Part shown: piece by piece, positions 1 through 64,000 of the stretch
Numbering within the stretch: position 1 is the stretch's first letter
Layout of the letters: each line of letters starts with the position of its first letter
Source: an uncultured Acidimicrobiaceae bacterium
GTDB taxonomy: Bacteria > Actinomycetota > Acidimicrobiia > Spongiisociales > UBA5794
Reading direction: 5' to 3'
NCBI GenBank assembly: GCA_964460075.1
Contig: CAYWPC010000008.1
Coordinates: forward strand, 19,872-83,871
Length of the DNA stretch: 64,000 nt
Made by a program: the position numbers and the translations under genes
Notes under the pieces: model-generated
Database searches by the model: none
Told to the model about the DNA's origin: nothing
Seen by the model: only the letters and a program-made list of their open reading frames with translations

Positions 1-1
1 T

Positions 2-121
2 CGGGTCAGGGACATCCTCGCGAACTGGTTCCCACCAAACGACGCTTCCTACATCTGGTTGCATCAGCCTCAAGTTATGTACATGCCCTACGACTGGGGC
101 CTTGGCTGCTCGGTCGCTTGA
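2..121 (+). CDS. Possible 3' end of a gene entering from the left edge (RVRDILANWF...WGLGCSVA*)
   Basis: Open frame from base 2 to TGA at 119-121, overlapping the end of the convergent 88..729 gene; product unknown. Confidence 0.35.
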   Translation, partial: RVRDILANWFPPNDASYIWLHQPQVMYMPYDWGLGCSVA

Positions 122-729
122 GAACGAGCCCTGACACCGAGAAGAAACACCGCTACAGCAACGATCGCGGCCGCCATGTCGAACGGAATCACGTATCGCA
201 TGAGATCTGCACCCGAAACTATCCAAGCTCCATTGGCTCCGAAACCTACGATCGACAGATAGTTCCATATCGACCACACACAGAACAGCCCGATAACCGA
301 TCCCGCAACGACCGCCCACGGGCGGGAAACCAACCGGTACACGCCGATCGTCACAGCCGCGACGACCCAGGCGATGTCAAGCGCCGAGAGGAGTTGGAGA
401 AACTGGGCAGAGGGGTCGAGTTGCAGCGCGGCCGAGGACGAAAGCGTCACCAGCCCGACGGTTCCGGTGACGAGAAAGACGAGACCGATCCCTCCAGCAA
501 TCGGGCGCTGCATACGTCCAAGCGATACCGCCCCAAACCACGGCTCATCGCCATATTCGAGGACGCTTATCGTCACCCCCAGCGCGAACGCTACGAGGAC
601 CACGAGCTGCACGGTGAACCACCCCGTTGGGGCGTCACCAACCCGAATCAGCAGCAGGGGAACAGAGGCGACAAGTCCTCCGACGAGCCACGGAACCGCT
701 CGCAGCACTGCCCTCTCGATCGGCGCCAC
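88..729 (-). CDS. Hypothetical integral membrane protein (~6 TM helices)
   Basis: 213-aa hydrophobic ORF starting 2 bp after the methyltransferase stop. Confidence 0.8.
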   Translation of the reverse strand: MAPIERAVLRAVPWLVGGLVASVPLLLIRVGDAPTGWFTVQLVVLVAFALGVTISVLEYGDEPWFGAVSLGRMQRPIAGGIGLVFLVTGTVGLVTLSSSAALQLDPSAQFLQLLSALDIAWVVAAVTIGVYRLVSRPWAVVAGSVIGLFCVWSIWNYLSIVGFGANGAWIVSGADLMRYVIPFDMAAAIVAVAVFLLGVRARSQATEQPRPQS

Positions 730-731
730 GA

Positions 732-1610
732 TCAGACGCTGACCGGTCGCTGCCCAACACGACCTTCGTGGATGCGCCGCTCCGCGATTTCGAGGTACTC
801 GGCACTCAGGTCGTAGCCGACGTAGTGGCGACCGGAGGCGATCGCTGCCACGGCAGTCGAGCCGGATCCGAGAAACGGATCGAGAACAAGATCGCCCGTA
901 AAGGTGTACAACTCAATGAGCCGTTTCGGCAGTTCGACTGGGAACGGTGCAGGGTGCCCGACTCTGCGGGCCGACTCGGGGAGGATGTCCCAAATCGAGA
1001 CCGTGGCTTCCAGGAACTCTGCCTTCGAGATTGTGTCCTCACCGGCTCGCAGCCGTGAGAACGATCCCTTCGACCCGACAATGACGTACTCATGGATGTC
1101 ACGGAGCGTCGGGTTCTTGGCAGAGCACCATGAGCCCCACGCACAGGAACCTCCTGCGGATTTCGCTTTCTGCCAGATGATCTCACCGCGGAGGTCGAAC
1201 CCGATCTCCGTCAACAGAGACGCTACATACTGATTCAACGGCAGATACGGTTTGCGGCCGAGATTGGCTACGTTCACGGCGACCCGTCCGCCCGGCTCAA
1301 GTACTCGGAATGACTCGCTGAAGACGCGATGGAGCAGTGCAAGGTATTCGTCGAGGCCGAGATCGTCGTCGTAGTCCTTTCCTACGTTGTACGGGGGCGA
1401 GGTGACCATGAGTGCGACACAGTTGTCAGGGATCTGGCTCATCACCTCTGACGATTCGCAGAACAGCTGGTCGACGACCGCTGCGGGAGGATCAACGACC
1501 TCTCCAACATCGATCTCGGTGCGTCTCTGGAGCATCCGGCGCGCATAGAAATCCGACGCGTCGTGTCCTTCGCGCTTCCCAACACCGAATCTGGCGGTAC
1601 TGGTTGCCAC
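732..1610 (-). CDS. Site-specific DNA methyltransferase (N4/N6 amino-MTase, beta class), orphan
   Basis: TSPPY catalytic motif precedes HPAPFP and the DPFLGSGST SAM-binding motif. Confidence 0.9.
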   Translation of the reverse strand: MATSTARFGVGKREGHDASDFYARRMLQRRTEIDVGEVVDPPAAVVDQLFCESSEVMSQIPDNCVALMVTSPPYNVGKDYDDDLGLDEYLALLHRVFSESFRVLEPGGRVAVNVANLGRKPYLPLNQYVASLLTEIGFDLRGEIIWQKAKSAGGSCAWGSWCSAKNPTLRDIHEYVIVGSKGSFSRLRAGEDTISKAEFLEATVSIWDILPESARRVGHPAPFPVELPKRLIELYTFTGDLVLDPFLGSGSTAVAAIASGRHYVGYDLSAEYLEIAERRIHEGRVGQRPVSV

Positions 1611-1664
1611 GGCTACCTCCTGACGCGGAACCGTAGCAGTGCGGACTGCAACAACTGGGGAGCG

Positions 1665-2501
1665 TCAGCGAACGATGGCCTTGTACGAACCTAGATTGAG
1701 GAGGGCAGCAGCGTTCGCAGGCGGCGGATCGAGTACACGTCTGAGGCCTTCAGGGCCGGGTTGGTGCACGAGATCGATGAAGAATCGGTAGTTCCACGCA
1801 ACACCTGCAGGTCTCGACTCGATACGAGTCAGGTTCGCTCCCCGCAAACCCAACTCTGTGAGAACGAGGGCAAGTGACCCGGGTGTGTGGGATCCGGTGA
1901 CCACGATCGTCGTTTTGTCGTCGCCTTCGCGCACCTTCGGATCCCCGACGTAGAGAACCACGAACCGCGTTGAGTTGTGATCCTTGTCCAGGACGTTCTC
2001 CACGAGCACATCCAGGCCATACGCCGCTCCGGCGCGCGGCGGCGCAAGCGCTGCGACGGTTGCATCTCCCGCCTCTGCTACTTGACGCACCGCTCCAGCG
2101 GTGTCATGTGTCGGGACGGCGTCCACTCCGAGATCGAGCAGGAAGTGTTCGGCTTGCGCGAGTGCCTGGGGATGCGATCGCACCTCGCGTATTCCATCGA
2201 TCGTCGAGCCTGGAAGCCCGTGAAGCGTGTGGCGGACCTCGACGAGATGCTCAGCGAGGATCGAGAAGCGAACGTGGCTCTCATCACCTGGGAGCCGGTC
2301 GAGCACAGGCAAGACGGATCCAGTCGTCGAATTCTCCACAGGGACGACGAGCCGATCGACGCGGCCGTGTTCTAGTGCGTCGAACGCTGAAGCGAAGCCA
2401 ATGTGGCCGATGTACTCGTCTTGCGGGAACAGTTCGCCCGCAGCGCGGTAGCTGTAGCTGTTCGGCTCGCCCTGGTATCCAATCCTCATGCCGGTTGACA
2501 C
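1665..2501 (-). CDS. pheA: Prephenate dehydratase
   Basis: YQGEPNSYS, PVENSTTGSV, SHPQALAQ, NSTRF and ACT-domain NLTRIESRP motifs. Confidence 0.92.
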   Translation of the reverse strand: MSTGMRIGYQGEPNSYSYRAAGELFPQDEYIGHIGFASAFDALEHGRVDRLVVPVENSTTGSVLPVLDRLPGDESHVRFSILAEHLVEVRHTLHGLPGSTIDGIREVRSHPQALAQAEHFLLDLGVDAVPTHDTAGAVRQVAEAGDATVAALAPPRAGAAYGLDVLVENVLDKDHNSTRFVVLYVGDPKVREGDDKTTIVVTGSHTPGSLALVLTELGLRGANLTRIESRPAGVAWNYRFFIDLVHQPGPEGLRRVLDPPPANAAALLNLGSYKAIVR

Positions 2502-2549
2502 TAATGGGTCGTGTGCCGATGACGACTCCGACAGCTATTGGTAGCCGAG

Positions 2550-4709
2550 TCAGGTTGCCCTGTCGAGGAGCACAGCAAGGTCCGCGACGACTACCTGCTC
2601 ATCGACGCCGATCTCTTTCACACCGTCGTCGAGCATCACGTAGCAGAACGGGCAACCCGTCGCGATCACATCTGCCCCGGTTCCTACCGCCTCTTCGGTC
2701 CGTTCGATGTTCACCTTCTTGCCCGTGTGCTCCTCGAACCAGAACTTTCCTCCTCCTGCACCACAGCAGAACGATTCTGATTTGCTGCGCGCCATCTCGA
2801 CACGTACGCCGGTTGAATCGACGACGCTGCGCGGTGCAAGGAATGTGTCGTTGTGACGACCGAGATAGCAGGGATCATGGAACACGATCGACTCCCCCGC
2901 CGACGTCGGAGTCAGCTTGCCCTCCGCGACGAGGGCGCTGAACAGCTCGGAGTGATGAATGACGGTGTACTCGCCGCCGAACTGCGGGTATTCGTTCCCG
3001 ATCGTGTTGAGACAGTGCGGGCACTGGGTGACGATCTTGTCGACCCCCAGGTCGTTGAGTGTCTCGATGTTTTGCAGCGCAAGACCCTGGAAGACGTACT
3101 CATTGCCTGTCCTGCGAGCAGGGTCGCCTGTGCACAGCTCACGTGGTCCGAGGATCGCGAAGTCGACTCCTGCTTTGTGTAGCAGCCGCGCCGTTGCGAG
3201 CGTCACGTTGCGGTTCCTGTCGTCGAAGGATCCGGCGCAGCCGACCCACATCAGGTACTCGGCGGTGACACCCGGTTCGCCGAGCCGCTTCACGTCGAAG
3301 TCGAGGTCGTCTACCCAGTCACCGCGAGTGGTTTGATCGAGCCCATAGGGGTTCGACGAGTTCTCCATCGAGACGTACGACTTCCCCAACTCGGATGGGA
3401 ACTCCGCCTCCATAAGCGACAGGTACCTGCGCATGTCGAGGATCTTGTCGAGGATCTCAATATCTGCAGGACATATCTCGTCACAGGCGCGACATGTCGT
3501 GCACGCCCAAAGCTCCTCGGGCGTGATCAACTCGAACACGCTCTGAGACGTGACCGTGATAGATCCGTCCACACCGACAGGGGGAGACTGAGCAGGATCA
3601 GCGGTGAGCGATGCGACCGTTCCAAGCTTGAGAACGATCTCTCGTGGATCTAGCGGCTTGCCAGTCGTATTCGCCGGGCACACGGAAGTGCAGCGACCGC
3701 AGATAGTGCACGCATCGGTGTCGAGAAGCTGCTTCCACGTGAACTCTGCAACGATCGAAGCTCCGACCGTCTCGATGTCCGTGGCCTCCATCAAGTTGGG
3801 CATTGCACGCATTGCACCCTTGGGACGTTCCCGTGCGGAAAGGGCAAGGTTTGCAGGTGTCGTCACCATGTGCCGCAACTTCGTGGTTGGCAGGAGCACG
3901 AGAAACACGACGAAAGCAACGACGTGCGCAATCCAGAAAATCTGGTGAAGTCCGCTTGCAGTTGCCACAGGCACGAGGTTCGAAAGCGGGAATCCCACAA
4001 AGGACCATTTCTCGAATGCAGGCTGGGCGGCGAGCGCGATGCGGGCAGCCTCGGTCGCGAGTCCCGTAACCCCGATAGCGCCAAGAGTGAACAAGATCCA
4101 GGCGTCCTCTGGCCGCGACTTGGATCGGATACGCCACGGCTTCACGCCGTATCTACGAATCGCGGCCCACACGACCCCTGTGAGGAAGGCAATTGCCGCA
4201 GCGTCGAGAACGGCGGAGAACCCTAGGTAGAAGTTCGAGTAGAGAAACTTGAAGCCTGCAGGGGCCAGGTGGTCGATCTCTAGCGTCACCGTTCCCAGGA
4301 AGAGAACGATGAAGCCGTAGTACATGAGTGCGTGCATCACGCCTGCGGCTGGGTCCTCCATGACCGTGCGCATCGAGACACCATCACGAAACCGATTGAG
4401 TCGCTTCTTGAGATCGCCACTGCGACGTTCCCACGAGCCGCGCTCCCAGTTACGTGCCCGCTGCGCGAACAGCCCAACGGATACACCAAGAAACGTTGCA
4501 ACGACGACATAGAACATTGCTTCGATGAGTTGTGGGATGTTGCCGAAGACTTCGCGAGCAACGGCGAACTCCCGTTCCCCTGGGAATGTTGCGAGCCACC
4601 ACAAGGCGAGCGTGCCGAGTACGGAGAGAACAGCGACGATCCCGAGAAGCTTCGAGGCCGACGGAGGCGATGGCGTGGTCGGCTTCTTGTCGGTATCCGT
4701 CGTGGTCAC
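2550..4709 (-). CDS. Membrane Fe-S oxidoreductase (FadF/HdrD-like, CCG domains)
   Basis: N-terminal TM region, two 4Fe-4S motifs (CTICGRCTSVCP, CTTCRACDEICP), CCG-type motifs (CPHC, HDPCYLGR, CCGAGGG, CPFC). Confidence 0.9.
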   Translation of the reverse strand: MTTTDTDKKPTTPSPPSASKLLGIVAVLSVLGTLALWWLATFPGEREFAVAREVFGNIPQLIEAMFYVVVATFLGVSVGLFAQRARNWERGSWERRSGDLKKRLNRFRDGVSMRTVMEDPAAGVMHALMYYGFIVLFLGTVTLEIDHLAPAGFKFLYSNFYLGFSAVLDAAAIAFLTGVVWAAIRRYGVKPWRIRSKSRPEDAWILFTLGAIGVTGLATEAARIALAAQPAFEKWSFVGFPLSNLVPVATASGLHQIFWIAHVVAFVVFLVLLPTTKLRHMVTTPANLALSARERPKGAMRAMPNLMEATDIETVGASIVAEFTWKQLLDTDACTICGRCTSVCPANTTGKPLDPREIVLKLGTVASLTADPAQSPPVGVDGSITVTSQSVFELITPEELWACTTCRACDEICPADIEILDKILDMRRYLSLMEAEFPSELGKSYVSMENSSNPYGLDQTTRGDWVDDLDFDVKRLGEPGVTAEYLMWVGCAGSFDDRNRNVTLATARLLHKAGVDFAILGPRELCTGDPARRTGNEYVFQGLALQNIETLNDLGVDKIVTQCPHCLNTIGNEYPQFGGEYTVIHHSELFSALVAEGKLTPTSAGESIVFHDPCYLGRHNDTFLAPRSVVDSTGVRVEMARSKSESFCCGAGGGKFWFEEHTGKKVNIERTEEAVGTGADVIATGCPFCYVMLDDGVKEIGVDEQVVVADLAVLLDRAT

Positions 4710-4806
4710 TCAACGCTCCTTCGCTCCAGACGGTGAGATTCTAGGCGTCAGAGAGTACCGTCCCGAATTGTCCCGATCCGGGCTCGAATGCTCGGAGATT
4801 CGCCGA

Positions 4807-5577
4807 TCAGGACTCGGCTGGGGGCTCACTCTGTGGGTCAGCTTCAGCGATCGGTCCAGGCGGCGGCACGAGACCGAGTTCGGCCTTGAGCTCCTCAAGC
4901 TTCGCATCTGCCTGGACGACGTTGATAGCCGCCCTCAGCTCTGCCTCAGCACCTTCAGGGGTTGCTTCGTGGAGTTCAGCTTTCGCCATCGCGTCCGCCT
5001 TGCGCTGCTCGATTTTGGCCTCGACCTGATCGAGAGAAGGACCCGAGTCAGACATCGAGGACGACATGGCGTGCACCGCGTCGTTGACGGCCTCCTGCAT
5101 CTTTGCCTGCTCAAGTTGTCCAAGAAGCTCCATCCGCCTTGCAGACAGCTCCTGCAACTTCAGGGCGTTCTGTTGCACGGCTTCCTTCGCCTGCTCAGAC
5201 TGTGCCTGTGCAACCGAGAATTGCTCCTTCAGCGACGCGAGGCTGTTCTCGGAAGCCTGAAGCTTCATAGCAATGGATTGCGCAGCTCTCGTCCACTTCT
5301 CGACAGCTTCCGTGTCGCCAGCTGATTTCGCTGCTTCGGCCTTGAGGATCGCCTGTTTCGCGAGCTCTCTGGCTTCGCCTGCGTCATCTGCGGACTTGTC
5401 GATCTGACTCTCCAGCTGTGTTCGGTGCGACACAACCTTGGCCGCCTGATTCCGCAGTTCCTGATCCTGCTTCTTGGCCGTATCGATGGCTGCTTCGATC
5501 TCGATTTTGGGATCCATGGCGTTGTCTGCCGTGGTCTTGAACCAGGCCTTGATGTAGGCCAGAATGCGAGAGAACAT
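4807..5577 (-). CDS. pspA: PspA/IM30 (Vipp1) family protein
   Basis: Amphipathic N-terminus MFSRILAYIKAWF, DPKIEIE and long coiled coil with QLEQAKMQE. Confidence 0.88.
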   Translation of the reverse strand: MFSRILAYIKAWFKTTADNAMDPKIEIEAAIDTAKKQDQELRNQAAKVVSHRTQLESQIDKSADDAGEARELAKQAILKAEAAKSAGDTEAVEKWTRAAQSIAMKLQASENSLASLKEQFSVAQAQSEQAKEAVQQNALKLQELSARRMELLGQLEQAKMQEAVNDAVHAMSSSMSDSGPSLDQVEAKIEQRKADAMAKAELHEATPEGAEAELRAAINVVQADAKLEELKAELGLVPPPGPIAEADPQSEPPAES

Positions 5578-5642
5578 ATCGCCCCCAGGGGTGCTCGGTA
5601 GGTGTGCTCGACATACTAGAACTCAACGGAGCGGTCTACCGT

Positions 5643-6710
5643 CTACCCGCGTCGACGACCGCCGCCTCGCATCCGTGGAATGCGTTGACGTGTTTGTCCT
5701 CGTGACCGCGCATAGCCACCTCTGGTTCGCCCGATCGTTCGCATCCCCTGGGTTGCCAGAAGGATCCCGATGAGATCGCCAGCACCGTAGGAGGAGCGAC
5801 GTTGTGATCGGCGCTGGTATTGGGAGACAGCCGAACCGGTGCCTGCCGACTCCCTCACCTGCGGTGTCGGCGATGCATCAAGCAGTGACGCGTATGGCGG
5901 CGGACTCGGCTTCTCGGGAAGAGGCTTTCCGTCGAGGATCGCCTCGACACTGTCGAGCCGCCACACGGCAAGGTCGAGCTCGGTGTCCAACTCGACGATC
6001 GCCCGACCGGATGTCATTGCACCAAGACGATCACTGGCGTCCGTGTACGTGTCGACCGCAGCAGCAAACGCCTCTTGCGCCTCGGCGTTGTCCGACAGTC
6101 TCACTTCGTCCTCGAAGTCGAGAATGTCGTTGGCGATTGCGTCAATCTGTAGTTGCGCGGCAGCTCGTAGCTTCTCGACCTGCCCTGCCGCACGGGTCCG
6201 CTGCCGTCTGGAGGCGCCAGCCGAGAACAGTGCGAAGGCACCAGCGACAACGATTCCGAATCCAAGGAAGAGCCAGAGCCCCGACGATCCGCTGCTCGGC
6301 GGATCCAACAGCGCGCCGACGAATCTCGTGACAACATCGTTGGATGTCGTACCCGACAGCGCAACGTCAAGAGCTGCGTCGAGTTGTCGATTTGTCCACG
6401 TATCGCCTGCTGAGGCCCATCCGACGCTTTCAGGGCCCACGACAAGAATCGTCCCAGCACCCGAAGGCAAGTTGTCAAGGACACCATCTGCGAAGGTCGT
6501 CGCTCCACTGGGAGGTTCAGCCGAAAGCACCACAACCGACAGCGCCCCACCGTCGAACCTCGCCTCGGACACTGCCTCGCCAACAACGTCTGGCGTCGCA
6601 TCTGCGCCGGCTTCGATGAAATAGCCGTCTTGGGCAACCGGAACAGCGACCTGAGCAGGCGTCGCCCCGAGAGCGAACACAACTGCGAGAAGAGATACCA
6701 ACACTTTCAT
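5643..6710 (-). CDS. Hypothetical membrane protein (signal peptide, TPM-like extracellular domain, TM helix, helical cytoplasmic domain, Arg/Gly-rich tail)
   Basis: Architecture read from the translation; directly upstream of pspA. Confidence 0.75.
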   Translation of the reverse strand: MKVLVSLLAVVFALGATPAQVAVPVAQDGYFIEAGADATPDVVGEAVSEARFDGGALSVVVLSAEPPSGATTFADGVLDNLPSGAGTILVVGPESVGWASAGDTWTNRQLDAALDVALSGTTSNDVVTRFVGALLDPPSSGSSGLWLFLGFGIVVAGAFALFSAGASRRQRTRAAGQVEKLRAAAQLQIDAIANDILDFEDEVRLSDNAEAQEAFAAAVDTYTDASDRLGAMTSGRAIVELDTELDLAVWRLDSVEAILDGKPLPEKPSPPPYASLLDASPTPQVRESAGTGSAVSQYQRRSQRRSSYGAGDLIGILLATQGMRTIGRTRGGYARSRGQTRQRIPRMRGGGRRRG

Positions 6711-6746
6711 GGGGCCAGGGTACGCACAGGGTCGCTCGTGAGCGAG

Positions 6747-7652
6747 TTATCTCCCGAGAAGCGCCCTGGCGAAGAAGATCAGGTTGGCCGGCCGCTCGGC
6801 CAGACGTCTGGTCAGATACGGATACCACGCTTCTCCGTACGGCACGTACACACGAACGTCGTGGCCCAGTCCAACCAGCTCACGCTGTCGATCTCTTCGT
6901 ACGCCGTAGAGCATCTGGAACTCCCACGACTCGGTACGCCTCGTCGCTGCCTCAAGCACGGGTTCGATCCGTCCGTCGTCGTGACTTGCAATAGCAGGAT
7001 GTGTCGTAGCGGAACGCATCAACGAGGAGGCCAACCGGTCATACGATTGGTCGACCTCAGATTTGGACTGGTAGGCAACGTCTTCCGGCTCGGCATAGGC
7101 GCCTTTGCACAGGCGCACGTGGCCACCGAGCGGCATTACTCGCTCAAGGTCCGCTTCGCTTCTGCGCAGATACGCCTGGATCGCGATGCCGAGATTGCCG
7201 TGCTCACGCTGCACGCTCTCGTATATCGAGATCGTCGTTTCCGTGTACATCGAATCTTCCATGTCGATCGTGACCGACATCCCAATTCCGTCGGCGGCTG
7301 CGGCAATGTCACCGACGTGTTCGCGGGCCACACCATCGTCGAGGCCCATGCCGAGTTGCGTCAGCTTGACGGAGATGTTCGCCTCGAGATCGGCTGCATC
7401 GACCGCTGCAACACAGGTTATGTAGGACTCTTTGCAGGCTCTAGCTTCTTCGAGGTTCGAGACGTGCTCACCGAGATGATCGAGCGAAACCTTGAGGCCT
7501 TCATCGTTGAGCAACCGGGCCGCGGCTATTGCATCGTCGAGCGACACACCCGCCACGAAACGCTGTGCGACTCTGCGGCCCATCTTCGTGTCCGTTACGA
7601 GCTTTCTCGTAACGGACCGCTCCGTGACCCCGAGCACCGCAGACCTGATCAC
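6747..7652 (-). CDS. Monofunctional proline dehydrogenase
   Basis: SLDHLGE, ISVKLTQLG, IDME, VRLCKGAY, EFQMLYG, YVPYG...RRLAERPAN; GTGA overlap with the proC stop. Confidence 0.93.
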   Translation of the reverse strand: MIRSAVLGVTERSVTRKLVTDTKMGRRVAQRFVAGVSLDDAIAAARLLNDEGLKVSLDHLGEHVSNLEEARACKESYITCVAAVDAADLEANISVKLTQLGMGLDDGVAREHVGDIAAAADGIGMSVTIDMEDSMYTETTISIYESVQREHGNLGIAIQAYLRRSEADLERVMPLGGHVRLCKGAYAEPEDVAYQSKSEVDQSYDRLASSLMRSATTHPAIASHDDGRIEPVLEAATRRTESWEFQMLYGVRRDRQRELVGLGHDVRVYVPYGEAWYPYLTRRLAERPANLIFFARALLGR

Positions 7653-8464
7653 TCAGATGCCCTCTTCCCGAGTTCCCTCGACCGACGTCCTGCTGCCTGA
7701 ATGGCGTCCTCGACGAGGGCACGGAAGCCGCCCTCCTCGAGCACGTGCATCGCTGCGGCCGTCGTCCCGCCGGGGGACGTCACCTCACCGCGCAGCCGAA
7801 ACGCCGACTTCTCTGAAGCAGCGAGCAGAGCTCCCGCGCCCCACAGGGTCTGGTGTACAAGCTTCTCTGCGGCGTGATGCGGGAGACCTTCGCGTATCGC
7901 TGCTTCGATCATCGACTCTGCCAGCAGGAACACATACGCCGGTCCAGTGCCAGACACGGCGGTGACTGCGTCGAGGAGATCTTCCGTGAGTTCGACCGTC
8001 TCGCCGACAGCGCCAAGGATGGCAGACGCGCGCTGAATGTCGATCTCACCGACACTTGTACCGACGGCGATAGCTGTCATGCCAAGATCCACGGCCGACG
8101 GTGTGTTCGGCATCGCACGGATAATGGGGATGCCGGGAAGCGCGTCCTCGAAGGTGGCGATCGGTACCCCTGCTGCTATCGAGACCACGGTTTGGTTAGG
8201 TTGCATGATCGGCGCGATCGCGTCAAGCACTGATCGAACGTCCTTCGGCTTCACAGCGACGAGGGCTATGTCCTTGTCCTCGGCGGCCTCGCTGAGCGAC
8301 AGCGTTGTGGGAATCCCTGTCGAGTACTCGAGTTCCCTTGCACGCTCCTCGCGCCTCGTCACGAGGGAGATCTCACAGATGTCCCATCCAGCGCGCAGTA
8401 GACCGGATGCGAAAATCTCCCCCATCGATCCTGCGCCGAGCACGGCAACGGTTGGCCTGTCCAT
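7649..8464 (-). CDS. proC: Pyrroline-5-carboxylate reductase
   Basis: GAGSMG Rossmann motif, AVKP, RAMPNTP, SGTGPAY, VTSPGGTT; start reassigned to ATG at 8464. Confidence 0.93.
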   Translation of the reverse strand: MDRPTVAVLGAGSMGEIFASGLLRAGWDICEISLVTRREERARELEYSTGIPTTLSLSEAAEDKDIALVAVKPKDVRSVLDAIAPIMQPNQTVVSIAAGVPIATFEDALPGIPIIRAMPNTPSAVDLGMTAIAVGTSVGEIDIQRASAILGAVGETVELTEDLLDAVTAVSGTGPAYVFLLAESMIEAAIREGLPHHAAEKLVHQTLWGAGALLAASEKSAFRLRGEVTSPGGTTAAAMHVLEEGGFRALVEDAIQAAGRRSRELGKRASE

Positions 8465-8511
8465 GACACGCAGAGTATCGCGGAAACGGCGAGGTACCCT
8501 ATCGTTCGCGT

Positions 8512-9915
8512 GTGGACGACCTTTCCTCAGACGAGTGGGCAGCCTTCTCACCAAATCACGAGCGTTCGGGTTCAACGCGTTTGGGCTTACCTGAGTACAT
8601 TGCGGCGGTGATCGGCGTCCTGATCGTGATCGGTCTCGTCGTGCTGTGGCCGTCGGGGACCGCCAAGGAGACAGCATCTTCGAGTTTCGCCGTCTTGGGC
8701 GTGCCAAGTGAGTTCCACGAGGCAATCGTCACAGAGGTCATCTCTGCTCCATGTCCCAGCACGCCAGACACCGAGTGCAACTCTGTCTCGTTCGAACTCA
8801 CCAAAGGTCCAGAGACCGGACAGTCCTACACACAGGAGTTCACCGCCGACGATATCGTCCCGGATTTCTCCGTCGGCGGCCGAGTCGTGCTGTCACGAAT
8901 TGCCCCTGGCGGCGTAATCGTCGGGCTGAAGGACGCGCCGTGCGCATTCGACCAGGAGGCAACCTGCACCGAGGCCGAATTGCGGCTCTTCACAGGACCG
9001 AACACGGGATCGATTGGCTCGGTGTTGCTGTTCCCTGGCCAGGAAACCGGGCTGTTTCCAACCAGAGAAGTGATGGTCACGTTCGACTTCGACGGCGAGA
9101 TCCTCGCCATTGCACCTGCGACCCTCGAGGCCATGTATCGCTACTCGGACTACCAGCGCCGATGGTTCCTCGCAGCCATCGCCGCCTTGTTCGCATTGGC
9201 CGTGATCGCCCTAGGGAGGTGGAAGGGCTTAGCTGCACTCTCTGGACTCGGCTTGTCGGTCGTGATCATCGTGTTCTGGCTGATTCCATCGCTCATCGAG
9301 GGAAATCCGGCCGTTGCCGTCGCGATGGTTGGAGCATCCGCAGTTGCTTACCTTGCGCTCTATGTGTCCCACGGCGTGAATCGAATGTCGACGATTGCAC
9401 TCCTAGCGACACTCTCTGCCCTGTTTCTCACCACCGGGCTTTCGTGGCTCACGACGGTTCTCGCACAGTTCACCGGATTGGCGACCGAAGAGGCCACGCT
9501 GCTGCTCACAATTCGGGGATTCGATATCCGAGGACTGCTCATTGCAGGGATAGTGATAGGGGCAGCAGGCGCTCTCGACGATGTGACCGTGACACAAGCC
9601 TCAGCCATTGCGGAGATCAGATCTGCGAATCCAAGTATCGGAAACAAGCAACTCTTCGCGCGCGGCATGGCTATCGGGCGTGCCCACGTCGGGTCGATCG
9701 TCAACACGCTCGTCCTCGCCTACCTCGGTGCGGCGCTCCCCCTCACGATCCTGTTCGTACTCGCTCAACAGTCGTTCGGGGCAGTAGCCAACAGCGAGGT
9801 CGTCGCCGTCGAGATCGTTCGTTCCCTCGTCGGAACGATCGGGATCGTGGCTGCGGTCCCACTCGCCACATGGATGGCGACCGTGTGGCCCTCCACGTAC
9901 CGTCACCAACACTGA
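8512..9915 (+). CDS. YibE/F family membrane protein
   Basis: DYQR, GALDDVTVTQAS, HVGSIVNTLVLAYLGAALP and EIVRSLVG motifs. Confidence 0.88.
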   Translation: MDDLSSDEWAAFSPNHERSGSTRLGLPEYIAAVIGVLIVIGLVVLWPSGTAKETASSSFAVLGVPSEFHEAIVTEVISAPCPSTPDTECNSVSFELTKGPETGQSYTQEFTADDIVPDFSVGGRVVLSRIAPGGVIVGLKDAPCAFDQEATCTEAELRLFTGPNTGSIGSVLLFPGQETGLFPTREVMVTFDFDGEILAIAPATLEAMYRYSDYQRRWFLAAIAALFALAVIALGRWKGLAALSGLGLSVVIIVFWLIPSLIEGNPAVAVAMVGASAVAYLALYVSHGVNRMSTIALLATLSALFLTTGLSWLTTVLAQFTGLATEEATLLLTIRGFDIRGLLIAGIVIGAAGALDDVTVTQASAIAEIRSANPSIGNKQLFARGMAIGRAHVGSIVNTLVLAYLGAALPLTILFVLAQQSFGAVANSEVVAVEIVRSLVGTIGIVAAVPLATWMATVWPSTYRHQH

Positions 9916-9928
9916 CGCTGACAAGGCG

Positions 9929-11254
9929 TCACTCCTCGACCGGGTCCGTGGATCCCATCAGTGCACCAATCGCTTCGGCGAACCGGTCACCCATCTTCTC
10001 GTTGTAGCCAACGAGCCTGACACCACGCAACGTCGTCTCATCATCGATGAGGTATTCCGCTACGACCTCGGTAAGGATCAACGTGGCAGCATCGGGGGGG
10101 TATCCGTAAACACCTGCCGAGATTGCGGGTAAAGCCAGCGTGGTGGATCCGATCTCGGTCGCCATGTCGAGGGCGGCCAACGCTGCCGCTGCAAGCAGGT
10201 CTTCGTTGTCCTGGCCCTCGCGATACACCGGCCCTGCCACGTGGATGACGTACGACGACGGCATACGACCCGCCGACGTCAGTGCTGCGACGCCAGGCTG
10301 GATAGGGCCGTGCGCATCGATCCACGATCTCGACTCCTCATCGAGCGTCGGCCCGGCTGCCTTCGCAATCGCAAGTGCAACGCCACCTCCGTGCTCGAGA
10401 TCGACGTTCGCAGCGTTCGTGATGGCATCGACCGCCATCTGCGTGATGTCGCCGACGACGGCCGTAATCGTCGTCTCCCCGACCCGCATTGCAGCGCTCG
10501 CCTCGGCAGGGACATCAATCGTCTCCCAGTCCCTCCCGTCTCGTCTCTGTTCGAGCACGTCTGTGGTGAACCACCGAACCAACCCCGAAGCCTTGAGGTC
10601 GACACCGCAGTCGTGCGCCATGTCGATGACTCGCCGTGCTACGGCTGGTGCTGGATCGATGATCGTCACACCCTCAGGCAGCCGTTCAGCGATCTGGTCC
10701 TCGATGAGCGGGTAATGCGTACAGCCAAGAACGACGACATCTGCTCCCGCATCTGAAATCGCAGGCATGAACCGGTCAAGTAGCACCCCGACATCTGCAC
10801 CGTCCTCAACCGCGGCTGCAAGTCCGGCGCAGGCCTGCTGAACGACCTCAATCCCTTCGGCATGTGCGCCCACGAGCGATCGAAATAGCTCGCCTTGAAA
10901 TGTTGCTTCCGTCGCCAATACCGCAACGACACCGCGTTTCGTGGCCACAGCAGCGGGTTTGACCGCCGGTTCCATACCAACGAATGTGACCTCGGGAAGG
11001 ACACGTCTGAGGTGGCGAAGTGCCGCCGCGGATGCCGAGTTACAAGCAATCACGATGATCTCGACACCGAATGAAACGAGATATCTCGCCAACAACTCGG
11101 TTCGGTCACGAACCTCGTCGAGTGTTCGCTCTCCGTACGGCCCGAACGCGTGATCGGCCACATATACGAGGTCGGCCCACGGAGCTTGCTCCCGAATCGC
11201 CGTGAGAACTGTCGTACCGCCGATCCCGGAATCGAAAACTGCTATCGCCGCCAT
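9929..11254 (-). CDS. murI: Glutamate racemase fused to a C-terminal macrodomain
   Basis: FDSGIGG, PYG, IACNSAS, LGCTHYP (MurI), then GDIT, NAAN, GGGVA, VIHVAGP, PAISAGVYGYP (MacroD-type) in one ORF. Confidence 0.92.
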   Translation of the reverse strand: MAAIAVFDSGIGGTTVLTAIREQAPWADLVYVADHAFGPYGERTLDEVRDRTELLARYLVSFGVEIIVIACNSASAAALRHLRRVLPEVTFVGMEPAVKPAAVATKRGVVAVLATEATFQGELFRSLVGAHAEGIEVVQQACAGLAAAVEDGADVGVLLDRFMPAISDAGADVVVLGCTHYPLIEDQIAERLPEGVTIIDPAPAVARRVIDMAHDCGVDLKASGLVRWFTTDVLEQRRDGRDWETIDVPAEASAAMRVGETTITAVVGDITQMAVDAITNAANVDLEHGGGVALAIAKAAGPTLDEESRSWIDAHGPIQPGVAALTSAGRMPSSYVIHVAGPVYREGQDNEDLLAAAALAALDMATEIGSTTLALPAISAGVYGYPPDAATLILTEVVAEYLIDDETTLRGVRLVGYNEKMGDRFAEAIGALMGSTDPVEE

Positions 11255-11379
11255 CGCATCTCCACCAGTCTGAGATCGACACGCTTATCGAAACGGTGCG
11301 CATCTCGCACGCCACAGATCGCATCATTGACCAGCTGGATGGTACGAGGGTGCCGACCAGCACCATGCGCGCCCACCTG

Positions 11380-11643
11380 TTACTCCGTTGTCATGCCGAA
11401 CAACGACCTCAGCACCTGTGCAACAGCCCAGCCAGCCAATGCCGCAACCGCGTAGTTGGCAACGACGAGCAGAGCGGAGCCGAGAGCATTGGCCGGTGTC
11501 GACTCGACATCGCCGACAGCCCGCAGCAACAACCACCAGCCCCCGATCGCTACCGCACCACCGACCACAGTGACAGCGGCTCGGTGTGTCGCGGCGTGGA
11601 TGAAGCCGAAGATTGCGCCGACGATCAGGACCGTTGGGATCAC
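11380..11643 (-). CDS. Small hypothetical membrane protein
   Basis: Three hydrophobic segments; GTG start at 11643 avoids overlap with the nitroreductase. Confidence 0.55.
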   Translation of the reverse strand: MIPTVLIVGAIFGFIHAATHRAAVTVVGGAVAIGGWWLLLRAVGDVESTPANALGSALLVVANYAVAALAGWAVAQVLRSLFGMTTE

Positions 11644-11677
11644 TATCGCACCAGGTGTGCTCGACACGGCATCAGGG

Positions 11678-12178
11678 TCAGCCCCCGTATGTGTTGTGAT
11701 GAACCAGATCCTCGATGGACTTGCGTCCTCCAAAGCGTGCAGGCCCCGATGCCGGTGCGCGGTACCCGATGGCTATCGCGTATCTGCATCGTCGATCCTC
11801 AGGCAGACCGAGGATCTCTGCAGCGAGCTGCTCGCGATGGAGCGTGATCGGACAGGTGGCCAGGTTGACAGCGTCAGCGGCCAGCATGATGTTCTGAGCA
11901 AGTCTTCCCGTGTCGAACTCGTAGCCATCCGGTTCTTGCACGAGGCAGATCGCTGCCGGCGCGTTCTGGATCGGTGTCGTGAAGTTGCCAGACTCGCACA
12001 GTCGGCTCTTCTGGTCGGGATCGTCAACGACGATGAATGACCAGTTCTGGAGGTTCTTCGATGAGCCCGTCCACCGCGCAGCGTTGAGCACCGCATCGAG
12101 GTCCACGCTCGCTATCGGTCGGTCCTCGAATTCCCTGATCGCTCGCAGAGCCACAATGCCGTCATATCGCTCGTTCAT
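11678..12178 (-). CDS. Nitroreductase family protein
   Basis: RAIREF, SSKNLQNWSFIVV, FDTGRLAQNIMLAA, IAIGY. Confidence 0.88.
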   Translation of the reverse strand: MNERYDGIVALRAIREFEDRPIASVDLDAVLNAARWTGSSKNLQNWSFIVVDDPDQKSRLCESGNFTTPIQNAPAAICLVQEPDGYEFDTGRLAQNIMLAADAVNLATCPITLHREQLAAEILGLPEDRRCRYAIAIGYRAPASGPARFGGRKSIEDLVHHNTYGG

Positions 12179-12280
12179 GCCTCGAACTTTAGACAGCTGA
12201 TCCACGTGGGTCGACAGGCCGGCCTCCACTGGCCGAGGTCGCAGCGCGCGTCCCTGTGAGCCTCAGCAGCGGAATCGCCC

Positions 12281-14083
12281 TTAGAACGCCTCGTCTGGGA
12301 GATCCATCAACCATCCGCTCTCTGCCTGTGCCGCAGCAGTTCGGACTGCGACCTTGGGGAGAGCGTCCGCTGCGAAGAACCGAGCCGATGCGATCTTGCC
12401 GCTGTAGAAGGCAGCATCATCACCGGTTGCTCCCGAGAGTGCGCTCGATGCTACCTCTGCGTGTTCGAGCAGTAGCCAGGAGATCACGACCTCCGAAAGG
12501 CTCTCCAACAGGGCATTGGTGTTGAGGCCGGTCTTGTAGATCTCAGATGGATTCTCCATCGACGCCATCGAGTAGCCGACGAGTGCACCGACATGATTCT
12601 GCACTTGTTCAAGCGCAGCACCGAGGGCGACACGCTCTGTGGCAAACGCATCGGATCCACCCTTGACATACTCGAGGATGCCTTCGGCAAACCGCATCAG
12701 GGTCTGCCCCTGATCTCTCGCGATCTTGCGGAAGAACAGGTCGAGTGCCTGGATCGCCGTCGTGCCCTCGTACAGGGTGTCGATCTTGGCGTCACGGATG
12801 TACTGCTCGATCGGGTAGTCCTGGGTGAACCCTGATCCACCGAACACCTGAAGTGACGTTGCGAGAAGTTCGTAGGCCTTCTCCGATGAGTATCCCTTGA
12901 CCATCGGAAGCAGCAGATCGTTCAACTTGGGCCAATAGGTGTCGTCTGGATCGAGCTTCATCTTGTCGAGGGTCATCGCCGTGTACATCCACAGCGCACG
13001 CAGCCCCTCGGCGTAGGCCTTCTGAAGGATCAGCATGCGGCGAACGTCCGGGTGCTGGATGATCGCCACCTTCGGCGCCGTCTTGTCCATCATCTGGGTC
13101 ATGTCGGCCGACTGGACGCGAACCTTTGCATACTCGAGCGCGTTCAGATAACCGGTCGACAGCGTTGACGCTGATTTGACACCGATCATCATGCGAGCGT
13201 CCTCGATGACGAGGAACATCTGCCTGATGCCCTCGTGGGCATCGCCTACCAGATATCCGACGCATGGTGCGTCCATGCCCATCGTCAATTCGCACGTCGT
13301 TGAGCCGCGAATGCCCATCTTGTGCTCGATGTTGGTCGCGTAGATACCGTTGCGTTCCCCAAGCGAACCGTCCTCATTGACCAGGTACTTGGGCACGATG
13401 AACATCGAGAGCCCCTTGGTCCCCGGTTCACCGCCTTCACGCCTGGCAAGGACAAGGTGAACGATGTTCTCGAAGTAGTCGTTCTCGCCTGAGGTGATGA
13501 ATCGTTTCACCCCTTCGAGGTGGTAGGTGCCGCCCTCGACGTGTATCGCCTTCGATGTCCCAGCGCCGACGTCTGAGCCTGCGTCGGGTTCGGTGAGCAC
13601 CATCGTGGCTCCCCATTGCTTTTCGATCAGCCAACGAGCCCAGGTGTTTCGCTGTTGCTCTGTTCCGACCGAAGCGATGACCCTCGCCATCAGCCCCCCG
13701 GATGCGTACAGGAATACTGCGGGGTTCGCTCCGGTGAACATCTCTCCTGCTGCCCAGCGCAGTGAATCGGGAGCTCCGAAGCCCCCGAGCTCTGGCGGAA
13801 TGCCAAGCAGGTGCCATCCGCCGTCGTAGAGAGCGTCGAGGCTCTTCTTCGTGCTCGCAGGAAGCCTGATCTCACCGTCGACGATTTCGAGAGTCTCTCG
13901 ATCGGCTTCTGCGAAACTTGTGGCGAAGTCTTCGCGAGCAAGCCGTCCCACCTCGCGGAGCGTGTCGCCGGCGGTGTCCTCGTCGAACGAGTCGAAGGGT
14001 GCAACGCCATACCAGTCGCCGACCTTCAAGTACTCGAACAGGTTGAACTCGATGTCTCTGAGATTTGTTTTGTAGTGACTCAT
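12281..14083 (-). CDS. Acyl-CoA dehydrogenase (FadE5-like)
   Basis: MSHYKTNLRDIEFNLFE start, TMVLTEPDAGSDVG, GVKRFIT, EHKMG, QYIRDAKIDTLYEGTT. Confidence 0.93.
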   Translation of the reverse strand: MSHYKTNLRDIEFNLFEYLKVGDWYGVAPFDSFDEDTAGDTLREVGRLAREDFATSFAEADRETLEIVDGEIRLPASTKKSLDALYDGGWHLLGIPPELGGFGAPDSLRWAAGEMFTGANPAVFLYASGGLMARVIASVGTEQQRNTWARWLIEKQWGATMVLTEPDAGSDVGAGTSKAIHVEGGTYHLEGVKRFITSGENDYFENIVHLVLARREGGEPGTKGLSMFIVPKYLVNEDGSLGERNGIYATNIEHKMGIRGSTTCELTMGMDAPCVGYLVGDAHEGIRQMFLVIEDARMMIGVKSASTLSTGYLNALEYAKVRVQSADMTQMMDKTAPKVAIIQHPDVRRMLILQKAYAEGLRALWMYTAMTLDKMKLDPDDTYWPKLNDLLLPMVKGYSSEKAYELLATSLQVFGGSGFTQDYPIEQYIRDAKIDTLYEGTTAIQALDLFFRKIARDQGQTLMRFAEGILEYVKGGSDAFATERVALGAALEQVQNHVGALVGYSMASMENPSEIYKTGLNTNALLESLSEVVISWLLLEHAEVASSALSGATGDDAAFYSGKIASARFFAADALPKVAVRTAAAQAESGWLMDLPDEAF

Positions 14084-14153
14084 TGTGTACCTCACATCCA
14101 CCAACCGAAGTGCGACCGACCATGTCGGCGGTCTGTCGGCAATCTGACCTAAT

Positions 14154-14205
14154 TTGAGTATACACTCCAAGTTTGAGCGGACGCTCATAATTGAGTTCGT
14201 ACTCG
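14154..14205. promoter_or_regulatory. Three tandem palindromic operators (TTGAG-N6-CTC), putative TetR binding sites
   Basis: TGAGTATACACTCC (14155), TGAGCGGACGCTCA (14174) and TGAGTTCGTACTCG (14192) between divergent fadE and tetR; the third overlaps a TTGAGT-N18-TACGAT promoter-like element. Confidence 0.75.
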
Positions 14206-14242
14206 GGACCCGCGTACGATGTTGACGACGCGAAGGATTGAC

Positions 14243-14797
14243 GTGGCCCGGTACCAGGTGGGACTCCAGACAGAGGCGAGAATCATCGACGCGACACGGT
14301 CGCTGCTCGCCGAGGGCGGCCTCGAAGCGGCGACGCTCAAATCGATCTGTGAACGCGCAGAAGTCCGCTCAGGGAGTTTTTACAACCTCTTCGATTCGAA
14401 AGAGGAGGCCGTCATCCGGGTCGTTCGCGAATCGATCGATGCCGTCGACCCCGATCCGGAGGGCATCGGGACCGACACTGTCGAAGATCTGGTGAGCGCC
14501 TACGTTCGATTCTTCACGGAGGATCCGCAGCTCGCTCGCGTGTACGTTATGGCCGCGCTCACAGGGGAATCCGGGGGCAACGGCGCACGGCGGAGGTTCC
14601 TGCGACACCACCTCCGCCGGGTCGAGCGGTTCGCCGACGCCATAGCCCGTGGCAACACGGCGCTCGACGCGAAACAAGCTGACGTCGAGGCAGAGTTGCT
14701 GCTCGGTGCGCTCGCAGGGCTTGCGTTCCGGTGGTCACTCGACCGCGACTTCGACATTGCCTACCACGCTAGGCTGGCAGCCGAGCGGTTTGACTGA
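14243..14797 (+). CDS. TetR/AcrR family transcriptional regulator
   Basis: HTH RIIDATRSLLAEGG...TLKSICERAEVRSGSFYNLFDSKEE; GAAGGA RBS before the GTG. Confidence 0.9.
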   Translation: MARYQVGLQTEARIIDATRSLLAEGGLEAATLKSICERAEVRSGSFYNLFDSKEEAVIRVVRESIDAVDPDPEGIGTDTVEDLVSAYVRFFTEDPQLARVYVMAALTGESGGNGARRRFLRHHLRRVERFADAIARGNTALDAKQADVEAELLLGALAGLAFRWSLDRDFDIAYHARLAAERFD

Positions 14798-14824
14798 GCA
14801 TTCCCAGCCGTCTGCGGCACGGGC

Positions 14825-15520
14825 CTAGTACGGCAGGCCTACGGCCGAGCACAGGAAGGCGTTCAGTGCCGAGCCAGCCTTGAAGACCTTGCCAAGCACA
14901 ACATCGAAGTCCTCGGACGTGACCGCCTTCTGCGTGAACCTGTGCCCTGCAATGAAACTCTTCATCCGAAGATCGTCTGCGTGGGGAAAGGCGGCGTCGA
15001 ACTCCTTCGGCACGCGCTTGAGCATCTCGTCCTCGCCAGGCTCCAGATCCCACACATTCGTGAACGCCTTGTATTTCGTCGCCTTCTTCCACCCAGCCGG
15101 ATCGTTGTAGATCGCCTCACGAATCTTCCGCGTCACCTTGGTCTCGGGATGCCACATACCGACACCGGCAAAGCACCCGCCTGGCTCGATGTGCACATAG
15201 AACCCAGGAGCATGGGCGTCCTTGCCCATCTCATGACGGAACTGAATACCGACGTTCGTCTTGTACGGAGTCTTGTCCTTGCTGTACCGAGCATCGCGAT
15301 AGGGTCGCATCAGGGAGCCGCCATTCGTCCGAGTGTCGGCGAGGAAACGATCAGACATGGCGTGCAGCCGGGGCTCGAAGTCCGCAATGAACTCCTTTGC
15401 GGGAACGCGGATGAGCCGAATGTATCGATCCTTGTTCTCCTCCCACCACATCTTGTTGTTGTTCGCCTCGAGCTCCTTGAGAAACTTGAACACCCCTGGC
15501 GTGAAATATGACTGACGCAT
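14825..15520 (-). CDS. DUF2461 (TIGR02453) family protein
   Basis: FLKELEANNNKMWW, RPYRDARYSKDKTPYK, PGFYVHIEP. Confidence 0.88.
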   Translation of the reverse strand: MRQSYFTPGVFKFLKELEANNNKMWWEENKDRYIRLIRVPAKEFIADFEPRLHAMSDRFLADTRTNGGSLMRPYRDARYSKDKTPYKTNVGIQFRHEMGKDAHAPGFYVHIEPGGCFAGVGMWHPETKVTRKIREAIYNDPAGWKKATKYKAFTNVWDLEPGEDEMLKRVPKEFDAAFPHADDLRMKSFIAGHRFTQKAVTSEDFDVVLGKVFKAGSALNAFLCSAVGLPY

Positions 15521-15609
15521 GTGACCTTCCTTGCTAGGGACAACCTACGCCACTGCAACGACATATTCCACGGCCTTGCCTCCTAGCCTTGGGGAGGGAA
15601 CGGAGGTAC

Positions 15610-16530
15610 ATGAAATACGCATTGCAGGTCGCAGGACCCTATGACCGTCTGCTTGAGGCGGCCGCCTTCGCGACGGAACACGGACTCGTCGCTCTTGCCC
15701 TGCCTGACCACTATCTCCTCGCGCTCAGCGAGGACGCGGCCAGGACGACCCCGGCGTTGGACGCGTTCGTTCAGCTTGGAGGACTCGCTAGAGACACCGA
15801 AGACATCGACCTGGTGATGCTCGTGTCTCCGATCACCTTCAGACACCCCGGTGTCCTTGCCAAGATGGCGGTAACGCTCGACCACATGTCGGAGGGTCGG
15901 TTCACCCTCGGTGTCGGAACCGGATGGATGGATCGCGAGCATGAAGTGTTCGGGTTCGCGTACCCTGCTGTTGCCGAGCGCTTCGCACTGCTTGAGGAGG
16001 CTCTCGGATATCTCTCTGCTGCACTCGACCCGAGTTACCCCGGCTTCACCGGAGCCCATTTTCAGTTGGAGGCGTTTCCTCTCTCCCCAGATCCCCTCGG
16101 AAAGGTCCCCCTCCTCGTTGGCGGCAAGGGGCAGCACAAGACGCCACGACTCGCGGGCACCTACGCGGACGAATTCAACGTGTACCCAGGACCGAACATG
16201 GCTGCGCGTGTCGAGCGGTTCCGACATGCCGCAGTCGAAGCTGATCGCGACCCCGAGACAATCCGCCTGTCGTCGAGCGGTCAGGTCGTCGCAGCAACAA
16301 CCGCAGCTGAACTTGACGATCTCTTGAACGAGAACGCCGCCACTGCCGGCATCACCCGCGATGAACTCGAGGCTTTCTACGAACAGCGGCACACGCCGAG
16401 GGGCACATACGAACAAGTCAGAGAACAACTTGACGAATTCAGCCGACTCGGCATCTCCCGCTTCTACCTACAGGGCACATTCAGTGCCACCACCACAGGA
16501 CGTCTGCTCGAAGGACTCGGGGTCTCCTGA
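15610..16530 (+). CDS. LLM-class flavin/F420-dependent oxidoreductase
   Basis: PDHY, SPITFRHPGVLAKMAVTLDHMSEGRFTLGVGTGW; GGAGG RBS. Confidence 0.88.
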   Translation: MKYALQVAGPYDRLLEAAAFATEHGLVALALPDHYLLALSEDAARTTPALDAFVQLGGLARDTEDIDLVMLVSPITFRHPGVLAKMAVTLDHMSEGRFTLGVGTGWMDREHEVFGFAYPAVAERFALLEEALGYLSAALDPSYPGFTGAHFQLEAFPLSPDPLGKVPLLVGGKGQHKTPRLAGTYADEFNVYPGPNMAARVERFRHAAVEADRDPETIRLSSSGQVVAATTAAELDDLLNENAATAGITRDELEAFYEQRHTPRGTYEQVREQLDEFSRLGISRFYLQGTFSATTTGRLLEGLGVS

Positions 16531-16532
16531 TC

Positions 16533-17408
16533 ATGGCACGAACTACGATCGATGCCGGCGGAAAGGTCAGCGTTCTCGACTACGGCGGCTCAGGTCCATT
16601 GATCGTGTGCGTTCACGGCCTTGAGGGCTCGGCGTACAACTGGGACTTGGTCGCTCCCGAACTTGCCAAGACGCACCGAATCGTGGCTCCAGATCTTTCG
16701 GGATTCGGATACACCGAGCCTCTCGACGGCGGTTCGAGCGTCGGACGCAACACGAGACTGATCGCCGACGTCATCGACTCCTACGGCGGTAGAGCCATGC
16801 TTATCGGTAACTCAATGGGCGGCCTCATCTCCATCCTGGCAGCGGACAAGTACCCAGATAAAGTGTCGGCTCTCGTGCTGATCGATCCCGCGGCTCCCAT
16901 CTTTTCGTGGCTCGGGGTGCGGCCTGGCACCGCGGCGCGGCTCTCCGTTCCACTGATCCCAATCGTAGGGAAATGGCTCATCGACGGATACCGGTCTTCT
17001 GTCACCCCGCAGCAAGGTGTGCGTGAAGCACTCGAGTTCGTCGCTGCCGACGCCGATCGTCTCGATTGCTCCGTGTGGCAGAGTGCACTCGAGATCGCCG
17101 AGCTTCGACGCAGCCAGCCGTGGTCAACAGGCGCGTTGATCGAGGCAACCAACTCGATTGCTCCATATGTCGTGCGGAGGAGCCGGTTTGCGGAGTTGAT
17201 CCACCGCATCTCACAGCCGACGCTCCTCGTCCACGGCACGGATGACCCGTTGATCCAAGTTCGCTCCGCGAGCTGGATATCGAGGCAGAGACCCGATTGG
17301 ACCGTCGCGTTCTTCAAAGGCCTTGGGCACATACCCATGCTGGAAGACCCTGACCGGTTCCTCGCCGTGTTCAACTCGTGGGAGACATCCGTACTCGTAC
17401 AGCCTTGA
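16533..17408 (+). CDS. Alpha/beta hydrolase
   Basis: VHGL, PDLSGFG, GNSMGG nucleophile elbow, HGTDD, GHIP. Confidence 0.9.
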   Translation: MARTTIDAGGKVSVLDYGGSGPLIVCVHGLEGSAYNWDLVAPELAKTHRIVAPDLSGFGYTEPLDGGSSVGRNTRLIADVIDSYGGRAMLIGNSMGGLISILAADKYPDKVSALVLIDPAAPIFSWLGVRPGTAARLSVPLIPIVGKWLIDGYRSSVTPQQGVREALEFVAADADRLDCSVWQSALEIAELRRSQPWSTGALIEATNSIAPYVVRRSRFAELIHRISQPTLLVHGTDDPLIQVRSASWISRQRPDWTVAFFKGLGHIPMLEDPDRFLAVFNSWETSVLVQP

Positions 17409-17445
17409 ACCGCCACTCGTCGAGGCACCTGCCCGAGCCCAGAAA

Positions 17446-18903
17446 TCACCCCAGACGTTGCAGAAGCAGGAACGGGGGATCATCAACAGCCACCTCGAAG
17501 TCACCTGATGTCCGCAACTCGTCGATCAGAGCGTCGTAGTCGTCGTACGAGTCGGTCCGAAGGAACACCCAGCGGATCTCGGACGTGTCTGGAACATCGC
17601 TGCCGTCGAGGCCGTACTCCCCAATCGGGCCGTAGCTGAGCTCCTGCCAGGGATTCGGGAACAGATACACCAACTCACGGCTTGCCAAATGGGGAACGAG
17701 TGTCGTCCACGCAGAGACCGGTTCGCCTGGCGGAATCTCTGAGAGGATCTCCCTCGCCCTGCCCTGGTCGGCATTCGCGGCAGCCCATGCCGCCTTCGGG
17801 CCGGCCAGCCCCCAGGTAACGCTTGCACCAATGACTGCCACAGCGACCAGCGCCGACGTCAGACGCCTCCTGTCCCAACGCTGCACTCGAGCAGCACCGA
17901 AAGCCGCTGCTATGACCACCGCCGCGATGAGATATGCGGTGTAGTGGTATTCGATCTCGTACTGGTAAGCATGACTGGTGAACACGTTGGCGGCCAGAGC
18001 CGGTATCCCGATGAGGAGCCACCGCGTTGCCAGCAATGCAAGCGGCATCGCGAACACGAGCGCAGCAACATACGCGACCCGATCGGGATCCGTCACCACA
18101 TCCCACCAAGCGGACTGCTTCGTTGCCAACCCAACCAAGATGTCGAAGGGAGTCGACCCCAGTTGGGCGTATCGGTATGAATACAACAGTTCGCCTGTCG
18201 GGGACAACGCTGGGAGTATGACAAGAAAGTTGAGAACAAACGCCGCAGTTCCAACACCGGCGACCACTACTCCCGTTCGACGCTTCCCCATGATCAGTGC
18301 AATCGCGATGCCCAGCGGCACGACAAGCAGACCGACATCCTCTTTGGCTGTCAAGGCGATCGCGATGAGCGCGATCGCCCATCCATCCCGATCCTTCTGC
18401 AACAAGGCGATCGATCCGACGATGAGTGGCACGACCAGGACCTCCGGGTGGAAGGAGTCCCACACCTGCCACTGCACCGCAGGTGAGAGGAGTACCAGCA
18501 GCGCTGTCACGCCAGCGAGAGGCCGCCCGGCACCCGCCGTTCGCGCAACAGCGAACCCCAGCGGCGCCGTCAGAGCCATGGCAACCACGGTCACGGCAAT
18601 GAGCGATGCCGGTGTCGGAAACAGCCAGTAGATCGGGACCAAGAACACGAGAATGTACGACGAGTGATCTGCGAATATGCTCAGTCCTCTGATGGTCACG
18701 AACGGGTCTTTGAAGCGGCTGAGGAGCCAGGTGCCCTGAGCAAAGATGCCGAGGTCGAAGGCATGCGCGTGGAATCGCCAGAACTTGACGATCCCGAGCC
18801 CACCAAAGAGACCAATCCACCCTGTCGTCACAGCGGCGAGGAAACCTCGTTCGACAGTAAGAATCGACGGACGGAATGTGCGTTTGGTGAGCTGATCGAC
18901 CAC
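17446..18903 (-). CDS. DUF2079 family membrane protein (GT-C-like)
   Basis: FDLGIFAQ, DHSS, FHPE, KED and YHY motifs with multiple TM helices; GTG start after GAGGAAGG. Confidence 0.82.
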   Translation of the reverse strand: MVDQLTKRTFRPSILTVERGFLAAVTTGWIGLFGGLGIVKFWRFHAHAFDLGIFAQGTWLLSRFKDPFVTIRGLSIFADHSSYILVFLVPIYWLFPTPASLIAVTVVAMALTAPLGFAVARTAGAGRPLAGVTALLVLLSPAVQWQVWDSFHPEVLVVPLIVGSIALLQKDRDGWAIALIAIALTAKEDVGLLVVPLGIAIALIMGKRRTGVVVAGVGTAAFVLNFLVILPALSPTGELLYSYRYAQLGSTPFDILVGLATKQSAWWDVVTDPDRVAYVAALVFAMPLALLATRWLLIGIPALAANVFTSHAYQYEIEYHYTAYLIAAVVIAAAFGAARVQRWDRRRLTSALVAVAVIGASVTWGLAGPKAAWAAANADQGRAREILSEIPPGEPVSAWTTLVPHLASRELVYLFPNPWQELSYGPIGEYGLDGSDVPDTSEIRWVFLRTDSYDDYDALIDELRTSGDFEVAVDDPPFLLLQRLG

Positions 18904-19112
18904 ACAACCCTTCCTCATGCTCCGAGTCGCACGCCTGTGCGGCATCCAAACTGTCGCCCCACCATCAGCCGCTGTGCAATATCGACGAGTCAGCTGACAC
19001 GTGTCCTCGTGATCGTAGCCGCAGGTCATCCCTCGCCGTTGGTCGACGGACTGCATCCGCGCTTCCCACATACATCCCGAACGTTCGCTCCACGGCGCTT
19101 AGAATCTGTCTC

Positions 19113-19868
19113 ATGACGAGCGTGATCGCGGTAGCCAACCAGAAGGGCGGCGTTGCCAAGACGACCACCGTTCACACACTCGGCGAAGCGTTGGCAGATC
19201 GAGGCAAGCGCGTTCTGATGGTCGATCTCGACCCTCAGGCCTGCCTGACCTACGCAACGGGCTCAGATCCCGAGACGCTGGGTCACACCATCCACGACGT
19301 GTTCCTCGGGAGAGCCACCGTTGCCGACACCCTCATCGAGCGCGATGGGCCAGATCTCGTGCCGTCATCGATCGATCTTGCAGGTTCGGAGATCCACCTT
19401 CTGACGAAGACGGGACGCGAATTCGTCCTCAAGCAGGCACTCAGTCGGTTCAAGGACGGATACGATATCGTTCTCATCGACTGCGGACCATCTCTCGGCA
19501 TTCTCACGGTGAACGCCTTAACTGCCGCGGACTGCGCACTGATCCCGTTTCAGACAGAGACGTTGAGTGACCGCGGTGTCGGACAGCTGATCGAAACGAT
19601 CGATGACGTGCGCCACTACACCAACGAGAGCCTCAGCATCCTAGGCGGTGTGGCCACGATGTTCGACTCCAGAACAAACCTCGCGAAGCGTGTCCTGGTC
19701 GATGTGACCACATCACACGGGCTCACGATCATCGAACCGCCGATTCCGCGATCCGTGCGTGTCGCCGAGGCGCCCGGCAACGGTCTGTCCGTGCTGCGCC
19801 ATGCTGCGAGATCCCGGTCGGCCGAGGCATACCGGCAGCTTGCAGCGAACATCGAGGAATTGCTGTGA
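19113..19868 (+). CDS. ParA/Soj family ATPase
   Basis: Deviant Walker A NQKGGVAKTT, VDLDPQA, IDCGPSLG. Confidence 0.92.
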   Translation: MTSVIAVANQKGGVAKTTTVHTLGEALADRGKRVLMVDLDPQACLTYATGSDPETLGHTIHDVFLGRATVADTLIERDGPDLVPSSIDLAGSEIHLLTKTGREFVLKQALSRFKDGYDIVLIDCGPSLGILTVNALTAADCALIPFQTETLSDRGVGQLIETIDDVRHYTNESLSILGGVATMFDSRTNLAKRVLVDVTTSHGLTIIEPPIPRSVRVAEAPGNGLSVLRHAARSRSAEAYRQLAANIEELL

Positions 19869-20191
19869 ACACAAGACAAGATCCTGAAGGCAAGCGTGCA
19901 CTCTTCGAAGCGCCCCCGATAGAGATAGATGACACCCTCAGAGACGACCCACTCGCGGAACGTCACGACACGGATGGTCGTGACGCGCTGTACTCCGTTG
20001 GACATCGTGAGCGCGGAACGACAGTGATCACGTGCTCATCATGTGAAATCAAATCGAGGATCTCCGTCGTTGAGACGCTTGTGCGAATCCTGTCAATCTC
20101 ACTGTGGGACCCCACCCGCAGCCACAGCCGATGGATGCAATGTCCCGCGTGCCAGACACGCACGTGGTGCAGGGTGGAGTGGCTCAGGTGA
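19865..20191 (+). CDS. Small hypothetical Zn-ribbon protein
   Basis: CSSC and CPAC pairs; GTGA overlap with the ParA stop. Confidence 0.75.
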   Translation: MNTRQDPEGKRALFEAPPIEIDDTLRDDPLAERHDTDGRDALYSVGHRERGTTVITCSSCEIKSRISVVETLVRILSISLWDPTRSHSRWMQCPACQTRTWCRVEWLR

Positions 20192-20204
20192 TGGTGACCA
20201 GTCG

Positions 20205-20588
20205 CTAAGAAGTACCCGCTGCTGCGTCTACAAATTGCTGTCGGTTCACTACTACGCGCGTGTGAACCGCTCTCGCCACGACGGTATCCCCATCGACCAC
20301 AGTTGCTGCGAAGGTGACCTTGCGTGCGTCAGCCTCGGTCACGGTGGCTGTTGCAACGACGGAGCCTCCTACGGCCGTAGGGGCGAGGTGATCGACAGCT
20401 ACGTGAATGCCAACTGTCGTCGAGCCCTCTTCGAGAAGTCCGCTCAGCGCTGCGACTGCTGCCTCTTCGATGAGGGCGACAATCTTTGGGGTGCCAAGCA
20501 CACGAACGTCGCCTGATCCCAGTCCGATCGCCGTTGTGGCTTCGTCCGCGACGAACGAGATTGATGCGCAGGTGCCTGGTTCGACCAT
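20205..20588 (-). CDS. FlK-type hotdog thioesterase
   Basis: GSGDVRVLGTP, EEAA, TVGIHVAVDHLAPT, HTR. Confidence 0.88.
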   Translation of the reverse strand: MVEPGTCASISFVADEATTAIGLGSGDVRVLGTPKIVALIEEAAVAALSGLLEEGSTTVGIHVAVDHLAPTAVGGSVVATATVTEADARKVTFAATVVDGDTVVARAVHTRVVVNRQQFVDAAAGTS

Positions 20589-20615
20589 GATCGCGCAATG
20601 ATAGATCCGCTTTCG

Positions 20616-21575
20616 TCAGCCGGAGAGACCCGCTGCAATCATCAAGGCATCGGCTCTGATCATCCCCTCGTACGTCTCTGCGCCCGATCCCTGAGCACCG
20701 AGCGCTCCGGTATAGAGCTCGATCACGGCTACATCTTCGCCTGATTCTCGGGCCACAGCCTCCGCCAAGGCCTTGGAGCTCTGTGTCTCCGCGAAGACGG
20801 CACGCACGCCGAGGGTATCGATCAGGTTCACGAGATTCTCGAGCTCGGAAGAACTCGGATCAGCCAGAGTGGATCCACCTGGGATCACGGTACCTACGAT
20901 CTCGAACCCGTATCTCGATGCGAAGTAGCCGAGAGCGTCGTGGTTGCTCACGAGCAATCGATTCTTCTGCGGGATCGTCTTGACGATCGCCTCGACCTCG
21001 GCGTCCAGAGCCTCAAGAACGGTGATATATGCGGCTACCCCTGCGGCCCAGTCCGTGGAAGGATCGATTCGAGCGAGCAAATCCCCGATCGCCACCGAGG
21101 CACCCACCATGCGCACGGGGTCCATCCACACATGCGGATCGCAATCCCCAACAGCGCCCGAGCCGTCCGCTGGGATCGTGCATGACCCAGCGACACGGTC
21201 AAACGGAAGCGGGCTCACAAGTTCGGCTACGCGAATCACCTTCGCCCCGTCGCTCTCTGCGGATCTGACAACGTCGAGAAGCCCCTCCTCGAGGCCGAGC
21301 CCATTGACGACAACCAGATCGGCCGTGGCAATGGCGGAGACCTGTCGGGATGACGGCTGAAATTCGTGTGGGTCGATACCGTTGGGGATGATCGTCTCGA
21401 CATCTGCTCGATCCCCGACGATTTGTGACACGATGTCGCCGAGAACCGAAGTCGTCGCGACGATCTGCAACGGTGCGCCCGCTGCGGTATCAGACGATGT
21501 GGCACTGCACGCCGCAGCGACGAGCGAAAACGCGATCACCGTCGCACCAAGCATCGTCGTTCGTCTCTTCAACAC
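20616..21575 (-). CDS. Zn/Mn ABC transporter substrate-binding lipoprotein (ZnuA/TroA family)
   Basis: Lipobox AAAC, DPHEFQP, NGLGLE, DPHVWMDP, HDALGYF. Confidence 0.92.
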   Translation of the reverse strand: MLKRRTTMLGATVIAFSLVAAACSATSSDTAAGAPLQIVATTSVLGDIVSQIVGDRADVETIIPNGIDPHEFQPSSRQVSAIATADLVVVNGLGLEEGLLDVVRSAESDGAKVIRVAELVSPLPFDRVAGSCTIPADGSGAVGDCDPHVWMDPVRMVGASVAIGDLLARIDPSTDWAAGVAAYITVLEALDAEVEAIVKTIPQKNRLLVSNHDALGYFASRYGFEIVGTVIPGGSTLADPSSSELENLVNLIDTLGVRAVFAETQSSKALAEAVARESGEDVAVIELYTGALGAQGSGAETYEGMIRADALMIAAGLSG

Positions 21576-21586
21576 GATAGCTCCTA

Positions 21587-21607
21587 TATTGAGAATGATT
21601 ATCAGTT
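21587..21607. promoter_or_regulatory. Fur-family (probably Zur) operator
   Basis: TATTGAGAATGATTATCAGTT, an AT-rich imperfect palindrome about 12 bp upstream of the metal-binding protein start, resembling actinobacterial Zur boxes. Confidence 0.75.
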
Positions 21608-21668
21608 TTAGTCTACCGTAGAGTTCCGCAACTCACTCGCCTCCCACACACCTGTAGCGTGTGCAACG

Positions 21669-22337
21669 ATGAGCACCTGGCCCCTCACGACCGATGGAAA
21701 CGTCTCCACCTTGACGATGACAAGCGGCGAAAATCGGCTGTCAGAGACGACACTCACCGCGTGGTCATCTGCTCTTGCGAGCATGGAGGCCTCCGCTGGG
21801 CCCCAAGCCCTGGTCGTGACAGGCCAAGAGCGGTATTGGTCAACCGGACTCGACCTCGAAGAGATCACGGCCATGTCCGCCCACCACCAGCGCGACTTCA
21901 TGCACGACTTCGACCATCTGCTCGGCCGCCTGCTCACCGCACCGTTCGTGACGGTGGCTGCCCTGAACGGCCACACCTACGCCGCGGGCGCACTCCTCGC
22001 GCTTGCGTGCGACTACCGTGTCATGCGTATCGATCGCGGTTACTTCTGTCTACCCTCCGTGGACATCGGCATCCCTTTTTCGCGAGGCATGACCGCTCTC
22101 ATCACAGCCAAACTGCCACAGCCCACCGCGGGTGACCTCGTCGTCTCCTGCCGCCGCGTCGCTGCTCGCGAAGCCCTCGCACTCGGGGCCATCCACCGGG
22201 CTGAGGAGCGCGACGACGTACTCCGCGTCGCAACAGAGCTAGCAACGACATACGCTGACAAAGACCCACAGACGCTGGCAACGGTCAAGCAGCGCATGTA
22301 CGAGAGAGCTGCGAACCTGCTCGCAGATTCCAGATGA
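21669..22337 (+). CDS. Enoyl-CoA hydratase/isomerase family protein
   Basis: WSTGLDL, AALNGHTYAAGALLALACDYRVM. Confidence 0.88.
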   Translation: MSTWPLTTDGNVSTLTMTSGENRLSETTLTAWSSALASMEASAGPQALVVTGQERYWSTGLDLEEITAMSAHHQRDFMHDFDHLLGRLLTAPFVTVAALNGHTYAAGALLALACDYRVMRIDRGYFCLPSVDIGIPFSRGMTALITAKLPQPTAGDLVVSCRRVAAREALALGAIHRAEERDDVLRVATELATTYADKDPQTLATVKQRMYERAANLLADSR

Positions 22338-23290
22338 TCCATCCACTCGACCGAGTGGCCGGCGCTGCACTCGGTCGTGGGCCGCAACGCCTCAAATTCT
22401 TCTCCGGTGGGTGGGGAGACGAATCACGTATCGGGCAAGCCGACGCATTGGCAGCGGAACCGACAACAATCGATATCTCGTGGATAACGCATGCCAAGAA
22501 CGCAGCCGGGCACACCGTTGCACACGGCTGCTTCACCAGCCCTGCCGCCAATCTCCCTGCCAGATCGAGAATCGCGAGCGTGATCTCAGTCTCCCCTGAG
22601 AATGAATCAGGCAACATCGTCGTCTTGATGCCTGCCTGGAACGAGCACGACCCCAAGGTACGAGTTGCAATGGCGAACCTGCTCGCTGCGAAGGGGATAC
22701 GCTCGATCATCCTCGAAAACCCGTACTACGGGTCGAGACACCCCTACCCCGCTGGCGGCCAACCGATCCAGACCGTTGCCGACTTTATGGTGATGGGAGG
22801 AGCTGCGGTACACGAAGCACGGGCAATCCTCACCGCGTTCCATCGGTCCGGAGCGGTCGTGGGCGTTGCGGGCTATTCAATGGGAGGCAACACGGCTGCA
22901 CTCGTATCGGCCACACTGGATTTTCCAACGGCGACCGCACCACTCGCTGCATCCCACTCTCCTGGGCCCGTTTTCCTCGATGGAGTTCTGAGCCGGGGCA
23001 TCGACTGGACCGCGCTCGGGGGGTGGAGCCAAGAACCTCGACTCCGCTCAGCACTCTCCTCGATATCGGTACTCAACATCGAACCGAAACCCCACCTGGC
23101 GCGGGCGATCATTGTTCGGGCAGCAAACGATGGCTACATCCCGAAGGTCGCTACGGACAGGCTTGTCGACCATTGGCATGGCAGTGAACTTCGAGTGCTC
23201 CCAGGAGGCCATGCAACGCTCGTGTGGTTTCGCAAGCCGGCGTTGGCACGTGCAATCGCAGACTCCTTCGACAGGCTCGCGACGTCCTGA
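22334..23290 (+). CDS. Alpha/beta hydrolase (ABHD18-like)
   Basis: FFSGGWG, LENPYYGSR, GYSMGG, DGYIP, GGH; ATGA overlap. Confidence 0.8.
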   Translation: MIHPLDRVAGAALGRGPQRLKFFSGGWGDESRIGQADALAAEPTTIDISWITHAKNAAGHTVAHGCFTSPAANLPARSRIASVISVSPENESGNIVVLMPAWNEHDPKVRVAMANLLAAKGIRSIILENPYYGSRHPYPAGGQPIQTVADFMVMGGAAVHEARAILTAFHRSGAVVGVAGYSMGGNTAALVSATLDFPTATAPLAASHSPGPVFLDGVLSRGIDWTALGGWSQEPRLRSALSSISVLNIEPKPHLARAIIVRAANDGYIPKVATDRLVDHWHGSELRVLPGGHATLVWFRKPALARAIADSFDRLATS

Positions 23291-23419
23291 TCGTGCAGCT
23301 CGGTCCTCTACACAGAGACACCCTCGCCTATCTCCACCGAATCGTCCGCCTTTCAGCCAACGTCTCGAACACGACGTCAGTCGTCAAGAGCCACCCATCC
23401 GGTCTGCGATAATCGCATC

Positions 23420-24394
23420 ATGCAGGGAGAAGCTTCCGTCGACGCCGGAGGCGTGCCCGTGCGGATCTCCAACCCGGACAAGGTCGTGTTCCCCGATCGA
23501 GGCTGGACAAAGCTCGACATCGCAGACCATTTCGCGATGTGCTGTGAAGCTGCGCTGCGAGGTGTGTGCAACCGCCCAACCATGCTCAAGCGATGGACGG
23601 AAGGAGTCGGCTCTGACCCCTTTTACGTCAAGCATGTGCCCCAGGCCTCTCGGTCAAAGGTGGACGTCGTGTTCCCGTCCATGCGTCGCGGATCGATGTT
23701 CCTTCCGCTCGGGGTACCCGATGTGGTGTGGATGGCCCAGATGAACTGCCTCGACCTGCATCCGTGGAATGCAAGAGCAACGGATCTCGACCATCCTGAC
23801 GAACTTCGGTTCGATCTCGACCCGACAGACCAATTCGGGTTCGACTCGGTAATCGAGGTCGCAGACGTGATCCACGAGATTCTTGAAGAGCTCGGGCTCG
23901 TCGGATGGCCGAAGACGTCTGGCAACAGAGGGATACACGCCAACGTCAGAATCGAGCCTCGCTGGACTTACCACGCGGTGCGCCGAGCCTGTCTCGCCAT
24001 CGGTCGAGAAGCCGAGAGAAGAAGCCCGCTGGCGACGACGGCGTGGTAGAAAGAGGAACGATCCTGATGGGGCTTCATCGACTACACCCAAAGCGCCAGG
24101 GACAAGACCGTTGCTACGGCGTACTCGGTCCGGCACACAGGATGGATATCGACACCGTGCGACGGGTCCGAACTCAACGACATGTCCTCCGACATTTTCG
24201 ATGTGATGTCCTTCAAGGATCGCTGGCACGACGTTGGAGGCCTCACGCGTGGAATCGATGACTCTCGCGGCACACTCGACGAGGCTCTGGCATGGGTTAA
24301 GAGGGATGAGGAAGACGGCATGGGTGGCGCACCGTGGCCTCCTCACTATCTAAAGACGCCCGGCGAACCACCCTCGCGCCGGAAGACTCGCTGA
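23420..24394 (+). pseudogene. LigD-polymerase-like primase-polymerase (Prim-PolC type), interrupted by two in-frame stops
   Basis: ISNPDKVVFP, RFDLDP, KTSGNRGIH; TAG at 24047 and TGA at 24065; the same frame continues FIDYTQSARDKTVATAYSVR...WPPHYLKTPGEPP. Confidence 0.85.
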
Positions 24395-24415
24395 CAACTG
24401 ATAGCGTTCGTCTCT

Positions 24416-25654
24416 GTGACCCTCACCGAGACAGCTCTACAAACACGCCGTCGCCTCATCGGCATGCTCTTCGCAGGCGGGGCGCTGTCATCAACCGCCT
24501 ACATGGGCGTCATCACCGTGTCGACCCTGATCTCTGAACAGATCACAGGTTCGACACGGTTGTCCGGCATCCCAAGCACTCTTGGAACCATCGGCGTCGC
24601 CGCAGGTGCAGCCGCCCTCTCAGCGCTCAGCGTCCGTATCGGCAGGCGACCAACGTTCGCCGCGGGCTACGCGCTTGCAGGGATCGGATCTGTCCTCGCA
24701 GCGCTGTCGCTGACCCTCGCCAACTTCACGCTCCTCCTGTTGGGAATGCTGCTGATCGGCTTCGGGCGGAGTGTCGGCCAACTCGCGCGGTTCGCATCGG
24801 GTGACCTACGCGGGCCGAGACACCGGGCAAGCGCTATCAGCCTCATCGTGTGGGCATCGACCATCGGGGCAGTAGTCGGTCCACTCCTCATCGGCCCAAC
24901 AAGCAGATTTGCCTTCCTTGCAGGATTCGATGAACTGCTCGGACCAGTAGCAATCGGCATCGTTGGCTTCGGGCTTGGGTCACTCTTGATGTTCGTCGGG
25001 CTTCGACCCGATCCTCTGACACTCGCCATTGCAGATCAGCGCCAAGAAACTGACGCTGATCCGAGCCCGCTCACCCATACGCTCAGAATCCCAACCGTAC
25101 GGCTGTCACTCGTTGCAATGATGACGAGCCAGTTTGTGATGTCCCTCATCATGGTGATGACACCGCTGTACATCCGGGCGAACGGCGGCAACCTCGCAAC
25201 GGTGGGGTGGGTCATGATGGCGCACGCGGTCGGCATGTTCGCCATTGCGCCGATCACGGGCTACCTCGCCGACAGATTCGGGTCAAGGCGCCTCATCTGG
25301 GCGTCTGTGGTCACGCTGGGAGCCTCAGGGATCATCGCGGCTTCGGCGACCACGGCGCAGACGGCAACGCTGCTCGTCGGCTTGTTCATTCTCGGTGTTG
25401 GGTGGAATTTCGGCTTTGTCGCAGGGAGCACACTGCTCCAGCACGGCCTACCGATCGCCGACCGACTCAAGATCCAGGGCTACGCAGACTCGATCACATG
25501 GATCAGTGGTGCCGCGGGCGCAGCCATGTCGGGCGTCATCGTGGCCGGTACCTCCTACACGATCCTTGCAATCGTCGGGGCCAGCGTCGCCTTGGCTCCG
25601 CTCGTTCCGCTCTACACAGCGCGATCCGCTGACCCCACGTCCTGGGCTGAGTAG
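24416..25654 (+). CDS. MFS transporter (paralog 1)
   Basis: About 12 TM helices, RIGRR motif, ARFASGDL, GYLADRFG. Confidence 0.9.
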   Translation: MTLTETALQTRRRLIGMLFAGGALSSTAYMGVITVSTLISEQITGSTRLSGIPSTLGTIGVAAGAAALSALSVRIGRRPTFAAGYALAGIGSVLAALSLTLANFTLLLLGMLLIGFGRSVGQLARFASGDLRGPRHRASAISLIVWASTIGAVVGPLLIGPTSRFAFLAGFDELLGPVAIGIVGFGLGSLLMFVGLRPDPLTLAIADQRQETDADPSPLTHTLRIPTVRLSLVAMMTSQFVMSLIMVMTPLYIRANGGNLATVGWVMMAHAVGMFAIAPITGYLADRFGSRRLIWASVVTLGASGIIAASATTAQTATLLVGLFILGVGWNFGFVAGSTLLQHGLPIADRLKIQGYADSITWISGAAGAAMSGVIVAGTSYTILAIVGASVALAPLVPLYTARSADPTSWAE

Positions 25655-25682
25655 CGGCCTGGATACCTACCCTCGGTCCCTC

Positions 25683-26909
25683 ATGACCTTGACCGACCAG
25701 AATCAGCGCACCCGCAAGCGCCTCATCGGAACGCTATTCGCAGGCAATGCCATCATCTCGACGGCATACATCTGCATCGTGACGGTTTCCACGCTCATCT
25801 CGGTCGAGATAACAGGATCGATGGAGCTATCCGGCCTACCCACAACGGTTGGAACCCTCGGTGTTGCAGGGGGTGCGGCGGTTTTGTCCGCACTGAGCAT
25901 GCGCATCGGACGCCGCGTCTCGTTTGCAGCAGGCTATGCCCTCGCTGCCATCGGCGTCGTCCTCGCCGGTTTCTCTATCACGCAGAACAGCTTTACGCTC
26001 TTGCTCTTCGCCATGCTTGTGATCGGTTTCGGCCAGAGCGTTGGACAACTCGCGCGCTACGCGGCTGGCGACCTGAGTGACCCAGAGCACCGAGCGAGCG
26101 CCATCAGCCTCATCGTGTGGGCATCGACGATCGGCGCGGTGGTCGGTCCACTCCTCATCGGCCCAACGAGCGGGTTCGCTTCAGCCGCAGGGTTCGATGA
26201 ACTCCTCGGCCCCATCACCATCGGCGCCGTCGGATTCGGACTCGGTGCACTGCTCATGTTCGCTGCGCTGCGACCCGACCCTCTCAAGTTTGCAATCCTC
26301 ACCGAGCACGCGGAACCGGACGAACCGCGAACCCCGCTGACCGTCCTCCTTGCATTCCCGACGGTGAAACTATCGCTCGTTGCAATGATGACGAGCCAGA
26401 TCGTCATGTCACTCGTGTTGGTGATGACACCGCTGTACATCTTGGCGAACGACGGCAACCTGGCCACTGTTGGCTGGGTGGTGATGGCACACTCTCTCGG
26501 CATGTTCGCGATCTCCCCCGTCACGGGACGCCTCATCAACCGATTCGGGCCTAGACGCCTCATCGGCTTCGCCTCCGGCGCGTTGGCGACGGCTGGCCTG
26601 ATCGTGTCAACAGCCACAACCGCGCAGGTGCCGATCCTGGTCGTGGGGTTGTTCCTGCTCGGCGCAGGATGGAACTTCGGGTTCGTTGCTGGAAGTGCGC
26701 TCCTTCAGGAAGGCCTTCCGATCCTCGATCGCCTCAAGATCCAAGGGTTCGCCGATTCGAGCACCTGGATAAGCGGTGCGGCGGCAGCAGCCGTGTCCGG
26801 CCTCATTGGTGCCACTACATCCTTTGCAACCCTGGCCCTCACTGCTTCGGTACTCGCCCTGGTTCCCGCGGCCTACTTGTATCGAACCCAGGCGACACAC
26901 CGGAGATGA
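25683..26909 (+). CDS. MFS transporter (paralog 2, tandem duplicate)
   Basis: Colinear and highly similar to 24416..25654; ATG at 25683. Confidence 0.9.
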   Translation: MTLTDQNQRTRKRLIGTLFAGNAIISTAYICIVTVSTLISVEITGSMELSGLPTTVGTLGVAGGAAVLSALSMRIGRRVSFAAGYALAAIGVVLAGFSITQNSFTLLLFAMLVIGFGQSVGQLARYAAGDLSDPEHRASAISLIVWASTIGAVVGPLLIGPTSGFASAAGFDELLGPITIGAVGFGLGALLMFAALRPDPLKFAILTEHAEPDEPRTPLTVLLAFPTVKLSLVAMMTSQIVMSLVLVMTPLYILANDGNLATVGWVVMAHSLGMFAISPVTGRLINRFGPRRLIGFASGALATAGLIVSTATTAQVPILVVGLFLLGAGWNFGFVAGSALLQEGLPILDRLKIQGFADSSTWISGAAAAAVSGLIGATTSFATLALTASVLALVPAAYLYRTQATHRR

Positions 26910-26949
26910 GCACTCACGCTCTGTGACCCGATGCCGCAGAGATGGCGGG

Positions 26950-27553
26950 CTACGCGCCGAGAATCGAGCCGAATCCAGGCCCGTCGGGCCTATCGAGCTG
27001 TGCAAACGTGCAGTCCAAAGGATCCTTGTCCGGGCGCCATCGCTCGAATCTCGTCGCGTGTCGGAACCGATTGCCGGTCAACTGGTCGTACGAGATCTCG
27101 ATAACGACACCTGCCTTGACCGGGAACCACGAACGATCCTGCCCCTGACCACCACCCCCAGGCGTCTGGCGTAGGAAACCGCAACATGTTGCGGTTTCCT
27201 ACGCCAGAGTCCAGATCGGTCAGGCCTGGTGAACCGTGACTGCATCGGCGACCGCTTTGGCAACCGTGAGGTAGACCCGGTAGCCACCAACTACGCACTC
27301 GACAGATCGTCGATGCTTGATCTTGAGCATCTCACGCTTGCCTTCCACATACATGCCATCGCACCCAGCCGCCTCGAACTCGACGACCAGCACCTCTCCA
27401 TCAATGACGGTGCCGGAAGGAACCGAAGCCGCCACCGGCAATCACCCGAAATCCGTCCCACCTCGGCTCGAATGCCCAGCCTTCTTCCGGCCAGGTCGTT
27501 CGAACCTTCGCCTCCATCGGAGAGATTGGAAGCTCGAACGGTATGTCGTGCAT
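26950..27553 (-). pseudogene. ligC: Degraded ATP-dependent DNA ligase LigC
   Basis: Fragments in different frames: MHDIPFELPISPMEAK...FEPRWDGFR (catalytic K replaced by R), IDGEV, FEAAGCDG, GKREMLKIKHRRSVECVVGGYR, EISYDQLTGNRFRHATRFERWRPDKDPLDCTFAQL; frameshift, deletions and an inserted palindrome. Confidence 0.85.
27155..27219 (-). repeat. REP-like palindromic element, copy C (44-bp perfect palindrome at 27165-27208)
   Basis: TCTGGCGTAGGAAACCGCAACATGTTGCGGTTTCCTACGCCAGA with the CCGATCTGGAC flank shared with the copies at 38594 and 40682. Confidence 0.9.
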
Positions 27554-27601
27554 CGCCTCACGTTACGGGCGTCGTACGCAATGGGATGTAGCCTCGGCTT
27601 C

Positions 27602-28690
27602 ATGACAACCCTGCTGACCATACGACCACCGGAGGGTGACACCTATCGGATAGCGATCGATGGGTCCCGATTCGTAAGCACTGACGGTGCCATCGGCTCC
27701 GAAATCGACACATCCATGTGGTGGGCGCTCCCAGGCCTCGCCGACGCTCACGCACATCTAACGATGACGAACACGGATGACATCAAGGGAATCACCGAAG
27801 CCACGATGCGGTCGAATATCGGCGCGACAGCCTGGGCGCATGTCGAGAACGGTGTCTTGCTGATCCTCGACAAGGGAGGTGCTTCGGACCTTTCGCTCCT
27901 TTCGCTGGACCACGACGAGGACCTTCGACCCTACGTTGAGGTTGCCGGCGCAATGATCCATCCATCGGACGGATACATGCCGGGTTTCGGTGAAGAAGTT
28001 GAGCCGGACGCCCTCGTCGAGTTCGTCCGTACCAAGGCCTCGACGCGCGGTGGCTGGGTCAAGATCGTCGGCGACTGGCCGCGCAAGGGGATCGGCCCGC
28101 TGAACAACTATCCGTTGGACATCCTCAGCGAGGCTGTCGATGTCGTACACGCTGCAGGCGCGAGAGTCGCCGTCCACACAATGGCAGCGTCGGCGTCCGA
28201 AGCGGTAGCAGCCGGCGCGGACTCGATCGAGCATGGCCCATTTCTTACGTCCGATGATCTTCGCACTCTGGCTGAGCGGGGCGGAGCCTGGGTTCCGACA
28301 GTCGTCAACATGCTGAAATTCATAGACATCCTCGGCCCTGACTCGAGTGGTGGGCGAATGTTCCTCGATGGTCTCGACACGATGCGTCACAACCTGCCCC
28401 TTGCCGAGGAACTCGGCGTGACCGTGCTCGCGGGAACCGACATGGCCGTGCCGCAGGGCGACGTGGCAGTAGAGGCAATGCGGCTGAAGGAGTATGGCTT
28501 GTCCGACAGAGCAGCGACGAACGCCACCTCCACCAGTGCCTTCGACTATGTGGGTCGCTCTAACAGCATTCACCCTGGTGAGTCTGCCGATGTGGTGTTC
28601 TTCGAGGAGAACCCGTACGACAATGTGGCAACGCTGAGACGGCCGAAGCTCATCATCCATCGTGGACAGATCATCGGGTCGACGCCTTGA
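27602..28690 (+). CDS. Amidohydrolase family protein
   Basis: PGLADAHAHL, WVKI, VAVH, SIEHG, AGTD, ADVV. Confidence 0.88.
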   Translation: MTTLLTIRPPEGDTYRIAIDGSRFVSTDGAIGSEIDTSMWWALPGLADAHAHLTMTNTDDIKGITEATMRSNIGATAWAHVENGVLLILDKGGASDLSLLSLDHDEDLRPYVEVAGAMIHPSDGYMPGFGEEVEPDALVEFVRTKASTRGGWVKIVGDWPRKGIGPLNNYPLDILSEAVDVVHAAGARVAVHTMAASASEAVAAGADSIEHGPFLTSDDLRTLAERGGAWVPTVVNMLKFIDILGPDSSGGRMFLDGLDTMRHNLPLAEELGVTVLAGTDMAVPQGDVAVEAMRLKEYGLSDRAATNATSTSAFDYVGRSNSIHPGESADVVFFEENPYDNVATLRRPKLIIHRGQIIGSTP

Positions 28691-29457
28691 AGTCGCTGTA
28701 TACGATCGATGCAGAGCGATTCACACCGACCGATCTCGTCACAGGCCCATGGGACATCGACTACTGCCACGGTGGCCCACCGTGTGCGCTCCTGACGCAC
28801 GGCATCCACGCAGTGGGCCCCGACATGGGAATGGCACGAATCACCTTCGACATTGCACACCCGATTCCCAAACTGCCTGTCACGATCCGAACAGAGGTGA
28901 TCAGAGGCGGCAAGCGGGTGCAACTCGTCAGGGGTGACCTCCTTGGTGACAACGGGGAGTCGTACCTCACAGCGCACGCCTGGCTGATGCGAATCGACCC
29001 TGATGCAGCGCCGGCGGTTCCCTACGACGGCCCACTCCCCCCACCTCCCGATTCCTGCCCTCAGTTCACCGTGCAGGTTCGTGACACGCCAGACATTTTC
29101 GACAGCATGGAGGGCAGGGCGGCAGCCGGCACGCCATTCGGTGGCAGTCCCGCCACGGCGTGGATACGGCAAATGGTCCCACTCGTCGACGAACTCGAAG
29201 TGAGTCGCTACAGCGCAGTGCCGTTCGCAGCGGACTCAGCAAACGGTATCTCCATGGTTGCGCCCTTCGGCGAACTGCTCGCGATCAACACCGATCTCAC
29301 GATCTATTTCGCTCGCCCACCGCTCGGAGAGTGGATCGCGATTCAGGCCTCCACGATCTCTCAAGGATTGGGGCTAGGCATGACGGACTCCTTGGTATAC
29401 GATACCTCAGGATTCGTAGGCAGGTCGAACCAGTCGATCTACCTGGACGCCACGTGA
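28687..29457 (+). CDS. Acyl-CoA thioesterase (TesB-like double hotdog)
   Basis: GPW...HGGPP, RGGKRVQL, AADSANG, INTDLT. Confidence 0.85.
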   Translation: MKSLYTIDAERFTPTDLVTGPWDIDYCHGGPPCALLTHGIHAVGPDMGMARITFDIAHPIPKLPVTIRTEVIRGGKRVQLVRGDLLGDNGESYLTAHAWLMRIDPDAAPAVPYDGPLPPPPDSCPQFTVQVRDTPDIFDSMEGRAAAGTPFGGSPATAWIRQMVPLVDELEVSRYSAVPFAADSANGISMVAPFGELLAINTDLTIYFARPPLGEWIAIQASTISQGLGLGMTDSLVYDTSGFVGRSNQSIYLDAT

Positions 29458-29588
29458 TTCTCGGGAACCGATGAGCCGTATTGAGCGTCTAGTACGTGTC
29501 CAGCCTAAAGGACCCACACCTTTGGGAGCATCCGTGGAATCCCATGTCGGTGCCTCAAGGACCAGGACTATGTGAAGGAATTCACAAC

Positions 29589-30521
29589 ATGACAGCACGA
29601 ACCGTATCATTTTCACCAACCGAGGTAGGCGACTCCCTGACGACCTACCTCACAGACATCGCAAACCACGAACTTCTCACCGCAGACGACGAAGTTGTGC
29701 TCGCTCAGGCAATCGAGACTGGCCGCGAAGCCGAGGAGAAACTCGAAGCTGGTGGCACAAGGGGTGCAGCGAAGGTCAAGCTGCATCGTGCAGCTCGTCA
29801 GGGCAAGGAAGCCAGAGATCGATTCGCCCAGGCGAACCTCAGACTCGTTGTCTCCCAGGCGAAGCGATATCGCAGCCAGTACGGCATCGAGTTCGTTGAT
29901 CTCATCCAGGAGGGAAACCTCGGGCTCATTCGCGCCGTCGAGAAGTTCGACTGGCGAAAGGGCTTCAAGTTCTCAACGTACGCCACGTGGTGGATCCGCC
30001 AGGCGATGCAGCGAGCCGTTGCCGAAAAGTCCCGCACCGTGCGGCTCCCTAACTCGCTCCATGACACGCTGCTGACGCTCAACGGCACCAGGAACCGCCT
30101 GCTCTCTGAACTCGGCCGTGAGCCGACGTCTGAGGAACTCGCGTACGAGTCAGGTCTCAGGCTGGACCAGGTGCTCGAGGCACAACTGGTTGCGGATTCA
30201 GTATCTCTCGAAGCGCCTGTCGGCGACGATGGCGCAGTCCTCGGTGACTTTGTCGCACACGATGACGAGGATGACCCTGTACGCGAATCTGAGCGCGTGT
30301 CGACCATCGACGCGCTTCGCGAGGCGATCGACCGGCTCCCCGAACGCGAGGCCTACATTCTCGCCAAGCGTGTCGGATTCGATGACGGCCTCCCACGTAC
30401 ACACGAGGAGATCGGCAGGTTCCTCGATCTTGGCCCGACCAGGGTTCGATCACTCGAGAAGCAAGCCCTGTCACGCCTACGCCACCCGGCGTTCGGCCTT
30501 CGGCAGGAAGACGACTTCTAG
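29589..30521 (+). CDS. Group 2 sigma-70 factor (SigB-like, no region 1.1)
   Basis: Region 1.2 [56 protein letters not shown] and a region 4 HTH. Confidence 0.92.
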
Positions 30522-30542
30522 GCCAAAGCACAAATAACAGAC

Positions 30543-30576
30543 AAGAAGGGCCGTCTCACATCGACGGCCCTTCTTC
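30543..30576 (+). terminator. Intrinsic terminator after the sigma factor
   Basis: Stem-loop AAGAAGGGCCGTC-N7-GACGGCCCTTCTT. Confidence 0.8.
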
Positions 30577-30630
30577 ATGGCAACAGCAGCACTGCGGATC
30601 TCCGCTGGAATACCTGGCCGCAACACCGGC

Positions 30631-30655
30631 TAGAATCTTGAGCGTTCACTCAAGA
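30631..30655 (+). promoter_or_regulatory. -10 box (TAGAAT) abutting a TTGAG-N6-CTCAA operator upstream of fadIJ
   Basis: TCTTGAG-CGTTCA-CTCAAGA palindrome, the same motif as at 14154-14205. Confidence 0.75.
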
Positions 30656-30664
30656 ATCGAGTTG

Positions 30665-31966
30665 ATGATGGCTTCTCCGAAAAAGCCGAGACGTGTTGCA
30701 ATCGTCGACGGTCTCAGAACCCCATTCGCAAAGTCTGCTTCGGGACCGCTCAGCGGTCAGTCGACATTGGATCTGTCGAGCACCGTGGTGCGAGAACTGA
30801 TCGCACGAAGCGGAATTGACGCTTCGACCGTCGACAGGCTCGTGTTCGGGTCCGTCGTCCAAGACGTCGACTCACCCAACGTTGCACGCGAGATCGTCCT
30901 CGCAGGCCCTCTGCCCGACACCGTAGACGCCTATTCGGTGACACGGGCTTGCGCCACATCGACGCAATCGTTCGTCGATGGCGCTCAAGCGATCCTGCTC
31001 GGTGACGCCGACATTGTGATCACCGGCGGGGCTGAGTCCCTGTCCAACCCACCGATCACGTACTCGGATGGGTTCACCGACGTTCTGCTCGAAGCGAACG
31101 CCGCTCGGGATCTCCCTGGAAAGGTTCGAGCCTTTGCACACCTCAGACCGAGAGACCTCGCTCCCCACACCCCAGCCATTGCAGAGCGATCCACGAATGA
31201 GACGATGGGCGACTCGGCTGAGAAGATGGCCAGGGAGAATGGCATCACCCGAATCGAGCAGGACACGTTCGCTCTTCGGTCTCATCGCAAGACAATCGAA
31301 GCATGGGAAGCGGGCATCTTCGACAACGAGGTCATGCCGTATCCGCTCCCTCCCCGCTTCAAGGACACCGTCGAGCAAGATACGATTCCCAGAGCCGACT
31401 CCACCTTGGAGAAGCTCTCAGGTCTCAAGCCCGTATTCGACCGAAGGTATGGATCGGTGACCGCCGGAAATTCGTCACCGCTGACCGACGGAGCTGCCGC
31501 CTTGCTCTTGATGGACGAGTCAGCGGCCAAGGCGCTGGGGTACGAACCGAAGGCGTATCTGGTGTCCTACGCCTTTGCGGCCCTTGACCCGAACTGGCAA
31601 CTCCTCATGGGTCCGGCGCTTGCAACGCCGGTCGCACTCGATCGGGCGGGCATGACACTCGGCGATCTCGACCTCATCGACATGCACGAGGCGTTTGCCG
31701 CTCAGATCCTCTCCAATGTCCAGGCATTCGCCTCTGACTCGTTCGCCAGAGAGCGGCTCGGCAGGGACAAGGCCATCGGCGAGATCGACTACGAGAAGTT
31801 CAACATCTATGGCGGGTCGATCTCGATAGGACATCCGTTCGGTGCAACGGGGGCCAGACAGATCATGACGATGGCGAACGAACTCGACAGACGTGGAGGC
31901 GGAACAGCCCTTGTCACGCAATGTGCCGCAGGTGGCCTCGGTGCCTCGGTCATCCTGGAGAGGTAA
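30665..31966 (+). CDS. fadI: 3-ketoacyl-CoA thiolase (FadI type)
   Basis: GLRTPFAK, TRACATS, GNSSPLTDGA, HEAFAAQ, GHPFGATG, CAAGGLG. Confidence 0.9.
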   Translation: MMASPKKPRRVAIVDGLRTPFAKSASGPLSGQSTLDLSSTVVRELIARSGIDASTVDRLVFGSVVQDVDSPNVAREIVLAGPLPDTVDAYSVTRACATSTQSFVDGAQAILLGDADIVITGGAESLSNPPITYSDGFTDVLLEANAARDLPGKVRAFAHLRPRDLAPHTPAIAERSTNETMGDSAEKMARENGITRIEQDTFALRSHRKTIEAWEAGIFDNEVMPYPLPPRFKDTVEQDTIPRADSTLEKLSGLKPVFDRRYGSVTAGNSSPLTDGAAALLLMDESAAKALGYEPKAYLVSYAFAALDPNWQLLMGPALATPVALDRAGMTLGDLDLIDMHEAFAAQILSNVQAFASDSFARERLGRDKAIGEIDYEKFNIYGGSISIGHPFGATGARQIMTMANELDRRGGGTALVTQCAAGGLGASVILER

Positions 31967-31969
31967 GAC

Positions 31970-34120
31970 ATGCCATTCACGAACTTCCACTTCGAAATAG
32001 ACGACCATGGCGTAGCGACCGTGCTGATCGACCGGCACGACGAATCGATGAACACCATTGGCGAGGAACTGCTACACGAGCTCTCAGACGTGATCGACCG
32101 TCTCGAGGAGTCAGATGTCAAGGCGATCGTGATCGGATCTGCAAAGAAGGATTTCCTTGCAGGAGCAGACATCCGCATGTTCAGCAACGTGTCGTCTGCA
32201 GATGAGGTCGTCGATGCGCTCAAGGCGCTCCACAACGTCTTCGATCGAATCGAAGATCTCCACACGGTCGCAGGAAAGCCCGTTGTTGCTGCCATCGACG
32301 GCGCCTGCCTTGGAGGTGGCCTCGAACTCGCTCTGACCGCCTCCACGCGGATCTGCACGAACAGTTCCGCTACACAGCTCGGCCAGCCAGAGGTGCAACT
32401 CGGGCTCATCCCCGCCGGGGGCGGCACACAGCGCCTGCCTGAGCTCATTGGTCTCGCTGCGGGCCTTGAGATGATCGTCGCAGGCAAGCCAGTGCGACCT
32501 CGCAAAGCACGAAAGCTAGCTCTTGTCGACGAGGTCGTCCCCGTCGAGGTACTTCTCGATGTGGCGAGGACGCGAGCTCGTGATGCAATCGACCAAGAGC
32601 CGCCCGAACGCGTCATCGCGCTCAACGTCTCGCCTGGCAACTTGCAGAAGCTCGTCCTTGAGAAGAATCCTGCTGGCCGCAAACTGCTGTTCAAGAAGGC
32701 CACAGACATGATGATGAGCCGAACCGGTGGCCACTACCCAGCTCCCCAACGCGCCATCGAGGCAATCCGCATCGGAGCCGAACAAGGGCGCGCAGCCGGG
32801 GTTGCAGCCGAAATACGGTTCTTTGCTGAGTTGGTTCTCACACCCGAGTCTGAGGCGCTCCGCTCAATCTTCTTCGCAACACAAGAGCTGAAGGCCGACA
32901 CCGGCGTGGACGGTGACGTCAAAGCACGAGACGTCAAGCACGTCGCCGTTCTCGGAGGAGGCCTCATGGGCGGAGGAATCGCCGCGGTGTCCGCCGTGAA
33001 TGCAGGTGCCATCGTACGCATCAAGGAAGTCGACAATGCCGGGGTGGCACGTGGGCTCGGCTACGTGTCCAAGGTCGTGGCCAAGCGAGCCAGGCGGCGT
33101 CGGATGTCACCATTCGAGGTCGAGAAGATCATGAACAGGGTGAGTGGGTCTTCTAGCTGGGCCGGCTTCTCGAACACCGATATGGTGATCGAGGCTGTGT
33201 TCGAGGATCTCGACGTGAAGCGAACGATCCTTCAGGAGTCCGAAGCTGTAACGGGTCCCGACACCATCTTCGCGTCGAACACATCGTCACTCCCCATCAC
33301 CGAGATCGCTGCGGTGGCTCAGCGCAAGGAGAACGTCGTCGGCATGCACTACTTCTCACCGGTCGAGAAGATGCCGCTCCTCGAGGTCGTGACAACGGAT
33401 GCCACCAGCGATGAAGCGACAGCCACTGCGGTTGCCTTCGGCAAAGCTCAAGGCAAAACAGTCATCGTCGTCAATGACGGAACGGCGTTCTACACGACCC
33501 GAGTACTTGGACCGTATTCGAACGAAGCGGCATACCTACTCGAGGAGGGAGCCTCCATCGAGGATATCGACGGCGCTATGAAGGAATGGGGATTCCCCGT
33601 TGGGCCGTTGCTTCTCGCTGACGAGGTCGGCATCGATGTTGGCGCCCACATCGCCCTCATCCTCACCGACGCGTTCGGCGACCGGATGCGGGGACCGGCG
33701 ATGATGGAGGGCTTGATCGCCGACAACCGAAAGGGTCGCAAGAACGGCAGGGGCTTCTATCTGTATGACAATGGTGAACGCAAAGGCGTCGACGAATCGG
33801 TGTATAGCGCCCTCGGACTCGGTCCACGGAGCCACGTCGACCAGCGTGACATCGCGCAACGAATGTCGCTTGCGTTCATCAACGAAGCCGCCCGCTGCCT
33901 CCAAGACGGTGTCCTGCGATCTGCCAGGGACGGCGACATCGGTGCAGTCTTCGGCCTTGGTTACCCGCCGTTCCGCGGTGGGCCGTTCTGGACTGTTGAC
34001 CACATCGGAGCAGACGTCGTCGTCGAGCAACTGATCGTCCTCGCAGCCAAGCACGGTGACCGCTTCGAACCTGCGCAAATCCTTCGCGACCACGCAGCGT
34101 CAGGTGAGAACTTCAGGTAG
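31970..34120 (+). CDS. fadJ: Fatty-acid oxidation complex alpha subunit (hydratase plus 3-hydroxyacyl-CoA dehydrogenase)
   Basis: AGADI, CLGGGLE, PEVQLGL, GGGLMGGG, EAVFEDL, SNTSSLP, GMHYFSPVEKMPLLE, GYPPFRGGP. Confidence 0.92.
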   Translation: MPFTNFHFEIDDHGVATVLIDRHDESMNTIGEELLHELSDVIDRLEESDVKAIVIGSAKKDFLAGADIRMFSNVSSADEVVDALKALHNVFDRIEDLHTVAGKPVVAAIDGACLGGGLELALTASTRICTNSSATQLGQPEVQLGLIPAGGGTQRLPELIGLAAGLEMIVAGKPVRPRKARKLALVDEVVPVEVLLDVARTRARDAIDQEPPERVIALNVSPGNLQKLVLEKNPAGRKLLFKKATDMMMSRTGGHYPAPQRAIEAIRIGAEQGRAAGVAAEIRFFAELVLTPESEALRSIFFATQELKADTGVDGDVKARDVKHVAVLGGGLMGGGIAAVSAVNAGAIVRIKEVDNAGVARGLGYVSKVVAKRARRRRMSPFEVEKIMNRVSGSSSWAGFSNTDMVIEAVFEDLDVKRTILQESEAVTGPDTIFASNTSSLPITEIAAVAQRKENVVGMHYFSPVEKMPLLEVVTTDATSDEATATAVAFGKAQGKTVIVVNDGTAFYTTRVLGPYSNEAAYLLEEGASIEDIDGAMKEWGFPVGPLLLADEVGIDVGAHIALILTDAFGDRMRGPAMMEGLIADNRKGRKNGRGFYLYDNGERKGVDESVYSALGLGPRSHVDQRDIAQRMSLAFINEAARCLQDGVLRSARDGDIGAVFGLGYPPFRGGPFWTVDHIGADVVVEQLIVLAAKHGDRFEPAQILRDHAASGENFR

Positions 34121-34334
34121 GCAACCACACGGCTTCACCTGGGCTGCTGACCTTCGGCATGCCGTCTAGCGCGTTGCATTGCGCACCATTCGTGGAGAAA
34201 GTGCGCAATGGCATACGTCGAAAACAGCACCAGGCCACCAAAGACAACGAGCGACATCATGGCCTCAGCGTATCAACGTGGCTGACATCGCGACCCTGCG
34301 TCGCGACCATCTGTCATCGGTCTACTGTGGTGGA

Positions 34335-35504
34335 ATGCCGCACGAGTTTCGTCTTCCTGACATTGGCGAGGGCCTCACCGAGGCCGAGATCGTCCAGTGG
34401 TTTGTTTCTGAAGGTGACACCATCGAAGTGGATGCACCGGTCATCGAAATCGAGACTGCAAAGACATCGGTCGAGATCACGGCACCACACGCAGGAACCG
34501 TCCTCGCACTGGGCGGAGCACCGGGAGACACGATCAATGTCGGCGAGATCCTCTTCGTGGTCGGAGAGAAGGGCGAGACTGTGAAAGCACCCGTCGCCCT
34601 TTCAAGGGCGACGGCAGAGCGAGGAACGAGCGAGGCAGGGGGATCGTCGGTGGAACCCCCCTCGCCCGACGACTCGCTCGTCCCCCCTGAAAAGCCGACG
34701 GCAGGCGTCAAGGCCATGCCGGTTGTGAGGAAGCTCGCAGGGGAAAAAGGTGTCGACCTCACAACGATCGTAGGTACTGGTCCCGGCGGTGCCATCACGC
34801 GGGCGGACGTCGAGAGGAGGGCTCAGTCCGGTGCGGCCCAACAGGTCACACCGCTCAGCCGGAAGCGCAAGGCCATCGCCCGCCACATGGCCGAGTCGTG
34901 GGCGACGATCCCGCACGTCACGATCCAGGCAGACGTGAGGGCAGAGGAGCTCCTTGCTGCAAGAAAGCTCCGCGCCTTCAAGGACTGGCCGATCGAGCCC
35001 CTCGTTGCCATGGCGGTACTCCCGCTTCTCAAGCGGTATCGCGAATTCAACGCATCGATGCACGGCGACGCTGTTGCATACAGGGACCGCTACAACCTCG
35101 GCTTCGCGATTGATACCGAGGCGGGGCTCATGGTCGTCGTCGTCAAAGATGCGGACCAGCTGTCATTCGACGAGATCGCTACCGATTTCGAACGCCTGAA
35201 AGTCGCAGCCCTCGCCGGGACGCTCACGCCAGGTGAGGTCACAGGCGGCACGTTCACGATCTCAAACATCGGCGCACTCGGTGGAGGCCACGGCACGCCG
35301 ATCATCCCTGTGGGAACAACGGCGATTCTGTCGATCGGAAGGGCGAAGGAGGTACCGGTCGCAGACGAGGGGGTGCTCGCATTGGGATTCGTCGCCCCTA
35401 TCGACCTGTCATTCGACCATCGCCTCATCGATGGCAGCCTCGGCCAGCGCTTCCTCAACGACCTCGTCACTAATCTCACTGACGTCGCGGTCATGCGTGT
35501 GTGA
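34335..35504 (+). CDS. Dihydrolipoamide acyltransferase (E2) of a 2-oxo-acid dehydrogenase
   Basis: LPDIGEGL, lipoyl motif ETAKT, subunit-binding domain PVVRKLA...GTGPGG, catalytic DHRLIDG. Confidence 0.92.
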   Translation: MPHEFRLPDIGEGLTEAEIVQWFVSEGDTIEVDAPVIEIETAKTSVEITAPHAGTVLALGGAPGDTINVGEILFVVGEKGETVKAPVALSRATAERGTSEAGGSSVEPPSPDDSLVPPEKPTAGVKAMPVVRKLAGEKGVDLTTIVGTGPGGAITRADVERRAQSGAAQQVTPLSRKRKAIARHMAESWATIPHVTIQADVRAEELLAARKLRAFKDWPIEPLVAMAVLPLLKRYREFNASMHGDAVAYRDRYNLGFAIDTEAGLMVVVVKDADQLSFDEIATDFERLKVAALAGTLTPGEVTGGTFTISNIGALGGGHGTPIIPVGTTAILSIGRAKEVPVADEGVLALGFVAPIDLSFDHRLIDGSLGQRFLNDLVTNLTDVAVMRV

Positions 35505-35512
35505 CCGGTCGC

Positions 35513-38362
35513 TCAATCCTCGTAATCCTCGACCGGTGGGCAGGCACAAAACACGTTGCGATCGCCGTATGCGTTGTCGATGCGCCCAACCGGCACCCAG
35601 TATTTCCACTGACGAAGGCTTGCGACCGGGTACCCAGCCTGCTCCCTCGTGTAGGGACGAGACCATTGCTCGACCATGAGATCTTCTGCTGTGTGCGGGG
35701 AGTTCGCCAGCGCAGATTCCTCCGCAGACACCTCACCAGCCGCGACAGCGTCGATCTCAGCCTTGATCGCAATCATCGCGTCAACGAATCGATCGATTTC
35801 GTATTTCGACTCTGACTCGGTCGGCTCGACCATCAACGTGCCCGCAACCGGGAACGACATCGTCGGGGCGTGAAAGCCGAAGTCGATAAGACGCTTGGCG
35901 ATGTCCTCATTGGTGATCCCTGTATCGTGCTCGATACCACGGATGTCAATGATGCATTCATGGGCGACGAGGCCACCGGGTCCTGTGTAGAGGACCCGGT
36001 AGTGCGGCGCGAGGCGTTTAGCAATGTAGTTGGCATTCAGGATCGCGGTCTCTGTCGACCTTCTGAGCCCGAGCGGCCCGAGCATTGCAATGTACATCCA
36101 CGATATTGCAAGCACGCCTGCCGATCCCCACGGAGCCGACGACACGGCGTGGCGCTCGCCGTCCACACCCGAGAGATTCGGCACGAGGCCGTGGCCTGGC
36201 AAGTACGGAGCAAGATGCGCCTTCACACCGATCGGGCCGACGCCAGGGCCACCCCCACCGTGTGGGATAGCAAACGTCTTGTGTAGGTTGAGATGCGAAA
36301 CGTCGGAGCCAAACGATCCCGGTTCGGCAATGCCAACCATTGCATTGAGGTTGGCGCCGTCGAGATACACCTGCCCACCGTGACGATGCACGATATCGCA
36401 GATCTCGACGATCGACTCCTCAAACACACCATGTGTTGACGGGTAAGTGACCATGATCGCCGCCAGACGGTCCGCGTTGGCCTTGGCCTTCTCTTCGAGA
36501 TCAGCCACATCGATATTGCCGCGATCGTCACATGAGACAACGACGACCTTCATCCCTGCCATCACAGCCGAAGCTGGGTTCGTGCCATGGGCTGAGGACG
36601 GAATCAGACACACATCGCGATGTGGCTCACCGTTCGCTTCGTGGTAGCCGCGGATCGCGAGCAGTCCAGAGAATTCTCCTTGGGCACCAGAGTTCGGCTG
36701 AACCGATACGGCGTCGTAGCCGGTGATCGAAGCCAGCCACGATTCCAGTTCGTCAATGATCTCGAGATAGCCGCTCGCCTGGTCGAGTGGCACGAAAGGG
36801 TGCATATCGGTGAACTCCGGCCATGTGATCGGTGCCATCTCTGCCGAGGCGTTGAGCTTCATCGTGCAAGACCCGAGTGGGATCATCGAGCGGTCCAGGG
36901 CAATGTCTTTGTCCTGGAGGCGACGCAGGTAGCGCAGCATCTCCGTCTCTGAGCGGTATCGGTGAAACGTCGGGTGCTCGAGGAAGGTGGAAGTTCGCGT
37001 CAGACCTTTCGGGATCCCGGACGCTGTGTCGACAGCGGGCGTGGCGTCGACACCGAATATGTGGCAGAGAGCGTCAATGTCTGCCTCTGTGACGGTCTCG
37101 TCAAGGGATACGCCGACGGTCGTGCTGTCGACGGGACGAAGGTTGATCGTGTGCTGTCGTGCCTTCGCAAGGGTCGCATCTGCATCCAGCACCTTCACCG
37201 TGAGCGTGTCGAACCACGAATCGTTGGTGATACTCACCCCGCCTGCGATGAGGCGGGCAGCGAGCTGGTTCGTCCACCCGTGGATTCGTTCCGCAATCTC
37301 AGTGATCCCTTCTGGCCCGTGGTACGCAACGTACAAACCTGCCATGACGGCGAGCAGCACCTGTGCCGTGCAGATATTTGAGGTCGCCTTGTCCCTCCGG
37401 ATGTGCTGTTCGCGAGTTTGGAGCGTCAAGCGCAGGCCAGTTCTCCCTGCAGAGTCGACCGATACCCCGACGAGACGCCCAGGCATCGATCGCTTGTGGG
37501 CATCGCGCGTCGCCATGAACGCTGCGTGCGGCCCGCCGAACATCAGCGGAACGCCGAAGCGTTGCGATGAACCGATTGCCACGTCGGCGCCAAGCTCACC
37601 CGCGGGTATGAGAAGGGTTGACGCGAGCAGGTCGGTTGCAACGGCGACGAGGGCGCCTGCCTCGTGTGCACTCTCGATGATTGGCGCGATGTCGGGTATG
37701 CGGCCGGATGAACCCGGATACTGGAGCAGGACCCCGAACACAGCGCTCGGGTCTAGGTCCGTCTCGGGGTCCCCTACGATGATTTCGAAGCCGAGCGGAA
37801 TCGCACGCGTCGTAACGACGTCGATGGTCTGTGGGTGACAGTCACGGTCGACGAAGAATGCTGTGTTCTTGTTGTTGCGACCGACCCGCTTGATGAGCGT
37901 CATCGCCTCCGCCGCAGCAGTGCCCTCGTCGAGCAGGGACGAGTTCGCGATCTCGAGGCCTGTCAAATCGGTCACTGCCGTTTGGAAGTTCAGGAGCGCC
38001 TCGAGGCGTCCCTGGGATATCTCGGGCTGGTACGGCGTGTAGGCGGTGTACCAGCCAGGGTTCTCAAGAACGTTGCGCTGAATGACGCCAGGCGTGGTCG
38101 TGCCGTAGTACCCCATGCCGATGAGCGATCGGTACACGACGTTGTTGTCTGCGGCGCGCCTGATGCGCGTAAGGGCGTCGACCTCGCTCAATGGGCCATC
38201 GACAGACGGCAGCCGGTGCGAACGAATCGTCTCTGGCACTGCAGCGTCGATGAGGGCGTCGAGTGTTGGATGCCCTACGACCTCGAGCATGGATGCAAGA
38301 TCGGCCATCCTCGGTCCGATGTGACGCGATGCGAAGGCTCCGAGTTGGGGGTTTGCTGACAT
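35513..38362 (-). CDS. gcvP: Glycine dehydrogenase (decarboxylating), single-chain P protein
   Basis: [31 protein letters not shown] motif HLNLHKTF; ATG at 38362 below the riboswitch. Confidence 0.95.
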
Positions 38363-38391
38363 CGGCTGCTCCTCAGGGTACGACGAAACTC

Positions 38392-38568
38392 GTGCCCCGT
38401 CTGTCGTACAACCTGAGAGATTCACCGCCCTACAGCGGCTTTCACCTTCGGTGAGGGGTCTGCCCTGCTTTCCAGAGGTGCCTCTTCCTCGCGGTCCTTG
38501 TGCCTGAGAGATTCCCGGGACGGTTGCTCCTTCGGCGCCGGCCTGCCGACTCTCCCGCGAGGCGTCAC
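38392..38568 (-). ncRNA. Tandem glycine riboswitch
   Basis: Two aptamers upstream of gcvP: GGGAGAG...GCCGAAGGAGCAA...AATCTCTCAGG and CTCTGGAAAG...CACCGAAGGTGAA...AATCTCTCAGGT. Confidence 0.93.
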
Positions 38569-38593
38569 CAGCCCCCAAAGCGTACCAGTTCCC

Positions 38594-38670
38594 CACCCCG
38601 ATCTGGACTCTTGCGTAGATAGCCGCAACATGTTGCGGCTATCTACGCAAGACACCGGGGGAGAGTGTGC
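38594..38670 (+). repeat. REP-like palindromic element, copy A (44-bp perfect palindrome at 38609-38652)
   Basis: CACCCCGATCTGGAC-TCTTGCGTAGATAGCCGCAACATGTTGCGGCTATCTACGCAAGA-CACCGGGGGAGAGTGTGC. Confidence 0.95.
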
Positions 38671-38696
38671 AACGCTAGGGACTTCTCCAACGTGGA

Positions 38697-39161
38697 TTGG
38701 GTGTGGGCGACAGGGACGAAATGATCTACAACACCCTCAGCGGAGAACTGGTCAGGTACGCAAGCGCACTCGTGGGCCCCGATGACGGCCCCGACCTGTT
38801 GTCTGCTGTGATCACGCGCGTGCTGAGCAAACGCTGCCTCTCGGATCTAGACGATCCCCGTATGTATCTCTTCAGGGCGATCGGCAACGAGGCGCGTTCC
38901 CACAAACGTCGCTACGCCAAACGGCAGGTCGTCAGGCTCGACATCCCGAGCACCGTCACCCCGGTGGAACTCGACACAGCACTTGATGCCGTGATGGACC
39001 TGCCCACGCAGCAACGCTCCGCCACCTACCTGGTGTACTGGCTCGGCTACACACCGACCGAGGCCGCCGAGGCAATCGGCTGCAGACCTGGCACCGTGCG
39101 CCGCTACCTCTACCTGGCGAGGACCAAGCTCAAGGAGGTACTCGATGCCCCTCAGCGATGA
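38697..39161 (+). CDS. ECF sigma factor
   Basis: Region 2 LVRYASAL...YLFRAIGN and region 4 LPTQQRSATYLVYWLGYTPTEAAEAIGCRPGTVRRYLYLARTKL; exact start uncertain. Confidence 0.85.
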   Translation: MGVGDRDEMIYNTLSGELVRYASALVGPDDGPDLLSAVITRVLSKRCLSDLDDPRMYLFRAIGNEARSHKRRYAKRQVVRLDIPSTVTPVELDTALDAVMDLPTQQRSATYLVYWLGYTPTEAAEAIGCRPGTVRRYLYLARTKLKEVLDAPQR

Positions 39162-40674
39162 TCAATCCAGAGACATCTTCCGGAACGTCTTCGAGCACAC
39201 CGACACGAAGGCGCAAGACGCTCCGCAATGGTCTTGTATCCCGAAGCCTGTCACGACGCGGCCCGCACGATGGCGAGGCCCCACGATCGCTGTTGCAGCA
39301 GCAGCTGCCGTTCTCATCGTGGTGGGTATCGCCGCGATCCCCTCGCCATGGTTCCGAGCTGCATCCTCCCCCGTGGGAGGGAGCGCCGAAGGATCTGCGG
39401 TGGCAGTCAGGGATGGCGTAGTCCTTGCCATTGGTCTCGCGGACGACATCGGTGCTAACCAGTTCGAGCGCGTCGTTGAGGTGCTCACGACCGATCCTCG
39501 CGTGCTCGACTGGCGATACGTTGACAAGACAGAGGCGTATGAGGAGGCGTTGATCCAGTGGGCCGGCAGCGAGAGCACGATGCGGGTACTCCGCGGGAAC
39601 TCGAGTCTTCTCCCTGCGACCCTCCGGCTGCTCACCGCTAACCAGGCGGATGCGAAGGCAATCCAGGTTCTCGCTATGGAGACGTTCCCACCGCCGACGT
39701 CCGGCGTTATGGGCTCCGCCGCTTGGCGTGGCACGCTTGCGAGCCGTCAGCCAAGCATCTCGCTATCTGGTCTACACACCTACACCAGCGAGGAGCATGG
39801 CTTCGAGATCGCGTACCCGGTCGACTGGTACCAGGCCGATGAGATCCTCGCTCCCGGCTTGACGTCGCCACCTCAACAGATCGAAGAAGTGTTGTCGCTT
39901 GGTACCTATCCGCTCCGCCCTGGTGCATCACGTTGCCCGAACATCCCTGAGAATGCCCTGCTGGATCTCGGACCCGAAGATGTCCTCATCTCGATCGTCC
40001 TCGGCAACGGGAGTGGCGACGCTCCATGGCCGAACGCATTCGGTCCCGACAGCTTCCTCCCGACAGATGTGCCGATCGACGCTCAGACCTGTATCGGCCA
40101 ACCAGATCTGGATGCCCGATGGGGGTCCTTCGATCTCGACGGTCGAGGCGTTGACATATTCGTAGCATTCGGGAAGTTCGCCACTCCGGAGAAGCGGATA
40201 CAGACATGGCAGGTCCTTGACTCGTTCACATGGACGTCCCTCAGGTGGGAGGCAATGTCCACCACTACCACGACGGCGCCACCGACGGCCTGCCCAGTCA
40301 CCATCCCTCCCCAACCGGGGCTCGCGCCACCAGTCGGGTACCCGGCAACACCTGCGTTCGGGGTCTGGTTCGGGACGGAGGAGCTTTGGACCGTGCTCGA
40401 AGTTGACGGCAACTACAGACCGCGCAAGACCGTGCTTTGGAGCATCAACTTCCCTGGCGGGGCAGAGGAGGAGCGTCCCAGAGTTGACGTCACATGGACG
40501 CGAATCGACGTTCTCGGCGAACCAATCTCGAATGAAGCTGCGGCGACGAACGCCTACACGCCGGAAGACGGCAACTTCATGATCGCAGGCATCGACCCAG
40601 ACGAGCAAGGCTGCTGGCAGGTCAGGGCCACCTACAAGGGTGCCACGCTCACCTATGTATATCTCGTACCGTAG
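39145..40674 (+). CDS. Membrane-anchored putative anti-sigma/sensor protein with an FtsX-extracellular-domain-like segment
   Basis: Short cytoplasmic N-terminus, TM helix, YVDKTEAYEE...LPATLRL segment, Thr/Pro linker; overlaps the ECF stop. Confidence 0.7.
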   Translation: MPLSDDQSRDIFRNVFEHTDTKAQDAPQWSCIPKPVTTRPARWRGPTIAVAAAAAVLIVVGIAAIPSPWFRAASSPVGGSAEGSAVAVRDGVVLAIGLADDIGANQFERVVEVLTTDPRVLDWRYVDKTEAYEEALIQWAGSESTMRVLRGNSSLLPATLRLLTANQADAKAIQVLAMETFPPPTSGVMGSAAWRGTLASRQPSISLSGLHTYTSEEHGFEIAYPVDWYQADEILAPGLTSPPQQIEEVLSLGTYPLRPGASRCPNIPENALLDLGPEDVLISIVLGNGSGDAPWPNAFGPDSFLPTDVPIDAQTCIGQPDLDARWGSFDLDGRGVDIFVAFGKFATPEKRIQTWQVLDSFTWTSLRWEAMSTTTTTAPPTACPVTIPPQPGLAPPVGYPATPAFGVWFGTEELWTVLEVDGNYRPRKTVLWSINFPGGAEEERPRVDVTWTRIDVLGEPISNEAAATNAYTPEDGNFMIAGIDPDEQGCWQVRATYKGATLTYVYLVP

Positions 40675-40681
40675 ATACCAA

Positions 40682-40757
40682 CACCCCGATCTGGACTCTT
40701 GCGTAGATAGCCGCAACATGTTGCGGCTATCTACGCAAGACACCGGGGAGAGTGTGC
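40682..40757 (+). repeat. REP-like palindromic element, copy B (44-bp perfect palindrome at 40697-40740)
   Basis: Identical to copy A except for one fewer G in the G-run. Confidence 0.95.
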
Positions 40758-40761
40758 GGTC

Positions 40762-41814
40762 CTAGGTGGCTGATCCGCTGAGATCACCGGGTTGGCCATA
40801 TCTCCGCCTGAACACCACGTAGGCGGCAGCACCAGCCGGGATCGGGAGCCAGAACTGGAACACCCTGTATGCAAGGGTCGCAAGAGCCGCGTCGGGGCCA
40901 GGGATGCCCGCCGCTATCAGCATCGCGGTGAGCCCGACCTCGACGAAGCCCAGACCGCCTGGCGTGATTGGGATCATGCCGAGAACTGCGGAGCCAGCAA
41001 ACGCCACAAGCACAAGGCTAGCCCTCGGGTTCGCACCCACTGCGTAGAGCGCTACGACGAGGACCATGTAGTCGAGCACCCAGTTCAGAACCGCTGCAAC
41101 GAGTGCCTTCGGCCACCGCTTTCCTAGCGCTTTCACCACCTCGTTGCGGTGGTTGAGAAACCCTTGGGCGGAGAGTTCCCAGTCCTTCTGAAGCCGAGAG
41201 CCAAGCCGCATCCCAAAGGCTTCGACTATGCCTCCAACGAAGAGGAGAGGCCTGTCGTGTTTCACGATCGCGAACACTGCGGCGAACATGACGACGAACA
41301 ACGCACCACCTGCAACCGCGACCGGAAGCAGGTCTTGGGGAATCGGCGCCGACAGCGCCGCGAGGGTCAACGCGACCACCGGAAGCGAGAAGAGAACAAG
41401 ATTCGATATGAACGACACCGCAGCGAGCGCGGCCGCCGCCTGGCCCCTCGGAACGCCAGACGCAGAGAGCATCTGGAAATACGTAGCGCCAGCGGCGACA
41501 ACGCCACCGGGCACAACCTTCGCGAGAGCATTCGAGACGAGTTGGCTCGTGGCTGCCAGGAAACGAGAGATGTCTGGCACCGCGATGTGTGTCAACTCCC
41601 ATGCCGCAGCGAACGCCCCGGCCATGAGAACAGCCATCAGCGCGAACCAGTACCAGTAGATCCCTGAGAGATCGTCGGCAGACGACATGAAATCCACCAA
41701 CTTGGGCCACAGGATGTACAGAACCACGATCGACACAAGGAGGGAGAGTGACCGGATGAGAACGGTCTTCCACGCGAGCGTGCGGAATACTTGTTGCTGT
41801 GGTTTGTCGTTCAT
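40762..41814 (-). CDS. Lysylphosphatidylglycerol synthase TM-domain (flippase-like) protein
   Basis: VPGG, IPITPGGLGFVE, LAYRVFQFWLP; polytopic. Confidence 0.85.
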   Translation of the reverse strand: MNDKPQQQVFRTLAWKTVLIRSLSLLVSIVVLYILWPKLVDFMSSADDLSGIYWYWFALMAVLMAGAFAAAWELTHIAVPDISRFLAATSQLVSNALAKVVPGGVVAAGATYFQMLSASGVPRGQAAAALAAVSFISNLVLFSLPVVALTLAALSAPIPQDLLPVAVAGGALFVVMFAAVFAIVKHDRPLLFVGGIVEAFGMRLGSRLQKDWELSAQGFLNHRNEVVKALGKRWPKALVAAVLNWVLDYMVLVVALYAVGANPRASLVLVAFAGSAVLGMIPITPGGLGFVEVGLTAMLIAAGIPGPDAALATLAYRVFQFWLPIPAGAAAYVVFRRRYGQPGDLSGSAT

Positions 41815-42009
41815 GAAGCGATCGGTTGCGGTTTAGGCGCTCAATCTAACCAACTGAACGAGTGCACTCGGCAATCCTGTCGTCACACGGCCGAAGGTAT
41901 GCACGGCAATTCGCCGGTGAGCCTCGCACGACGAGCACCTTCACCCCATCGAGGCTTGCCAGCCGGCCTGGCACACCGCGCTACTCCACAAACGAGAGCC
42001 AACGCCGGC

Positions 42010-42705
42010 TCATGCACGGTCGATCGCAGGAGTTTCCAGTGGCGTGATCAGGTCAACAGTGTCGTTTTGCACCTTGTTGACCAACGTGGAGACTGCATGC
42101 CTCTTCATGAGTTCGGCTGGATACGCGCTCATCAGTTCCCTCAGTAGCGACACATCGGTGATCGACGGGTCAAGCCAGGTATCCCACCGATCAGGAGGAA
42201 GAATCACTGGCATCCGGTCGTGGATCTTCTCGAGCAATGGATTGGGCTGCCCCGTGAGGATCGTGCACGTCAACAACTGTTCCTCGGTCTCTGGGTCATG
42301 CCACGATGACCATATGCCCGCAACGGGGAGCGGCATTCCATCGACCGCGTATATGTAGTGGGGAAGCTTCCCTTTCGCCATTCGTTGCCATTCGTAGAAT
42401 CCATCGATCGGGATCAGGCATCGCCGCTGTGCGAATGAGCTCCTGAACATGGGTTTGTCTGCAACCGTCTCCGATCTCGCATTGATCGTGCGCGCACCAA
42501 TCTTGGCTTCCTTGGCCCACGACGGGATGAGACCCCAGCGCAACGTCGTCAACACACGGGCTCCTTCGTGCACAGCAACCGCATATATCCGCTTCGTGGG
42601 AGCAACGTTGTAGCTCTGCTTCAACGTCTCCGTTCGAACGAATTGCGCACCAAAATGCTCAGCGTAGAATTCGGGTTTCTCAACTTGAACGAAGCGTCCG
42701 CACAT
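42010..42705 (-). CDS. SRAP family abasic-site protein (YedK/HMCES)
   Basis: MCGRF N-terminus, YNVAPT, WGLIPSW, INARSET, GFYEW, IHDRMPVIL. Confidence 0.93.
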   Translation of the reverse strand: MCGRFVQVEKPEFYAEHFGAQFVRTETLKQSYNVAPTKRIYAVAVHEGARVLTTLRWGLIPSWAKEAKIGARTINARSETVADKPMFRSSFAQRRCLIPIDGFYEWQRMAKGKLPHYIYAVDGMPLPVAGIWSSWHDPETEEQLLTCTILTGQPNPLLEKIHDRMPVILPPDRWDTWLDPSITDVSLLRELMSAYPAELMKRHAVSTLVNKVQNDTVDLITPLETPAIDRA

Positions 42706-42795
42706 GACCACATTGTGCCAGACGTCTTCGACACCGATGACGGACCACCGTGCAGCGGTTCAAGGTTCCGACCATATCCACCGATGCTTCTGGGC

Positions 42796-43713
42796 ATGAC
42801 ATCTGCGATCTCCTTCTCCTCCGTCCATAAATCCTTTGGCGAGGTCCACGCACTCGACGACGTCGCATTCGACGCACCGGCAGGATCCGTCACTGTCCTA
42901 CTTGGACCGAATGGAGCAGGAAAGTCCACTGCCGTCCGCCTCACGACCGGTGCTCTCGTCGCTGATAGCGGAGCCGTCAGAGTCCTCGGACTCGACCCGC
43001 TCACAGATGGTGATGAGGTCCGGTCACGTGTCGGAGTCGTACCACCGAAGCCGTCGTTCTATGACAGCCTGTCCGGCTGGGAGAATCTTCAGTTCGCTGC
43101 AACCATCTTCATGAGCGACGAAGACCGTGCCCGCTCTGCAGCCAGGAAGTTCGCAATCGACGGCGAACTCGACCGAGCTGTCGGTGGATATTCGACGGGA
43201 ATGCGCACGCGGCTCGCACTGGCACGTGCGCTCGTGCACGATCCTGAGGTACTCATGCTGGACGAGCCAACAGCCGGGCTCGACCCTGAGTCGGCAAGGG
43301 CAGTTCTTGAGATGGTCACAGAGCTCGCCGAAACGGGACGAACGATCGTCATGTGCACGCATCTTCTACACGAGGCCGAAGGGATCGCAGACCACGTGGT
43401 CCTCATGGATCGTGGTCGAGTGCGGGCGCATGGCGGACCCATCGAACTCGCTAGGCACTACATGCCAGATCCGATCGTCATCGTCGACGCCGAGAACCGA
43501 GCCTCGCTCGAGTTCCTTGCAGAACTCGAAGGGATCATCACGGTACGTACCGACGGCGTCGCCTACGTGACGATCGACTCTCTGGATCGGGTACCCGAGA
43601 TTGTGATCGAGATGGTCAGGAGAGGCGCACGTCCTACGAGAATCGAGCCGATCGATCCAACCCTTGAGGACCTCTACTTCGAGATGCAGCGAACACACCG
43701 AGGTGAGCCGTGA
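42796..43713 (+). CDS. ABC transporter ATP-binding protein
   Basis: GPNGAGKS, YSTGM, LDEPTAGLDP. Confidence 0.92.
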   Translation: MTSAISFSSVHKSFGEVHALDDVAFDAPAGSVTVLLGPNGAGKSTAVRLTTGALVADSGAVRVLGLDPLTDGDEVRSRVGVVPPKPSFYDSLSGWENLQFAATIFMSDEDRARSAARKFAIDGELDRAVGGYSTGMRTRLALARALVHDPEVLMLDEPTAGLDPESARAVLEMVTELAETGRTIVMCTHLLHEAEGIADHVVLMDRGRVRAHGGPIELARHYMPDPIVIVDAENRASLEFLAELEGIITVRTDGVAYVTIDSLDRVPEIVIEMVRRGARPTRIEPIDPTLEDLYFEMQRTHRGEP

Positions 43714-44534
43714 GATGGACGATGGTCAAGGTGATCATGAGGACAGACCTGGCTCGCCTTGTAAGGACACGGGACTATTGGATACCTCTGGTGATCCTGG
43801 GTGGCATGTTCTTTGTGATTCTACCTGCCACGCTGCTCGGGGCACTTTCGTTCGTGCGTCAGGGTTCCCTCGTCGCCCAGATCAGCGAAATAGTCAGCAC
43901 CCTCCCGAGCACGATCCGCGCCAACATTCAGGGTGACAGCCCGACAACACAGGCCTCATACGCCTTTGCTGTGTACCTGCTGGCACCGATCGCGATCGTC
44001 GTTCCGCTGACGATCTCGTCGGCTATCGGGGCGAACTCGATCGTTGGCGAGCGAGAGCGCGGCACGGGTGAGTTCCTGGCGCACAGTCCGCTGACGGTCG
44101 AAGAGATCTACGTCGGGAAGCTCCTCGCAAGCCTTCTCCCTGGATATGGCGCAGGAATCGTCGGCTTCGGTTTCTACTCGATCGTCGTGAACCTCATCGT
44201 TGGGTCTCAGCTTGGACGATGGTTCTTCCCTACGGCCGGATGGTGGATTCTTGTGGTGTGGGTAGTGCCACCATTCATCGCGATCGCTCTGACACTGATC
44301 ATCCGGCTATCGGCACGTGTTCGCTCAGCTGCATCAGCACAACAGGCGTCGAGCCTCGTGACGCTGCCCGTGATCATCGTGTCCTACGCTGTTGCGACCG
44401 GTCTCATCTACAGCCCCGTTATGTCTGCGATCCTTGTGGGGCTGATCGCGTGGATCGCCGTTGGCCTCTTGTTGGCTTCCGGTTCCAAGTCGATCCGGCG
44501 CGAGCGTCTTGTCGGCCTCTCCTCCGATTCCTGA
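43710..44534 (+). CDS. ABC-2 type permease
   Basis: SIVGERERGTGEFL...GK; GTGA overlap. Confidence 0.88.
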   Translation: MRWTMVKVIMRTDLARLVRTRDYWIPLVILGGMFFVILPATLLGALSFVRQGSLVAQISEIVSTLPSTIRANIQGDSPTTQASYAFAVYLLAPIAIVVPLTISSAIGANSIVGERERGTGEFLAHSPLTVEEIYVGKLLASLLPGYGAGIVGFGFYSIVVNLIVGSQLGRWFFPTAGWWILVVWVVPPFIAIALTLIIRLSARVRSAASAQQASSLVTLPVIIVSYAVATGLIYSPVMSAILVGLIAWIAVGLLLASGSKSIRRERLVGLSSDS

Positions 44535-44554
44535 GGATGGTCACATCGGACGGC

Positions 44555-45070
44555 TCACTCCCCTGGCACCAGCCGTAACTCCAATAGCAGAGTTGAGACA
44601 AATCGTCCGTTCTTCCTACCTACTTCGTCGAGAACCCCGACATCCTTGAATGCGAGCCGGTGGTGCAGCGCAATGCTTGCCTCGTTCGGTAGTGCCACGA
44701 TTGCGTAGCAGCGATGCATTCCCTTCGCCGCAAGGTCGTCGATCAGTTCCTTATACAGGAGCGATCCCACTCCGCTTCCGATCGCGCACTCTGCGAGCAC
44801 AATCGTCGTCTCGACCGATGTCGCGTATGCAGCCTTACTGCGCCACGGCCCAGACCACGAAGCGCCGATCACGACACCGCCACGCTCGGCGACAAGAACG
44901 GCATAGCCGTGGGCGCTGCGCTCTTGGAACCACTGACTTCTCTCATCATCGGTCCACGGCTCCGTATCGAACGACACATGTGACGTCGCGATGTAGACGT
45001 TGTAGATTCGGTTGATCGCAGGCACATCATCAGCAGCTGCTGGCCGAATCTGAAAATCGAGGGCTGTCAC
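44555..45070 (-). CDS. GNAT N-acetyltransferase (phosphinothricin acetyltransferase-like)
   Basis: IYNVYI, GSGVGSLLY, PNEASIALH, VGRKNGR. Confidence 0.88.
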   Translation of the reverse strand: MTALDFQIRPAAADDVPAINRIYNVYIATSHVSFDTEPWTDDERSQWFQERSAHGYAVLVAERGGVVIGASWSGPWRSKAAYATSVETTIVLAECAIGSGVGSLLYKELIDDLAAKGMHRCYAIVALPNEASIALHHRLAFKDVGVLDEVGRKNGRFVSTLLLELRLVPGE

Positions 45071-45894
45071 GCGGGAGTTCGCTGTCGCTTGCGCTTTCGT
45101 TTCGATCCTCCGCTAGCCGGCGACTCCCATTTGAAGAACCTGATGGCGAGACCAGTGGCCGCGACACCCCACACAAGCATGTATCCGAGACTCGCCCAAT
45201 CCCATCCCGATCCCGTGTATGTGGGGTTGAAAGCAGTCGAGAATGGCTCGACGAAATGCTTGAGCGGAAAGATGTCAGCAATCGTGTCCAGCCATGCAGG
45301 GGCGTCACCAGATGGCGCAAAGAACACGCCACTGATGAACGACAGTGGCAGCAGCGTCGCGTTGGTAACCGCCGTGGCTCCTTCTCCAGATGAGACGAGA
45401 GCAGCTATGAGAAGGCCCAGTGCAGCGAATGTTCCAACACCGATCAGGAACGTCACGATGGCTGCAGGCAGCGTGCGCGCGTAGATTTCGACCCCATAGA
45501 ACGCAACGCCGATCGCCATCATGACAACAACCGAAAGCACGGCGATCTCGACCGCACTGACGATCTTGCCCCCCATGTACACGAAGGGAGGCAACGGTGT
45601 GCCACGCACTCTCTTGAGAATGCCCTGGTCGCGCTGATACGCAGTCATCGTTGCGATGTTCGTGTACGTGGCCGACACTGCAGCGAACACCGCCATTGCA
45701 GGTGCGTAGTACTGGGCGGTTGTGACGCCGAGAGCGTCGATGACGTCGTTTCCGAAGACCAGGGCGAAGACGACGAAGATCATCAGCGGAAAGAAGATCG
45801 TGAAGAACGCCGCTGTCGGTGTCCTAAAAAATATTGCGTTTTGGTATCGATTCTGTGTCACGAGAAGCGACGCCAGAGATCGGCGGTCACTCAT
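45067..45894 (-). CDS. ABC-2 type permease
   Basis: FFTIFFP, RDQGILKRVRGTP, SGVFF, FPLKH. Confidence 0.88.
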   Translation of the reverse strand: MSDRRSLASLLVTQNRYQNAIFFRTPTAAFFTIFFPLMIFVVFALVFGNDVIDALGVTTAQYYAPAMAVFAAVSATYTNIATMTAYQRDQGILKRVRGTPLPPFVYMGGKIVSAVEIAVLSVVVMMAIGVAFYGVEIYARTLPAAIVTFLIGVGTFAALGLLIAALVSSGEGATAVTNATLLPLSFISGVFFAPSGDAPAWLDTIADIFPLKHFVEPFSTAFNPTYTGSGWDWASLGYMLVWGVAATGLAIRFFKWESPASGGSKRKRKRQRTPA

Positions 45895-46789
45895 GGGCAT
45901 CACCTCCCGTGAGTTCCAGGTACACATCCTCGAGAGATGGCCTCGTCACGGAGAGATCTCTGAGCTCTGTGCCGCGCTCGATCGCCCAGCCAGTGATTGT
46001 GTGCAAGTCACGGGTGGGGTTGTCCGATCGGATCTCGACGCGACTTTTCTCGCCGACTCTTGGGTCGAGAAATGGCAGCCCGTCGAGAGATACGCCACTG
46101 ACGACGAACCGAATAAGCGTCTTGGCTGCCTGGCGGTCACCCAGTGACTCGGGAGTTCCCTCGGCGACGATCACCCCATTGGCGATTACAGCGACGCGGT
46201 TGGCAAGGACTTGGGCTTCGTCCATGTAGTGCGTTGTAAGCAACACGGTCTTGCCGAGTGACGTCAGATTCTGAACGATCGACCATGCTTGTCGACGCGC
46301 CGAAGGGTCGAAGCCTGTTGTCGGCTCGTCAAGGAAGATCAGATCGGGATCACCAACGATGCCGAGAGCAAGCTCCAGGCGCCGACGCTGCCCCCCCGAT
46401 AGCGTCTTGATTCGTGCGTCCGACTTCTCTTCTAGGCCGACGATCTCGATCAGTTCCCCCGTTGGACGGCGCTTCGGATACATCGACCCGTATATGTCGA
46501 TCGCTTCGGTGACGGTGAGCTGTTCCTCGACGGCTGTCTCCTGGAGGACGATTCCTATTCGCTCCCTGTAGTTCCTGTCTCGCGCTGTGGGGTCGAATCC
46601 CAACACAGAAACAGAACCTGACGTCCTACAACGGTGCCCTTCGAGGATCTCGACAGTTGTCGATTTGCCTGCACCATTCGGCCCGAGTAGTGCGAACACT
46701 TCGCCCGGATCGACCTGCAGGCTAATTCCCCTCACGGCATGCACGTCACCGTAGGATTTAACGAGCTTCTCGACGCTGATGACTGCCAT
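45887..46789 (-). CDS. ABC transporter ATP-binding protein
   Basis: GPNGAGKST, LSGGQ, FLDEPTTGFDP, TTHYMDEA. Confidence 0.92.
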   Translation of the reverse strand: MAVISVEKLVKSYGDVHAVRGISLQVDPGEVFALLGPNGAGKSTTVEILEGHRCRTSGSVSVLGFDPTARDRNYRERIGIVLQETAVEEQLTVTEAIDIYGSMYPKRRPTGELIEIVGLEEKSDARIKTLSGGQRRRLELALGIVGDPDLIFLDEPTTGFDPSARRQAWSIVQNLTSLGKTVLLTTHYMDEAQVLANRVAVIANGVIVAEGTPESLGDRQAAKTLIRFVVSGVSLDGLPFLDPRVGEKSRVEIRSDNPTRDLHTITGWAIERGTELRDLSVTRPSLEDVYLELTGGDAHE

Positions 46790-46863
46790 AGGCAGGTAGT
46801 AGAGCAGGTTCGCGATCCCAATCAAACGCCGTCGGCGAAAACCGCAGGTATCTCCGTCCGGCC

Positions 46864-46912
46864 GAAACACTACTGAAACCGGATCGTTGCGAATCTGTAA
46901 CCGGTGAGTAAC
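46864..46912 (+). promoter_or_regulatory. Putative GlnR boxes upstream of amtB
   Basis: GAAAC, GAAAC, GTTGC, GTAAC and GTAAC at an exact 11-bp period (46864, 46875, 46886, 46897, 46908). Confidence 0.75.
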
Positions 46913-46970
46913 AACGGTGCAATACGGCGTGCGTACCTTCGAGCTGACACTGCCAACCCAAGAGGTACAC

Positions 46971-48338
46971 ATGAAACAGCGCATCGTGGTGATGGTGGGC
47001 GCGGTAACGCTCCTCGTCACGGGACCCTTGGCGACCAGTGCCCTTGCACAAGGCACCCCATCAGTCGTGGAAGTGAGCTCGTCGCTCGATGCAGTCTGGC
47101 TCTTCATTGCCGCGACCCTTGTCATGTTCATGCAGGCAGGTTTTGCATTCGTTGAGGCAGGGTTCACCGAGGCAAAGAATGCGGGCAACATCATCATGAA
47201 GAACCTCATGGACTTCTCGGTTGGTGGGCTGGTGTATTGGGCGTTCGGATTCGCCTTCGCGTACGGTGGATCATCCGTAGGTGGGTTCATCGGATACGGA
47301 GACGTCTGGTTCTTCAATGATCCGTCAAGGGCAGGCGAATGGTTCTTTCAGGTCGTGTTCGCCGCAGTCGCAGCGACGATCGTTTCTGGAGCGGTCGCAG
47401 GCAGAGTGAGGTTCTCGGCGTACCTCGTGTACACGACGCTCTTCACAGGGCTCGTGTATCCGATCGCCTCGCACTGGGCTTGGGGTGGCGGCTGGCTGTC
47501 CACGATCGGGTTCTTCGACTTCGCCGGCTCAGGCGTGGTCCACATGCTCGGTGGTGTCGCAGCACTAGCCGGAGCGATCGTCGTCGGCCCTCGGATCGGT
47601 AAGTACACCTCAGATGGCAAGCCGAAACTCATCCAAGGGCACTCAGTCACTCACGGCGCCCTCGGCGTGTTCATCTTGTGGTTTGGGTGGTACGGATTCA
47701 ACGCGGGATCCACGTTCGCGGCGGTTGGCCAGGACATTGCAACACCTGCGGTCACAACGACGCTCGCAGCATCTGCCGGAGCAGTGGCGGCGATGATCAC
47801 TGCTTGGATGCTGAGGGGAAGGCCCGATGTGGGTTTCTCGCTCAACGGAGTGCTCGCCGGGTTGGTCGGCGTGACCGCTGGTGCCGCGAGCCTCTCGTTC
47901 GGGGCCGCGGTCGTGACCGGCCTCGTCGCAGGAGTGATCATGGTGTTCTCCACGATCTTTATCGAACGAATCGGCATCGACGACCCTGTCGGTGCGATCT
48001 CGGTGCACGGCGCCGCTGGCCTGTGGGGACTGATCGCGGTTGGGCTGTTCACTGGCGATGCGGCTATCGGGACACAGCTCGTCGGGGCGTTTGCGATAAT
48101 CGGTTGGGCGTTCGGGGCCTCGTATGGCGTGTTCAGAGCTATCGATCTCACGATCGGTGTACGTGTCTCACCGGAGGAGGAGAGGATGGGTCTCGACAAT
48201 TCGGAGCATGGGGGATCGGCGTATCCGGAGTTCGTCTTTCGGGATCAGACAACAGATTTGCCTGACACCGTCGAGTCCTCCGATGTCGGCTCCCCGAGTG
48301 ATCTGTTTAGTCGAGGTAGAGGCTCGGCCTCTCCCTGA
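46971..48338 (+). CDS. amtB: Ammonium transporter
   Basis: MQAGFAFVEAG, DFAGSGVVH, WFGWYGFNAGS, DDPVGAISVH; GAGG RBS. Confidence 0.95.
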   Translation: MKQRIVVMVGAVTLLVTGPLATSALAQGTPSVVEVSSSLDAVWLFIAATLVMFMQAGFAFVEAGFTEAKNAGNIIMKNLMDFSVGGLVYWAFGFAFAYGGSSVGGFIGYGDVWFFNDPSRAGEWFFQVVFAAVAATIVSGAVAGRVRFSAYLVYTTLFTGLVYPIASHWAWGGGWLSTIGFFDFAGSGVVHMLGGVAALAGAIVVGPRIGKYTSDGKPKLIQGHSVTHGALGVFILWFGWYGFNAGSTFAAVGQDIATPAVTTTLAASAGAVAAMITAWMLRGRPDVGFSLNGVLAGLVGVTAGAASLSFGAAVVTGLVAGVIMVFSTIFIERIGIDDPVGAISVHGAAGLWGLIAVGLFTGDAAIGTQLVGAFAIIGWAFGASYGVFRAIDLTIGVRVSPEEERMGLDNSEHGGSAYPEFVFRDQTTDLPDTVESSDVGSPSDLFSRGRGSASP

Positions 48339-49179
48339 TCCCCCCAAAGGCGAGTTCGTCGCAGAGTGCATCGAACAACCCGCGACGGACGCCTCTCCAC
48401 ATCAGATCTTCGAGTGTCTCTGGAATGTCGGCATCGGTGCGCAGCGTTGCGAGATCCCGGTACAGCAGGGCTGCCTCCATGTTGTGCCGCAGCGTCTGAG
48501 CCAGCGTGCTAGCTGATCGCACCTTCACATCCCAATCCTCTTCGTTCGCAGGGATTCGATCGAGGTGCCCGTACCGAGCGAGCATCGTCCCCGTCGACTT
48601 GGCACCCCAGCCGGACAAACCAGGAATGCCGTCCGCCGTGTCACCAACCAGCGCGAGATAGTCAGGGATCGACGCTGGCGAGACTCCGAACTTCTCCCTC
48701 ACGTCATCCGCATTGATAAACGCACCCCTCCTGCGATCAAATCCAACGATCTTCGGGTTTCCGTACAGCTGCGCCATGTCCTTGTCGGGACTCATGACCA
48801 CGACACGATCTGCCACAGGAGCAAACTTCATCGCTGCCGCGGCAAGCCCGTCGTCTGCCTCCTGTTCGATCATCGACCACACGACGACACCGAGCGCTTC
48901 CATGGCGCGCTCTGCAACGGGGAACTGCGCATGAAGCTCTGGAGGTGTGCCCTCACCGGTCTTGTACCCGTCGAACATGTCGTTGCGGAACGACTCGATA
49001 ACCGAGTCGAACGCAATACCGACGTGTGTAACGCCGTCTTCGGCAAGCAGCGAGAGCATGGACGCCACCAGCCCATGTACGGCACCGATCTCCCATCCTT
49101 CTGCCGTCTGGCGTGGCGGGGCGCCGAAGTGTGCCCTGAAAAGCTCGTAGGTCCCATCGACGAGATGCACAGTGGTCAT
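48307..49179 (-). CDS. Stand-alone 5'-3' exonuclease/flap endonuclease
   Basis: LVDG, FD, YK, EADD, SPDKD, LVGDTADGIPG...GAKS. Confidence 0.9.
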   Translation of the reverse strand: MTTVHLVDGTYELFRAHFGAPPRQTAEGWEIGAVHGLVASMLSLLAEDGVTHVGIAFDSVIESFRNDMFDGYKTGEGTPPELHAQFPVAERAMEALGVVVWSMIEQEADDGLAAAAMKFAPVADRVVVMSPDKDMAQLYGNPKIVGFDRRRGAFINADDVREKFGVSPASIPDYLALVGDTADGIPGLSGWGAKSTGTMLARYGHLDRIPANEEDWDVKVRSASTLAQTLRHNMEAALLYRDLATLRTDADIPETLEDLMWRGVRRGLFDALCDELAFGGIRERPSLYLD

Positions 49180-49212
49180 CCGTCCACACTACCGATCGGG
49201 TAGGTTGCGCAC

Positions 49213-50046
49213 ATGGCAAGCACACTCATGTCACCCCACGACCTCCTCCGCCGAATCGATGATCCAGATACTGTGGTGGTGGACTGTCGGTGGTATCTCG
49301 ACGACCCAGGCGGTGGCCGAAGGATGTACGAGGAAGATCACATACAGGGAGCCTCGTACGTATCTCTCGACGATCACCTGTCAGGACATCACGGGGCGGG
49401 GCGCCATCCTCTGCCCTCCCCAGAGGCGTTCGCAGCAACATGCGTGGCACTTGGCATCAGTGACTCAACAGCGGTCGTCGCCTACGACGATAAGGGAGGG
49501 GCAATTGCGGCGCGCCTGTGGTGGATGTTGATGAACCAGGGACACCGACATGCATACGTTCTGGACGGTGGGCTCCAAGCATGGGTGAGGGCAGGCGGCC
49601 CGATCAACAAATCCGATCCTCCCCAGCGCATGGGTGCGTTCATCGCAAGGGAGTGGTCTGGCACCGTCGAAAGAGGCACGGTCGCGAGCCTGTCGCGTTC
49701 GCACCTGGTGATCGATGCGCGGAGCCACATGCGCTATGTGGGATCGGAGGAACCTGTCGACCCGGTGGCGGGACACATACCCGGTGCTGTGTCAGTGCCG
49801 CTAACCGGTAACCTCAACGATGATCTCACCTTCCTCTCTGCGGACTTGCTCAGGCACCGCTTCGAGACCGTGGGGATCGCAGACGCCAAACACGTGATCT
49901 CCCAATGCGGAAGCGGCGTCACGGCCTGCCACAACATCCTTGCAATGGTTGCGGCAGGAATGGGAACCGCGCAACTGTACGTTGGCTCCTGGAGCGACTG
50001 GTCGTCTTCAGGCCTCCCGGTAGCAACGGGTGCCGCACCAGGCTGA
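49213..50046 (+). CDS. sseA: Tandem rhodanese sulfurtransferase (3-mercaptopyruvate type)
   Basis: HIQGA, GRHPLP, LDGG, GHIPGA, CGSGVTAC, YVGSWSDW. Confidence 0.88.
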   Translation: MASTLMSPHDLLRRIDDPDTVVVDCRWYLDDPGGGRRMYEEDHIQGASYVSLDDHLSGHHGAGRHPLPSPEAFAATCVALGISDSTAVVAYDDKGGAIAARLWWMLMNQGHRHAYVLDGGLQAWVRAGGPINKSDPPQRMGAFIAREWSGTVERGTVASLSRSHLVIDARSHMRYVGSEEPVDPVAGHIPGAVSVPLTGNLNDDLTFLSADLLRHRFETVGIADAKHVISQCGSGVTACHNILAMVAAGMGTAQLYVGSWSDWSSSGLPVATGAAPG

Positions 50047-50094
50047 GACCGTTCTCTGCCTGCCGGCTTGAGGACCCGACACAACGAAGGTTCG

Positions 50095-51369
50095 ATGTTC
50101 ACAGACACAGACGACGCCCAGGAGGCCAAGATCGGTCGCATCGAGTTCATAGCGATGATCTCGATGACGATGGCACTCGCTGCTCTCGCCGTAGATATCA
50201 CGCTGCCGGCATTCGGGGACATCCGCAGCCAGTTCGGGTTAGCTCCTGACTCGAATGCCGTGGCACCCGTCATCACATTCTCCTTTGTGGGCCTCGCGAT
50301 CGGACAACTGTGGTGGGGCCCACTCTCGGATGCACTCGGCAGGAAAGTGATCCTGTACATCGGGATCAGTGTGTACATGTTCGGTGCGATCGGTGCAGCG
50401 ATCTCGCCTACTCTCTCGTTTCTCTATGTGAGCAGCTTCGTCATCGGTGTCGGCGCGTCCAGCGCGAGGGTCGTTGCACTTTCCGTGGTGAGGGACATCT
50501 TTTCTGGGCATTCAATGGCGAAGACGATGTCGCTGATCTTGGCAATCTTCCTCCTCGTGCCCCTACTGGCCCCAAGCATCGGGGCTGCGGTGCGTGCCGT
50601 ATCGAGTTGGCGATTCGTCTATGCGTTCGTCGGCTTGGCTGGGGGAAGCGTGCTCCTGTGGTCGATACGTCTTCCTGAAACATTGCCGACCCATCGGCGA
50701 ATCCCTCTCGATCTCCGAGACCTTCGTGCGGCTGCAGCGACGGTCCTCAGAAACCGATTGACGATGGGGTACACGATTGCACAGGGCCTCGTGTTCGGGT
50801 TCTTCGCCTCGTATCTTGCATCCTCGGAGCTAATCATCCGTGATGTTTTCGGTCTCGCGGACTGGTTTCCCTTGATCTTCTCCGGTTTCGCTGCGTTCCT
50901 TGGCGCAGCGATACTGCTCAACAATCGTCTGCTGAACAGCTTCGATCTGCGCACGATGCTGCGCATTGCCTTTGGCCTCTTCCTCGTAGGCGGCGTCGTG
51001 TTCGCCCTGACGTCGTTTGCGACCAACGGCTCGCCACCGTTTGCCTTGTTCGTGATCACCCTTGCGCCACTTCTCGGTGTGTACGCCTTGCTGCTGCCGA
51101 ACCTCAACTCGGCCGCACTCATCCCCATGGGGTCCATCGCCGGGACTGCCTCGGCGATCATCGGCATGATCTCGATCCTTGGAGGCTCGATCATCGGGTC
51201 GTTCATCGATCGTGCCTTCGACGGGACGATCACTCCATTCGCGACCTCAGCTGCAATCACAGGAATCGTGGCGTTCGGTTTCTTCTCATGGGCAGATCGA
51301 GCTTGGGATGCCGAAGCCATCGAGACGCAGCGGATCCCGGATGCGGACGGGCCCACCTACGCACTGTGA
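50095..51369 (+). CDS. Bcr/CflA family MFS efflux transporter
   Basis: DITLPA, GQLWWGPLSDALGRK, VRD, APSIG, LPETL. Confidence 0.88.
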   Translation: MFTDTDDAQEAKIGRIEFIAMISMTMALAALAVDITLPAFGDIRSQFGLAPDSNAVAPVITFSFVGLAIGQLWWGPLSDALGRKVILYIGISVYMFGAIGAAISPTLSFLYVSSFVIGVGASSARVVALSVVRDIFSGHSMAKTMSLILAIFLLVPLLAPSIGAAVRAVSSWRFVYAFVGLAGGSVLLWSIRLPETLPTHRRIPLDLRDLRAAAATVLRNRLTMGYTIAQGLVFGFFASYLASSELIIRDVFGLADWFPLIFSGFAAFLGAAILLNNRLLNSFDLRTMLRIAFGLFLVGGVVFALTSFATNGSPPFALFVITLAPLLGVYALLLPNLNSAALIPMGSIAGTASAIIGMISILGGSIIGSFIDRAFDGTITPFATSAAITGIVAFGFFSWADRAWDAEAIETQRIPDADGPTYAL

Positions 51370-51454
51370 TCGCATCCCTGGGATGCTCATCTCAGGTCCT
51401 CAGTAGCCACAGCCGGGTCGTACCGTTACTTCAGGCGGCTACGGAAGCGAGACA

Positions 51455-52144
51455 ATGAAGACGATCGGTCTGCTCGGCGGCATGAGTTGGGAATCATCGA
51501 TCGAGTATGAACGGCTGATCAACACCGGTGTACGGGAGCGTCTCGGCGGAACGGCGTCCGCAGACCTCATCATCCGCTCGTACAACTTTGCTGAGATCGA
51601 GGCGCTCCAGGAAGCGGGCCAATGGGATGAGGCAGGCCAGCTGTTGGCAACCGACGCGGCCCACCTCGAACGTGCCGGCGCCGACGCGATCGTGCTGTGC
51701 ACGAACACGATGCACAACGTTGCTGACATGATCTCCCAGATGATCACCATTCCACTGCTCCACATTGCAGACGCGACCGCGCTGGCCGTAGCTGGCATCG
51801 GCGTCACATCGGTCGCCGTCCTCGGCACTCGCTACACGATGGAGCAGGAGTTCTACGTCGGTCGTCTCGCAGATCACGGACTCGACGTTGCGATCCCGGA
51901 CGAACCTGATCGCACCATGATCCACGACGTTATTTTCGAGGAGCTGGTCAGAGGCGTACTCAGCGAGACCTCGAGGCAATCGTATCTGGAAGCAGTTGAG
52001 CGGCTCATCGAGCAAGGAGCGCAGGGCATCATTGCTGGATGCACCGAGATCGAGCTCCTCATTCACCCGAGCGACATCGCCGTGCCGTTCTTCCCTACGA
52101 CCTCAATTCATGCCACAGCAGCGGTCGATTTCGCTCTCAGTTAG
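51455..52144 (+). CDS. Aspartate/amino-acid racemase (RacX/YgeA family)
   Basis: MKTIGLLGGMSWES, CTNTMH, GCTEI. Confidence 0.92.
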   Translation: MKTIGLLGGMSWESSIEYERLINTGVRERLGGTASADLIIRSYNFAEIEALQEAGQWDEAGQLLATDAAHLERAGADAIVLCTNTMHNVADMISQMITIPLLHIADATALAVAGIGVTSVAVLGTRYTMEQEFYVGRLADHGLDVAIPDEPDRTMIHDVIFEELVRGVLSETSRQSYLEAVERLIEQGAQGIIAGCTEIELLIHPSDIAVPFFPTTSIHATAAVDFALS

Positions 52145-52265
52145 CCACGACCAGTCCAAATCCCTCACGCCGGTTCCCACGGCTCCACGGACACAACAGT
52201 TATTCCTTAGCATTGAACTATGCATTTATGCCCAGGGGTCGTACAATGGAAGTGCCAGGAAGCCA

Positions 52266-52287
52266 GTTTGTGAATCTTTTCACAAAC
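52266..52287. promoter_or_regulatory. Rex-type operator (also fits Crp TGTGA-N6-TCACA)
   Basis: GTTTGTGAATCTTTTCACAAAC, i.e. TTGTGAA-N4-TTCACAA, downstream of a TACAAT -10 box at 52242. Confidence 0.8.
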
Positions 52288-52309
52288 CATCACAGAAAGC
52301 GAGAAGGTA

Positions 52310-53017
52310 ATGGCAGACCGACTGAGAAAGCTCGGTATTGTTCTGGCGGTTGTCGGCCTGATCTTCGTGTTCGCGGGAGTCTACGCGTTCACCCAAGTTC
52401 AGAACGGCTATCGCTCGCTTCAGGCATTCAGTGAGGCACAGAACGTCACACTGAGCTACAACGACGACGGCCAATTGGTTGACAGAGGCCGCACCGAAGG
52501 CGCAGATGCGATCATGTCGCTGCTCGTCGACGACTGGGGCTACAACGTGGTCGAGTCGGATCTTGACCCGAACGACCCGCTTGTCAACACAGCCACCGAG
52601 TACATGTTCCAGATGGCAACCATCGGCTACCACGTGCTCGACGGCACCCAGACCGTGGTGCTCACCGATGACGTGGAGTACAACGGCGAGGTGTTCGCTG
52701 CAGGTACCTACGAATTCGACGTTGATGGCCGCTACTGGACCGGATTCGACCGTAAGCACCCGATCGAAGGCCCAGCTCGGGCGCAGGCGTGGACAGGAAC
52801 GGTTCAGGCCCTCTTCGGTGAGCTCGGCGTTGGCGCGATCACCGCATCAACCCTTCAACTCGCCCTTGGAGTTTCAGCGCTCATCGCAGGGATCGGCTTG
52901 ACCGTCATGCTCGCAGGAGCTGGCTTGTTCTGGGCAGCGAAAGGCAAACTTGAGGACGCCGTCTCCGTGACGGTTCCAGAAAACTGGAGCCCGAAACCGG
53001 AACCATCCAACATCTAG
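52310..53017 (+). CDS. Hypothetical membrane protein (two TM helices around an extracytoplasmic domain)
   Basis: N- and C-terminal hydrophobic helices, GAAGG RBS, strong terminator after it. Confidence 0.85.
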   Translation: MADRLRKLGIVLAVVGLIFVFAGVYAFTQVQNGYRSLQAFSEAQNVTLSYNDDGQLVDRGRTEGADAIMSLLVDDWGYNVVESDLDPNDPLVNTATEYMFQMATIGYHVLDGTQTVVLTDDVEYNGEVFAAGTYEFDVDGRYWTGFDRKHPIEGPARAQAWTGTVQALFGELGVGAITASTLQLALGVSALIAGIGLTVMLAGAGLFWAAKGKLEDAVSVTVPENWSPKPEPSNI

Positions 53018-53032
53018 CGGAGCGCAGCTCGC

Positions 53033-53067
53033 CAGAAGGCCCCCCGATCCTGCAGGGGGGCCTTCTG
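53033..53067 (+). terminator. Intrinsic terminator
   Basis: Hairpin CAGAAGGCCCCCC-N9-GGGGGGCCTTCTG. Confidence 0.8.
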
Positions 53068-53254
53068 CGCACACACCACTCGGCACAGCCTTTCGAAACT
53101 TCCCGGGTTCGGATGTGACCAGCCCCCAAGGAAGTCGCCATTCGCATCGGTACAGCGCGGACCCGTGAACACATCGCCATCGCTCCGCATATGATCGCCG
53201 ACCTGCAGGTACGATCACTCTCAGTAGGGCAGCCGTTAAAACTGAGGACCTCCG

Positions 53255-54616
53255 ATGATCTCGATCAACCCCACCACCGGTGAGACAATCGCTGAGTACG
53301 CCGAGATGCCACCAAAGCTGGTGGCGAGCCACATCGCCAAAGCTCACGAACGTCAACAACAATGGGCGCAGCAGAGACTAAGTGACCGGTCGACACGAAT
53401 GTTCGCGCTCGCCGACGTTCTCGAGAGGCGCAGGCACGACCTTGCGGCGCTCATGGCAGTGGAAATGGGAAAACCGGTCACCCAAGGCCGTGCCGAAGTA
53501 GACAAATGCGCGTGGGTGTGTCGGTATTACGCCACGGAGGCGGAACTGATCCTGGCGGATATCACCATCGAAGCGGATCGCACGGCCAGCTACGTCACCC
53601 ACAAACCTCTAGGTGTGATCCTCGCTGTGATGCCGTGGAACTTCCCTTTGTGGCAGGTCTTCCGCTTCCTTGCCCCGGCACTCATGGCGGGAAACGCAGG
53701 TCTTCTCAAGCATGCTTCGAATGTCACAGGGTGCGCGATCGCCATCGATCAGATGGTCGTCGAGGCCGGCTTCCCAGACGGACTATTCAGAACGCTGATA
53801 CTGCCGTCGAGTCGTGTCGAGGAAGTCCTTGAGGATTCCCACATCGTCGCCGCGACGCTGACGGGCTCAGACACCGCAGGAAGGGCTGTCGCATCCAAGG
53901 CAGGGGCCTTGTTGAAGAAAACCGTACTCGAACTCGGGGGTTCTGATCCCTATGTGATCCTCGAAGACGCCGACCTGGATGTCACCGTCGCTGCATGTGT
54001 CACAGGCAGGCTTCTCAACGGCGGTCAATCGTGCATTGCGGCGAAGCGGTTCATCGTGCACCGCGCTGTCGTCGATGAATTCACAGCGAGACTCATCGAC
54101 GCGATGTCTGCATACGACTACGGCGATCCGCTCGATGACGAGACGATGATGGGTCCAATGGCTCGGGCCGATCTACGTGACGAGCTGCACAACCAGGTTA
54201 CGCGGTCCATCGAACAGGGTGCCCGTCTCGTCCTAGGAGGCTCCATCCCTGAGGGTCCTGGCGCGTTCTACCCACCGACGATCCTCGCGGATGTGACATC
54301 GGGAATGCCTGTGCACCGTGAAGAGACGTTCGGGCCGGTTGCGACGATCATCACAGCTGAAGACGAAGTGGATGCTATCAGGATCGCCAACGACTCAGAG
54401 TTCGGCCTCGGAGCAGCAGTCTTCACGACGAATACCGAACGCGGTGAACGCATCGCCCGCGACGACCTCGAGGCTGGTGCATGTTTTGTCAACGCCTTCG
54501 TCGCCTCCGATCCTCGCCTCCCCTTCGGCGGCATCAAGGCCTCCGGATACGGACGCGAGCTCTCCCACATCGGAATGCAGGAGTTCCTCAACATCAAGAC
54601 TGTCGTCGTGGCCTGA
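53255..54616 (+). CDS. NAD(P)-dependent succinate-semialdehyde dehydrogenase (Sad/GabD1 type)
   Basis: MPWNFPLWQ, LKHAS, LELGGSDP, GQSCIAAKRF, EETFGP, PFGGIKASGYGREL. Confidence 0.9.
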   Translation: MISINPTTGETIAEYAEMPPKLVASHIAKAHERQQQWAQQRLSDRSTRMFALADVLERRRHDLAALMAVEMGKPVTQGRAEVDKCAWVCRYYATEAELILADITIEADRTASYVTHKPLGVILAVMPWNFPLWQVFRFLAPALMAGNAGLLKHASNVTGCAIAIDQMVVEAGFPDGLFRTLILPSSRVEEVLEDSHIVAATLTGSDTAGRAVASKAGALLKKTVLELGGSDPYVILEDADLDVTVAACVTGRLLNGGQSCIAAKRFIVHRAVVDEFTARLIDAMSAYDYGDPLDDETMMGPMARADLRDELHNQVTRSIEQGARLVLGGSIPEGPGAFYPPTILADVTSGMPVHREETFGPVATIITAEDEVDAIRIANDSEFGLGAAVFTTNTERGERIARDDLEAGACFVNAFVASDPRLPFGGIKASGYGRELSHIGMQEFLNIKTVVVA

Positions 54617-54641
54617 CGATCATCACGCATCTCCCTGGTTG

Positions 54642-55514
54642 CTAACGACCCGCTGCATCCTTCAGATTGGCTGAGAGGAACTCGACGATGTCCAACACAA
54701 ACGGCTCGAAGGTTGCCAGGTCGCTGTGACCGCCACCTGGCACCACGAGGACCTCTGCGTTGCCGTGCGCCTCAGCGATCTCGTACATGGCTGCAATGGG
54801 AACGACCTCATCATCTGTGCCATGTACGAGCAGCAGCGGACTCTGCACCATCTCGACCCGAGCCCTCGGCGCCAGATCGTCGAAGCGGTATCCAATGGTT
54901 CGCTGCACAGCCTCGAGCACAAGGGCTGCGGCAGGCCTCGGAAGCGTCATCTGCTCGCGCATCATCTCGCCAGGATGAGCGAACGACGACACAGAGACGA
55001 CGGCGTCGACCGGAGCCCCGTGTGATGCACTAAAAATGGCGGCTCCCGCCCCAACAGAGTGCCCGAGTACGCCGATCGACGTGACGTCATCTGCCAGGCG
55101 CGCCCACGCGACAGCGACGTCGAGATCCTCTGCGAACCGGGGCATCGAGGAGAACGTATCGTGCCCCGAAAGGCCGTGGTTTCGAGCATCGAGGAACAAC
55201 GCATGGAAACCACCATCATGGATGTACTTGGCGAGCGGCAACATGAGCGACGCGTTTCCACCCCAACCGTGAAGGACGATGACTGCGGGTGCTACGCCAC
55301 CGACCGGTATCCACCACGCGTGAAGCCAGGTGTCGTTAGCGCTCTTCAACCACACTGTCTCGCTCGTCAAGCCAAGGTCGGATGGGGTCGTCTCGACGGG
55401 TGGCAGTGGCGGGGTGAAGGCGCGTCTGAGCATCCTGGGGGTCAGAGCAGCAACACTTGCGACGAGCATTGTCGCGAGCCACAGGGCGTGGCTCGGCCGG
55501 AGGCGTACAACCAC
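54642..55514 (-). CDS. Alpha/beta hydrolase with N-terminal anchor
   Basis: LHGWGGN, DARNHG, GHSVGA, HGTDDEVVP, GGGH; start approximate. Confidence 0.85.
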   Translation of the reverse strand: MVVRLRPSHALWLATMLVASVAALTPRMLRRAFTPPLPPVETTPSDLGLTSETVWLKSANDTWLHAWWIPVGGVAPAVIVLHGWGGNASLMLPLAKYIHDGGFHALFLDARNHGLSGHDTFSSMPRFAEDLDVAVAWARLADDVTSIGVLGHSVGAGAAIFSASHGAPVDAVVSVSSFAHPGEMMREQMTLPRPAAALVLEAVQRTIGYRFDDLAPRARVEMVQSPLLLVHGTDDEVVPIAAMYEIAEAHGNAEVLVVPGGGHSDLATFEPFVLDIVEFLSANLKDAAGR

Positions 55515-55626
55515 TATCAGCCCTTCTGTCAGTGCACCTGGCGACACTTCACAAAGCCAAAGATTACCCGGTGCAGTGCCTGGCACGGGCGAAGATCACA
55601 TCGCAGCCCTCTACACTTCGCTCGCC

Positions 55627-55700
55627 GGGCCTGTAGCTCCAATTGGTAGAGCAGCGGACTTTTAATCCGAAGCGTGTGGGTTCGAGTCCCACCGGGCCCA
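55627..55700 (+). tRNA. tRNA-Lys (UUU)
   Basis: Acceptor stem GGGCCTG/CGGGCCC, D-arm, anticodon loop CTTTTAA, GGTTCGAGTCC T-loop; CCA not fully encoded. Confidence 0.95.
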
Positions 55701-55853
55701 CCGTGCGGAATCCCGACGCGCGCACCAGGCTTGTGGCCCGGTGACTGTAGCCCTACTCCCAGGCTGATATCTCGAACTGGAACGCATCCATGCTCCACTC
55801 TGGGTCGCGTCATCAAGGTACCCACGGGAGAACTGGCAATGAAGGCGACTCCC

Positions 55854-56195
55854 CTAGTGACCGTCGCCTGTTGCCTTCTTGAGGGAGCGTTGAGCGGTGG
55901 TCAAGCCTTCGAGCAGTGTGTGGTAGAGCGGGAGCCGGTTTGGTGCACAGCAGCCGACCTGGAGCCACCCGATTTGGGAACCGGCATCCTCGATGTGTGC
56001 CAAGGTCTCGTCTGGGTCACCGTGATCAACACCCACACTCTCCAGTCCCGTTCGAACCTTGGCAAGCGTATCAGCGAGGGCCTTCATGCGGGGGCTGCGC
56101 TCAGGCCTACAACATCTTGCAGCAAGATCACCGAGGGCAGCGTCGCAGCCATCAAGAGCTTCGAACGCCGGTTGGAGCAGGTCATGCGTCGTCAC
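55854..56195 (-). CDS. Small helical hypothetical protein with two CC-x-P-x-R-x-P motifs
   Basis: ARCCRPERSPRM and VGCCAPNRLPLY; GTG start at 56195 inferred. Confidence 0.65.
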   Translation of the reverse strand: MTTHDLLQPAFEALDGCDAALGDLAARCCRPERSPRMKALADTLAKVRTGLESVGVDHGDPDETLAHIEDAGSQIGWLQVGCCAPNRLPLYHTLLEGLTTAQRSLKKATGDGH

Positions 56196-56403
56196 GACGA
56201 GCAGCCTACCGCACGTTGACCCTCCAATAAACGTACCTGCACACGAAGCGCAACTTGCATGAAAGCTCCCATCGGGTTGCACCATATCGGTTCATGCGTA
56301 CATGCCTGCGACCACATCGTCGGGTGACGTGTCAATGACCGCGATTGGGCAGGAGCGCCCCATCGGGGCGTCGCACAGCTCCGGCCGTGGTTACGCTCAT
56401 CCC

Positions 56404-57855
56404 ATGACGACAACACGCTACGCCTCCCGTCGGTCCGACTTCATGAGCCGCCTCGGCGACACCATCGCCATCATCCCAGCAGGGAAGGAACAAGTCCGAA
56501 ACGACGATGTTGACCACGCATTTCGACAGAACTCGGACTTCTTCTTTCTCACAGGCTTCCACGAGCCGGACGCGGTTGCGGTCTTCGATCCCTCGCACAC
56601 CACAGAGCAGTACACGTTGTTCGTTCGCCCAAGGGACCCCGAGATGGAGGCATGGAACGGCAGACGCGCCGGAACCACAGGCGCAGTGGATCGCTTCGCC
56701 GCAGATCGCTCCCACACACTCGACGATCTTGACGGGTGGCTGCGAAGGCGACTCATGGGTCGATCGTCCGCTGCATACGCGCTCGGTGGCACACACGACG
56801 CAAAAGTGCTCCAGGCGCTCTCGGCTGCCCGAAGCCACAGCAATCGTCTCGGCATCCCTGCACCAGATCGAATCGTCGATCCCCGCACGATCCTCCACGA
56901 GATGAGACTCATCAAGACGGCTGATGAGATTGATGCCCTCCGCGTTGCGTGCAGTATCAGTGCAACTGCACATGCAGAGGCGATGCGATTCACAGCACCG
57001 GGACGCACGGAGCGCCAAGTGCAGGCTGCTCTCGAATACGTATTCGCGTCCATGGGCTCGGAGCGGATCGGGTATGGCTCGATCGTGGCAGGCGGTGAGA
57101 ACGCTGTGATCCTGCATTATGTCGAGAACGAGTGTTCGCTCAAAGCAGGAGATCTGCTCCTGATAGATGCTGCCGCCGAGTACCAGCACTTGACTGCCGA
57201 CATCACGAGAACCTTTCCAGTGAATGGCATCTTCTCGCCGCCGCAGCGAGCTACGTACGAGCTCGTTCTCGACGCCGAACGACAAGTGATCGACATGTGT
57301 GCACCGGGTCTGCCGTTCACAGATATGCACACCCGCGCTGTTGAGATCTTGTCTGAGGGTCTCGTCGATCTGGGTCTCCTTCCAGGGACCGCCGATGAGG
57401 GCGTTGCCAAGGGGTGGTATCGACAGTTCTACTTCCATGGGACCGGCCACTGGCTCGGCATCGACGTGCACGACGCTGGCGCCTACCGCGTCGAGGCCAA
57501 GGGCAGGCCACTCCAACAGGGCATGACGTTCACCGTCGAACCTGGCATCTACGTTGCTCCGGAGAAGGAGACCGTGACCCTCTCACACTCCCTGTACGAC
57601 CCGGACGAGGCGCTGCGCTTGAGCTATGAGCTCGGATCGGTGGAGGCGAAAGCGACGCTGGCTCGGCGTGACGAAGAAGCTGGGTCGGTCACGTTCGACG
57701 TTCCTCCCGAGTTCCTCGGCATCGGTGTCCGCATCGAAGATGACATTCTCATCACCGACACAGGACACGAGAACATGTCTTCAGGCGCTCCGGTCGATCC
57801 GGACGAGATCGAGACGATCTGTGCCGAGAACAGCGCGCTGCCTCTGTTCTCCTAG
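56404..57855 (+). CDS. pepP: Xaa-Pro aminopeptidase
   Basis: FRQNSDFFFLTGF, ILHY, LIDAAAE, DITRTFP, HGTGHWLGIDVHD, TVEPGIY, RIEDD. Confidence 0.93.
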   Translation: MTTTRYASRRSDFMSRLGDTIAIIPAGKEQVRNDDVDHAFRQNSDFFFLTGFHEPDAVAVFDPSHTTEQYTLFVRPRDPEMEAWNGRRAGTTGAVDRFAADRSHTLDDLDGWLRRRLMGRSSAAYALGGTHDAKVLQALSAARSHSNRLGIPAPDRIVDPRTILHEMRLIKTADEIDALRVACSISATAHAEAMRFTAPGRTERQVQAALEYVFASMGSERIGYGSIVAGGENAVILHYVENECSLKAGDLLLIDAAAEYQHLTADITRTFPVNGIFSPPQRATYELVLDAERQVIDMCAPGLPFTDMHTRAVEILSEGLVDLGLLPGTADEGVAKGWYRQFYFHGTGHWLGIDVHDAGAYRVEAKGRPLQQGMTFTVEPGIYVAPEKETVTLSHSLYDPDEALRLSYELGSVEAKATLARRDEEAGSVTFDVPPEFLGIGVRIEDDILITDTGHENMSSGAPVDPDEIETICAENSALPLFS

Positions 57856-57972
57856 CTGAGTATCGCCAAGGTGGCGCTCAGCCGATGTGCGGTACATTTC
57901 TCGATGCTAGAAATCGAGCACGGAACTGCCGCCTCATGAAGGGACGCTCATGGTTGAAGACAGAACACGAGA

Positions 57973-60864
57973 TCAGTTGTCTGCCGTTATCTGCTTTCGC
58001 AGGTTCGCTATCGAATCCGAGCTGGTTCCCGGCTTGATGCCGATCCTCGGCAGTTTTGCCGACTTTCTCGCATAGCGACTCTCCACCGGGTCCGTCCCGG
58101 TGCGGTCGGTATCCTTCGTCCTCTTCGACACCGCCACAGCGGGTGAGTAGTCGAACACCGGCTTCGATGTCGCATCTGAGGTCGGCTCGACACGTGCTGT
58201 CTCGGTGTCGTCACCGCCGGACTCGCGAACGACTCTGGCCTCCTCGAGCGCCATCATCGCCTCCGTACGAATCGCTTCGAGCGAGTCTGGCTCCGACAGC
58301 GATTCGGTGCTCACAGAAACCCCGCCATCCGAAGAGTCGTCCCCAGCATCGACCTGCTCGTCATCGGTCACGATCGCCTCGGCGAGGAGGAGATCAACTT
58401 CCTCCCTGGCCTGCGTCACCATCTCATCTGCCCGTCGTTTGGCTTCCGCAACGGCGGCATCGGCCTCGGCGAGCCTACTGGTGATCTCCTCTTCGTGACG
58501 CGTCTCGCGTTCGGTCGCGTCGTTGGACGCTTGAATCTTTGCCAGCTTGACCACAACCTCGTGCTCGCGCTTCGCGAGCTCTTCAGCAGCGGACAGCACC
58601 TGTGCTGCTTGCTCGGCCGCGAACTGTTCGCGTTCTTCGACAAGTTTCTCGCGCTCAGCCTGCACCGCAACTGCTTCACCCTCGGCCTTGGCACGAAGAC
58701 CGGCCGCTTCCTGCTGAGCCCTCTCAACGAGCTCGAATGCTTTGTGCTCAGCATCGCTCAACTCCTCGGCTTGCGCCTTTGCTGCGTCGAGGATGGCCCT
58801 GGCCTGATCCTGGATCGACGAGGATTCGATGCGGATGAGCTCTGCCTCGTCACGTGCAGATTGGAGGACGAGATCTGCCTGTTCCTCCGTCGCACGTGCG
58901 GCAGTGACTCTCAGCTCAGTCTCTTCGATATCAGCAGCCACACGCTCCCGTATCTCTGAGGCTTCGCGTTCTGCAGCGTCGAGTATCTCTCTCGCCTTGG
59001 ATTCCGTCTCGTTCGCAGCCTCGATCTGTTCGCGGGCTGCTGCGGCCTGTTCGCGCATCCGTGCGGCGTCTGCCTGAGCAGAGTCCCGAATCGCTGCGGT
59101 TTCGCTCCGAATACTCTCAAGCTCGGCTTTGGCTTCACTCCGCTGCTCCTCGAGTTCCGCCTCGAGTGATGCACGTCGCTGGATCGTCTCGGCATCCAAG
59201 TCGGCTAACGCCTTTGCGATCTCAGCATCTACTCGAGATCGTGCCATGTCAGCGCTGTCTGCCTGCTCAAGTGCCTGTTCGCGCATTGCAACGGCGGCAC
59301 CGGCGAGCTCGTCAGCCGAACGCAACCGCTCTTCGGATAATTCGAGAGCCTCTGTGGCTTCGAGACGGATTTGCTCTACCTCTTCGACAGTCTCGGCAAC
59401 GACGGCCTTCCTGGCGGCCTCGGCTCGTGCCATTCCCCTCATCTCCGCTTCGACCTTCTCTTGAAGTTCCACCATCGAGCGTTGCGCTGCTGCTTCAGCG
59501 TCATTGAGAATAGCGGCTGCTGTATCCGCGAAATCTCTGGCCTTCTCCTCGGCGAGAGCAACCGTGGCGCGTGCGGCGGCTTCGGCTTCATCACGGACTT
59601 CCTGCGCATCTCTCAGTACGAGATCTGCTGTGTGTTTGGCCTCGCGCTTGATGGCAGCAGCCGTATCATGGGCGTCGACGAGCTCTTTTTCAGCGCTCAA
59701 TCTCTTGGCACTCGCCTCGTCCCTGAACTCCTGTGCTTCCCTCCGCAACGCTTCAGCCCCATCACGTGCAGTTTTGAGCGTCTCAGCAGCGAGTTGCTCG
59801 GCCTCGACCGTCATGGCCTTGAGGTTCTCGATTTCTGCTTCCTTGAGCATGATCTCTGTTGTGCGAGCTTGGGCCGCTTCCTCAGCTTCATCCAGGAGCC
59901 TCAGTGCTTCGGATTTCATGGCCTCGGCGTTCCGACGACTGGCCTCCACAACTTGCTGAGCCTCTGCGGTCAGACGATCGGCGTCCAGCCTGGCCTGTAC
60001 TCTGTCTTTCTCGATGGTTGCCTGCGCCTCAGCAATGATGGCCTCGGTTCGCTGCATTGCGCGGTCGTCAGCCTGCTCAATCGACCTGGCTGAGGCCTCT
60101 TCTGCTAGAACCAGCATCTCTTGAACGCGCTCTTCGGCCTCACGGACAACCAAAGCAGCCTCGCGGCGAGCAGCTTCGACATCGAGCCTGGCCGACGCCA
60201 TATCCGCCTCAGCGCCTTCCCTGATCGCATCGGCGGCAGCTTCGGCGTCGGCGATGATTCCTGCCGAGCGTTCCTCTACCTGGCGCATCGTCCCGACCGG
60301 ATCAATCGCAACACCTTCGTCGCTGTCGACGATCTGTGTCTCCGCGATGAGGGCCTCGATTTCGCTGCGAACGCGGTCACGCTCTTGGGTCAGGTCGCTC
60401 AGGCGAAGCTCGGCCTGCTCAATCGTGCTACGAATCGCCGCTGCTCCACGTTGGGCCTGCTCAAGAATTGCTGCTGCTTCGCGTTTCGCGTCGTCAATGT
60501 CGGCTGGGAGGTCATCAATGGACACACCAACACCTGCAAGAACTTCATCCGCTCTGAGCCGCGCGTCGGCTTCAATCTCTGCGGCCTGCCGTCTCGCACG
60601 CTCAAGAATGCGCTCTTTTGCGTCGAGAACCGCCACGATGGCGCCATCCACAGACTGTCCGTCGCGGTCCGTGACCTGTTGAGCGTCGATCTCAGCCTGT
60701 TGGAGACGTAGCTTCGCGGCGGCTGCCCACTCCTCCACGTCGCGGAAGTTGGATTCGAGTTCGGCTAGGAAGGCACGTACTTCGCGCTTGTCGTATCCCT
60801 TGAGCGACGTCGAGAATTCACGTTCTTCGATTGAACCTGGGAGGTCAGGGTTGTTGGTCGTCAC
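57973..60864 (-). CDS. DivIVA-domain giant coiled-coil protein (Scy-like)
   Basis: N-terminal IEEREFSTSLKGYDKREVRAFL DivIVA motif, then ~800 aa of Ala/Glu/Arg coiled coil; GTG start inferred. Confidence 0.82.
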   Translation of the reverse strand: MTTNNPDLPGSIEEREFSTSLKGYDKREVRAFLAELESNFRDVEEWAAAAKLRLQQAEIDAQQVTDRDGQSVDGAIVAVLDAKERILERARRQAAEIEADARLRADEVLAGVGVSIDDLPADIDDAKREAAAILEQAQRGAAAIRSTIEQAELRLSDLTQERDRVRSEIEALIAETQIVDSDEGVAIDPVGTMRQVEERSAGIIADAEAAADAIREGAEADMASARLDVEAARREAALVVREAEERVQEMLVLAEEASARSIEQADDRAMQRTEAIIAEAQATIEKDRVQARLDADRLTAEAQQVVEASRRNAEAMKSEALRLLDEAEEAAQARTTEIMLKEAEIENLKAMTVEAEQLAAETLKTARDGAEALRREAQEFRDEASAKRLSAEKELVDAHDTAAAIKREAKHTADLVLRDAQEVRDEAEAAARATVALAEEKARDFADTAAAILNDAEAAAQRSMVELQEKVEAEMRGMARAEAARKAVVAETVEEVEQIRLEATEALELSEERLRSADELAGAAVAMREQALEQADSADMARSRVDAEIAKALADLDAETIQRRASLEAELEEQRSEAKAELESIRSETAAIRDSAQADAARMREQAAAAREQIEAANETESKAREILDAAEREASEIRERVAADIEETELRVTAARATEEQADLVLQSARDEAELIRIESSSIQDQARAILDAAKAQAEELSDAEHKAFELVERAQQEAAGLRAKAEGEAVAVQAEREKLVEEREQFAAEQAAQVLSAAEELAKREHEVVVKLAKIQASNDATERETRHEEEITSRLAEADAAVAEAKRRADEMVTQAREEVDLLLAEAIVTDDEQVDAGDDSSDGGVSVSTESLSEPDSLEAIRTEAMMALEEARVVRESGGDDTETARVEPTSDATSKPVFDYSPAVAVSKRTKDTDRTGTDPVESRYARKSAKLPRIGIKPGTSSDSIANLRKQITADN

Positions 60865-61062
60865 ACGTCGTCCATTTCTCTTCTGACCTATGGCTTCGGC
60901 GTGTGTCGTGCCTTGCTTTACCGGTTCTGTACACGGTATGCAGCCGTACAAGGACACGGTCCACACCCCAGCGGGTTGAGATCTGTCCCGCTATCCCCGA
61001 TCAAGTACAGAGCACATATGTCGAACTGCTCACGTCGCTACGTTATCTGATTTCGCCATCGG

Positions 61063-62589
61063 TCAAAGAGCCTCGACAATGGACCGGTTGAGCCCGGGGA
61101 ACGTGGCTATGTACTCTCTGCGTTCGACCTTCAGCCTTGTAACGAGCTCGCCGTATTCGGCTGTGCGACCCTGCGACTCGTACATCTTTCGGGGGCGAAG
61201 AAGCTCGGGATCGTCGAACCCCGGTAGGTCTGCTGCGACGAAGTATCCGAAGTCTGGATCCTCCTCCCACGTGATCGATCCCTCGACGATGCCCTTGACG
61301 ACAGCGCTCGAATGCCTGATCTTCACCTTCTTGGATCGCTCATCGCCTTCAGGGCCACCCACACGTCCCGTGTTCATCACATACAGCTCAAGATCGGGCA
61401 TGGTCTCGAGTAGCTCAAGGAACCGGTTCCCCATCAAGGCGTCGTTGTCGAAGAAGAACGGATTCGTCCCAGGCACTCGCAGACTTTTTCCCATCTCGGA
61501 CGCCCCACCGGCGCTGGTTCCGATCGTCTCGCCCAACATGAAATACGCCGCAGCTTGCTCACGCTTGAGCTTTACGACCGCAGGGATGATCGTCTCATTC
61601 CTGTTCAGCATGAGAACGTAGTTCGCGCTCGGCAAATTGTTCGGGTCGCGATGTCGAATGTTTGCCAGTGGAAACGTCGAACGGCCATTCCTGGTATCGG
61701 AATCGTTGAAAAAGTCAACCTTTCCGCTCTCGGACACCCACGTGTTCTCAAGCCATGCATCCGATCTTGTCGTACCGCCGTAGATGGTCGGCTCGTCGTC
61801 AGGGTCGAGCCCGAACGTTTTGGCGAAGCATCCGTTCTCTGAGGCGTACACCTTTCCGCCTGGAAACAGTGCGTTGAAGTCGTCTTGTACCGGCAGCGAT
61901 CCGAGCTGCCTACGGAACGTCGTCGTCGTCTTGCCTGTGCCTGACAGTCCGAGGATGAGAGCGACCTTCTCTTCCCCTTCGATATCGGGAAACGTCTTGA
62001 GACCGGAATGCAGCGCAAGCCCGCCCTTGTGGTACACGAGGTGGTTCCACATCCGAAGGCCCCCCATCTTCGACTCACCGAAGTAATCCGACCCAAGCAC
62101 TCGTGTCACGTAGTTGTCGTGGTCCACGAGGATGAGTCGATCGCTCGGCTTTCCTGGAGCACGAAGGCCAGGCGTGTATATGACGGTGAACTCTGGCTCC
62201 CATGCGTCGTCCTTCGGAAAGTACAGTTGCTGCTGCATTGCAGAGATGTTGGCCTGGGAACGCTCGATGTACATTCTGCATCCGGTTCGAAATGCGGGGT
62301 CCGGGCCGATGTACCCCTCGATGAGAATCATGTCGGCCCCAGCGATGTGCGCATCCTGGAGGCCTGCCCACTCGTCGTACTCAGCGCGGGGCATCCGGTT
62401 CTTGAAGTTCTCCTCTTCGGTGACGAAGAAGGTCGACGGTGCCAGCCTGGCCTTCACCTCTGCCTTGTAGTTGATGTTGTCGAACTCGGTGATCGTAATG
62501 TTCGACAGATACGCCTCAACCCATTCGCGCATCTGCGCCTGGGTAGGATTCACTGCAACCGACTTTGCTTGGGGGAGCTCGAATCCCAT
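61063..62589 (-). CDS. pckA: Phosphoenolpyruvate carboxykinase (ATP)
   Basis: YFGESK, LHSG, GLSGTGKTT, QDD, ENGCFAKT, NGR, NPFF, NTG. Confidence 0.88.
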   Translation of the reverse strand: MGFELPQAKSVAVNPTQAQMREWVEAYLSNITITEFDNINYKAEVKARLAPSTFFVTEEENFKNRMPRAEYDEWAGLQDAHIAGADMILIEGYIGPDPAFRTGCRMYIERSQANISAMQQQLYFPKDDAWEPEFTVIYTPGLRAPGKPSDRLILVDHDNYVTRVLGSDYFGESKMGGLRMWNHLVYHKGGLALHSGLKTFPDIEGEEKVALILGLSGTGKTTTTFRRQLGSLPVQDDFNALFPGGKVYASENGCFAKTFGLDPDDEPTIYGGTTRSDAWLENTWVSESGKVDFFNDSDTRNGRSTFPLANIRHRDPNNLPSANYVLMLNRNETIIPAVVKLKREQAAAYFMLGETIGTSAGGASEMGKSLRVPGTNPFFFDNDALMGNRFLELLETMPDLELYVMNTGRVGGPEGDERSKKVKIRHSSAVVKGIVEGSITWEEDPDFGYFVAADLPGFDDPELLRPRKMYESQGRTAEYGELVTRLKVERREYIATFPGLNRSIVEAL

Positions 62590-62666
62590 GGGTTCTCCTC
62601 GACTGGGTGGATGCAAGACTAATCGAGCGACTGCAAGCTGATCCCGCGATCGGATCTACGCGACCG

Positions 62667-64000
62667 TCACGATGCGGCCATGGCGCTGTTGAGCCAGGCA
62701 GCGAGCGAATTGCCAACAGCGGCCGCCTCGGCTGCGAGCGCATCCTCTGCCCCGATCCAGTCCCCGGTATCTGGGAACGGACCCGACAGGTCGACATAGA
62801 TTTTGAGCTTCGGTTCGGTACCAGATGGCCGAGCGAGGACTCGGCCGGATGCACCGAGGTCGAGTTCGATGAGGTTGGTCTCACCGAGATACGCTGGGCG
62901 GTCCTTCGCACCAGACGCGAAGTCACGTGTCCCTACCACGGTCATGCCCGCAATCTCGCCTGGTGGAGCCTCACGGAGTGCCTCCATGCCAGCAGCGATC
63001 TCCTCGGACCCTTGAGGGCCTTCTCGCCTGATGCTCACCTGCGTCGAGGTCCACACCCCATATGTGCGGTACAGATCGCCGAGCTTATCTATCACGACTG
63101 CACCGTCGCCTTGAGCGGCGGCGGTGAGCATGGCAAAGGCCACCGCGGCTGAGATGCCATCCTTGTCGCGCACCGTCGTCCCAATCGAATATCCGAGTGC
63201 TTCTTCGTACCCGAGGATCAAGTCACCTTCCCCGGCTTCGGCGAGGTCGAGCGCCGCGTTGCAGATCCACTTGAACCCTGTGAGGGTCTGGGCCCACGTT
63301 GCACCGTGACGAGCGGCGATTGCTCCAAGGAGTGGGGAAGACACGACCGAATTGATTGTCGTTCCTCGGTTCGTGTGCGCAAGGAGGAACTCAGCTAGGA
63401 GAGCGCCGATCTGGTTGCCGCTAAGTGGACGCCACACACCGCCGGGGTCAGGTGCCGACACCGCGAGACGATCCGTGTCCGGATCGTTTGCGAGCACGAT
63501 GTCGGCGTCGATCGCCGCTGCGAGTTCATGGGCAAGGTCGAGAGCGCCTGGCTCCTCAGGGTTGGGGAACGGGACCGTCGGGAAGGTGCCATCCGGCTCG
63601 TACTGCCTTGCAACAGGATGGACGTTGGTGAACCCGAATCTTCGCAAGGCTTCCGTGACGAACCTGCCACCGACGCCGTGCATGGCGGTGTAGACGATGC
63701 GAATATTTCGGTCTCCCGACACAGGAGGTAGGGAGCTGGCTACCTCCCGCAGATAGTCATCGAACACGTCGGCTTCGATGGGCCTCACCTCAGGAAGGTT
63801 GTAAGGGTCGGCGGCTCGCACAACCCCGTTTGCCGGCCCCACAGCCGATATAGCGTCCGCGATCTCGATATCGGCTGGTGAGATGATCTGTGCACCGTTG
63901 GGTGCATACACCTTGTATCCGTTGTCGCGAGGCGGGTTGTGCGACGCAGTTATCACGATGGAGGCGCACACACCAAGAGTAAGACCGGCGTATGCAACGA
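62667..64000 (-). CDS. Phosphohexomutase (PGM/PMM), 5'-truncated by the window edge
   Basis: TASHNP, DPDTDR, GYEE, RPSGTEPKLK. Confidence 0.92.
   Translation of the reverse strand, partial: VAYAGLTLGVCASIVITASHNPPRDNGYKVYAPNGAQIISPADIEIADAISAVGPANGVVRAADPYNLPEVRPIEADVFDDYLREVASSLPPVSGDRNIRIVYTAMHGVGGRFVTEALRRFGFTNVHPVARQYEPDGTFPTVPFPNPEEPGALDLAHELAAAIDADIVLANDPDTDRLAVSAPDPGGVWRPLSGNQIGALLAEFLLAHTNRGTTINSVVSSPLLGAIAARHGATWAQTLTGFKWICNAALDLAEAGEGDLILGYEEALGYSIGTTVRDKDGISAAVAFAMLTAAAQGDGAVVIDKLGDLYRTYGVWTSTQVSIRREGPQGSEEIAAGMEALREAPPGEIAGMTVVGTRDFASGAKDRPAYLGETNLIELDLGASGRVLARPSGTEPKLKIYVDLSGPFPDTGDWIGAEDALAAEAAAVGNSLAAWLNSAMAAS

Follow-up and report, generated by a model that had tools for sequence, protein, structure and literature searches.

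Introduction

Glutamate racemase (MurI), a target of antibiotics, is essential, and debate continues over several of the ways in which it is regulated. The E. coli enzyme is activated by UDP-MurNAc-Ala, and PDB entry 2jfn holds E. coli MurI together with that activator. Solved MurI/RacE enzymes include those of M. tuberculosis (5hj7), M. smegmatis (5ijw) and L. monocytogenes (3hfr). MurI is also found joined to a second domain, in proteins of 350-535 residues where the racemase core is accompanied by Sua5/YrdC, DUF3090, DNA_alkylation, Peptidase_C26 or Cys_rich_CWC. These partners are unrelated to macrodomains and MurI tolerates many fusions. That it is joined elsewhere to several unrelated domains is a reason for caution against reading a mechanism into a fusion alone.

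Bacterial macrodomains are mostly without known physiological partners. The relatives that matter most here are YmdB/MacroD (5cb3, 1spv; NF001664) and the first macrodomain of PARP14 (MD1). According to PMC10499325, PARP14 MD1, PARP9 MD1 and SARS2 Mac1 are active hydrolases specific for glutamate-ADPr, and PARP14 MD1 reverses the modification on its own polypeptide. A search of the full main texts of papers retrieved no paper on a MurI-macrodomain fusion, nor one linking MurI to ADP-ribosylation; the words "racemase" and "peptidoglycan" have 0 occurrences in a review of bacterial ADP-ribosylation (PMC8120803), and PMC12363236 mentions Acidimicrobiia racemases and not the fusion. Both domains studied here are textbook families; the interest lies in their union.

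Results

A single gene for a racemase and a macrodomain

The window, i.e. the whole stretch of 64,000 nucleotides that was analysed, contains at 9929..11254 on the minus strand one unbroken ORF of 441 amino acids, as seen in the ORF list and its translation. Its parts are:

9929..11254, minus strand: whole fused gene, 441 codons and a TGA-class stop at 9929-9931 (ORF list, translation)
10565..11254, minus strand: glutamate racemase (MurI) core, residues 1-230 (TIGR00067, Pfam PF01177, VIA-align, invariant residues)
10502..10564, minus strand: remodelled junction, residues 231-251 (junction comparison, conservation, AF2)
9947..10501, minus strand: macrodomain, residues 252-436, PARP14-MD1-like by nearest neighbour (Pfam PF01661, PDB match, VIA-align)

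An intact MurI is thus N-terminal and the macrodomain follows directly. The initial annotation had proposed one uninterrupted frame holding both, and this is borne out by the ORF, by TIGR00067 and by Pfam (Asp_Glu_race, PF01177, at residues 19-208, E 8e-21; Macro, PF01661, at residues 280-391, E 1.6e-32). All the motifs it had named (IACNSA, GCTHYP, GDIT, NAAN, GGGV and ISAGVYG) were found in a codon-by-codon check, and the extent it had given to the macrodomain, about 9929-10489, is close to the 9947-10504 (approximately residues 251-436) obtained by structural alignment. In profile searches of the whole 2.3-Mb genome, which is 96.5% complete, this gene gave the sole MurI match and the sole Macro match.

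The MurI half passes the TIGR00067 glutamate racemase model narrowly: it scores 149.1 bits where 146.65 is the cut-off, and it covers positions 1-223 of the 251 in the model. C71 in IACNSA (codon at 11042-11044), C178 in GCTHYP (10721-10723), D8 and S9 of the DSG loop (11228-11233) and H180 (10715-10717), the established catalytic residues, are invariant across 116 fused proteins. In the AF2 model of the window protein (pLDDT 90.2, pTM 0.89), this half matches the two-lobed Asp/Glu racemase fold (Foldseek TM, target, 0.76-0.87) and aligns with 3hfr_A over 248 residues at Z 32.3 and rmsd 1.9 Å (VIA-align). It resembles the three solved MurI/RacE enzymes cited above in fold (Z 29-32), and the mycobacterial ones in sequence (33-36% identity). 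Unlike these enzymes, it continues at the C-terminus into a macrodomain of 190 residues, and its clade has other sequence in place of the canonical C-terminal helix and of the TTGDPxRF motif. It is also changed at four positions invariant in its relatives (G5A, L14T, Q35H and V69I). As the only MurI match in so complete a genome, it would be expected from sequence to racemise L- and D-glutamate.

The macrodomain is not of the strict MacroD type

The macrodomain retains D269 (GDIT), N280-N283 (NAAN), H288, GGGV at 289-292, and S379, G381 and Y383 (ISAGVYG). The residue that follows GGGV is Ala293 (10376-10378), where E. coli YmdB has Asp. The YmdB mutant in entry 5cb5 is altered at two residues, this Asp and an Asn that aligns with N283 and is retained here. 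Ala293 and the motif residues D269, G289-291, S379, G381 and Y383 are invariant in the 116 fused proteins, and Ala occupies this position in all 34 macro ORFs of relatives that matched a motif search, whether from split or from fused genes. Every NCBIfam macro equivalog model scored below its cut-off, the best being NF001664 (143.7 bits against 200), with 10 other listed models likewise below. By the Ala and by the equivalog scores, the domain departs from the strict MacroD/YmdB type of O-acetyl-ADP-ribose deacetylase. The domain had initially been called MacroD-type: its motifs are indeed all intact, but the type does not hold, since Ala293 replaces the MacroD/YmdB Asp.

Similarity to YmdB/MacroD is nevertheless substantial, with 38-40% identity over some 170 residues, the NAAN Asn and the GVYGYP Tyr kept, and a close fit of the predicted model to YmdB 5cb3 (Z 29.3, rmsd 1.1 Å, VIA-align); what differs is the Asp now replaced by Ala293. 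Among PDB sequences it matches PARP14 macro 1 best (3vfq, 6.3e-36), and the model aligns with 3q6z at Z 30.1 and rmsd 1.3 Å. Like PARP14 MD1, the window protein has Ala after the glycine loop and conserves the Asn of NAAN as well as the His that precedes the loop, both reading H-GG-(V/L)-A in the alignment; coronavirus Mac1 reads GGGVA. Unlike PARP14 MD1, to which it is only about 31% identical, it is bacterial, and its fusion partner is a metabolic enzyme instead of a PARP or a viral polyprotein. The PARP14-MD1-like assignment is nearest-neighbour evidence in a subgroup with no curated model. By analogy with the human and viral members, we infer that this half may hydrolyse Glu-linked mono-ADP-ribose. 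The genome also has a single SIR2/CobB-like gene.

A real and conserved fusion restricted to one family

Both PF01177 and PF01661 are present in 120/120 database relatives among the matches listed (62-73% identity), from a search with 6288 hits in all. Within the family, the unbroken full-length fusion was found in 42 of 111 genomes (G000 included), distributed over genera g1 (9), g8 (8), g6 (7), g13 (8), g11 (3) and g15 (7), and two further junction-spanning fragments lie at contig ends. No match spanning both domains was found in 159 other genomes of the order, nor in 400 genomes sampled across the phylum. Outside this one Acidimicrobiia family murI and macro are unlinked. An independently assembled contig reproduces 9800-11400 with 0 differences at a word depth of 24; the sequencing run used is probably the source sample, so that this check is not independent of it. 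Of the runs listed as containing this stretch, it is the sole DNA run, and none is of RNA. Selection is purifying along the whole gene, with dN/dS in the pair G006/G007 of 0.087 for MurI, 0.061 for the junction and 0.16 for macro. The fusion is hence confirmed as real, conserved and under purifying selection.

From neighbouring genes to a fused gene

In other genera of the family, for which the pair is typical, murI and macro are separate neighbours at most 69 nt apart, with order and strand unchanged. Both halves of the split pairs of sister genera (e.g. G017, G013 and G200) are orthologous to those of the fused protein according to their trees, and the macro subtype is the same; they differ in making two proteins and in having a MurI with a normal C-terminus. 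Among 24 adjacent split pairs, with macro start codons chosen by heuristic, nine overlap by 4 nt (NTGA) and one by 1 nt, seven are separated by gaps of 1-30 nt and seven by gaps of 31-69 nt. Since the split neighbours are this close and 10/24 overlap, the fusion arose from an operon pair. In four genomes (G012, G240, G244 and G109) one in-frame stop separates the halves, which fits either direction, fusion or fission. The initial annotation had foreseen stop-loss or an artefact if relatives encoded two separate genes. The sister genera do so and this part stands for the origin of the gene, but not for an artefact, as the event is fixed.

The fusion apparently occurred more than once, in three separate lineages, or else one fusion was followed by two fissions. 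A concatenated tree of 35 rows needs at least three state changes, each of them imposed by branches whose SH-aLRT is 95 or more. A single fused clade is rejected by an AU test (delta lnL 124.9, p 2.8e-7) in which the group was named after the tree had been seen. The junctions, too, are unlike each other between fused lineages.

The pair has been kept together in at least five different flanking contexts, and often lies within a block of unrelated housekeeping genes. Around the fused gene of the window we found:

6747..8470, minus strand: proC (P5C reductase, about 7652-8470) and proline dehydrogenase (6747-7652) (Pfam, synteny)
8512..9915, plus strand: YibE/F-family membrane protein gene, convergent with the fused gene (Pfam PF07907, E 1.8e-68)
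11380..14188, minus strand: 117-aa ORF without family match, nitroreductase (11678-12229) and acyl-CoA dehydrogenase (12281-14188) (Pfam, synteny)

The last three genes are upstream on the same strand and part of a conserved colinear block. In sister genera proC and proline dehydrogenase come directly after macro on the same strand, and the synteny table shows the YibE/F gene to be an insertion between macro and proC specific to the window's genus. A scan of 9500-12500 gave no terminator and a single promoter-like site, which lies on the wrong strand; this is not above what shuffled sequences give.

A remodelled junction and a predicted interface

In residues 231-251, the canonical C-terminal helix of MurI (TTGDPxRFxxQIxRL in relatives) is replaced by coil and a short strand. 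W243 (10526-10528) and D247 (10514-10516), both within the junction, are at least 90% conserved in the 116 proteins and clade-specific. AF2 predicts a strand at 243-245 and no helix in the window protein, whereas it predicts a helix at 234-245 in the independently fused g11 protein. By structural alignment (VIA-align), the MurI fold covers residues 1 to about 252 of the model and the macro fold begins at 250-252. The fused protein is thus predicted to be tightly packed, the two folds abutting without a free linker.

When the two halves were predicted as a complex they scored 0.86, whereas none of three controls exceeded 0.50; the mark was reached by 116/157 solved complexes and 2/215 mismatched pairs, rough counts obtained with our own alignment. 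The runs share at least 90% of their contacts, with a partner pLDDT of at least 92. This score is inflated, as the cut at 236/237 left MurI-fold residues 237-251 in the partner chain, and the lowest-error contacts (228-231 with 243-246) are within the MurI fold, an effect of the cut. True macro-to-MurI contacts are fewer in the complex model and involve residues 252-258, 262, 274, 430 and 433 against 54-63. The predicted interface is formed by the N-terminal strand and C-terminal helix of macro and by helix 45-62 and the last strand of MurI; it avoids both the macro ligand loops and the MurI catalytic cleft. Clade-specific substitutions fall in this interface in 4 of 17 cases (229, 243, 247 and 255), the interface being 45 of 436 residues, and these are too few to gauge enrichment. 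We discarded the difference in pTM between the window protein (0.89) and the g11 protein (0.78) as a sign of clade-specific rigidity, since the alignments differ in depth and makeup: the former has 116 rows and the latter 72, with only 10 of these 72 spanning both domains.

Discussion

The family offers a natural series that leads from neighbours to one protein: unlinked genes, neighbours, overlapping genes, genes separated by a single in-frame stop, fused genes and, finally, a structurally entrenched fusion. Such a series is suited to the study of how a fusion becomes irreversible. A macrodomain has been kept beside MurI across the family and repeatedly joined to it, and one lineage has made it part of the MurI fold. 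The system lets one ask whether ADP-ribose metabolism talks to the supply of cell-wall precursors.

On balance, we think it probable that the protein is a structurally entrenched enzyme with two functions, each half working independently of the other. The N-terminal head, the only glutamate racemase detected in the cell, would supply D-glutamate for peptidoglycan by a two-cysteine mechanism. The C-terminal head, the only macrodomain detected, would most likely hydrolyse ADP-ribose esters; putative substrates are O-acetyl-ADP-ribose from the single CobB-like sirtuin, mono-ADP-ribose on Glu/Asp side chains, or both. The gene arose by loss of the boundary between two adjacent genes, murI and then macro, which are transcribed together and in many cases coupled in translation; this happened separately in three lineages, or a single time with subsequent splits. 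In the window lineage the halves would then have become one structural unit: a conserved strand-forming segment replaced the last MurI helix, and the macro fold, lacking a free linker, would pack on MurI helix 45-62. Co-expression and structural entrenchment would maintain the fused state, not regulation of one head by the other. We infer the independence of the heads because the genes are unlinked outside the family, MurI is fused to unrelated partners, and the pair lies amid housekeeping genes. Should the heads prove independent, the gene would be an ordinary, though well documented, Rosetta-stone fusion. Yet, the persistence of the pair through five contexts, the repeated fusion and the conserved interface could equally reflect a functional partnership.

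A tentative alternative, which we hold to be rather doubtful, takes such a partnership to be regulatory, along the lines of the coupling that the initial annotation had suggested. The macro head would sense ADP-ribose or O-acetyl-ADP-ribose and tune racemase activity or dimerisation through the fixed interface. These ligands being by-products of NAD+ use by the sirtuin or by ADP-ribosyltransferases, the supply of D-Glu would be tied to the NAD+ or acylation state of the cell. Conservation of the often translationally coupled pair as a unit across contexts, the recurrence of the fusion, the rigid arrangement predicted around a clade-specific conserved junction and the full conservation of the ADP-ribose pocket residues are all in line with it, as is 2jfn, a precedent showing that a nucleotide-sugar ligand may, in principle, regulate MurI. 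But the predicted interface is away from the ligand loops and the catalytic cleft, the catalytic-type residues N280, H288 and Y383 are retained as in an enzyme rather than a pure sensor, linkage is confined to one family, and MurI fuses promiscuously. A stronger form of regulation, in which MurI and macro are an obligate physical unit (a complex when split, one chain when fused) and occupancy of the pocket controls the racemase, seems to us unlikely. If true, it would make this the first macrodomain known to sense a ligand allosterically on behalf of an enzyme of peptidoglycan-precursor supply, and cell-wall synthesis would be linked to NAD+/sirtuin turnover in a manner analogous to, but independent of, the activation of E. 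coli MurI by UDP-MurNAc-L-Ala.

It is quite improbable that the attached macro head serves to repair or protect in cis, i.e. that it removes mono-ADP-ribose from MurI or from another component of the D-Glu pathway after a transferase of the cell itself, or the toxin of a competitor or a phage, has modified acidic residues; the initial annotation had likewise suggested protection against ADP-ribosylating toxins. The genome's only macrodomain is tethered to an essential enzyme, and its closest solved relatives belong to the PARP14 MD1 class, described in PMC10499325 as Glu-ADPr-specific, with PARP14 MD1 acting on its own polypeptide. However, as the only macrodomain it presumably serves general housekeeping, the literature search connected MurI with ADP-ribosylation in no paper, and no ADP-ribosyltransferase was found in the genome, although the searches for DarT (PF14487) and PARP (PF00644), which matched 0/14 control genomes, say nothing either way. 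In the search for a third family, ADP_ribosyl_GH (PF03747), which is matched in 7/14 controls, the genome again gave no match.

We find it very improbable that the macro head is mainly a structural or binding element that stabilises MurI after the loss of its C-terminal helix, with hydrolysis dispensable or lost. The remodelled helix and the abutting folds would agree with such a role, and so would the higher dN/dS of macro relative to MurI and the Ala at the position of the Asp mutated in YmdB 5cb5. But this Ala is ancestral, being also found in the free-standing macro proteins of split relatives, and it is present in PARP14 MD1, an active hydrolase according to PMC10499325. The pocket residues are, moreover, all invariant in the 116 proteins, and the genome's only macrodomain stands beside a sirtuin making O-acetyl-ADP-ribose.

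Finally, the sister genera with two genes and the four genomes with just one in-frame stop might hint at a contig-specific frameshift or lost stop, but an assembly or sequencing artefact is ruled out by the same open frame in the family genomes and in the listed relatives, from many independent assemblies, by the identical sequence from a second assembler, and by the purifying selection that acts on the junction.

A single gene for both domains

9929-11254, minus strand: fused murI-macro ORF, a single unbroken frame of 441 codons

All motifs named by the initial annotation for MurI and the macrodomain are present in this one uninterrupted ORF, as we verified codon by codon. In its product, residues 19-208 match Pfam Asp_Glu_race (E 8e-21) and residues 280-391 match Macro (E 1.6e-32). 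The protein narrowly passes the NCBIfam glutamate racemase equivalog TIGR00067 (149.1 bits, cut-off 146.65) and matches 11 macrodomain-type models (E 1e-15 to 1e-42), every one below equivalog cut-off. In the whole assembly (2.31 Mb, 96.5% complete) it alone matches the MurI model, and it alone matches the Macro model. Judging from sequence, D-glutamate supply and whatever macrodomain role exists in this organism must thus rest on the fused protein. In public records, products of this kind already go by 'glutamate racemase' or by 'macro domain-containing protein', and full-text literature searches returned no paper on a MurI-macrodomain fusion.

The two heads

Among 116 aligned fused proteins, D8, S9, C71, C178 and H180 are invariant in MurI, as are D269, N280, N283, H288, G290, G291, S379, G381 and Y383 in the macrodomain. 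The predicted MurI fold matches solved MurI structures with Z 29-32. Pairs of fused genes were compared by the Nei-Gojobori method (custom script). The least saturated pair gives dN/dS of 0.087 for MurI, 0.061 for the junction and 0.16 for the macrodomain; in five other pairs, whose dS is near saturation, MurI lies at 0.06-0.09 and the macrodomain at 0.15-0.20.

The macrodomain had been described as MacroD-type with intact motifs. The motifs are all there, but the subtype is another. The Asn and Tyr mutated in E. coli YmdB structures (PDB 5cb5 and 5cms) are kept, whereas the YmdB Asp also mutated in 5cb5 is Ala293 in the fused protein. Ala occupies this position in 34 of 34 relatives' macro ORFs matching a motif search, split and fused, including another family of the order, and hence was not caused by the fusion. 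PARP14 macrodomain 1 (MD1) has the same Ala; it is the best PDB sequence match (6.3e-36) and among the best by fold (Z 30.1, rmsd 1.3 Å). PMC10499325 describes PARP14 MD1, PARP9 MD1 and SARS-CoV-2 Mac1 as active hydrolases, specific for glutamate-linked ADP-ribose, which act on ADP-ribosylated nucleic-acid ends too. Given Ala293, the nearest relative and the activity of this class, the head is better called a putative PARP14-MD1/Mac1-like hydrolytic macrodomain than a MacroD/YmdB equivalog, an assignment of which the model scores also fall short.

We lean towards a bifunctional enzyme whose heads would work independently, MurI making D-Glu and the macrodomain clearing ADP-ribose esters. The genome encodes one CobB-like sirtuin, and sirtuins are a source of O-acetyl-ADP-ribose; a DraG-type hydrolase was not found in it.

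Predicted structure and its bearing on the alternatives

The AlphaFold2 model of the window protein, built on the 116-row alignment, has mean pLDDT 90.2 and pTM 0.89, with low confidence only at 231-240 (pLDDT ~71) and over the final five residues. It shows a strand at residues 243-245, and the last MurI strand is not followed by a helix. A separately fused g11 protein, modelled on an alignment without members of the window's clade, reaches pLDDT 93.5 and pTM 0.78, with the C-terminal helix of MurI retained at 234-245; we rejected the difference in pTM as evidence of a difference between clades, the alignments being too unlike. In structural alignments, solved MurI chains span model residues 1 to ~252, as far as their C-terminal ends, and the start of solved macrodomains falls at 250-252; in the model the folds thus abut with no free linker.

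For docking, the protein was cut at 236/237 and the halves were given as two chains, each with its own alignment. The predicted complex scores 0.86, against 0.50 for the best of three controls, and passes a mark that 116 of 157 solved complexes reached, as did 2 of 215 mismatched pairs; these counts are only rough since a custom alignment was used. Three runs share at least 90% of contacts, with partner pLDDT of at least 92. None of the chains listed in structure searches covers both domains, and the pass therefore does not stem from a similar solved complex. The cut was badly placed: it left residues 237-251, structurally a part of the MurI fold, in the partner chain, and the contacts of highest confidence, 228-231 with 243-246, reflect strand pairing within that fold. 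Contacts of the macro fold proper are predicted between residues 252-258, 262, 274, 430 and 433 and MurI residues 54-63, i.e. between the N-terminal strand and C-terminal helix of the macrodomain and MurI helix 45-62. The model supports, short of showing, binding of the two halves.

Such an interface bears on the ADP-ribose signalling proposed by the initial annotation, by which ADP-ribose-type ligands would act on racemase activity. The predicted packing would suit it; the named contacts include no ligand loop of the macrodomain and no catalytic residue of the racemase, and we regard such allosteric coupling as rather unlikely. The other earlier proposal, protection from a modifying toxin, or removal of ADP-ribose from MurI in cis, is improbable, though hydrolysis of glutamate-linked ADP-ribose would suit it. 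Searches of the window's genome for DarT and PARP-type transferases gave no match, but they matched none of the control genomes either (0/14) and so carry no weight for or against it. A chiefly structural macro head would sit well with the predicted packing and poorly with the invariant motif residues, and we give it very little credence.

Spread and origin of the fusion

Both Pfam domains occur in 120 of 120 relatives among the matches listed from a 5.8-billion-protein collection (62-73% identity, 431-477 aa); these come from many separate metagenome assemblies, and the named ones are Acidimicrobiia/Actinomycetota glutamate racemases or macro domain-containing proteins. Within the window's family, f1, a full-length unbroken match is found in 42 of 111 genomes, its own included (g1 9, g8 8, g6 7, g13 8, g11 3, g15 7), and two further genomes have open fragments across the junction at contig ends. 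Window positions 9800-11400 are identical (0 differences) in an independently assembled contig of the sole public run holding the stretch, probably the source sample, a comparison that tests the assembler and not biology. An artefact, which the initial annotation expected to show as two separate genes in relatives, is thus extremely improbable: sister genera do have separate genes (24 pairs), but fusion in so many family genomes speaks against it.

No match spanning both domains appeared in 159 other sampled genomes of the order outside the family (rows sorted by E-value; top non-family row a MurI-only match, 4.9e-70; unpublished G027 and G182 included for counts alone), and a phylum-wide sample of 400 genomes from 253 genera gave no match at E 1e-70 or better. 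Among the best 150 hits from 1.84 billion representative proteins, clustered at 50% identity, just two are full-length fusions (P0121, P0122). In other f1 genera murI and macro are two ORFs with order and strand unchanged. Split neighbours within the family and the lack of spanning matches in the genomes sampled outside it lead us to infer that the fusion is a family-level invention made from an operon pair.

Nine of the 24 split pairs read at sequence level have a 4-nt NTGA stop/start overlap, one a 1-nt overlap, seven gaps of 1-30 nt and seven gaps of 31-69 nt, with macro starts picked by a nearest-start heuristic. The genes lie 3-9 kb apart in g3, g34 and g89, and on separate contigs in some other f1 genera. 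In four genomes, G012 (L016), G240 (L038), G244 (L039) and G109 (L027), they are in frame with one stop (TAA or TGA) between, 3-69 nt; such loci could precede a fusion, result from the splitting of a fused gene, or reflect sequencing errors or read-through of the stop.

A maximum-likelihood tree of concatenated MurI and macro from 35 genomes (14 fused, 21 split; left out were G020 and G024, for which one of the two genes alone was available, and second macro copies of G023 and G205) requires three state changes, all forced by branches with SH-aLRT of at least 95. The macro-only tree (37 rows) likewise needs three, two of them forced. Uniting all fused rows, a group named after the tree was seen, is rejected by the AU test (delta lnL 124.9, p 2.8e-7). 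Fused rows fall into three groups: g1+g8+g13, part of g11, and g15. Genus g6, outside the tree, probably goes with the first, its full-length matches being at 60-66%. In the fusions of g11 and g15 the usual C-terminal motif of MurI, TTGDPxRFxxQIxRL, is retained and directly followed by the macro N-terminus, whereas the window's group has WWTTxxxEDRxDxRDWETIDIP in its place. Seventeen positions fixed in the window's clade differ from the dominant residue elsewhere, including G5A, L14T, Q35H and V69I in MurI, W229, W243 and D247 around the junction and Q273M in the macrodomain, consistent with the clade's long stem branch (0.96 changes per column, concatenated tree). A single fusion followed by two fissions would account for the three changes as well, and the in-frame-stop genomes are compatible with either direction.

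Two observations concern g15. Its sole split member, G241 (L032, contig C8), has murI broken across two frames, with residues 1-51 matched by one piece and 55-231 by the other; a poor assembly or gene decay may lie behind its split state. G023 and G205 carry, besides the fusion, a second free-standing macro gene (L035, G023:C66; L036, G205:C9), which groups with g32 macro genes and not with their own fused copy, suggesting a paralogue or transfer.

Is the pairing specific?

A co-transcribed, often translationally coupled neighbour pair would have given rise to the fusion, which in the window's lineage would be structurally entrenched, the halves probably being inseparable now. In favour of specific pairing, murI and macro stay adjacent within wholly different flanks: SpoIIE and an alpha-beta hydrolase in G013, LigD in G018, molybdopterin oxidoreductase and PNPOx in G023, a hydrolase and an ABC transporter in G109, a hydrolase and a response regulator in G162. 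Against it, in g8, g13, g11, g36, g9, g4 and g31 murI and macro sit within a longer colinear run of genes (acyl-CoA dehydrogenase, nitroreductase, murI, macro, proC, proline dehydrogenase) whose members have no evident shared function. Moreover, MurI seems to fuse readily with other domains, being joined in other lineages to the unrelated Sua5/YciO/YrdC, DUF3090, DNA-alkylation repair, Peptidase_C26/GATase (N-terminal) and Cys_rich_CWC domains (P0128, P0141, P0169, P0204, P0213). Genes overlapping by NTGA are hard to separate, and a single indel fuses them. For all these reasons, recurrence is by itself weak evidence for selection.

Two further genes lie at this locus in the window:

8512-9915, plus strand: YibE/F-family membrane protein gene, inserted between macro and proC in the window's genus
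11380-11733, minus strand: 117-aa ORF without Pfam match, between nitroreductase and murI

In sister genera (g8, g13, g11 and others) proC and proline dehydrogenase directly follow macro. Of the 8 g1 loci probed by tblastn, 7 have the 117-aa ORF; the loci of other genera lack a match to it.

Two RNA features lie elsewhere in the window:

38482-38567, minus strand: glycine riboswitch aptamer (RF00504), 73.9 bits (gathering score 32)
55627-55702, plus strand: tRNA-Lys (anticodon TTT), the single tRNA of the window

Follow-up and report, generated by a model that had tools for sequence, protein, structure and literature searches.

REP-like palindromic elements around an ECF sigma factor operon in an Acidimicrobiia genome: candidate terminator hairpins and recombination substrates

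Hairpin-forming palindromes and repeat-bounded gene modules occur in several described bacterial systems. The attC sites of integron cassettes have an R''/L''...L'/R' architecture with GTTRRRY-type ends and extrahelical bases, MITE-flanked composite units (e.g., integron mobilisation units) carry cargo between two miniature inverted-repeat copies, and hotspots of gene turnover flanked by core genes require no special sites at all. REP and BIME sequences are targets of IS insertion and join-points of recombination, and REP and REPIN sequences share a conserved GTAG head. In REPIN-RAYT systems, two inverted arms form a hairpin, and a master sequence with its variants makes up a population within the genome that persists mostly by vertical descent. 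REP elements are described as tens to hundreds of short extragenic palindromes located in 3' untranslated regions, often about 15 nt or less from stop codons (PMC12306157).

The palindromes considered in this work come from a window of 64,000 nt, the whole stretch of DNA that was analysed, on contig C8 of an Acidimicrobiia MAG of 2.3 Mb (65 contigs, 96.5% complete; G000, the source genome). In window coordinates, the relevant features are as follows.

27165..27208 (47036-47079 of contig C8), no strand: third core of the F1 element family in the window, the commonest core variant
35513..38362, minus strand: gcvP, glycine dehydrogenase P protein (GDC-P 8.5e-185, GcvP2_C 2e-56)
38482..38567, minus strand: glycine riboswitch aptamer within the leader of gcvP (Rfam RF00504, bit score 73.9 with a gathering cut-off of 32, E 2.5e-14)
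38594..38670, no strand: repeat A, palindromic element of the F1 family, 77 nt, separating the gcvP leader from the ECF gene
38697..39161, plus strand: ECF-type sigma factor of 154 aa when read from TTG; translation may really begin at the ATG at 38721
39145..40674, plus strand: partner protein, 509 aa, with a start that overlaps the ECF stop by 17 nt
40682..40757, no strand: repeat B, F1 element, 76 nt, flanked by the partner gene and the LPG_synthase_TM gene, whose 3' ends converge on it
40762..41814, minus strand: LPG_synthase_TM / flippase-like membrane protein (PF03706 1.3e-24; TIGR00374 53 bits, cut-off 43.2)

An earlier note on this DNA described A and B as near-identical but for one G and tightly bracketing two genes, and direct comparison bears this out. 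The 67 nt at 38594-38660 and at 40682-40748 are the same at every position, after which A has GGGGG and B has GGGG, followed in both by AGAGTGTGC; blastn aligns the two at 98.7% over 77 positions with a single gap. The start-to-start distance is 2088. The spacings given in the note, about 27 bp from A to the ECF ORF and 7 bp from the partner stop to B, were measured as 26 nt (to the TTG at 38697) and 7 nt (from 40674), and a further 4 nt separate the end of B from the stop of the LPG_synthase_TM gene; the stop nearest to the 44-nt core of B is 21 nt away. This core is a perfect palindrome in both repeats (38609-38652 in A, 40697-40740 in B); with up to 3 mismatches allowed, it occurs 2 times in the window and 0 times in 100 shuffles. 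Folded as RNA, stretches of 87-88 nt around A and B reach −48.5 to −51.9 kcal/mol (z −6.8 to −8.6); the description of the repeats as foldable REP-like palindromes stands as well. The third F1 core, when reversed, has an 11-nt flank, CCGATCTGGAC, in common with A and B.

The bracketed pair is predicted to encode a group-4 sigma factor, by family matches, and a presumed anti-sigma or sensor protein. The ECF gene matches Sigma70_r4_2 (4.1e-10) and Sigma70_ECF (1.6e-07) in Pfam, with no separate Pfam report for region 2, and TIGR02937 in NCBIfam at 43.9 bits (cut-off 42.9). The partner, judged by eye, consists of a short cytoplasmic segment at the N terminus, a single hydrophobic helix (around aa 45-70) and a large outer portion; Pfam and NCBIfam gave no anti-sigma domain for it, and its FtsX_ECD match is weak (6.9e-4, below cut-off), while that of the G006 orthologue is strong (2.4e-20). 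The GC3 of the two genes, 0.78 and 0.70, is native to a genome with a mean of 0.687. On the left, the gcvP start at 38362 was assigned by reading the sequence, an ATG with GAGGAG upstream, and the open frame continues through the riboswitch to 38596; a search of 34000-45000 against Rfam at E ≤ 1 gave nothing beyond the glycine riboswitch.

The repeats belong to a dispersed family. The source genome holds about 33 copies of F1 and about 16 of a sister family, F2; nhmmer returns 35 matches at E ≤ 0.01, and strict patterns, which for F1 select on GCGTAG, give 30 F1 and 14 F2 cores, with 2 more F2 cores at contig ends. The F1 core of 44 nt reads TCTKGCGTAG...CTACGCMAGA, its conserved ends being TCTKGCG(TAG)...(CTA)CGCMAGA, and the hairpin core is flanked by looser sequence of about 15-18 nt on each side. 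This hairpin is kept through compensatory changes; pairing in the variable block holds in 116 of 150 cells, compared with 90 ± 6 for shuffled partners and a maximum of 109 in 2000 shuffles. With gene calls from an ORF and GC-frame heuristic, not a trained gene finder, 34 of the 44 cores have a predicted stop no more than 30 nt away (24/30 for F1, median 8 nt, and 10/14 for F2, median 13.5 nt) vs. 16% of random intergenic positions. Neighboring genes are mainly housekeeping genes, including rplT, aldolase, dnaB, dcd, sufB, hisIE and fumarase.

It was proposed in the earlier note that the repeats form a system that shuffles ECF/anti-sigma modules, with the suggestion that other ECF pairs in the genome be checked for the same flanking repeat. 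ECF-specific shuffling is not supported, as the elements are dispersed at ordinary genes in about 50 copies and only 1 of the 18 Sigma70_r4_2 genes in the genome, the one described here, is bracketed by them. The bracketing itself does recur in the genome, since 6 adjacent element pairs within 3 kb are seen vs. 0.93 expected (reached in 1 of 5000 simulations). The near-identity of A and B is likewise not due to chance, given that they are the most similar of the 435 pairs among 30 family members; a pair on contig C31 ranks third.

Compared with the described systems, the elements resemble enterobacterial REP and BIME sequences in being short extragenic palindromes with stable hairpins close to stop codons. 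They differ in that the core is a near-perfect palindrome of 44 nt rather than an imperfect one of 20-40 nt, in that conservation across the order is confined to the outer 7-10 nt, in the lack of a RAYT, and in their host, a class (Acidimicrobiia) of the Actinomycetota. The hairpin of inverted arms and the master sequence with variants are also shared with REPIN-RAYT systems, yet the single-copy RAYT that defines those systems was not found: a search for the Y1 HUH transposase (PF01797) gave 0 matches in each of five element-bearing genomes (G000, G004, G014, G045, and G052), with the control search matching 6 of 14 known genomes. The GTAG is invariant in the 30 F1 cores of the source genome, a set selected on GCGTAG, but is not conserved in orthologous copies, which have GTCC, GCTG, GTTG or GTCG in its place.

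The reading we favor, with a probability of roughly 0.6, is that A and B are REP-like hairpins with a terminator role that are at the same time substrates of recombination and have recently been homogenised. The chief role of the elements would be that of hairpin terminators or structures at 3' ends, together with insulation, with B probably serving the convergent partner and LPG_synthase_TM genes. Like intrinsic terminators, the elements place a GC-rich hairpin just past a stop codon; the U tract of such terminators is absent, and 38300-41000 contains 0 terminator-like sites with a T run. The missing T tract counts against a terminator role, as does the position of A between divergent genes, where no gene ends. 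As near-identical palindromes, the elements may in addition be substrates for recombination that would delete, and possibly invert or insert, the modules between them.

The distribution of the copies could instead suggest MITE-like, non-autonomous transposons moved in trans, with A and B as two recent insertions of one master into gene-end targets that lie close together and the bracketing as a by-product of local hopping. Consistent with this, identical master cores occur on three different contigs amid a cloud of variants, copies cluster strongly by region (10 of the 30 F1 copies on contig C2, reached in 0 of 20000 simulations), copy number among relatives ranges from 0 to about 38, 7 of 44 copies supply, from within the element, the TAG or TAA that closes the upstream ORF (d_stop = −10), and the B-site element of the relative G004 is adjoined by an extra 28 nt and a possible relic. 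The favored reading, too, needs some long-range copying to place identical master cores on three contigs. By inspection, however, the flanks show no target-site duplications and instead extend the palindrome, with inverted complementarity at the core and extended ends. No longer element with TCTKGCG ends was found in the source genome, where solo ends occur at chance level or at contig ends, and the positions of both A and B are already occupied by elements in G004 and G006. Transposases are few as well, with one rve and three DDE_Tnp_1 matches in the genome. We consider a MITE-like origin improbable. One F1 copy is split around a 383-aa rve/HTH_38 gene (IS30 family in NCBIfam, 286.9 bits), which made an IS30-derived MITE a candidate for the origin of the family; this IS has unrelated ends of its own (CTTGGTTTCAAGTG...) and a 3-bp GCG duplication, meaning that it is an insertion within the element rather than the element's progenitor. 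MITE-flanked composite units differ from the present locus in the same respects, since no target duplications and no cognate transposase were found here, and also in that the ECF cargo would be ancestral at the locus.

Among 61 relatives, 16 contain a relaxed form of the element pattern at least 10 times, compared with 0-2 times in controls. The element ends are conserved across the order while the inner sequence is specific to each genome, as in the orthologous elements of G004, G006, G007, G008, and G009. A copy downstream of rplT has the same place in G000, G005, G006, G007, and G008, with GTAG/CTAC replaced among the relatives by GTCC/GGAC, GCTG/CAGC, GTTG/CAAC or GTCG/CGAC; G003 has an unrelated GC hairpin downstream of this gene. 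The family is thus positionally conserved at some loci across the genus. A strict pattern and nhmmer had pointed to a cassette in G006 without repeats, which the relaxed pattern and the sequence itself ruled out: G006 has elements beside gcvP, upstream of the ECF gene (degenerate, adjoining an N run), and after ORF258.

The earlier note also suggested looking in relatives for an empty site with a single repeat or for different cargo, and both were found. The interval between gcvP and the LPG_synthase_TM gene, its conserved right-hand neighbor, is hypervariable: it is empty with a single element in L093 and L078, empty with one full and one half element in L081, and holds other cargo (TetR, ADH, MMPL, sulfatase) elsewhere. 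The ECF gene itself is at the same locus in G004, G006, and G009 with amino acid identities of 89%, 80.5%, and 78%, while the DNA identity of the flanking gcvP is 77-81%; the ECF gene is thus about as diverged as its flanks, which fits vertical descent. On a tree of the LPG_synthase_TM gene, L072, which has the partner, clusters with L081, L078, and L093, all of them empty loci (89/87), so that the patchy ECF/partner module requires either many losses or transfer.

Losses that leave a single element were verified at two other sites. An ABC-F gene between two elements in the source genome corresponds to one element in G007. Repeat A is a hybrid of the two G004 elements that flank ORF200, which is missing from the source genome, its left flank being orthologous to the G004 element at 9727-9794 and its right flank to that at 9008-9071.

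These observations could also be read as a cassette system, in which attC-like palindromes bound modules inserted and excised by an enzyme or by processing of extruded hairpins, with the ECF gene and its partner as one cassette. The likeness to integrons lies in foldable sites right after ORFs, bounded modules, and the coexistence of empty and occupied states. The single-element empty sites of L093 and L078, the varied cargo in the same interval, the grouping of the partner-bearing L072 with empty loci, element-bounded indels at three other places, the order-wide conservation of the element ends, and several copies whose two arms belong to different variants, the expected product of central crossovers, all accord with such a system. 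So does a hipBA pair that is bracketed by inverted element copies identical over 57 nt, has a lower GC3, and is lineage-specific (not found in 60 relatives); this bracketing looks more like an element-associated gain than a loss. DNA matches around hipBA are too weak to place an orthologous context in the relatives.

Against this reading, no IntI, attI or Pc accompanies the elements, their ends (TCTKGCG/CGCMAGA) are not of the GTTRRRY type, and the palindrome is perfect, without extrahelical bases. There is no array either, as the 30 F1 cores are spread over 14 contigs, mostly singly and at conserved housekeeping genes, with the rplT copy stable across five genomes, so the comparison to attC-bounded integron cassettes made in the earlier note fails on integrase, site architecture, and array alike. 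Its observation that no integrase or transposase accompanies the pair proved correct for the whole contig, since Phage_integrase, rve, and DDE_Tnp_1 have no matches on C8; the 7 Phage_integrase (PF00589) matches in the genome lie elsewhere. No Y1 transposase, TnpB or IS110 was found, the sole IS110 match of 20.6 bits being below cut-off. The divergence of the ECF module is similar to that of its flanks, the full and half element of L081 is not a clean site-specific product, and the turnover of core-gene-flanked hotspots needs no special sites. Taken together, this makes a cassette system unlikely. The interval does resemble such hotspots in its varied cargo between the LPG_synthase_TM gene and gcvP in many lineages, and differs from them in that module boundaries and deletion scars match a specific repeated palindrome.

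Returning to terminator hairpins that double as recombination substrates, we suggest that the ECF module was inherited vertically in the lineage of G000, G004, G006, and G009, and that the identity of A and B would reflect recent homogenisation, by gene conversion or proximity-biased copying, rather than a fresh cassette insertion. Excision of the ECF operon is plausible; if A and B recombined, both genes could be lost and one element left, as at the empty sites of relatives. Inversion between symmetric palindromes, worked through on paper as a source of two identical asymmetric copies, was rejected on two grounds: G004, G006, and G009 all keep the ECF gene in one orientation relative to gcvP, and a third copy shares the flank.

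Since the source genome is a MAG in 65 contigs, and the Logan contigs of its probable source run break at both repeat centers, it could be argued that the assembler misthreaded the ECF segment between repeat copies or gave both copies one consensus. We regard this as very improbable, as the adjacency of gcvP and the ECF gene and the linkage of the partner and LPG_synthase_TM genes are seen independently in G004, G006, G009, L066, and L067, the one-G difference between A and B was kept, and the contig depths are similar (29.9, 24.5, and 25.1). The only joint in the source contigs, in which rare forms would be invisible, is a 39-nt skip in the gcvP leader; they contain no joint of a deletion or a circle. 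Two small RNA runs had nothing that aligned to the window.

A broader proposal, which we rate as a long shot, is that the TCTKGCG...CGCMAGA palindromes are sites of RAYT-independent, order-wide exchange of gene modules in Acidimicrobiia, through a conserved enzyme that reads the invariant ends or through processing of extruded palindromes. If so, ECF/anti-sigma, hipBA, Rrf2 pairs, and TetR/MMPL modules would enter, change orientation, and leave at the hairpins, and whole elements would be duplicated in the process, A/B and the C31 pair being examples. The family is apparently an undescribed one of REP-like elements in a poorly studied actinobacterial class; no description of the elements in Acidimicrobiia was found in the literature searched, and matches to the 10-nt motifs were judged to be unrelated primers. 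The family offers a concrete setting in which to ask how small palindromes can spread when no transposase is known for them, and to what extent they cause streamlined genomes to lose genes. Its copies fall at deletion scars and at the borders of the hypervariable interval, and in annotation they can usefully mark operon ends and likely contig breaks in Acidimicrobiia MAGs.

The ECF-type sigma factor gene and its overlapping partner (presumably an anti-sigma factor or sensor gene) lie between gcvP, to the left behind a glycine riboswitch, and the LPG_synthase_TM ("flippase-like", hereafter LPG) gene to the right, and are enclosed by the hairpin repeats A and B:

27165-27208: third core in the window of element family F1, to which A and B belong, with the 11-nt flank common to A and B
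38482-38567, minus strand: glycine riboswitch ahead of gcvP (Rfam search)
38594-38670: repeat A, 77 nt, direct repeat
38697-39161: ECF-type sigma factor gene (Sigma70_r4_2 and Sigma70_ECF matches; TIGR02937 barely above cut-off)
39145-40674: partner gene, 509 aa, single hydrophobic helix and large outer part, overlapping the ECF gene
40682-40757: repeat B, 76 nt, direct repeat

Alignment (blastn and sequence comparison) confirms that A and B differ solely by one G within a G run, and the tight distances read from the sequence alone are also correct, with the ECF start 26 nt beyond A and B beginning 7 nt past the partner stop. Each repeat holds a perfect 44-nt palindrome, which has two window matches at ≤3 mismatches vs. 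none in 100 shuffles, and RNA folds of the 87-88-nt A and B stretches range from −48.5 to −51.9 kcal/mol (z-scores −6.8 to −8.6).

Both repeats are part of a family scattered over the genome. Iterated nhmmer on the 2.3 Mb assembly (G000; 65 contigs, 96.5% complete, the window being on contig C8) gave 35 matches at E ≤ 0.01, one of them weak and two being halves of one copy split by an insertion sequence, while the strict pattern TCTKGCGTAG-(24 nt)-CTACGCMAGA finds 30 F1 cores. There is also a sister family, F2, with a 45-nt core TCTTGCGTAACTGAGTCCC...GGGACTCAGTTACGCAAGA and CTGT/ACAG flanks, represented by 14 cores and two more at contig ends; its copies are on contigs C5, C7, C11, C13, C17, C20, C27, and C29, with 5 of the 14 on the 49-kb C17 and none in the window. 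With genes called by our own ORF and GC-frame heuristic, a stop codon is found no more than 30 nt from 24 of the 30 F1 cores (median distance 8 nt) and from 10 of the 14 F2 cores (median 13.5 nt); the null for this placement, random intergenic positions, gives 16%. The upstream ORF ends at the internal TAG (F1) or TAA (F2) of the element in 7 of 44 copies; many others have the stop in a CCTAGG or CTGAGG-like flank, 3-4 nt ahead of the core. F1 copies are clustered, with 6 adjacent pairs less than 3 kb apart vs. 0.93 expected (1 of 5000 simulations) and 10 of 30 copies on a single contig (0 of 20000 simulations). No Rfam family covers the repeats, and literature searches, surveyed at the level of listings, returned no description of such elements.

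By analogy, these elements behave like REP sequences: they form stable hairpins at gene ends, are targets of IS insertion, and would be substrates for ectopic recombination. They are plausibly terminators or 3'-end structures; ribosome stalling has been reported for REPs ≤15 nt from a stop (PMC12306157). The earlier note had proposed a system that shuffles ECF/anti-sigma modules. This did not hold, as the family is dispersed beside ordinary genes (rplT, class II aldolase, dnaB, dcd, sufB, hisIE, fumarase, aceK, thiolase, and others) and elements stand on both sides of only 1 of 18 Sigma70_r4_2 matches (17 above cut-off), the window gene itself, with two other such genes having one element each within 2 kb. 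A mechanism aimed at ECF modules is therefore not supported.

An integron-like apparatus is likewise not supported; involvement of some enzyme acting on the conserved element ends is possible but less likely. Searches of G000 and four further element-rich genomes found no Y1/RAYT transposase, TnpB was not found, and no IS110 match rose above cut-off; transposase genes in G000 amount to one rve and three DDE_Tnp_1, and none of the 7 tyrosine recombinase matches is on contig C8. Solo element ends occur at chance level only. The F1 copy split by an insertion sequence carries an IS30-family element (contig C2, 141538-142744; locus L036, 12538-13744) with a 383-aa transposase, its own inverted ends and a 3-bp GCG duplication, inserted near the center of the palindrome. 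Its transposase is the only rve gene of the assembly, and its ends are also seen at contig ends in the related genome G005.

The F1 core includes a 5-nt variable block with 14 different left versions, paired in 116 of 150 cells vs. 90 ± 6 with shuffled partners (maximum 109 in 2000), and judged by this pairing the hairpin is under constraint. The element downstream of rplT holds the same position in G000 and in G005-G008, with GTAG/CTAC replaced by GTCC/GGAC, GCTG/CAGC, GTTG/CAAC, or GTCG/CGAC; the same spot has an unrelated GC-rich hairpin in G003 and a short spacer in G002. The strict pattern is present in 5 of 61 genomes, and 16 of the 61, among them members of other families of the order and one unpublished genome (G027), have at least 10 occurrences of the relaxed pattern TCTKGCG-N28-32-CGCMAGA, with 0-2 in reversed-pattern controls. 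On this distribution the element family is old. The inner sequence is genome-specific, and orthologous copies in different genomes are not alike (G004, G006-G009); copies are therefore homogenized or replaced within genomes.

The relatives compared are mostly fragmented MAGs. G004, G006, and G009 also have the ECF gene adjoining either gcvP or LPG, with proteins 89, 80.5, and 78% identical to that of G000, respectively; gcvP DNA identity in these genomes is 77-81%, and both window genes have native GC3, all of which fits with vertical descent. The order in G004 is gcvP, element, ORF200, element, ECF-partner (886 aa), element, Rrf2-ORF159, element, methyltransferase-MMPL-TetR, LPG. The left flank of A continues that of the first G004 element and its right flank that of the second, and ORF200, matched in G009 by a counterpart at 61% identity, has no homologue in G000; G000 thus lost ORF200 between two elements, keeping one hybrid copy. 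In G006, elements are found beside gcvP, immediately ahead of ECF, and past the gene that follows the partner. Since the A and B positions are occupied in G004 and G006 also and A and B are identical in G000 only, we take this identity as recent homogenization or local copying. An N run with duplicated flanks adjoins the G006 element upstream of ECF (contig C8 of that genome; L025, ~17100-17200), probably a scaffolding artifact at the palindrome.

The interval between LPG and gcvP is variable. Scanning metagenomes with the LPG protein turned up 33 loci, 13 containing both genes. The single-repeat empty site that the earlier note suggested seeking in relatives is seen in L093, with one element separating the LPG stop from the gcvP leader, and in L078, whose contig ends short of the gcvP coding region. 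L081 has one full and one half element, and in L084 and L088 (identical to L089) the interval is 285-290 nt long and shows, judged by eye, element relics only. Different cargo was found as well: TetR, zinc ADH, ADH with TetR, TetR with MMPL, or DUF5362 with a sulfatase, and in some loci the ECF/partner pair plus further genes. By pattern, at least 7 of the 13 loci have an element immediately ahead of the gcvP leader, ~240-270 nt before the gcvP match start, and six members of the genus (G000, G004, G006-G009) also have one at this position. L072, which has the partner gene, clusters in the LPG protein tree with L081, L078, and L093, all empty (support 89/87; midpoint root for drawing only), and the other ECF-bearing loci lie in another clade, which points to either several losses or transfer of the module. 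A core identical to its reverse complement lets any pair of copies align in either orientation, and we infer that deletion and inversion are both possible. Recombination of A with B would leave precisely the arrangement of L093 and L078, with one element. Assembled contigs of the probable source sample break at the repeats.

Other events are bounded by elements. G007 has a single element where G000 reads element-ABC-F-element; the flanks of this single element align with the outer flanks of the G000 pair, and G003, G005, G006, and G008 all have the ABC-F gene. Beside a PNPOx-like gene with an F1 copy, relatives have 0.9-5.2 kb of extra DNA. Two inverted F1 copies, identical over 57 nt, bracket a hipA/HTH pair (contig C31, 17361-17417 and 19036-19092; L047) that had no match at E ≤ 1e-30 among 60 relatives and has GC3 below that of its neighbors. 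This hipBA-like toxin-antitoxin pair is located inside an rml/glycosyltransferase cluster.

The partner protein gives a weak FtsX_ECD match in G000 and a strong one in the G006 orthologue. The 886-aa G004 protein (L023, 5968-8628) has 356 extra residues after the region aligned to the 509-aa G000 protein and finishes with the G000 C-terminal motif, suggesting repetition of C-terminal domains; the domain in question (~aa 381-509) is found by itself in other genera. TACGCT is conserved ~15 nt upstream of the riboswitch (38568-38608, minus strand), and if it is the −10 of a putative gcvP promoter, the −35 would lie within the repeat A flank. GTGCAACGCT, upstream of the ECF gene, is common to G000, G004, and G006 and overlaps the end of repeat A (38666-38675). 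GGGAAC-N18-CGTCGT, which resembles an ECF-type promoter, precedes ORF200 in G004 (L023, ~9680-9730) and ORF221 in G009 (L027, ~1960-2000), just inside the gcvP-side element.
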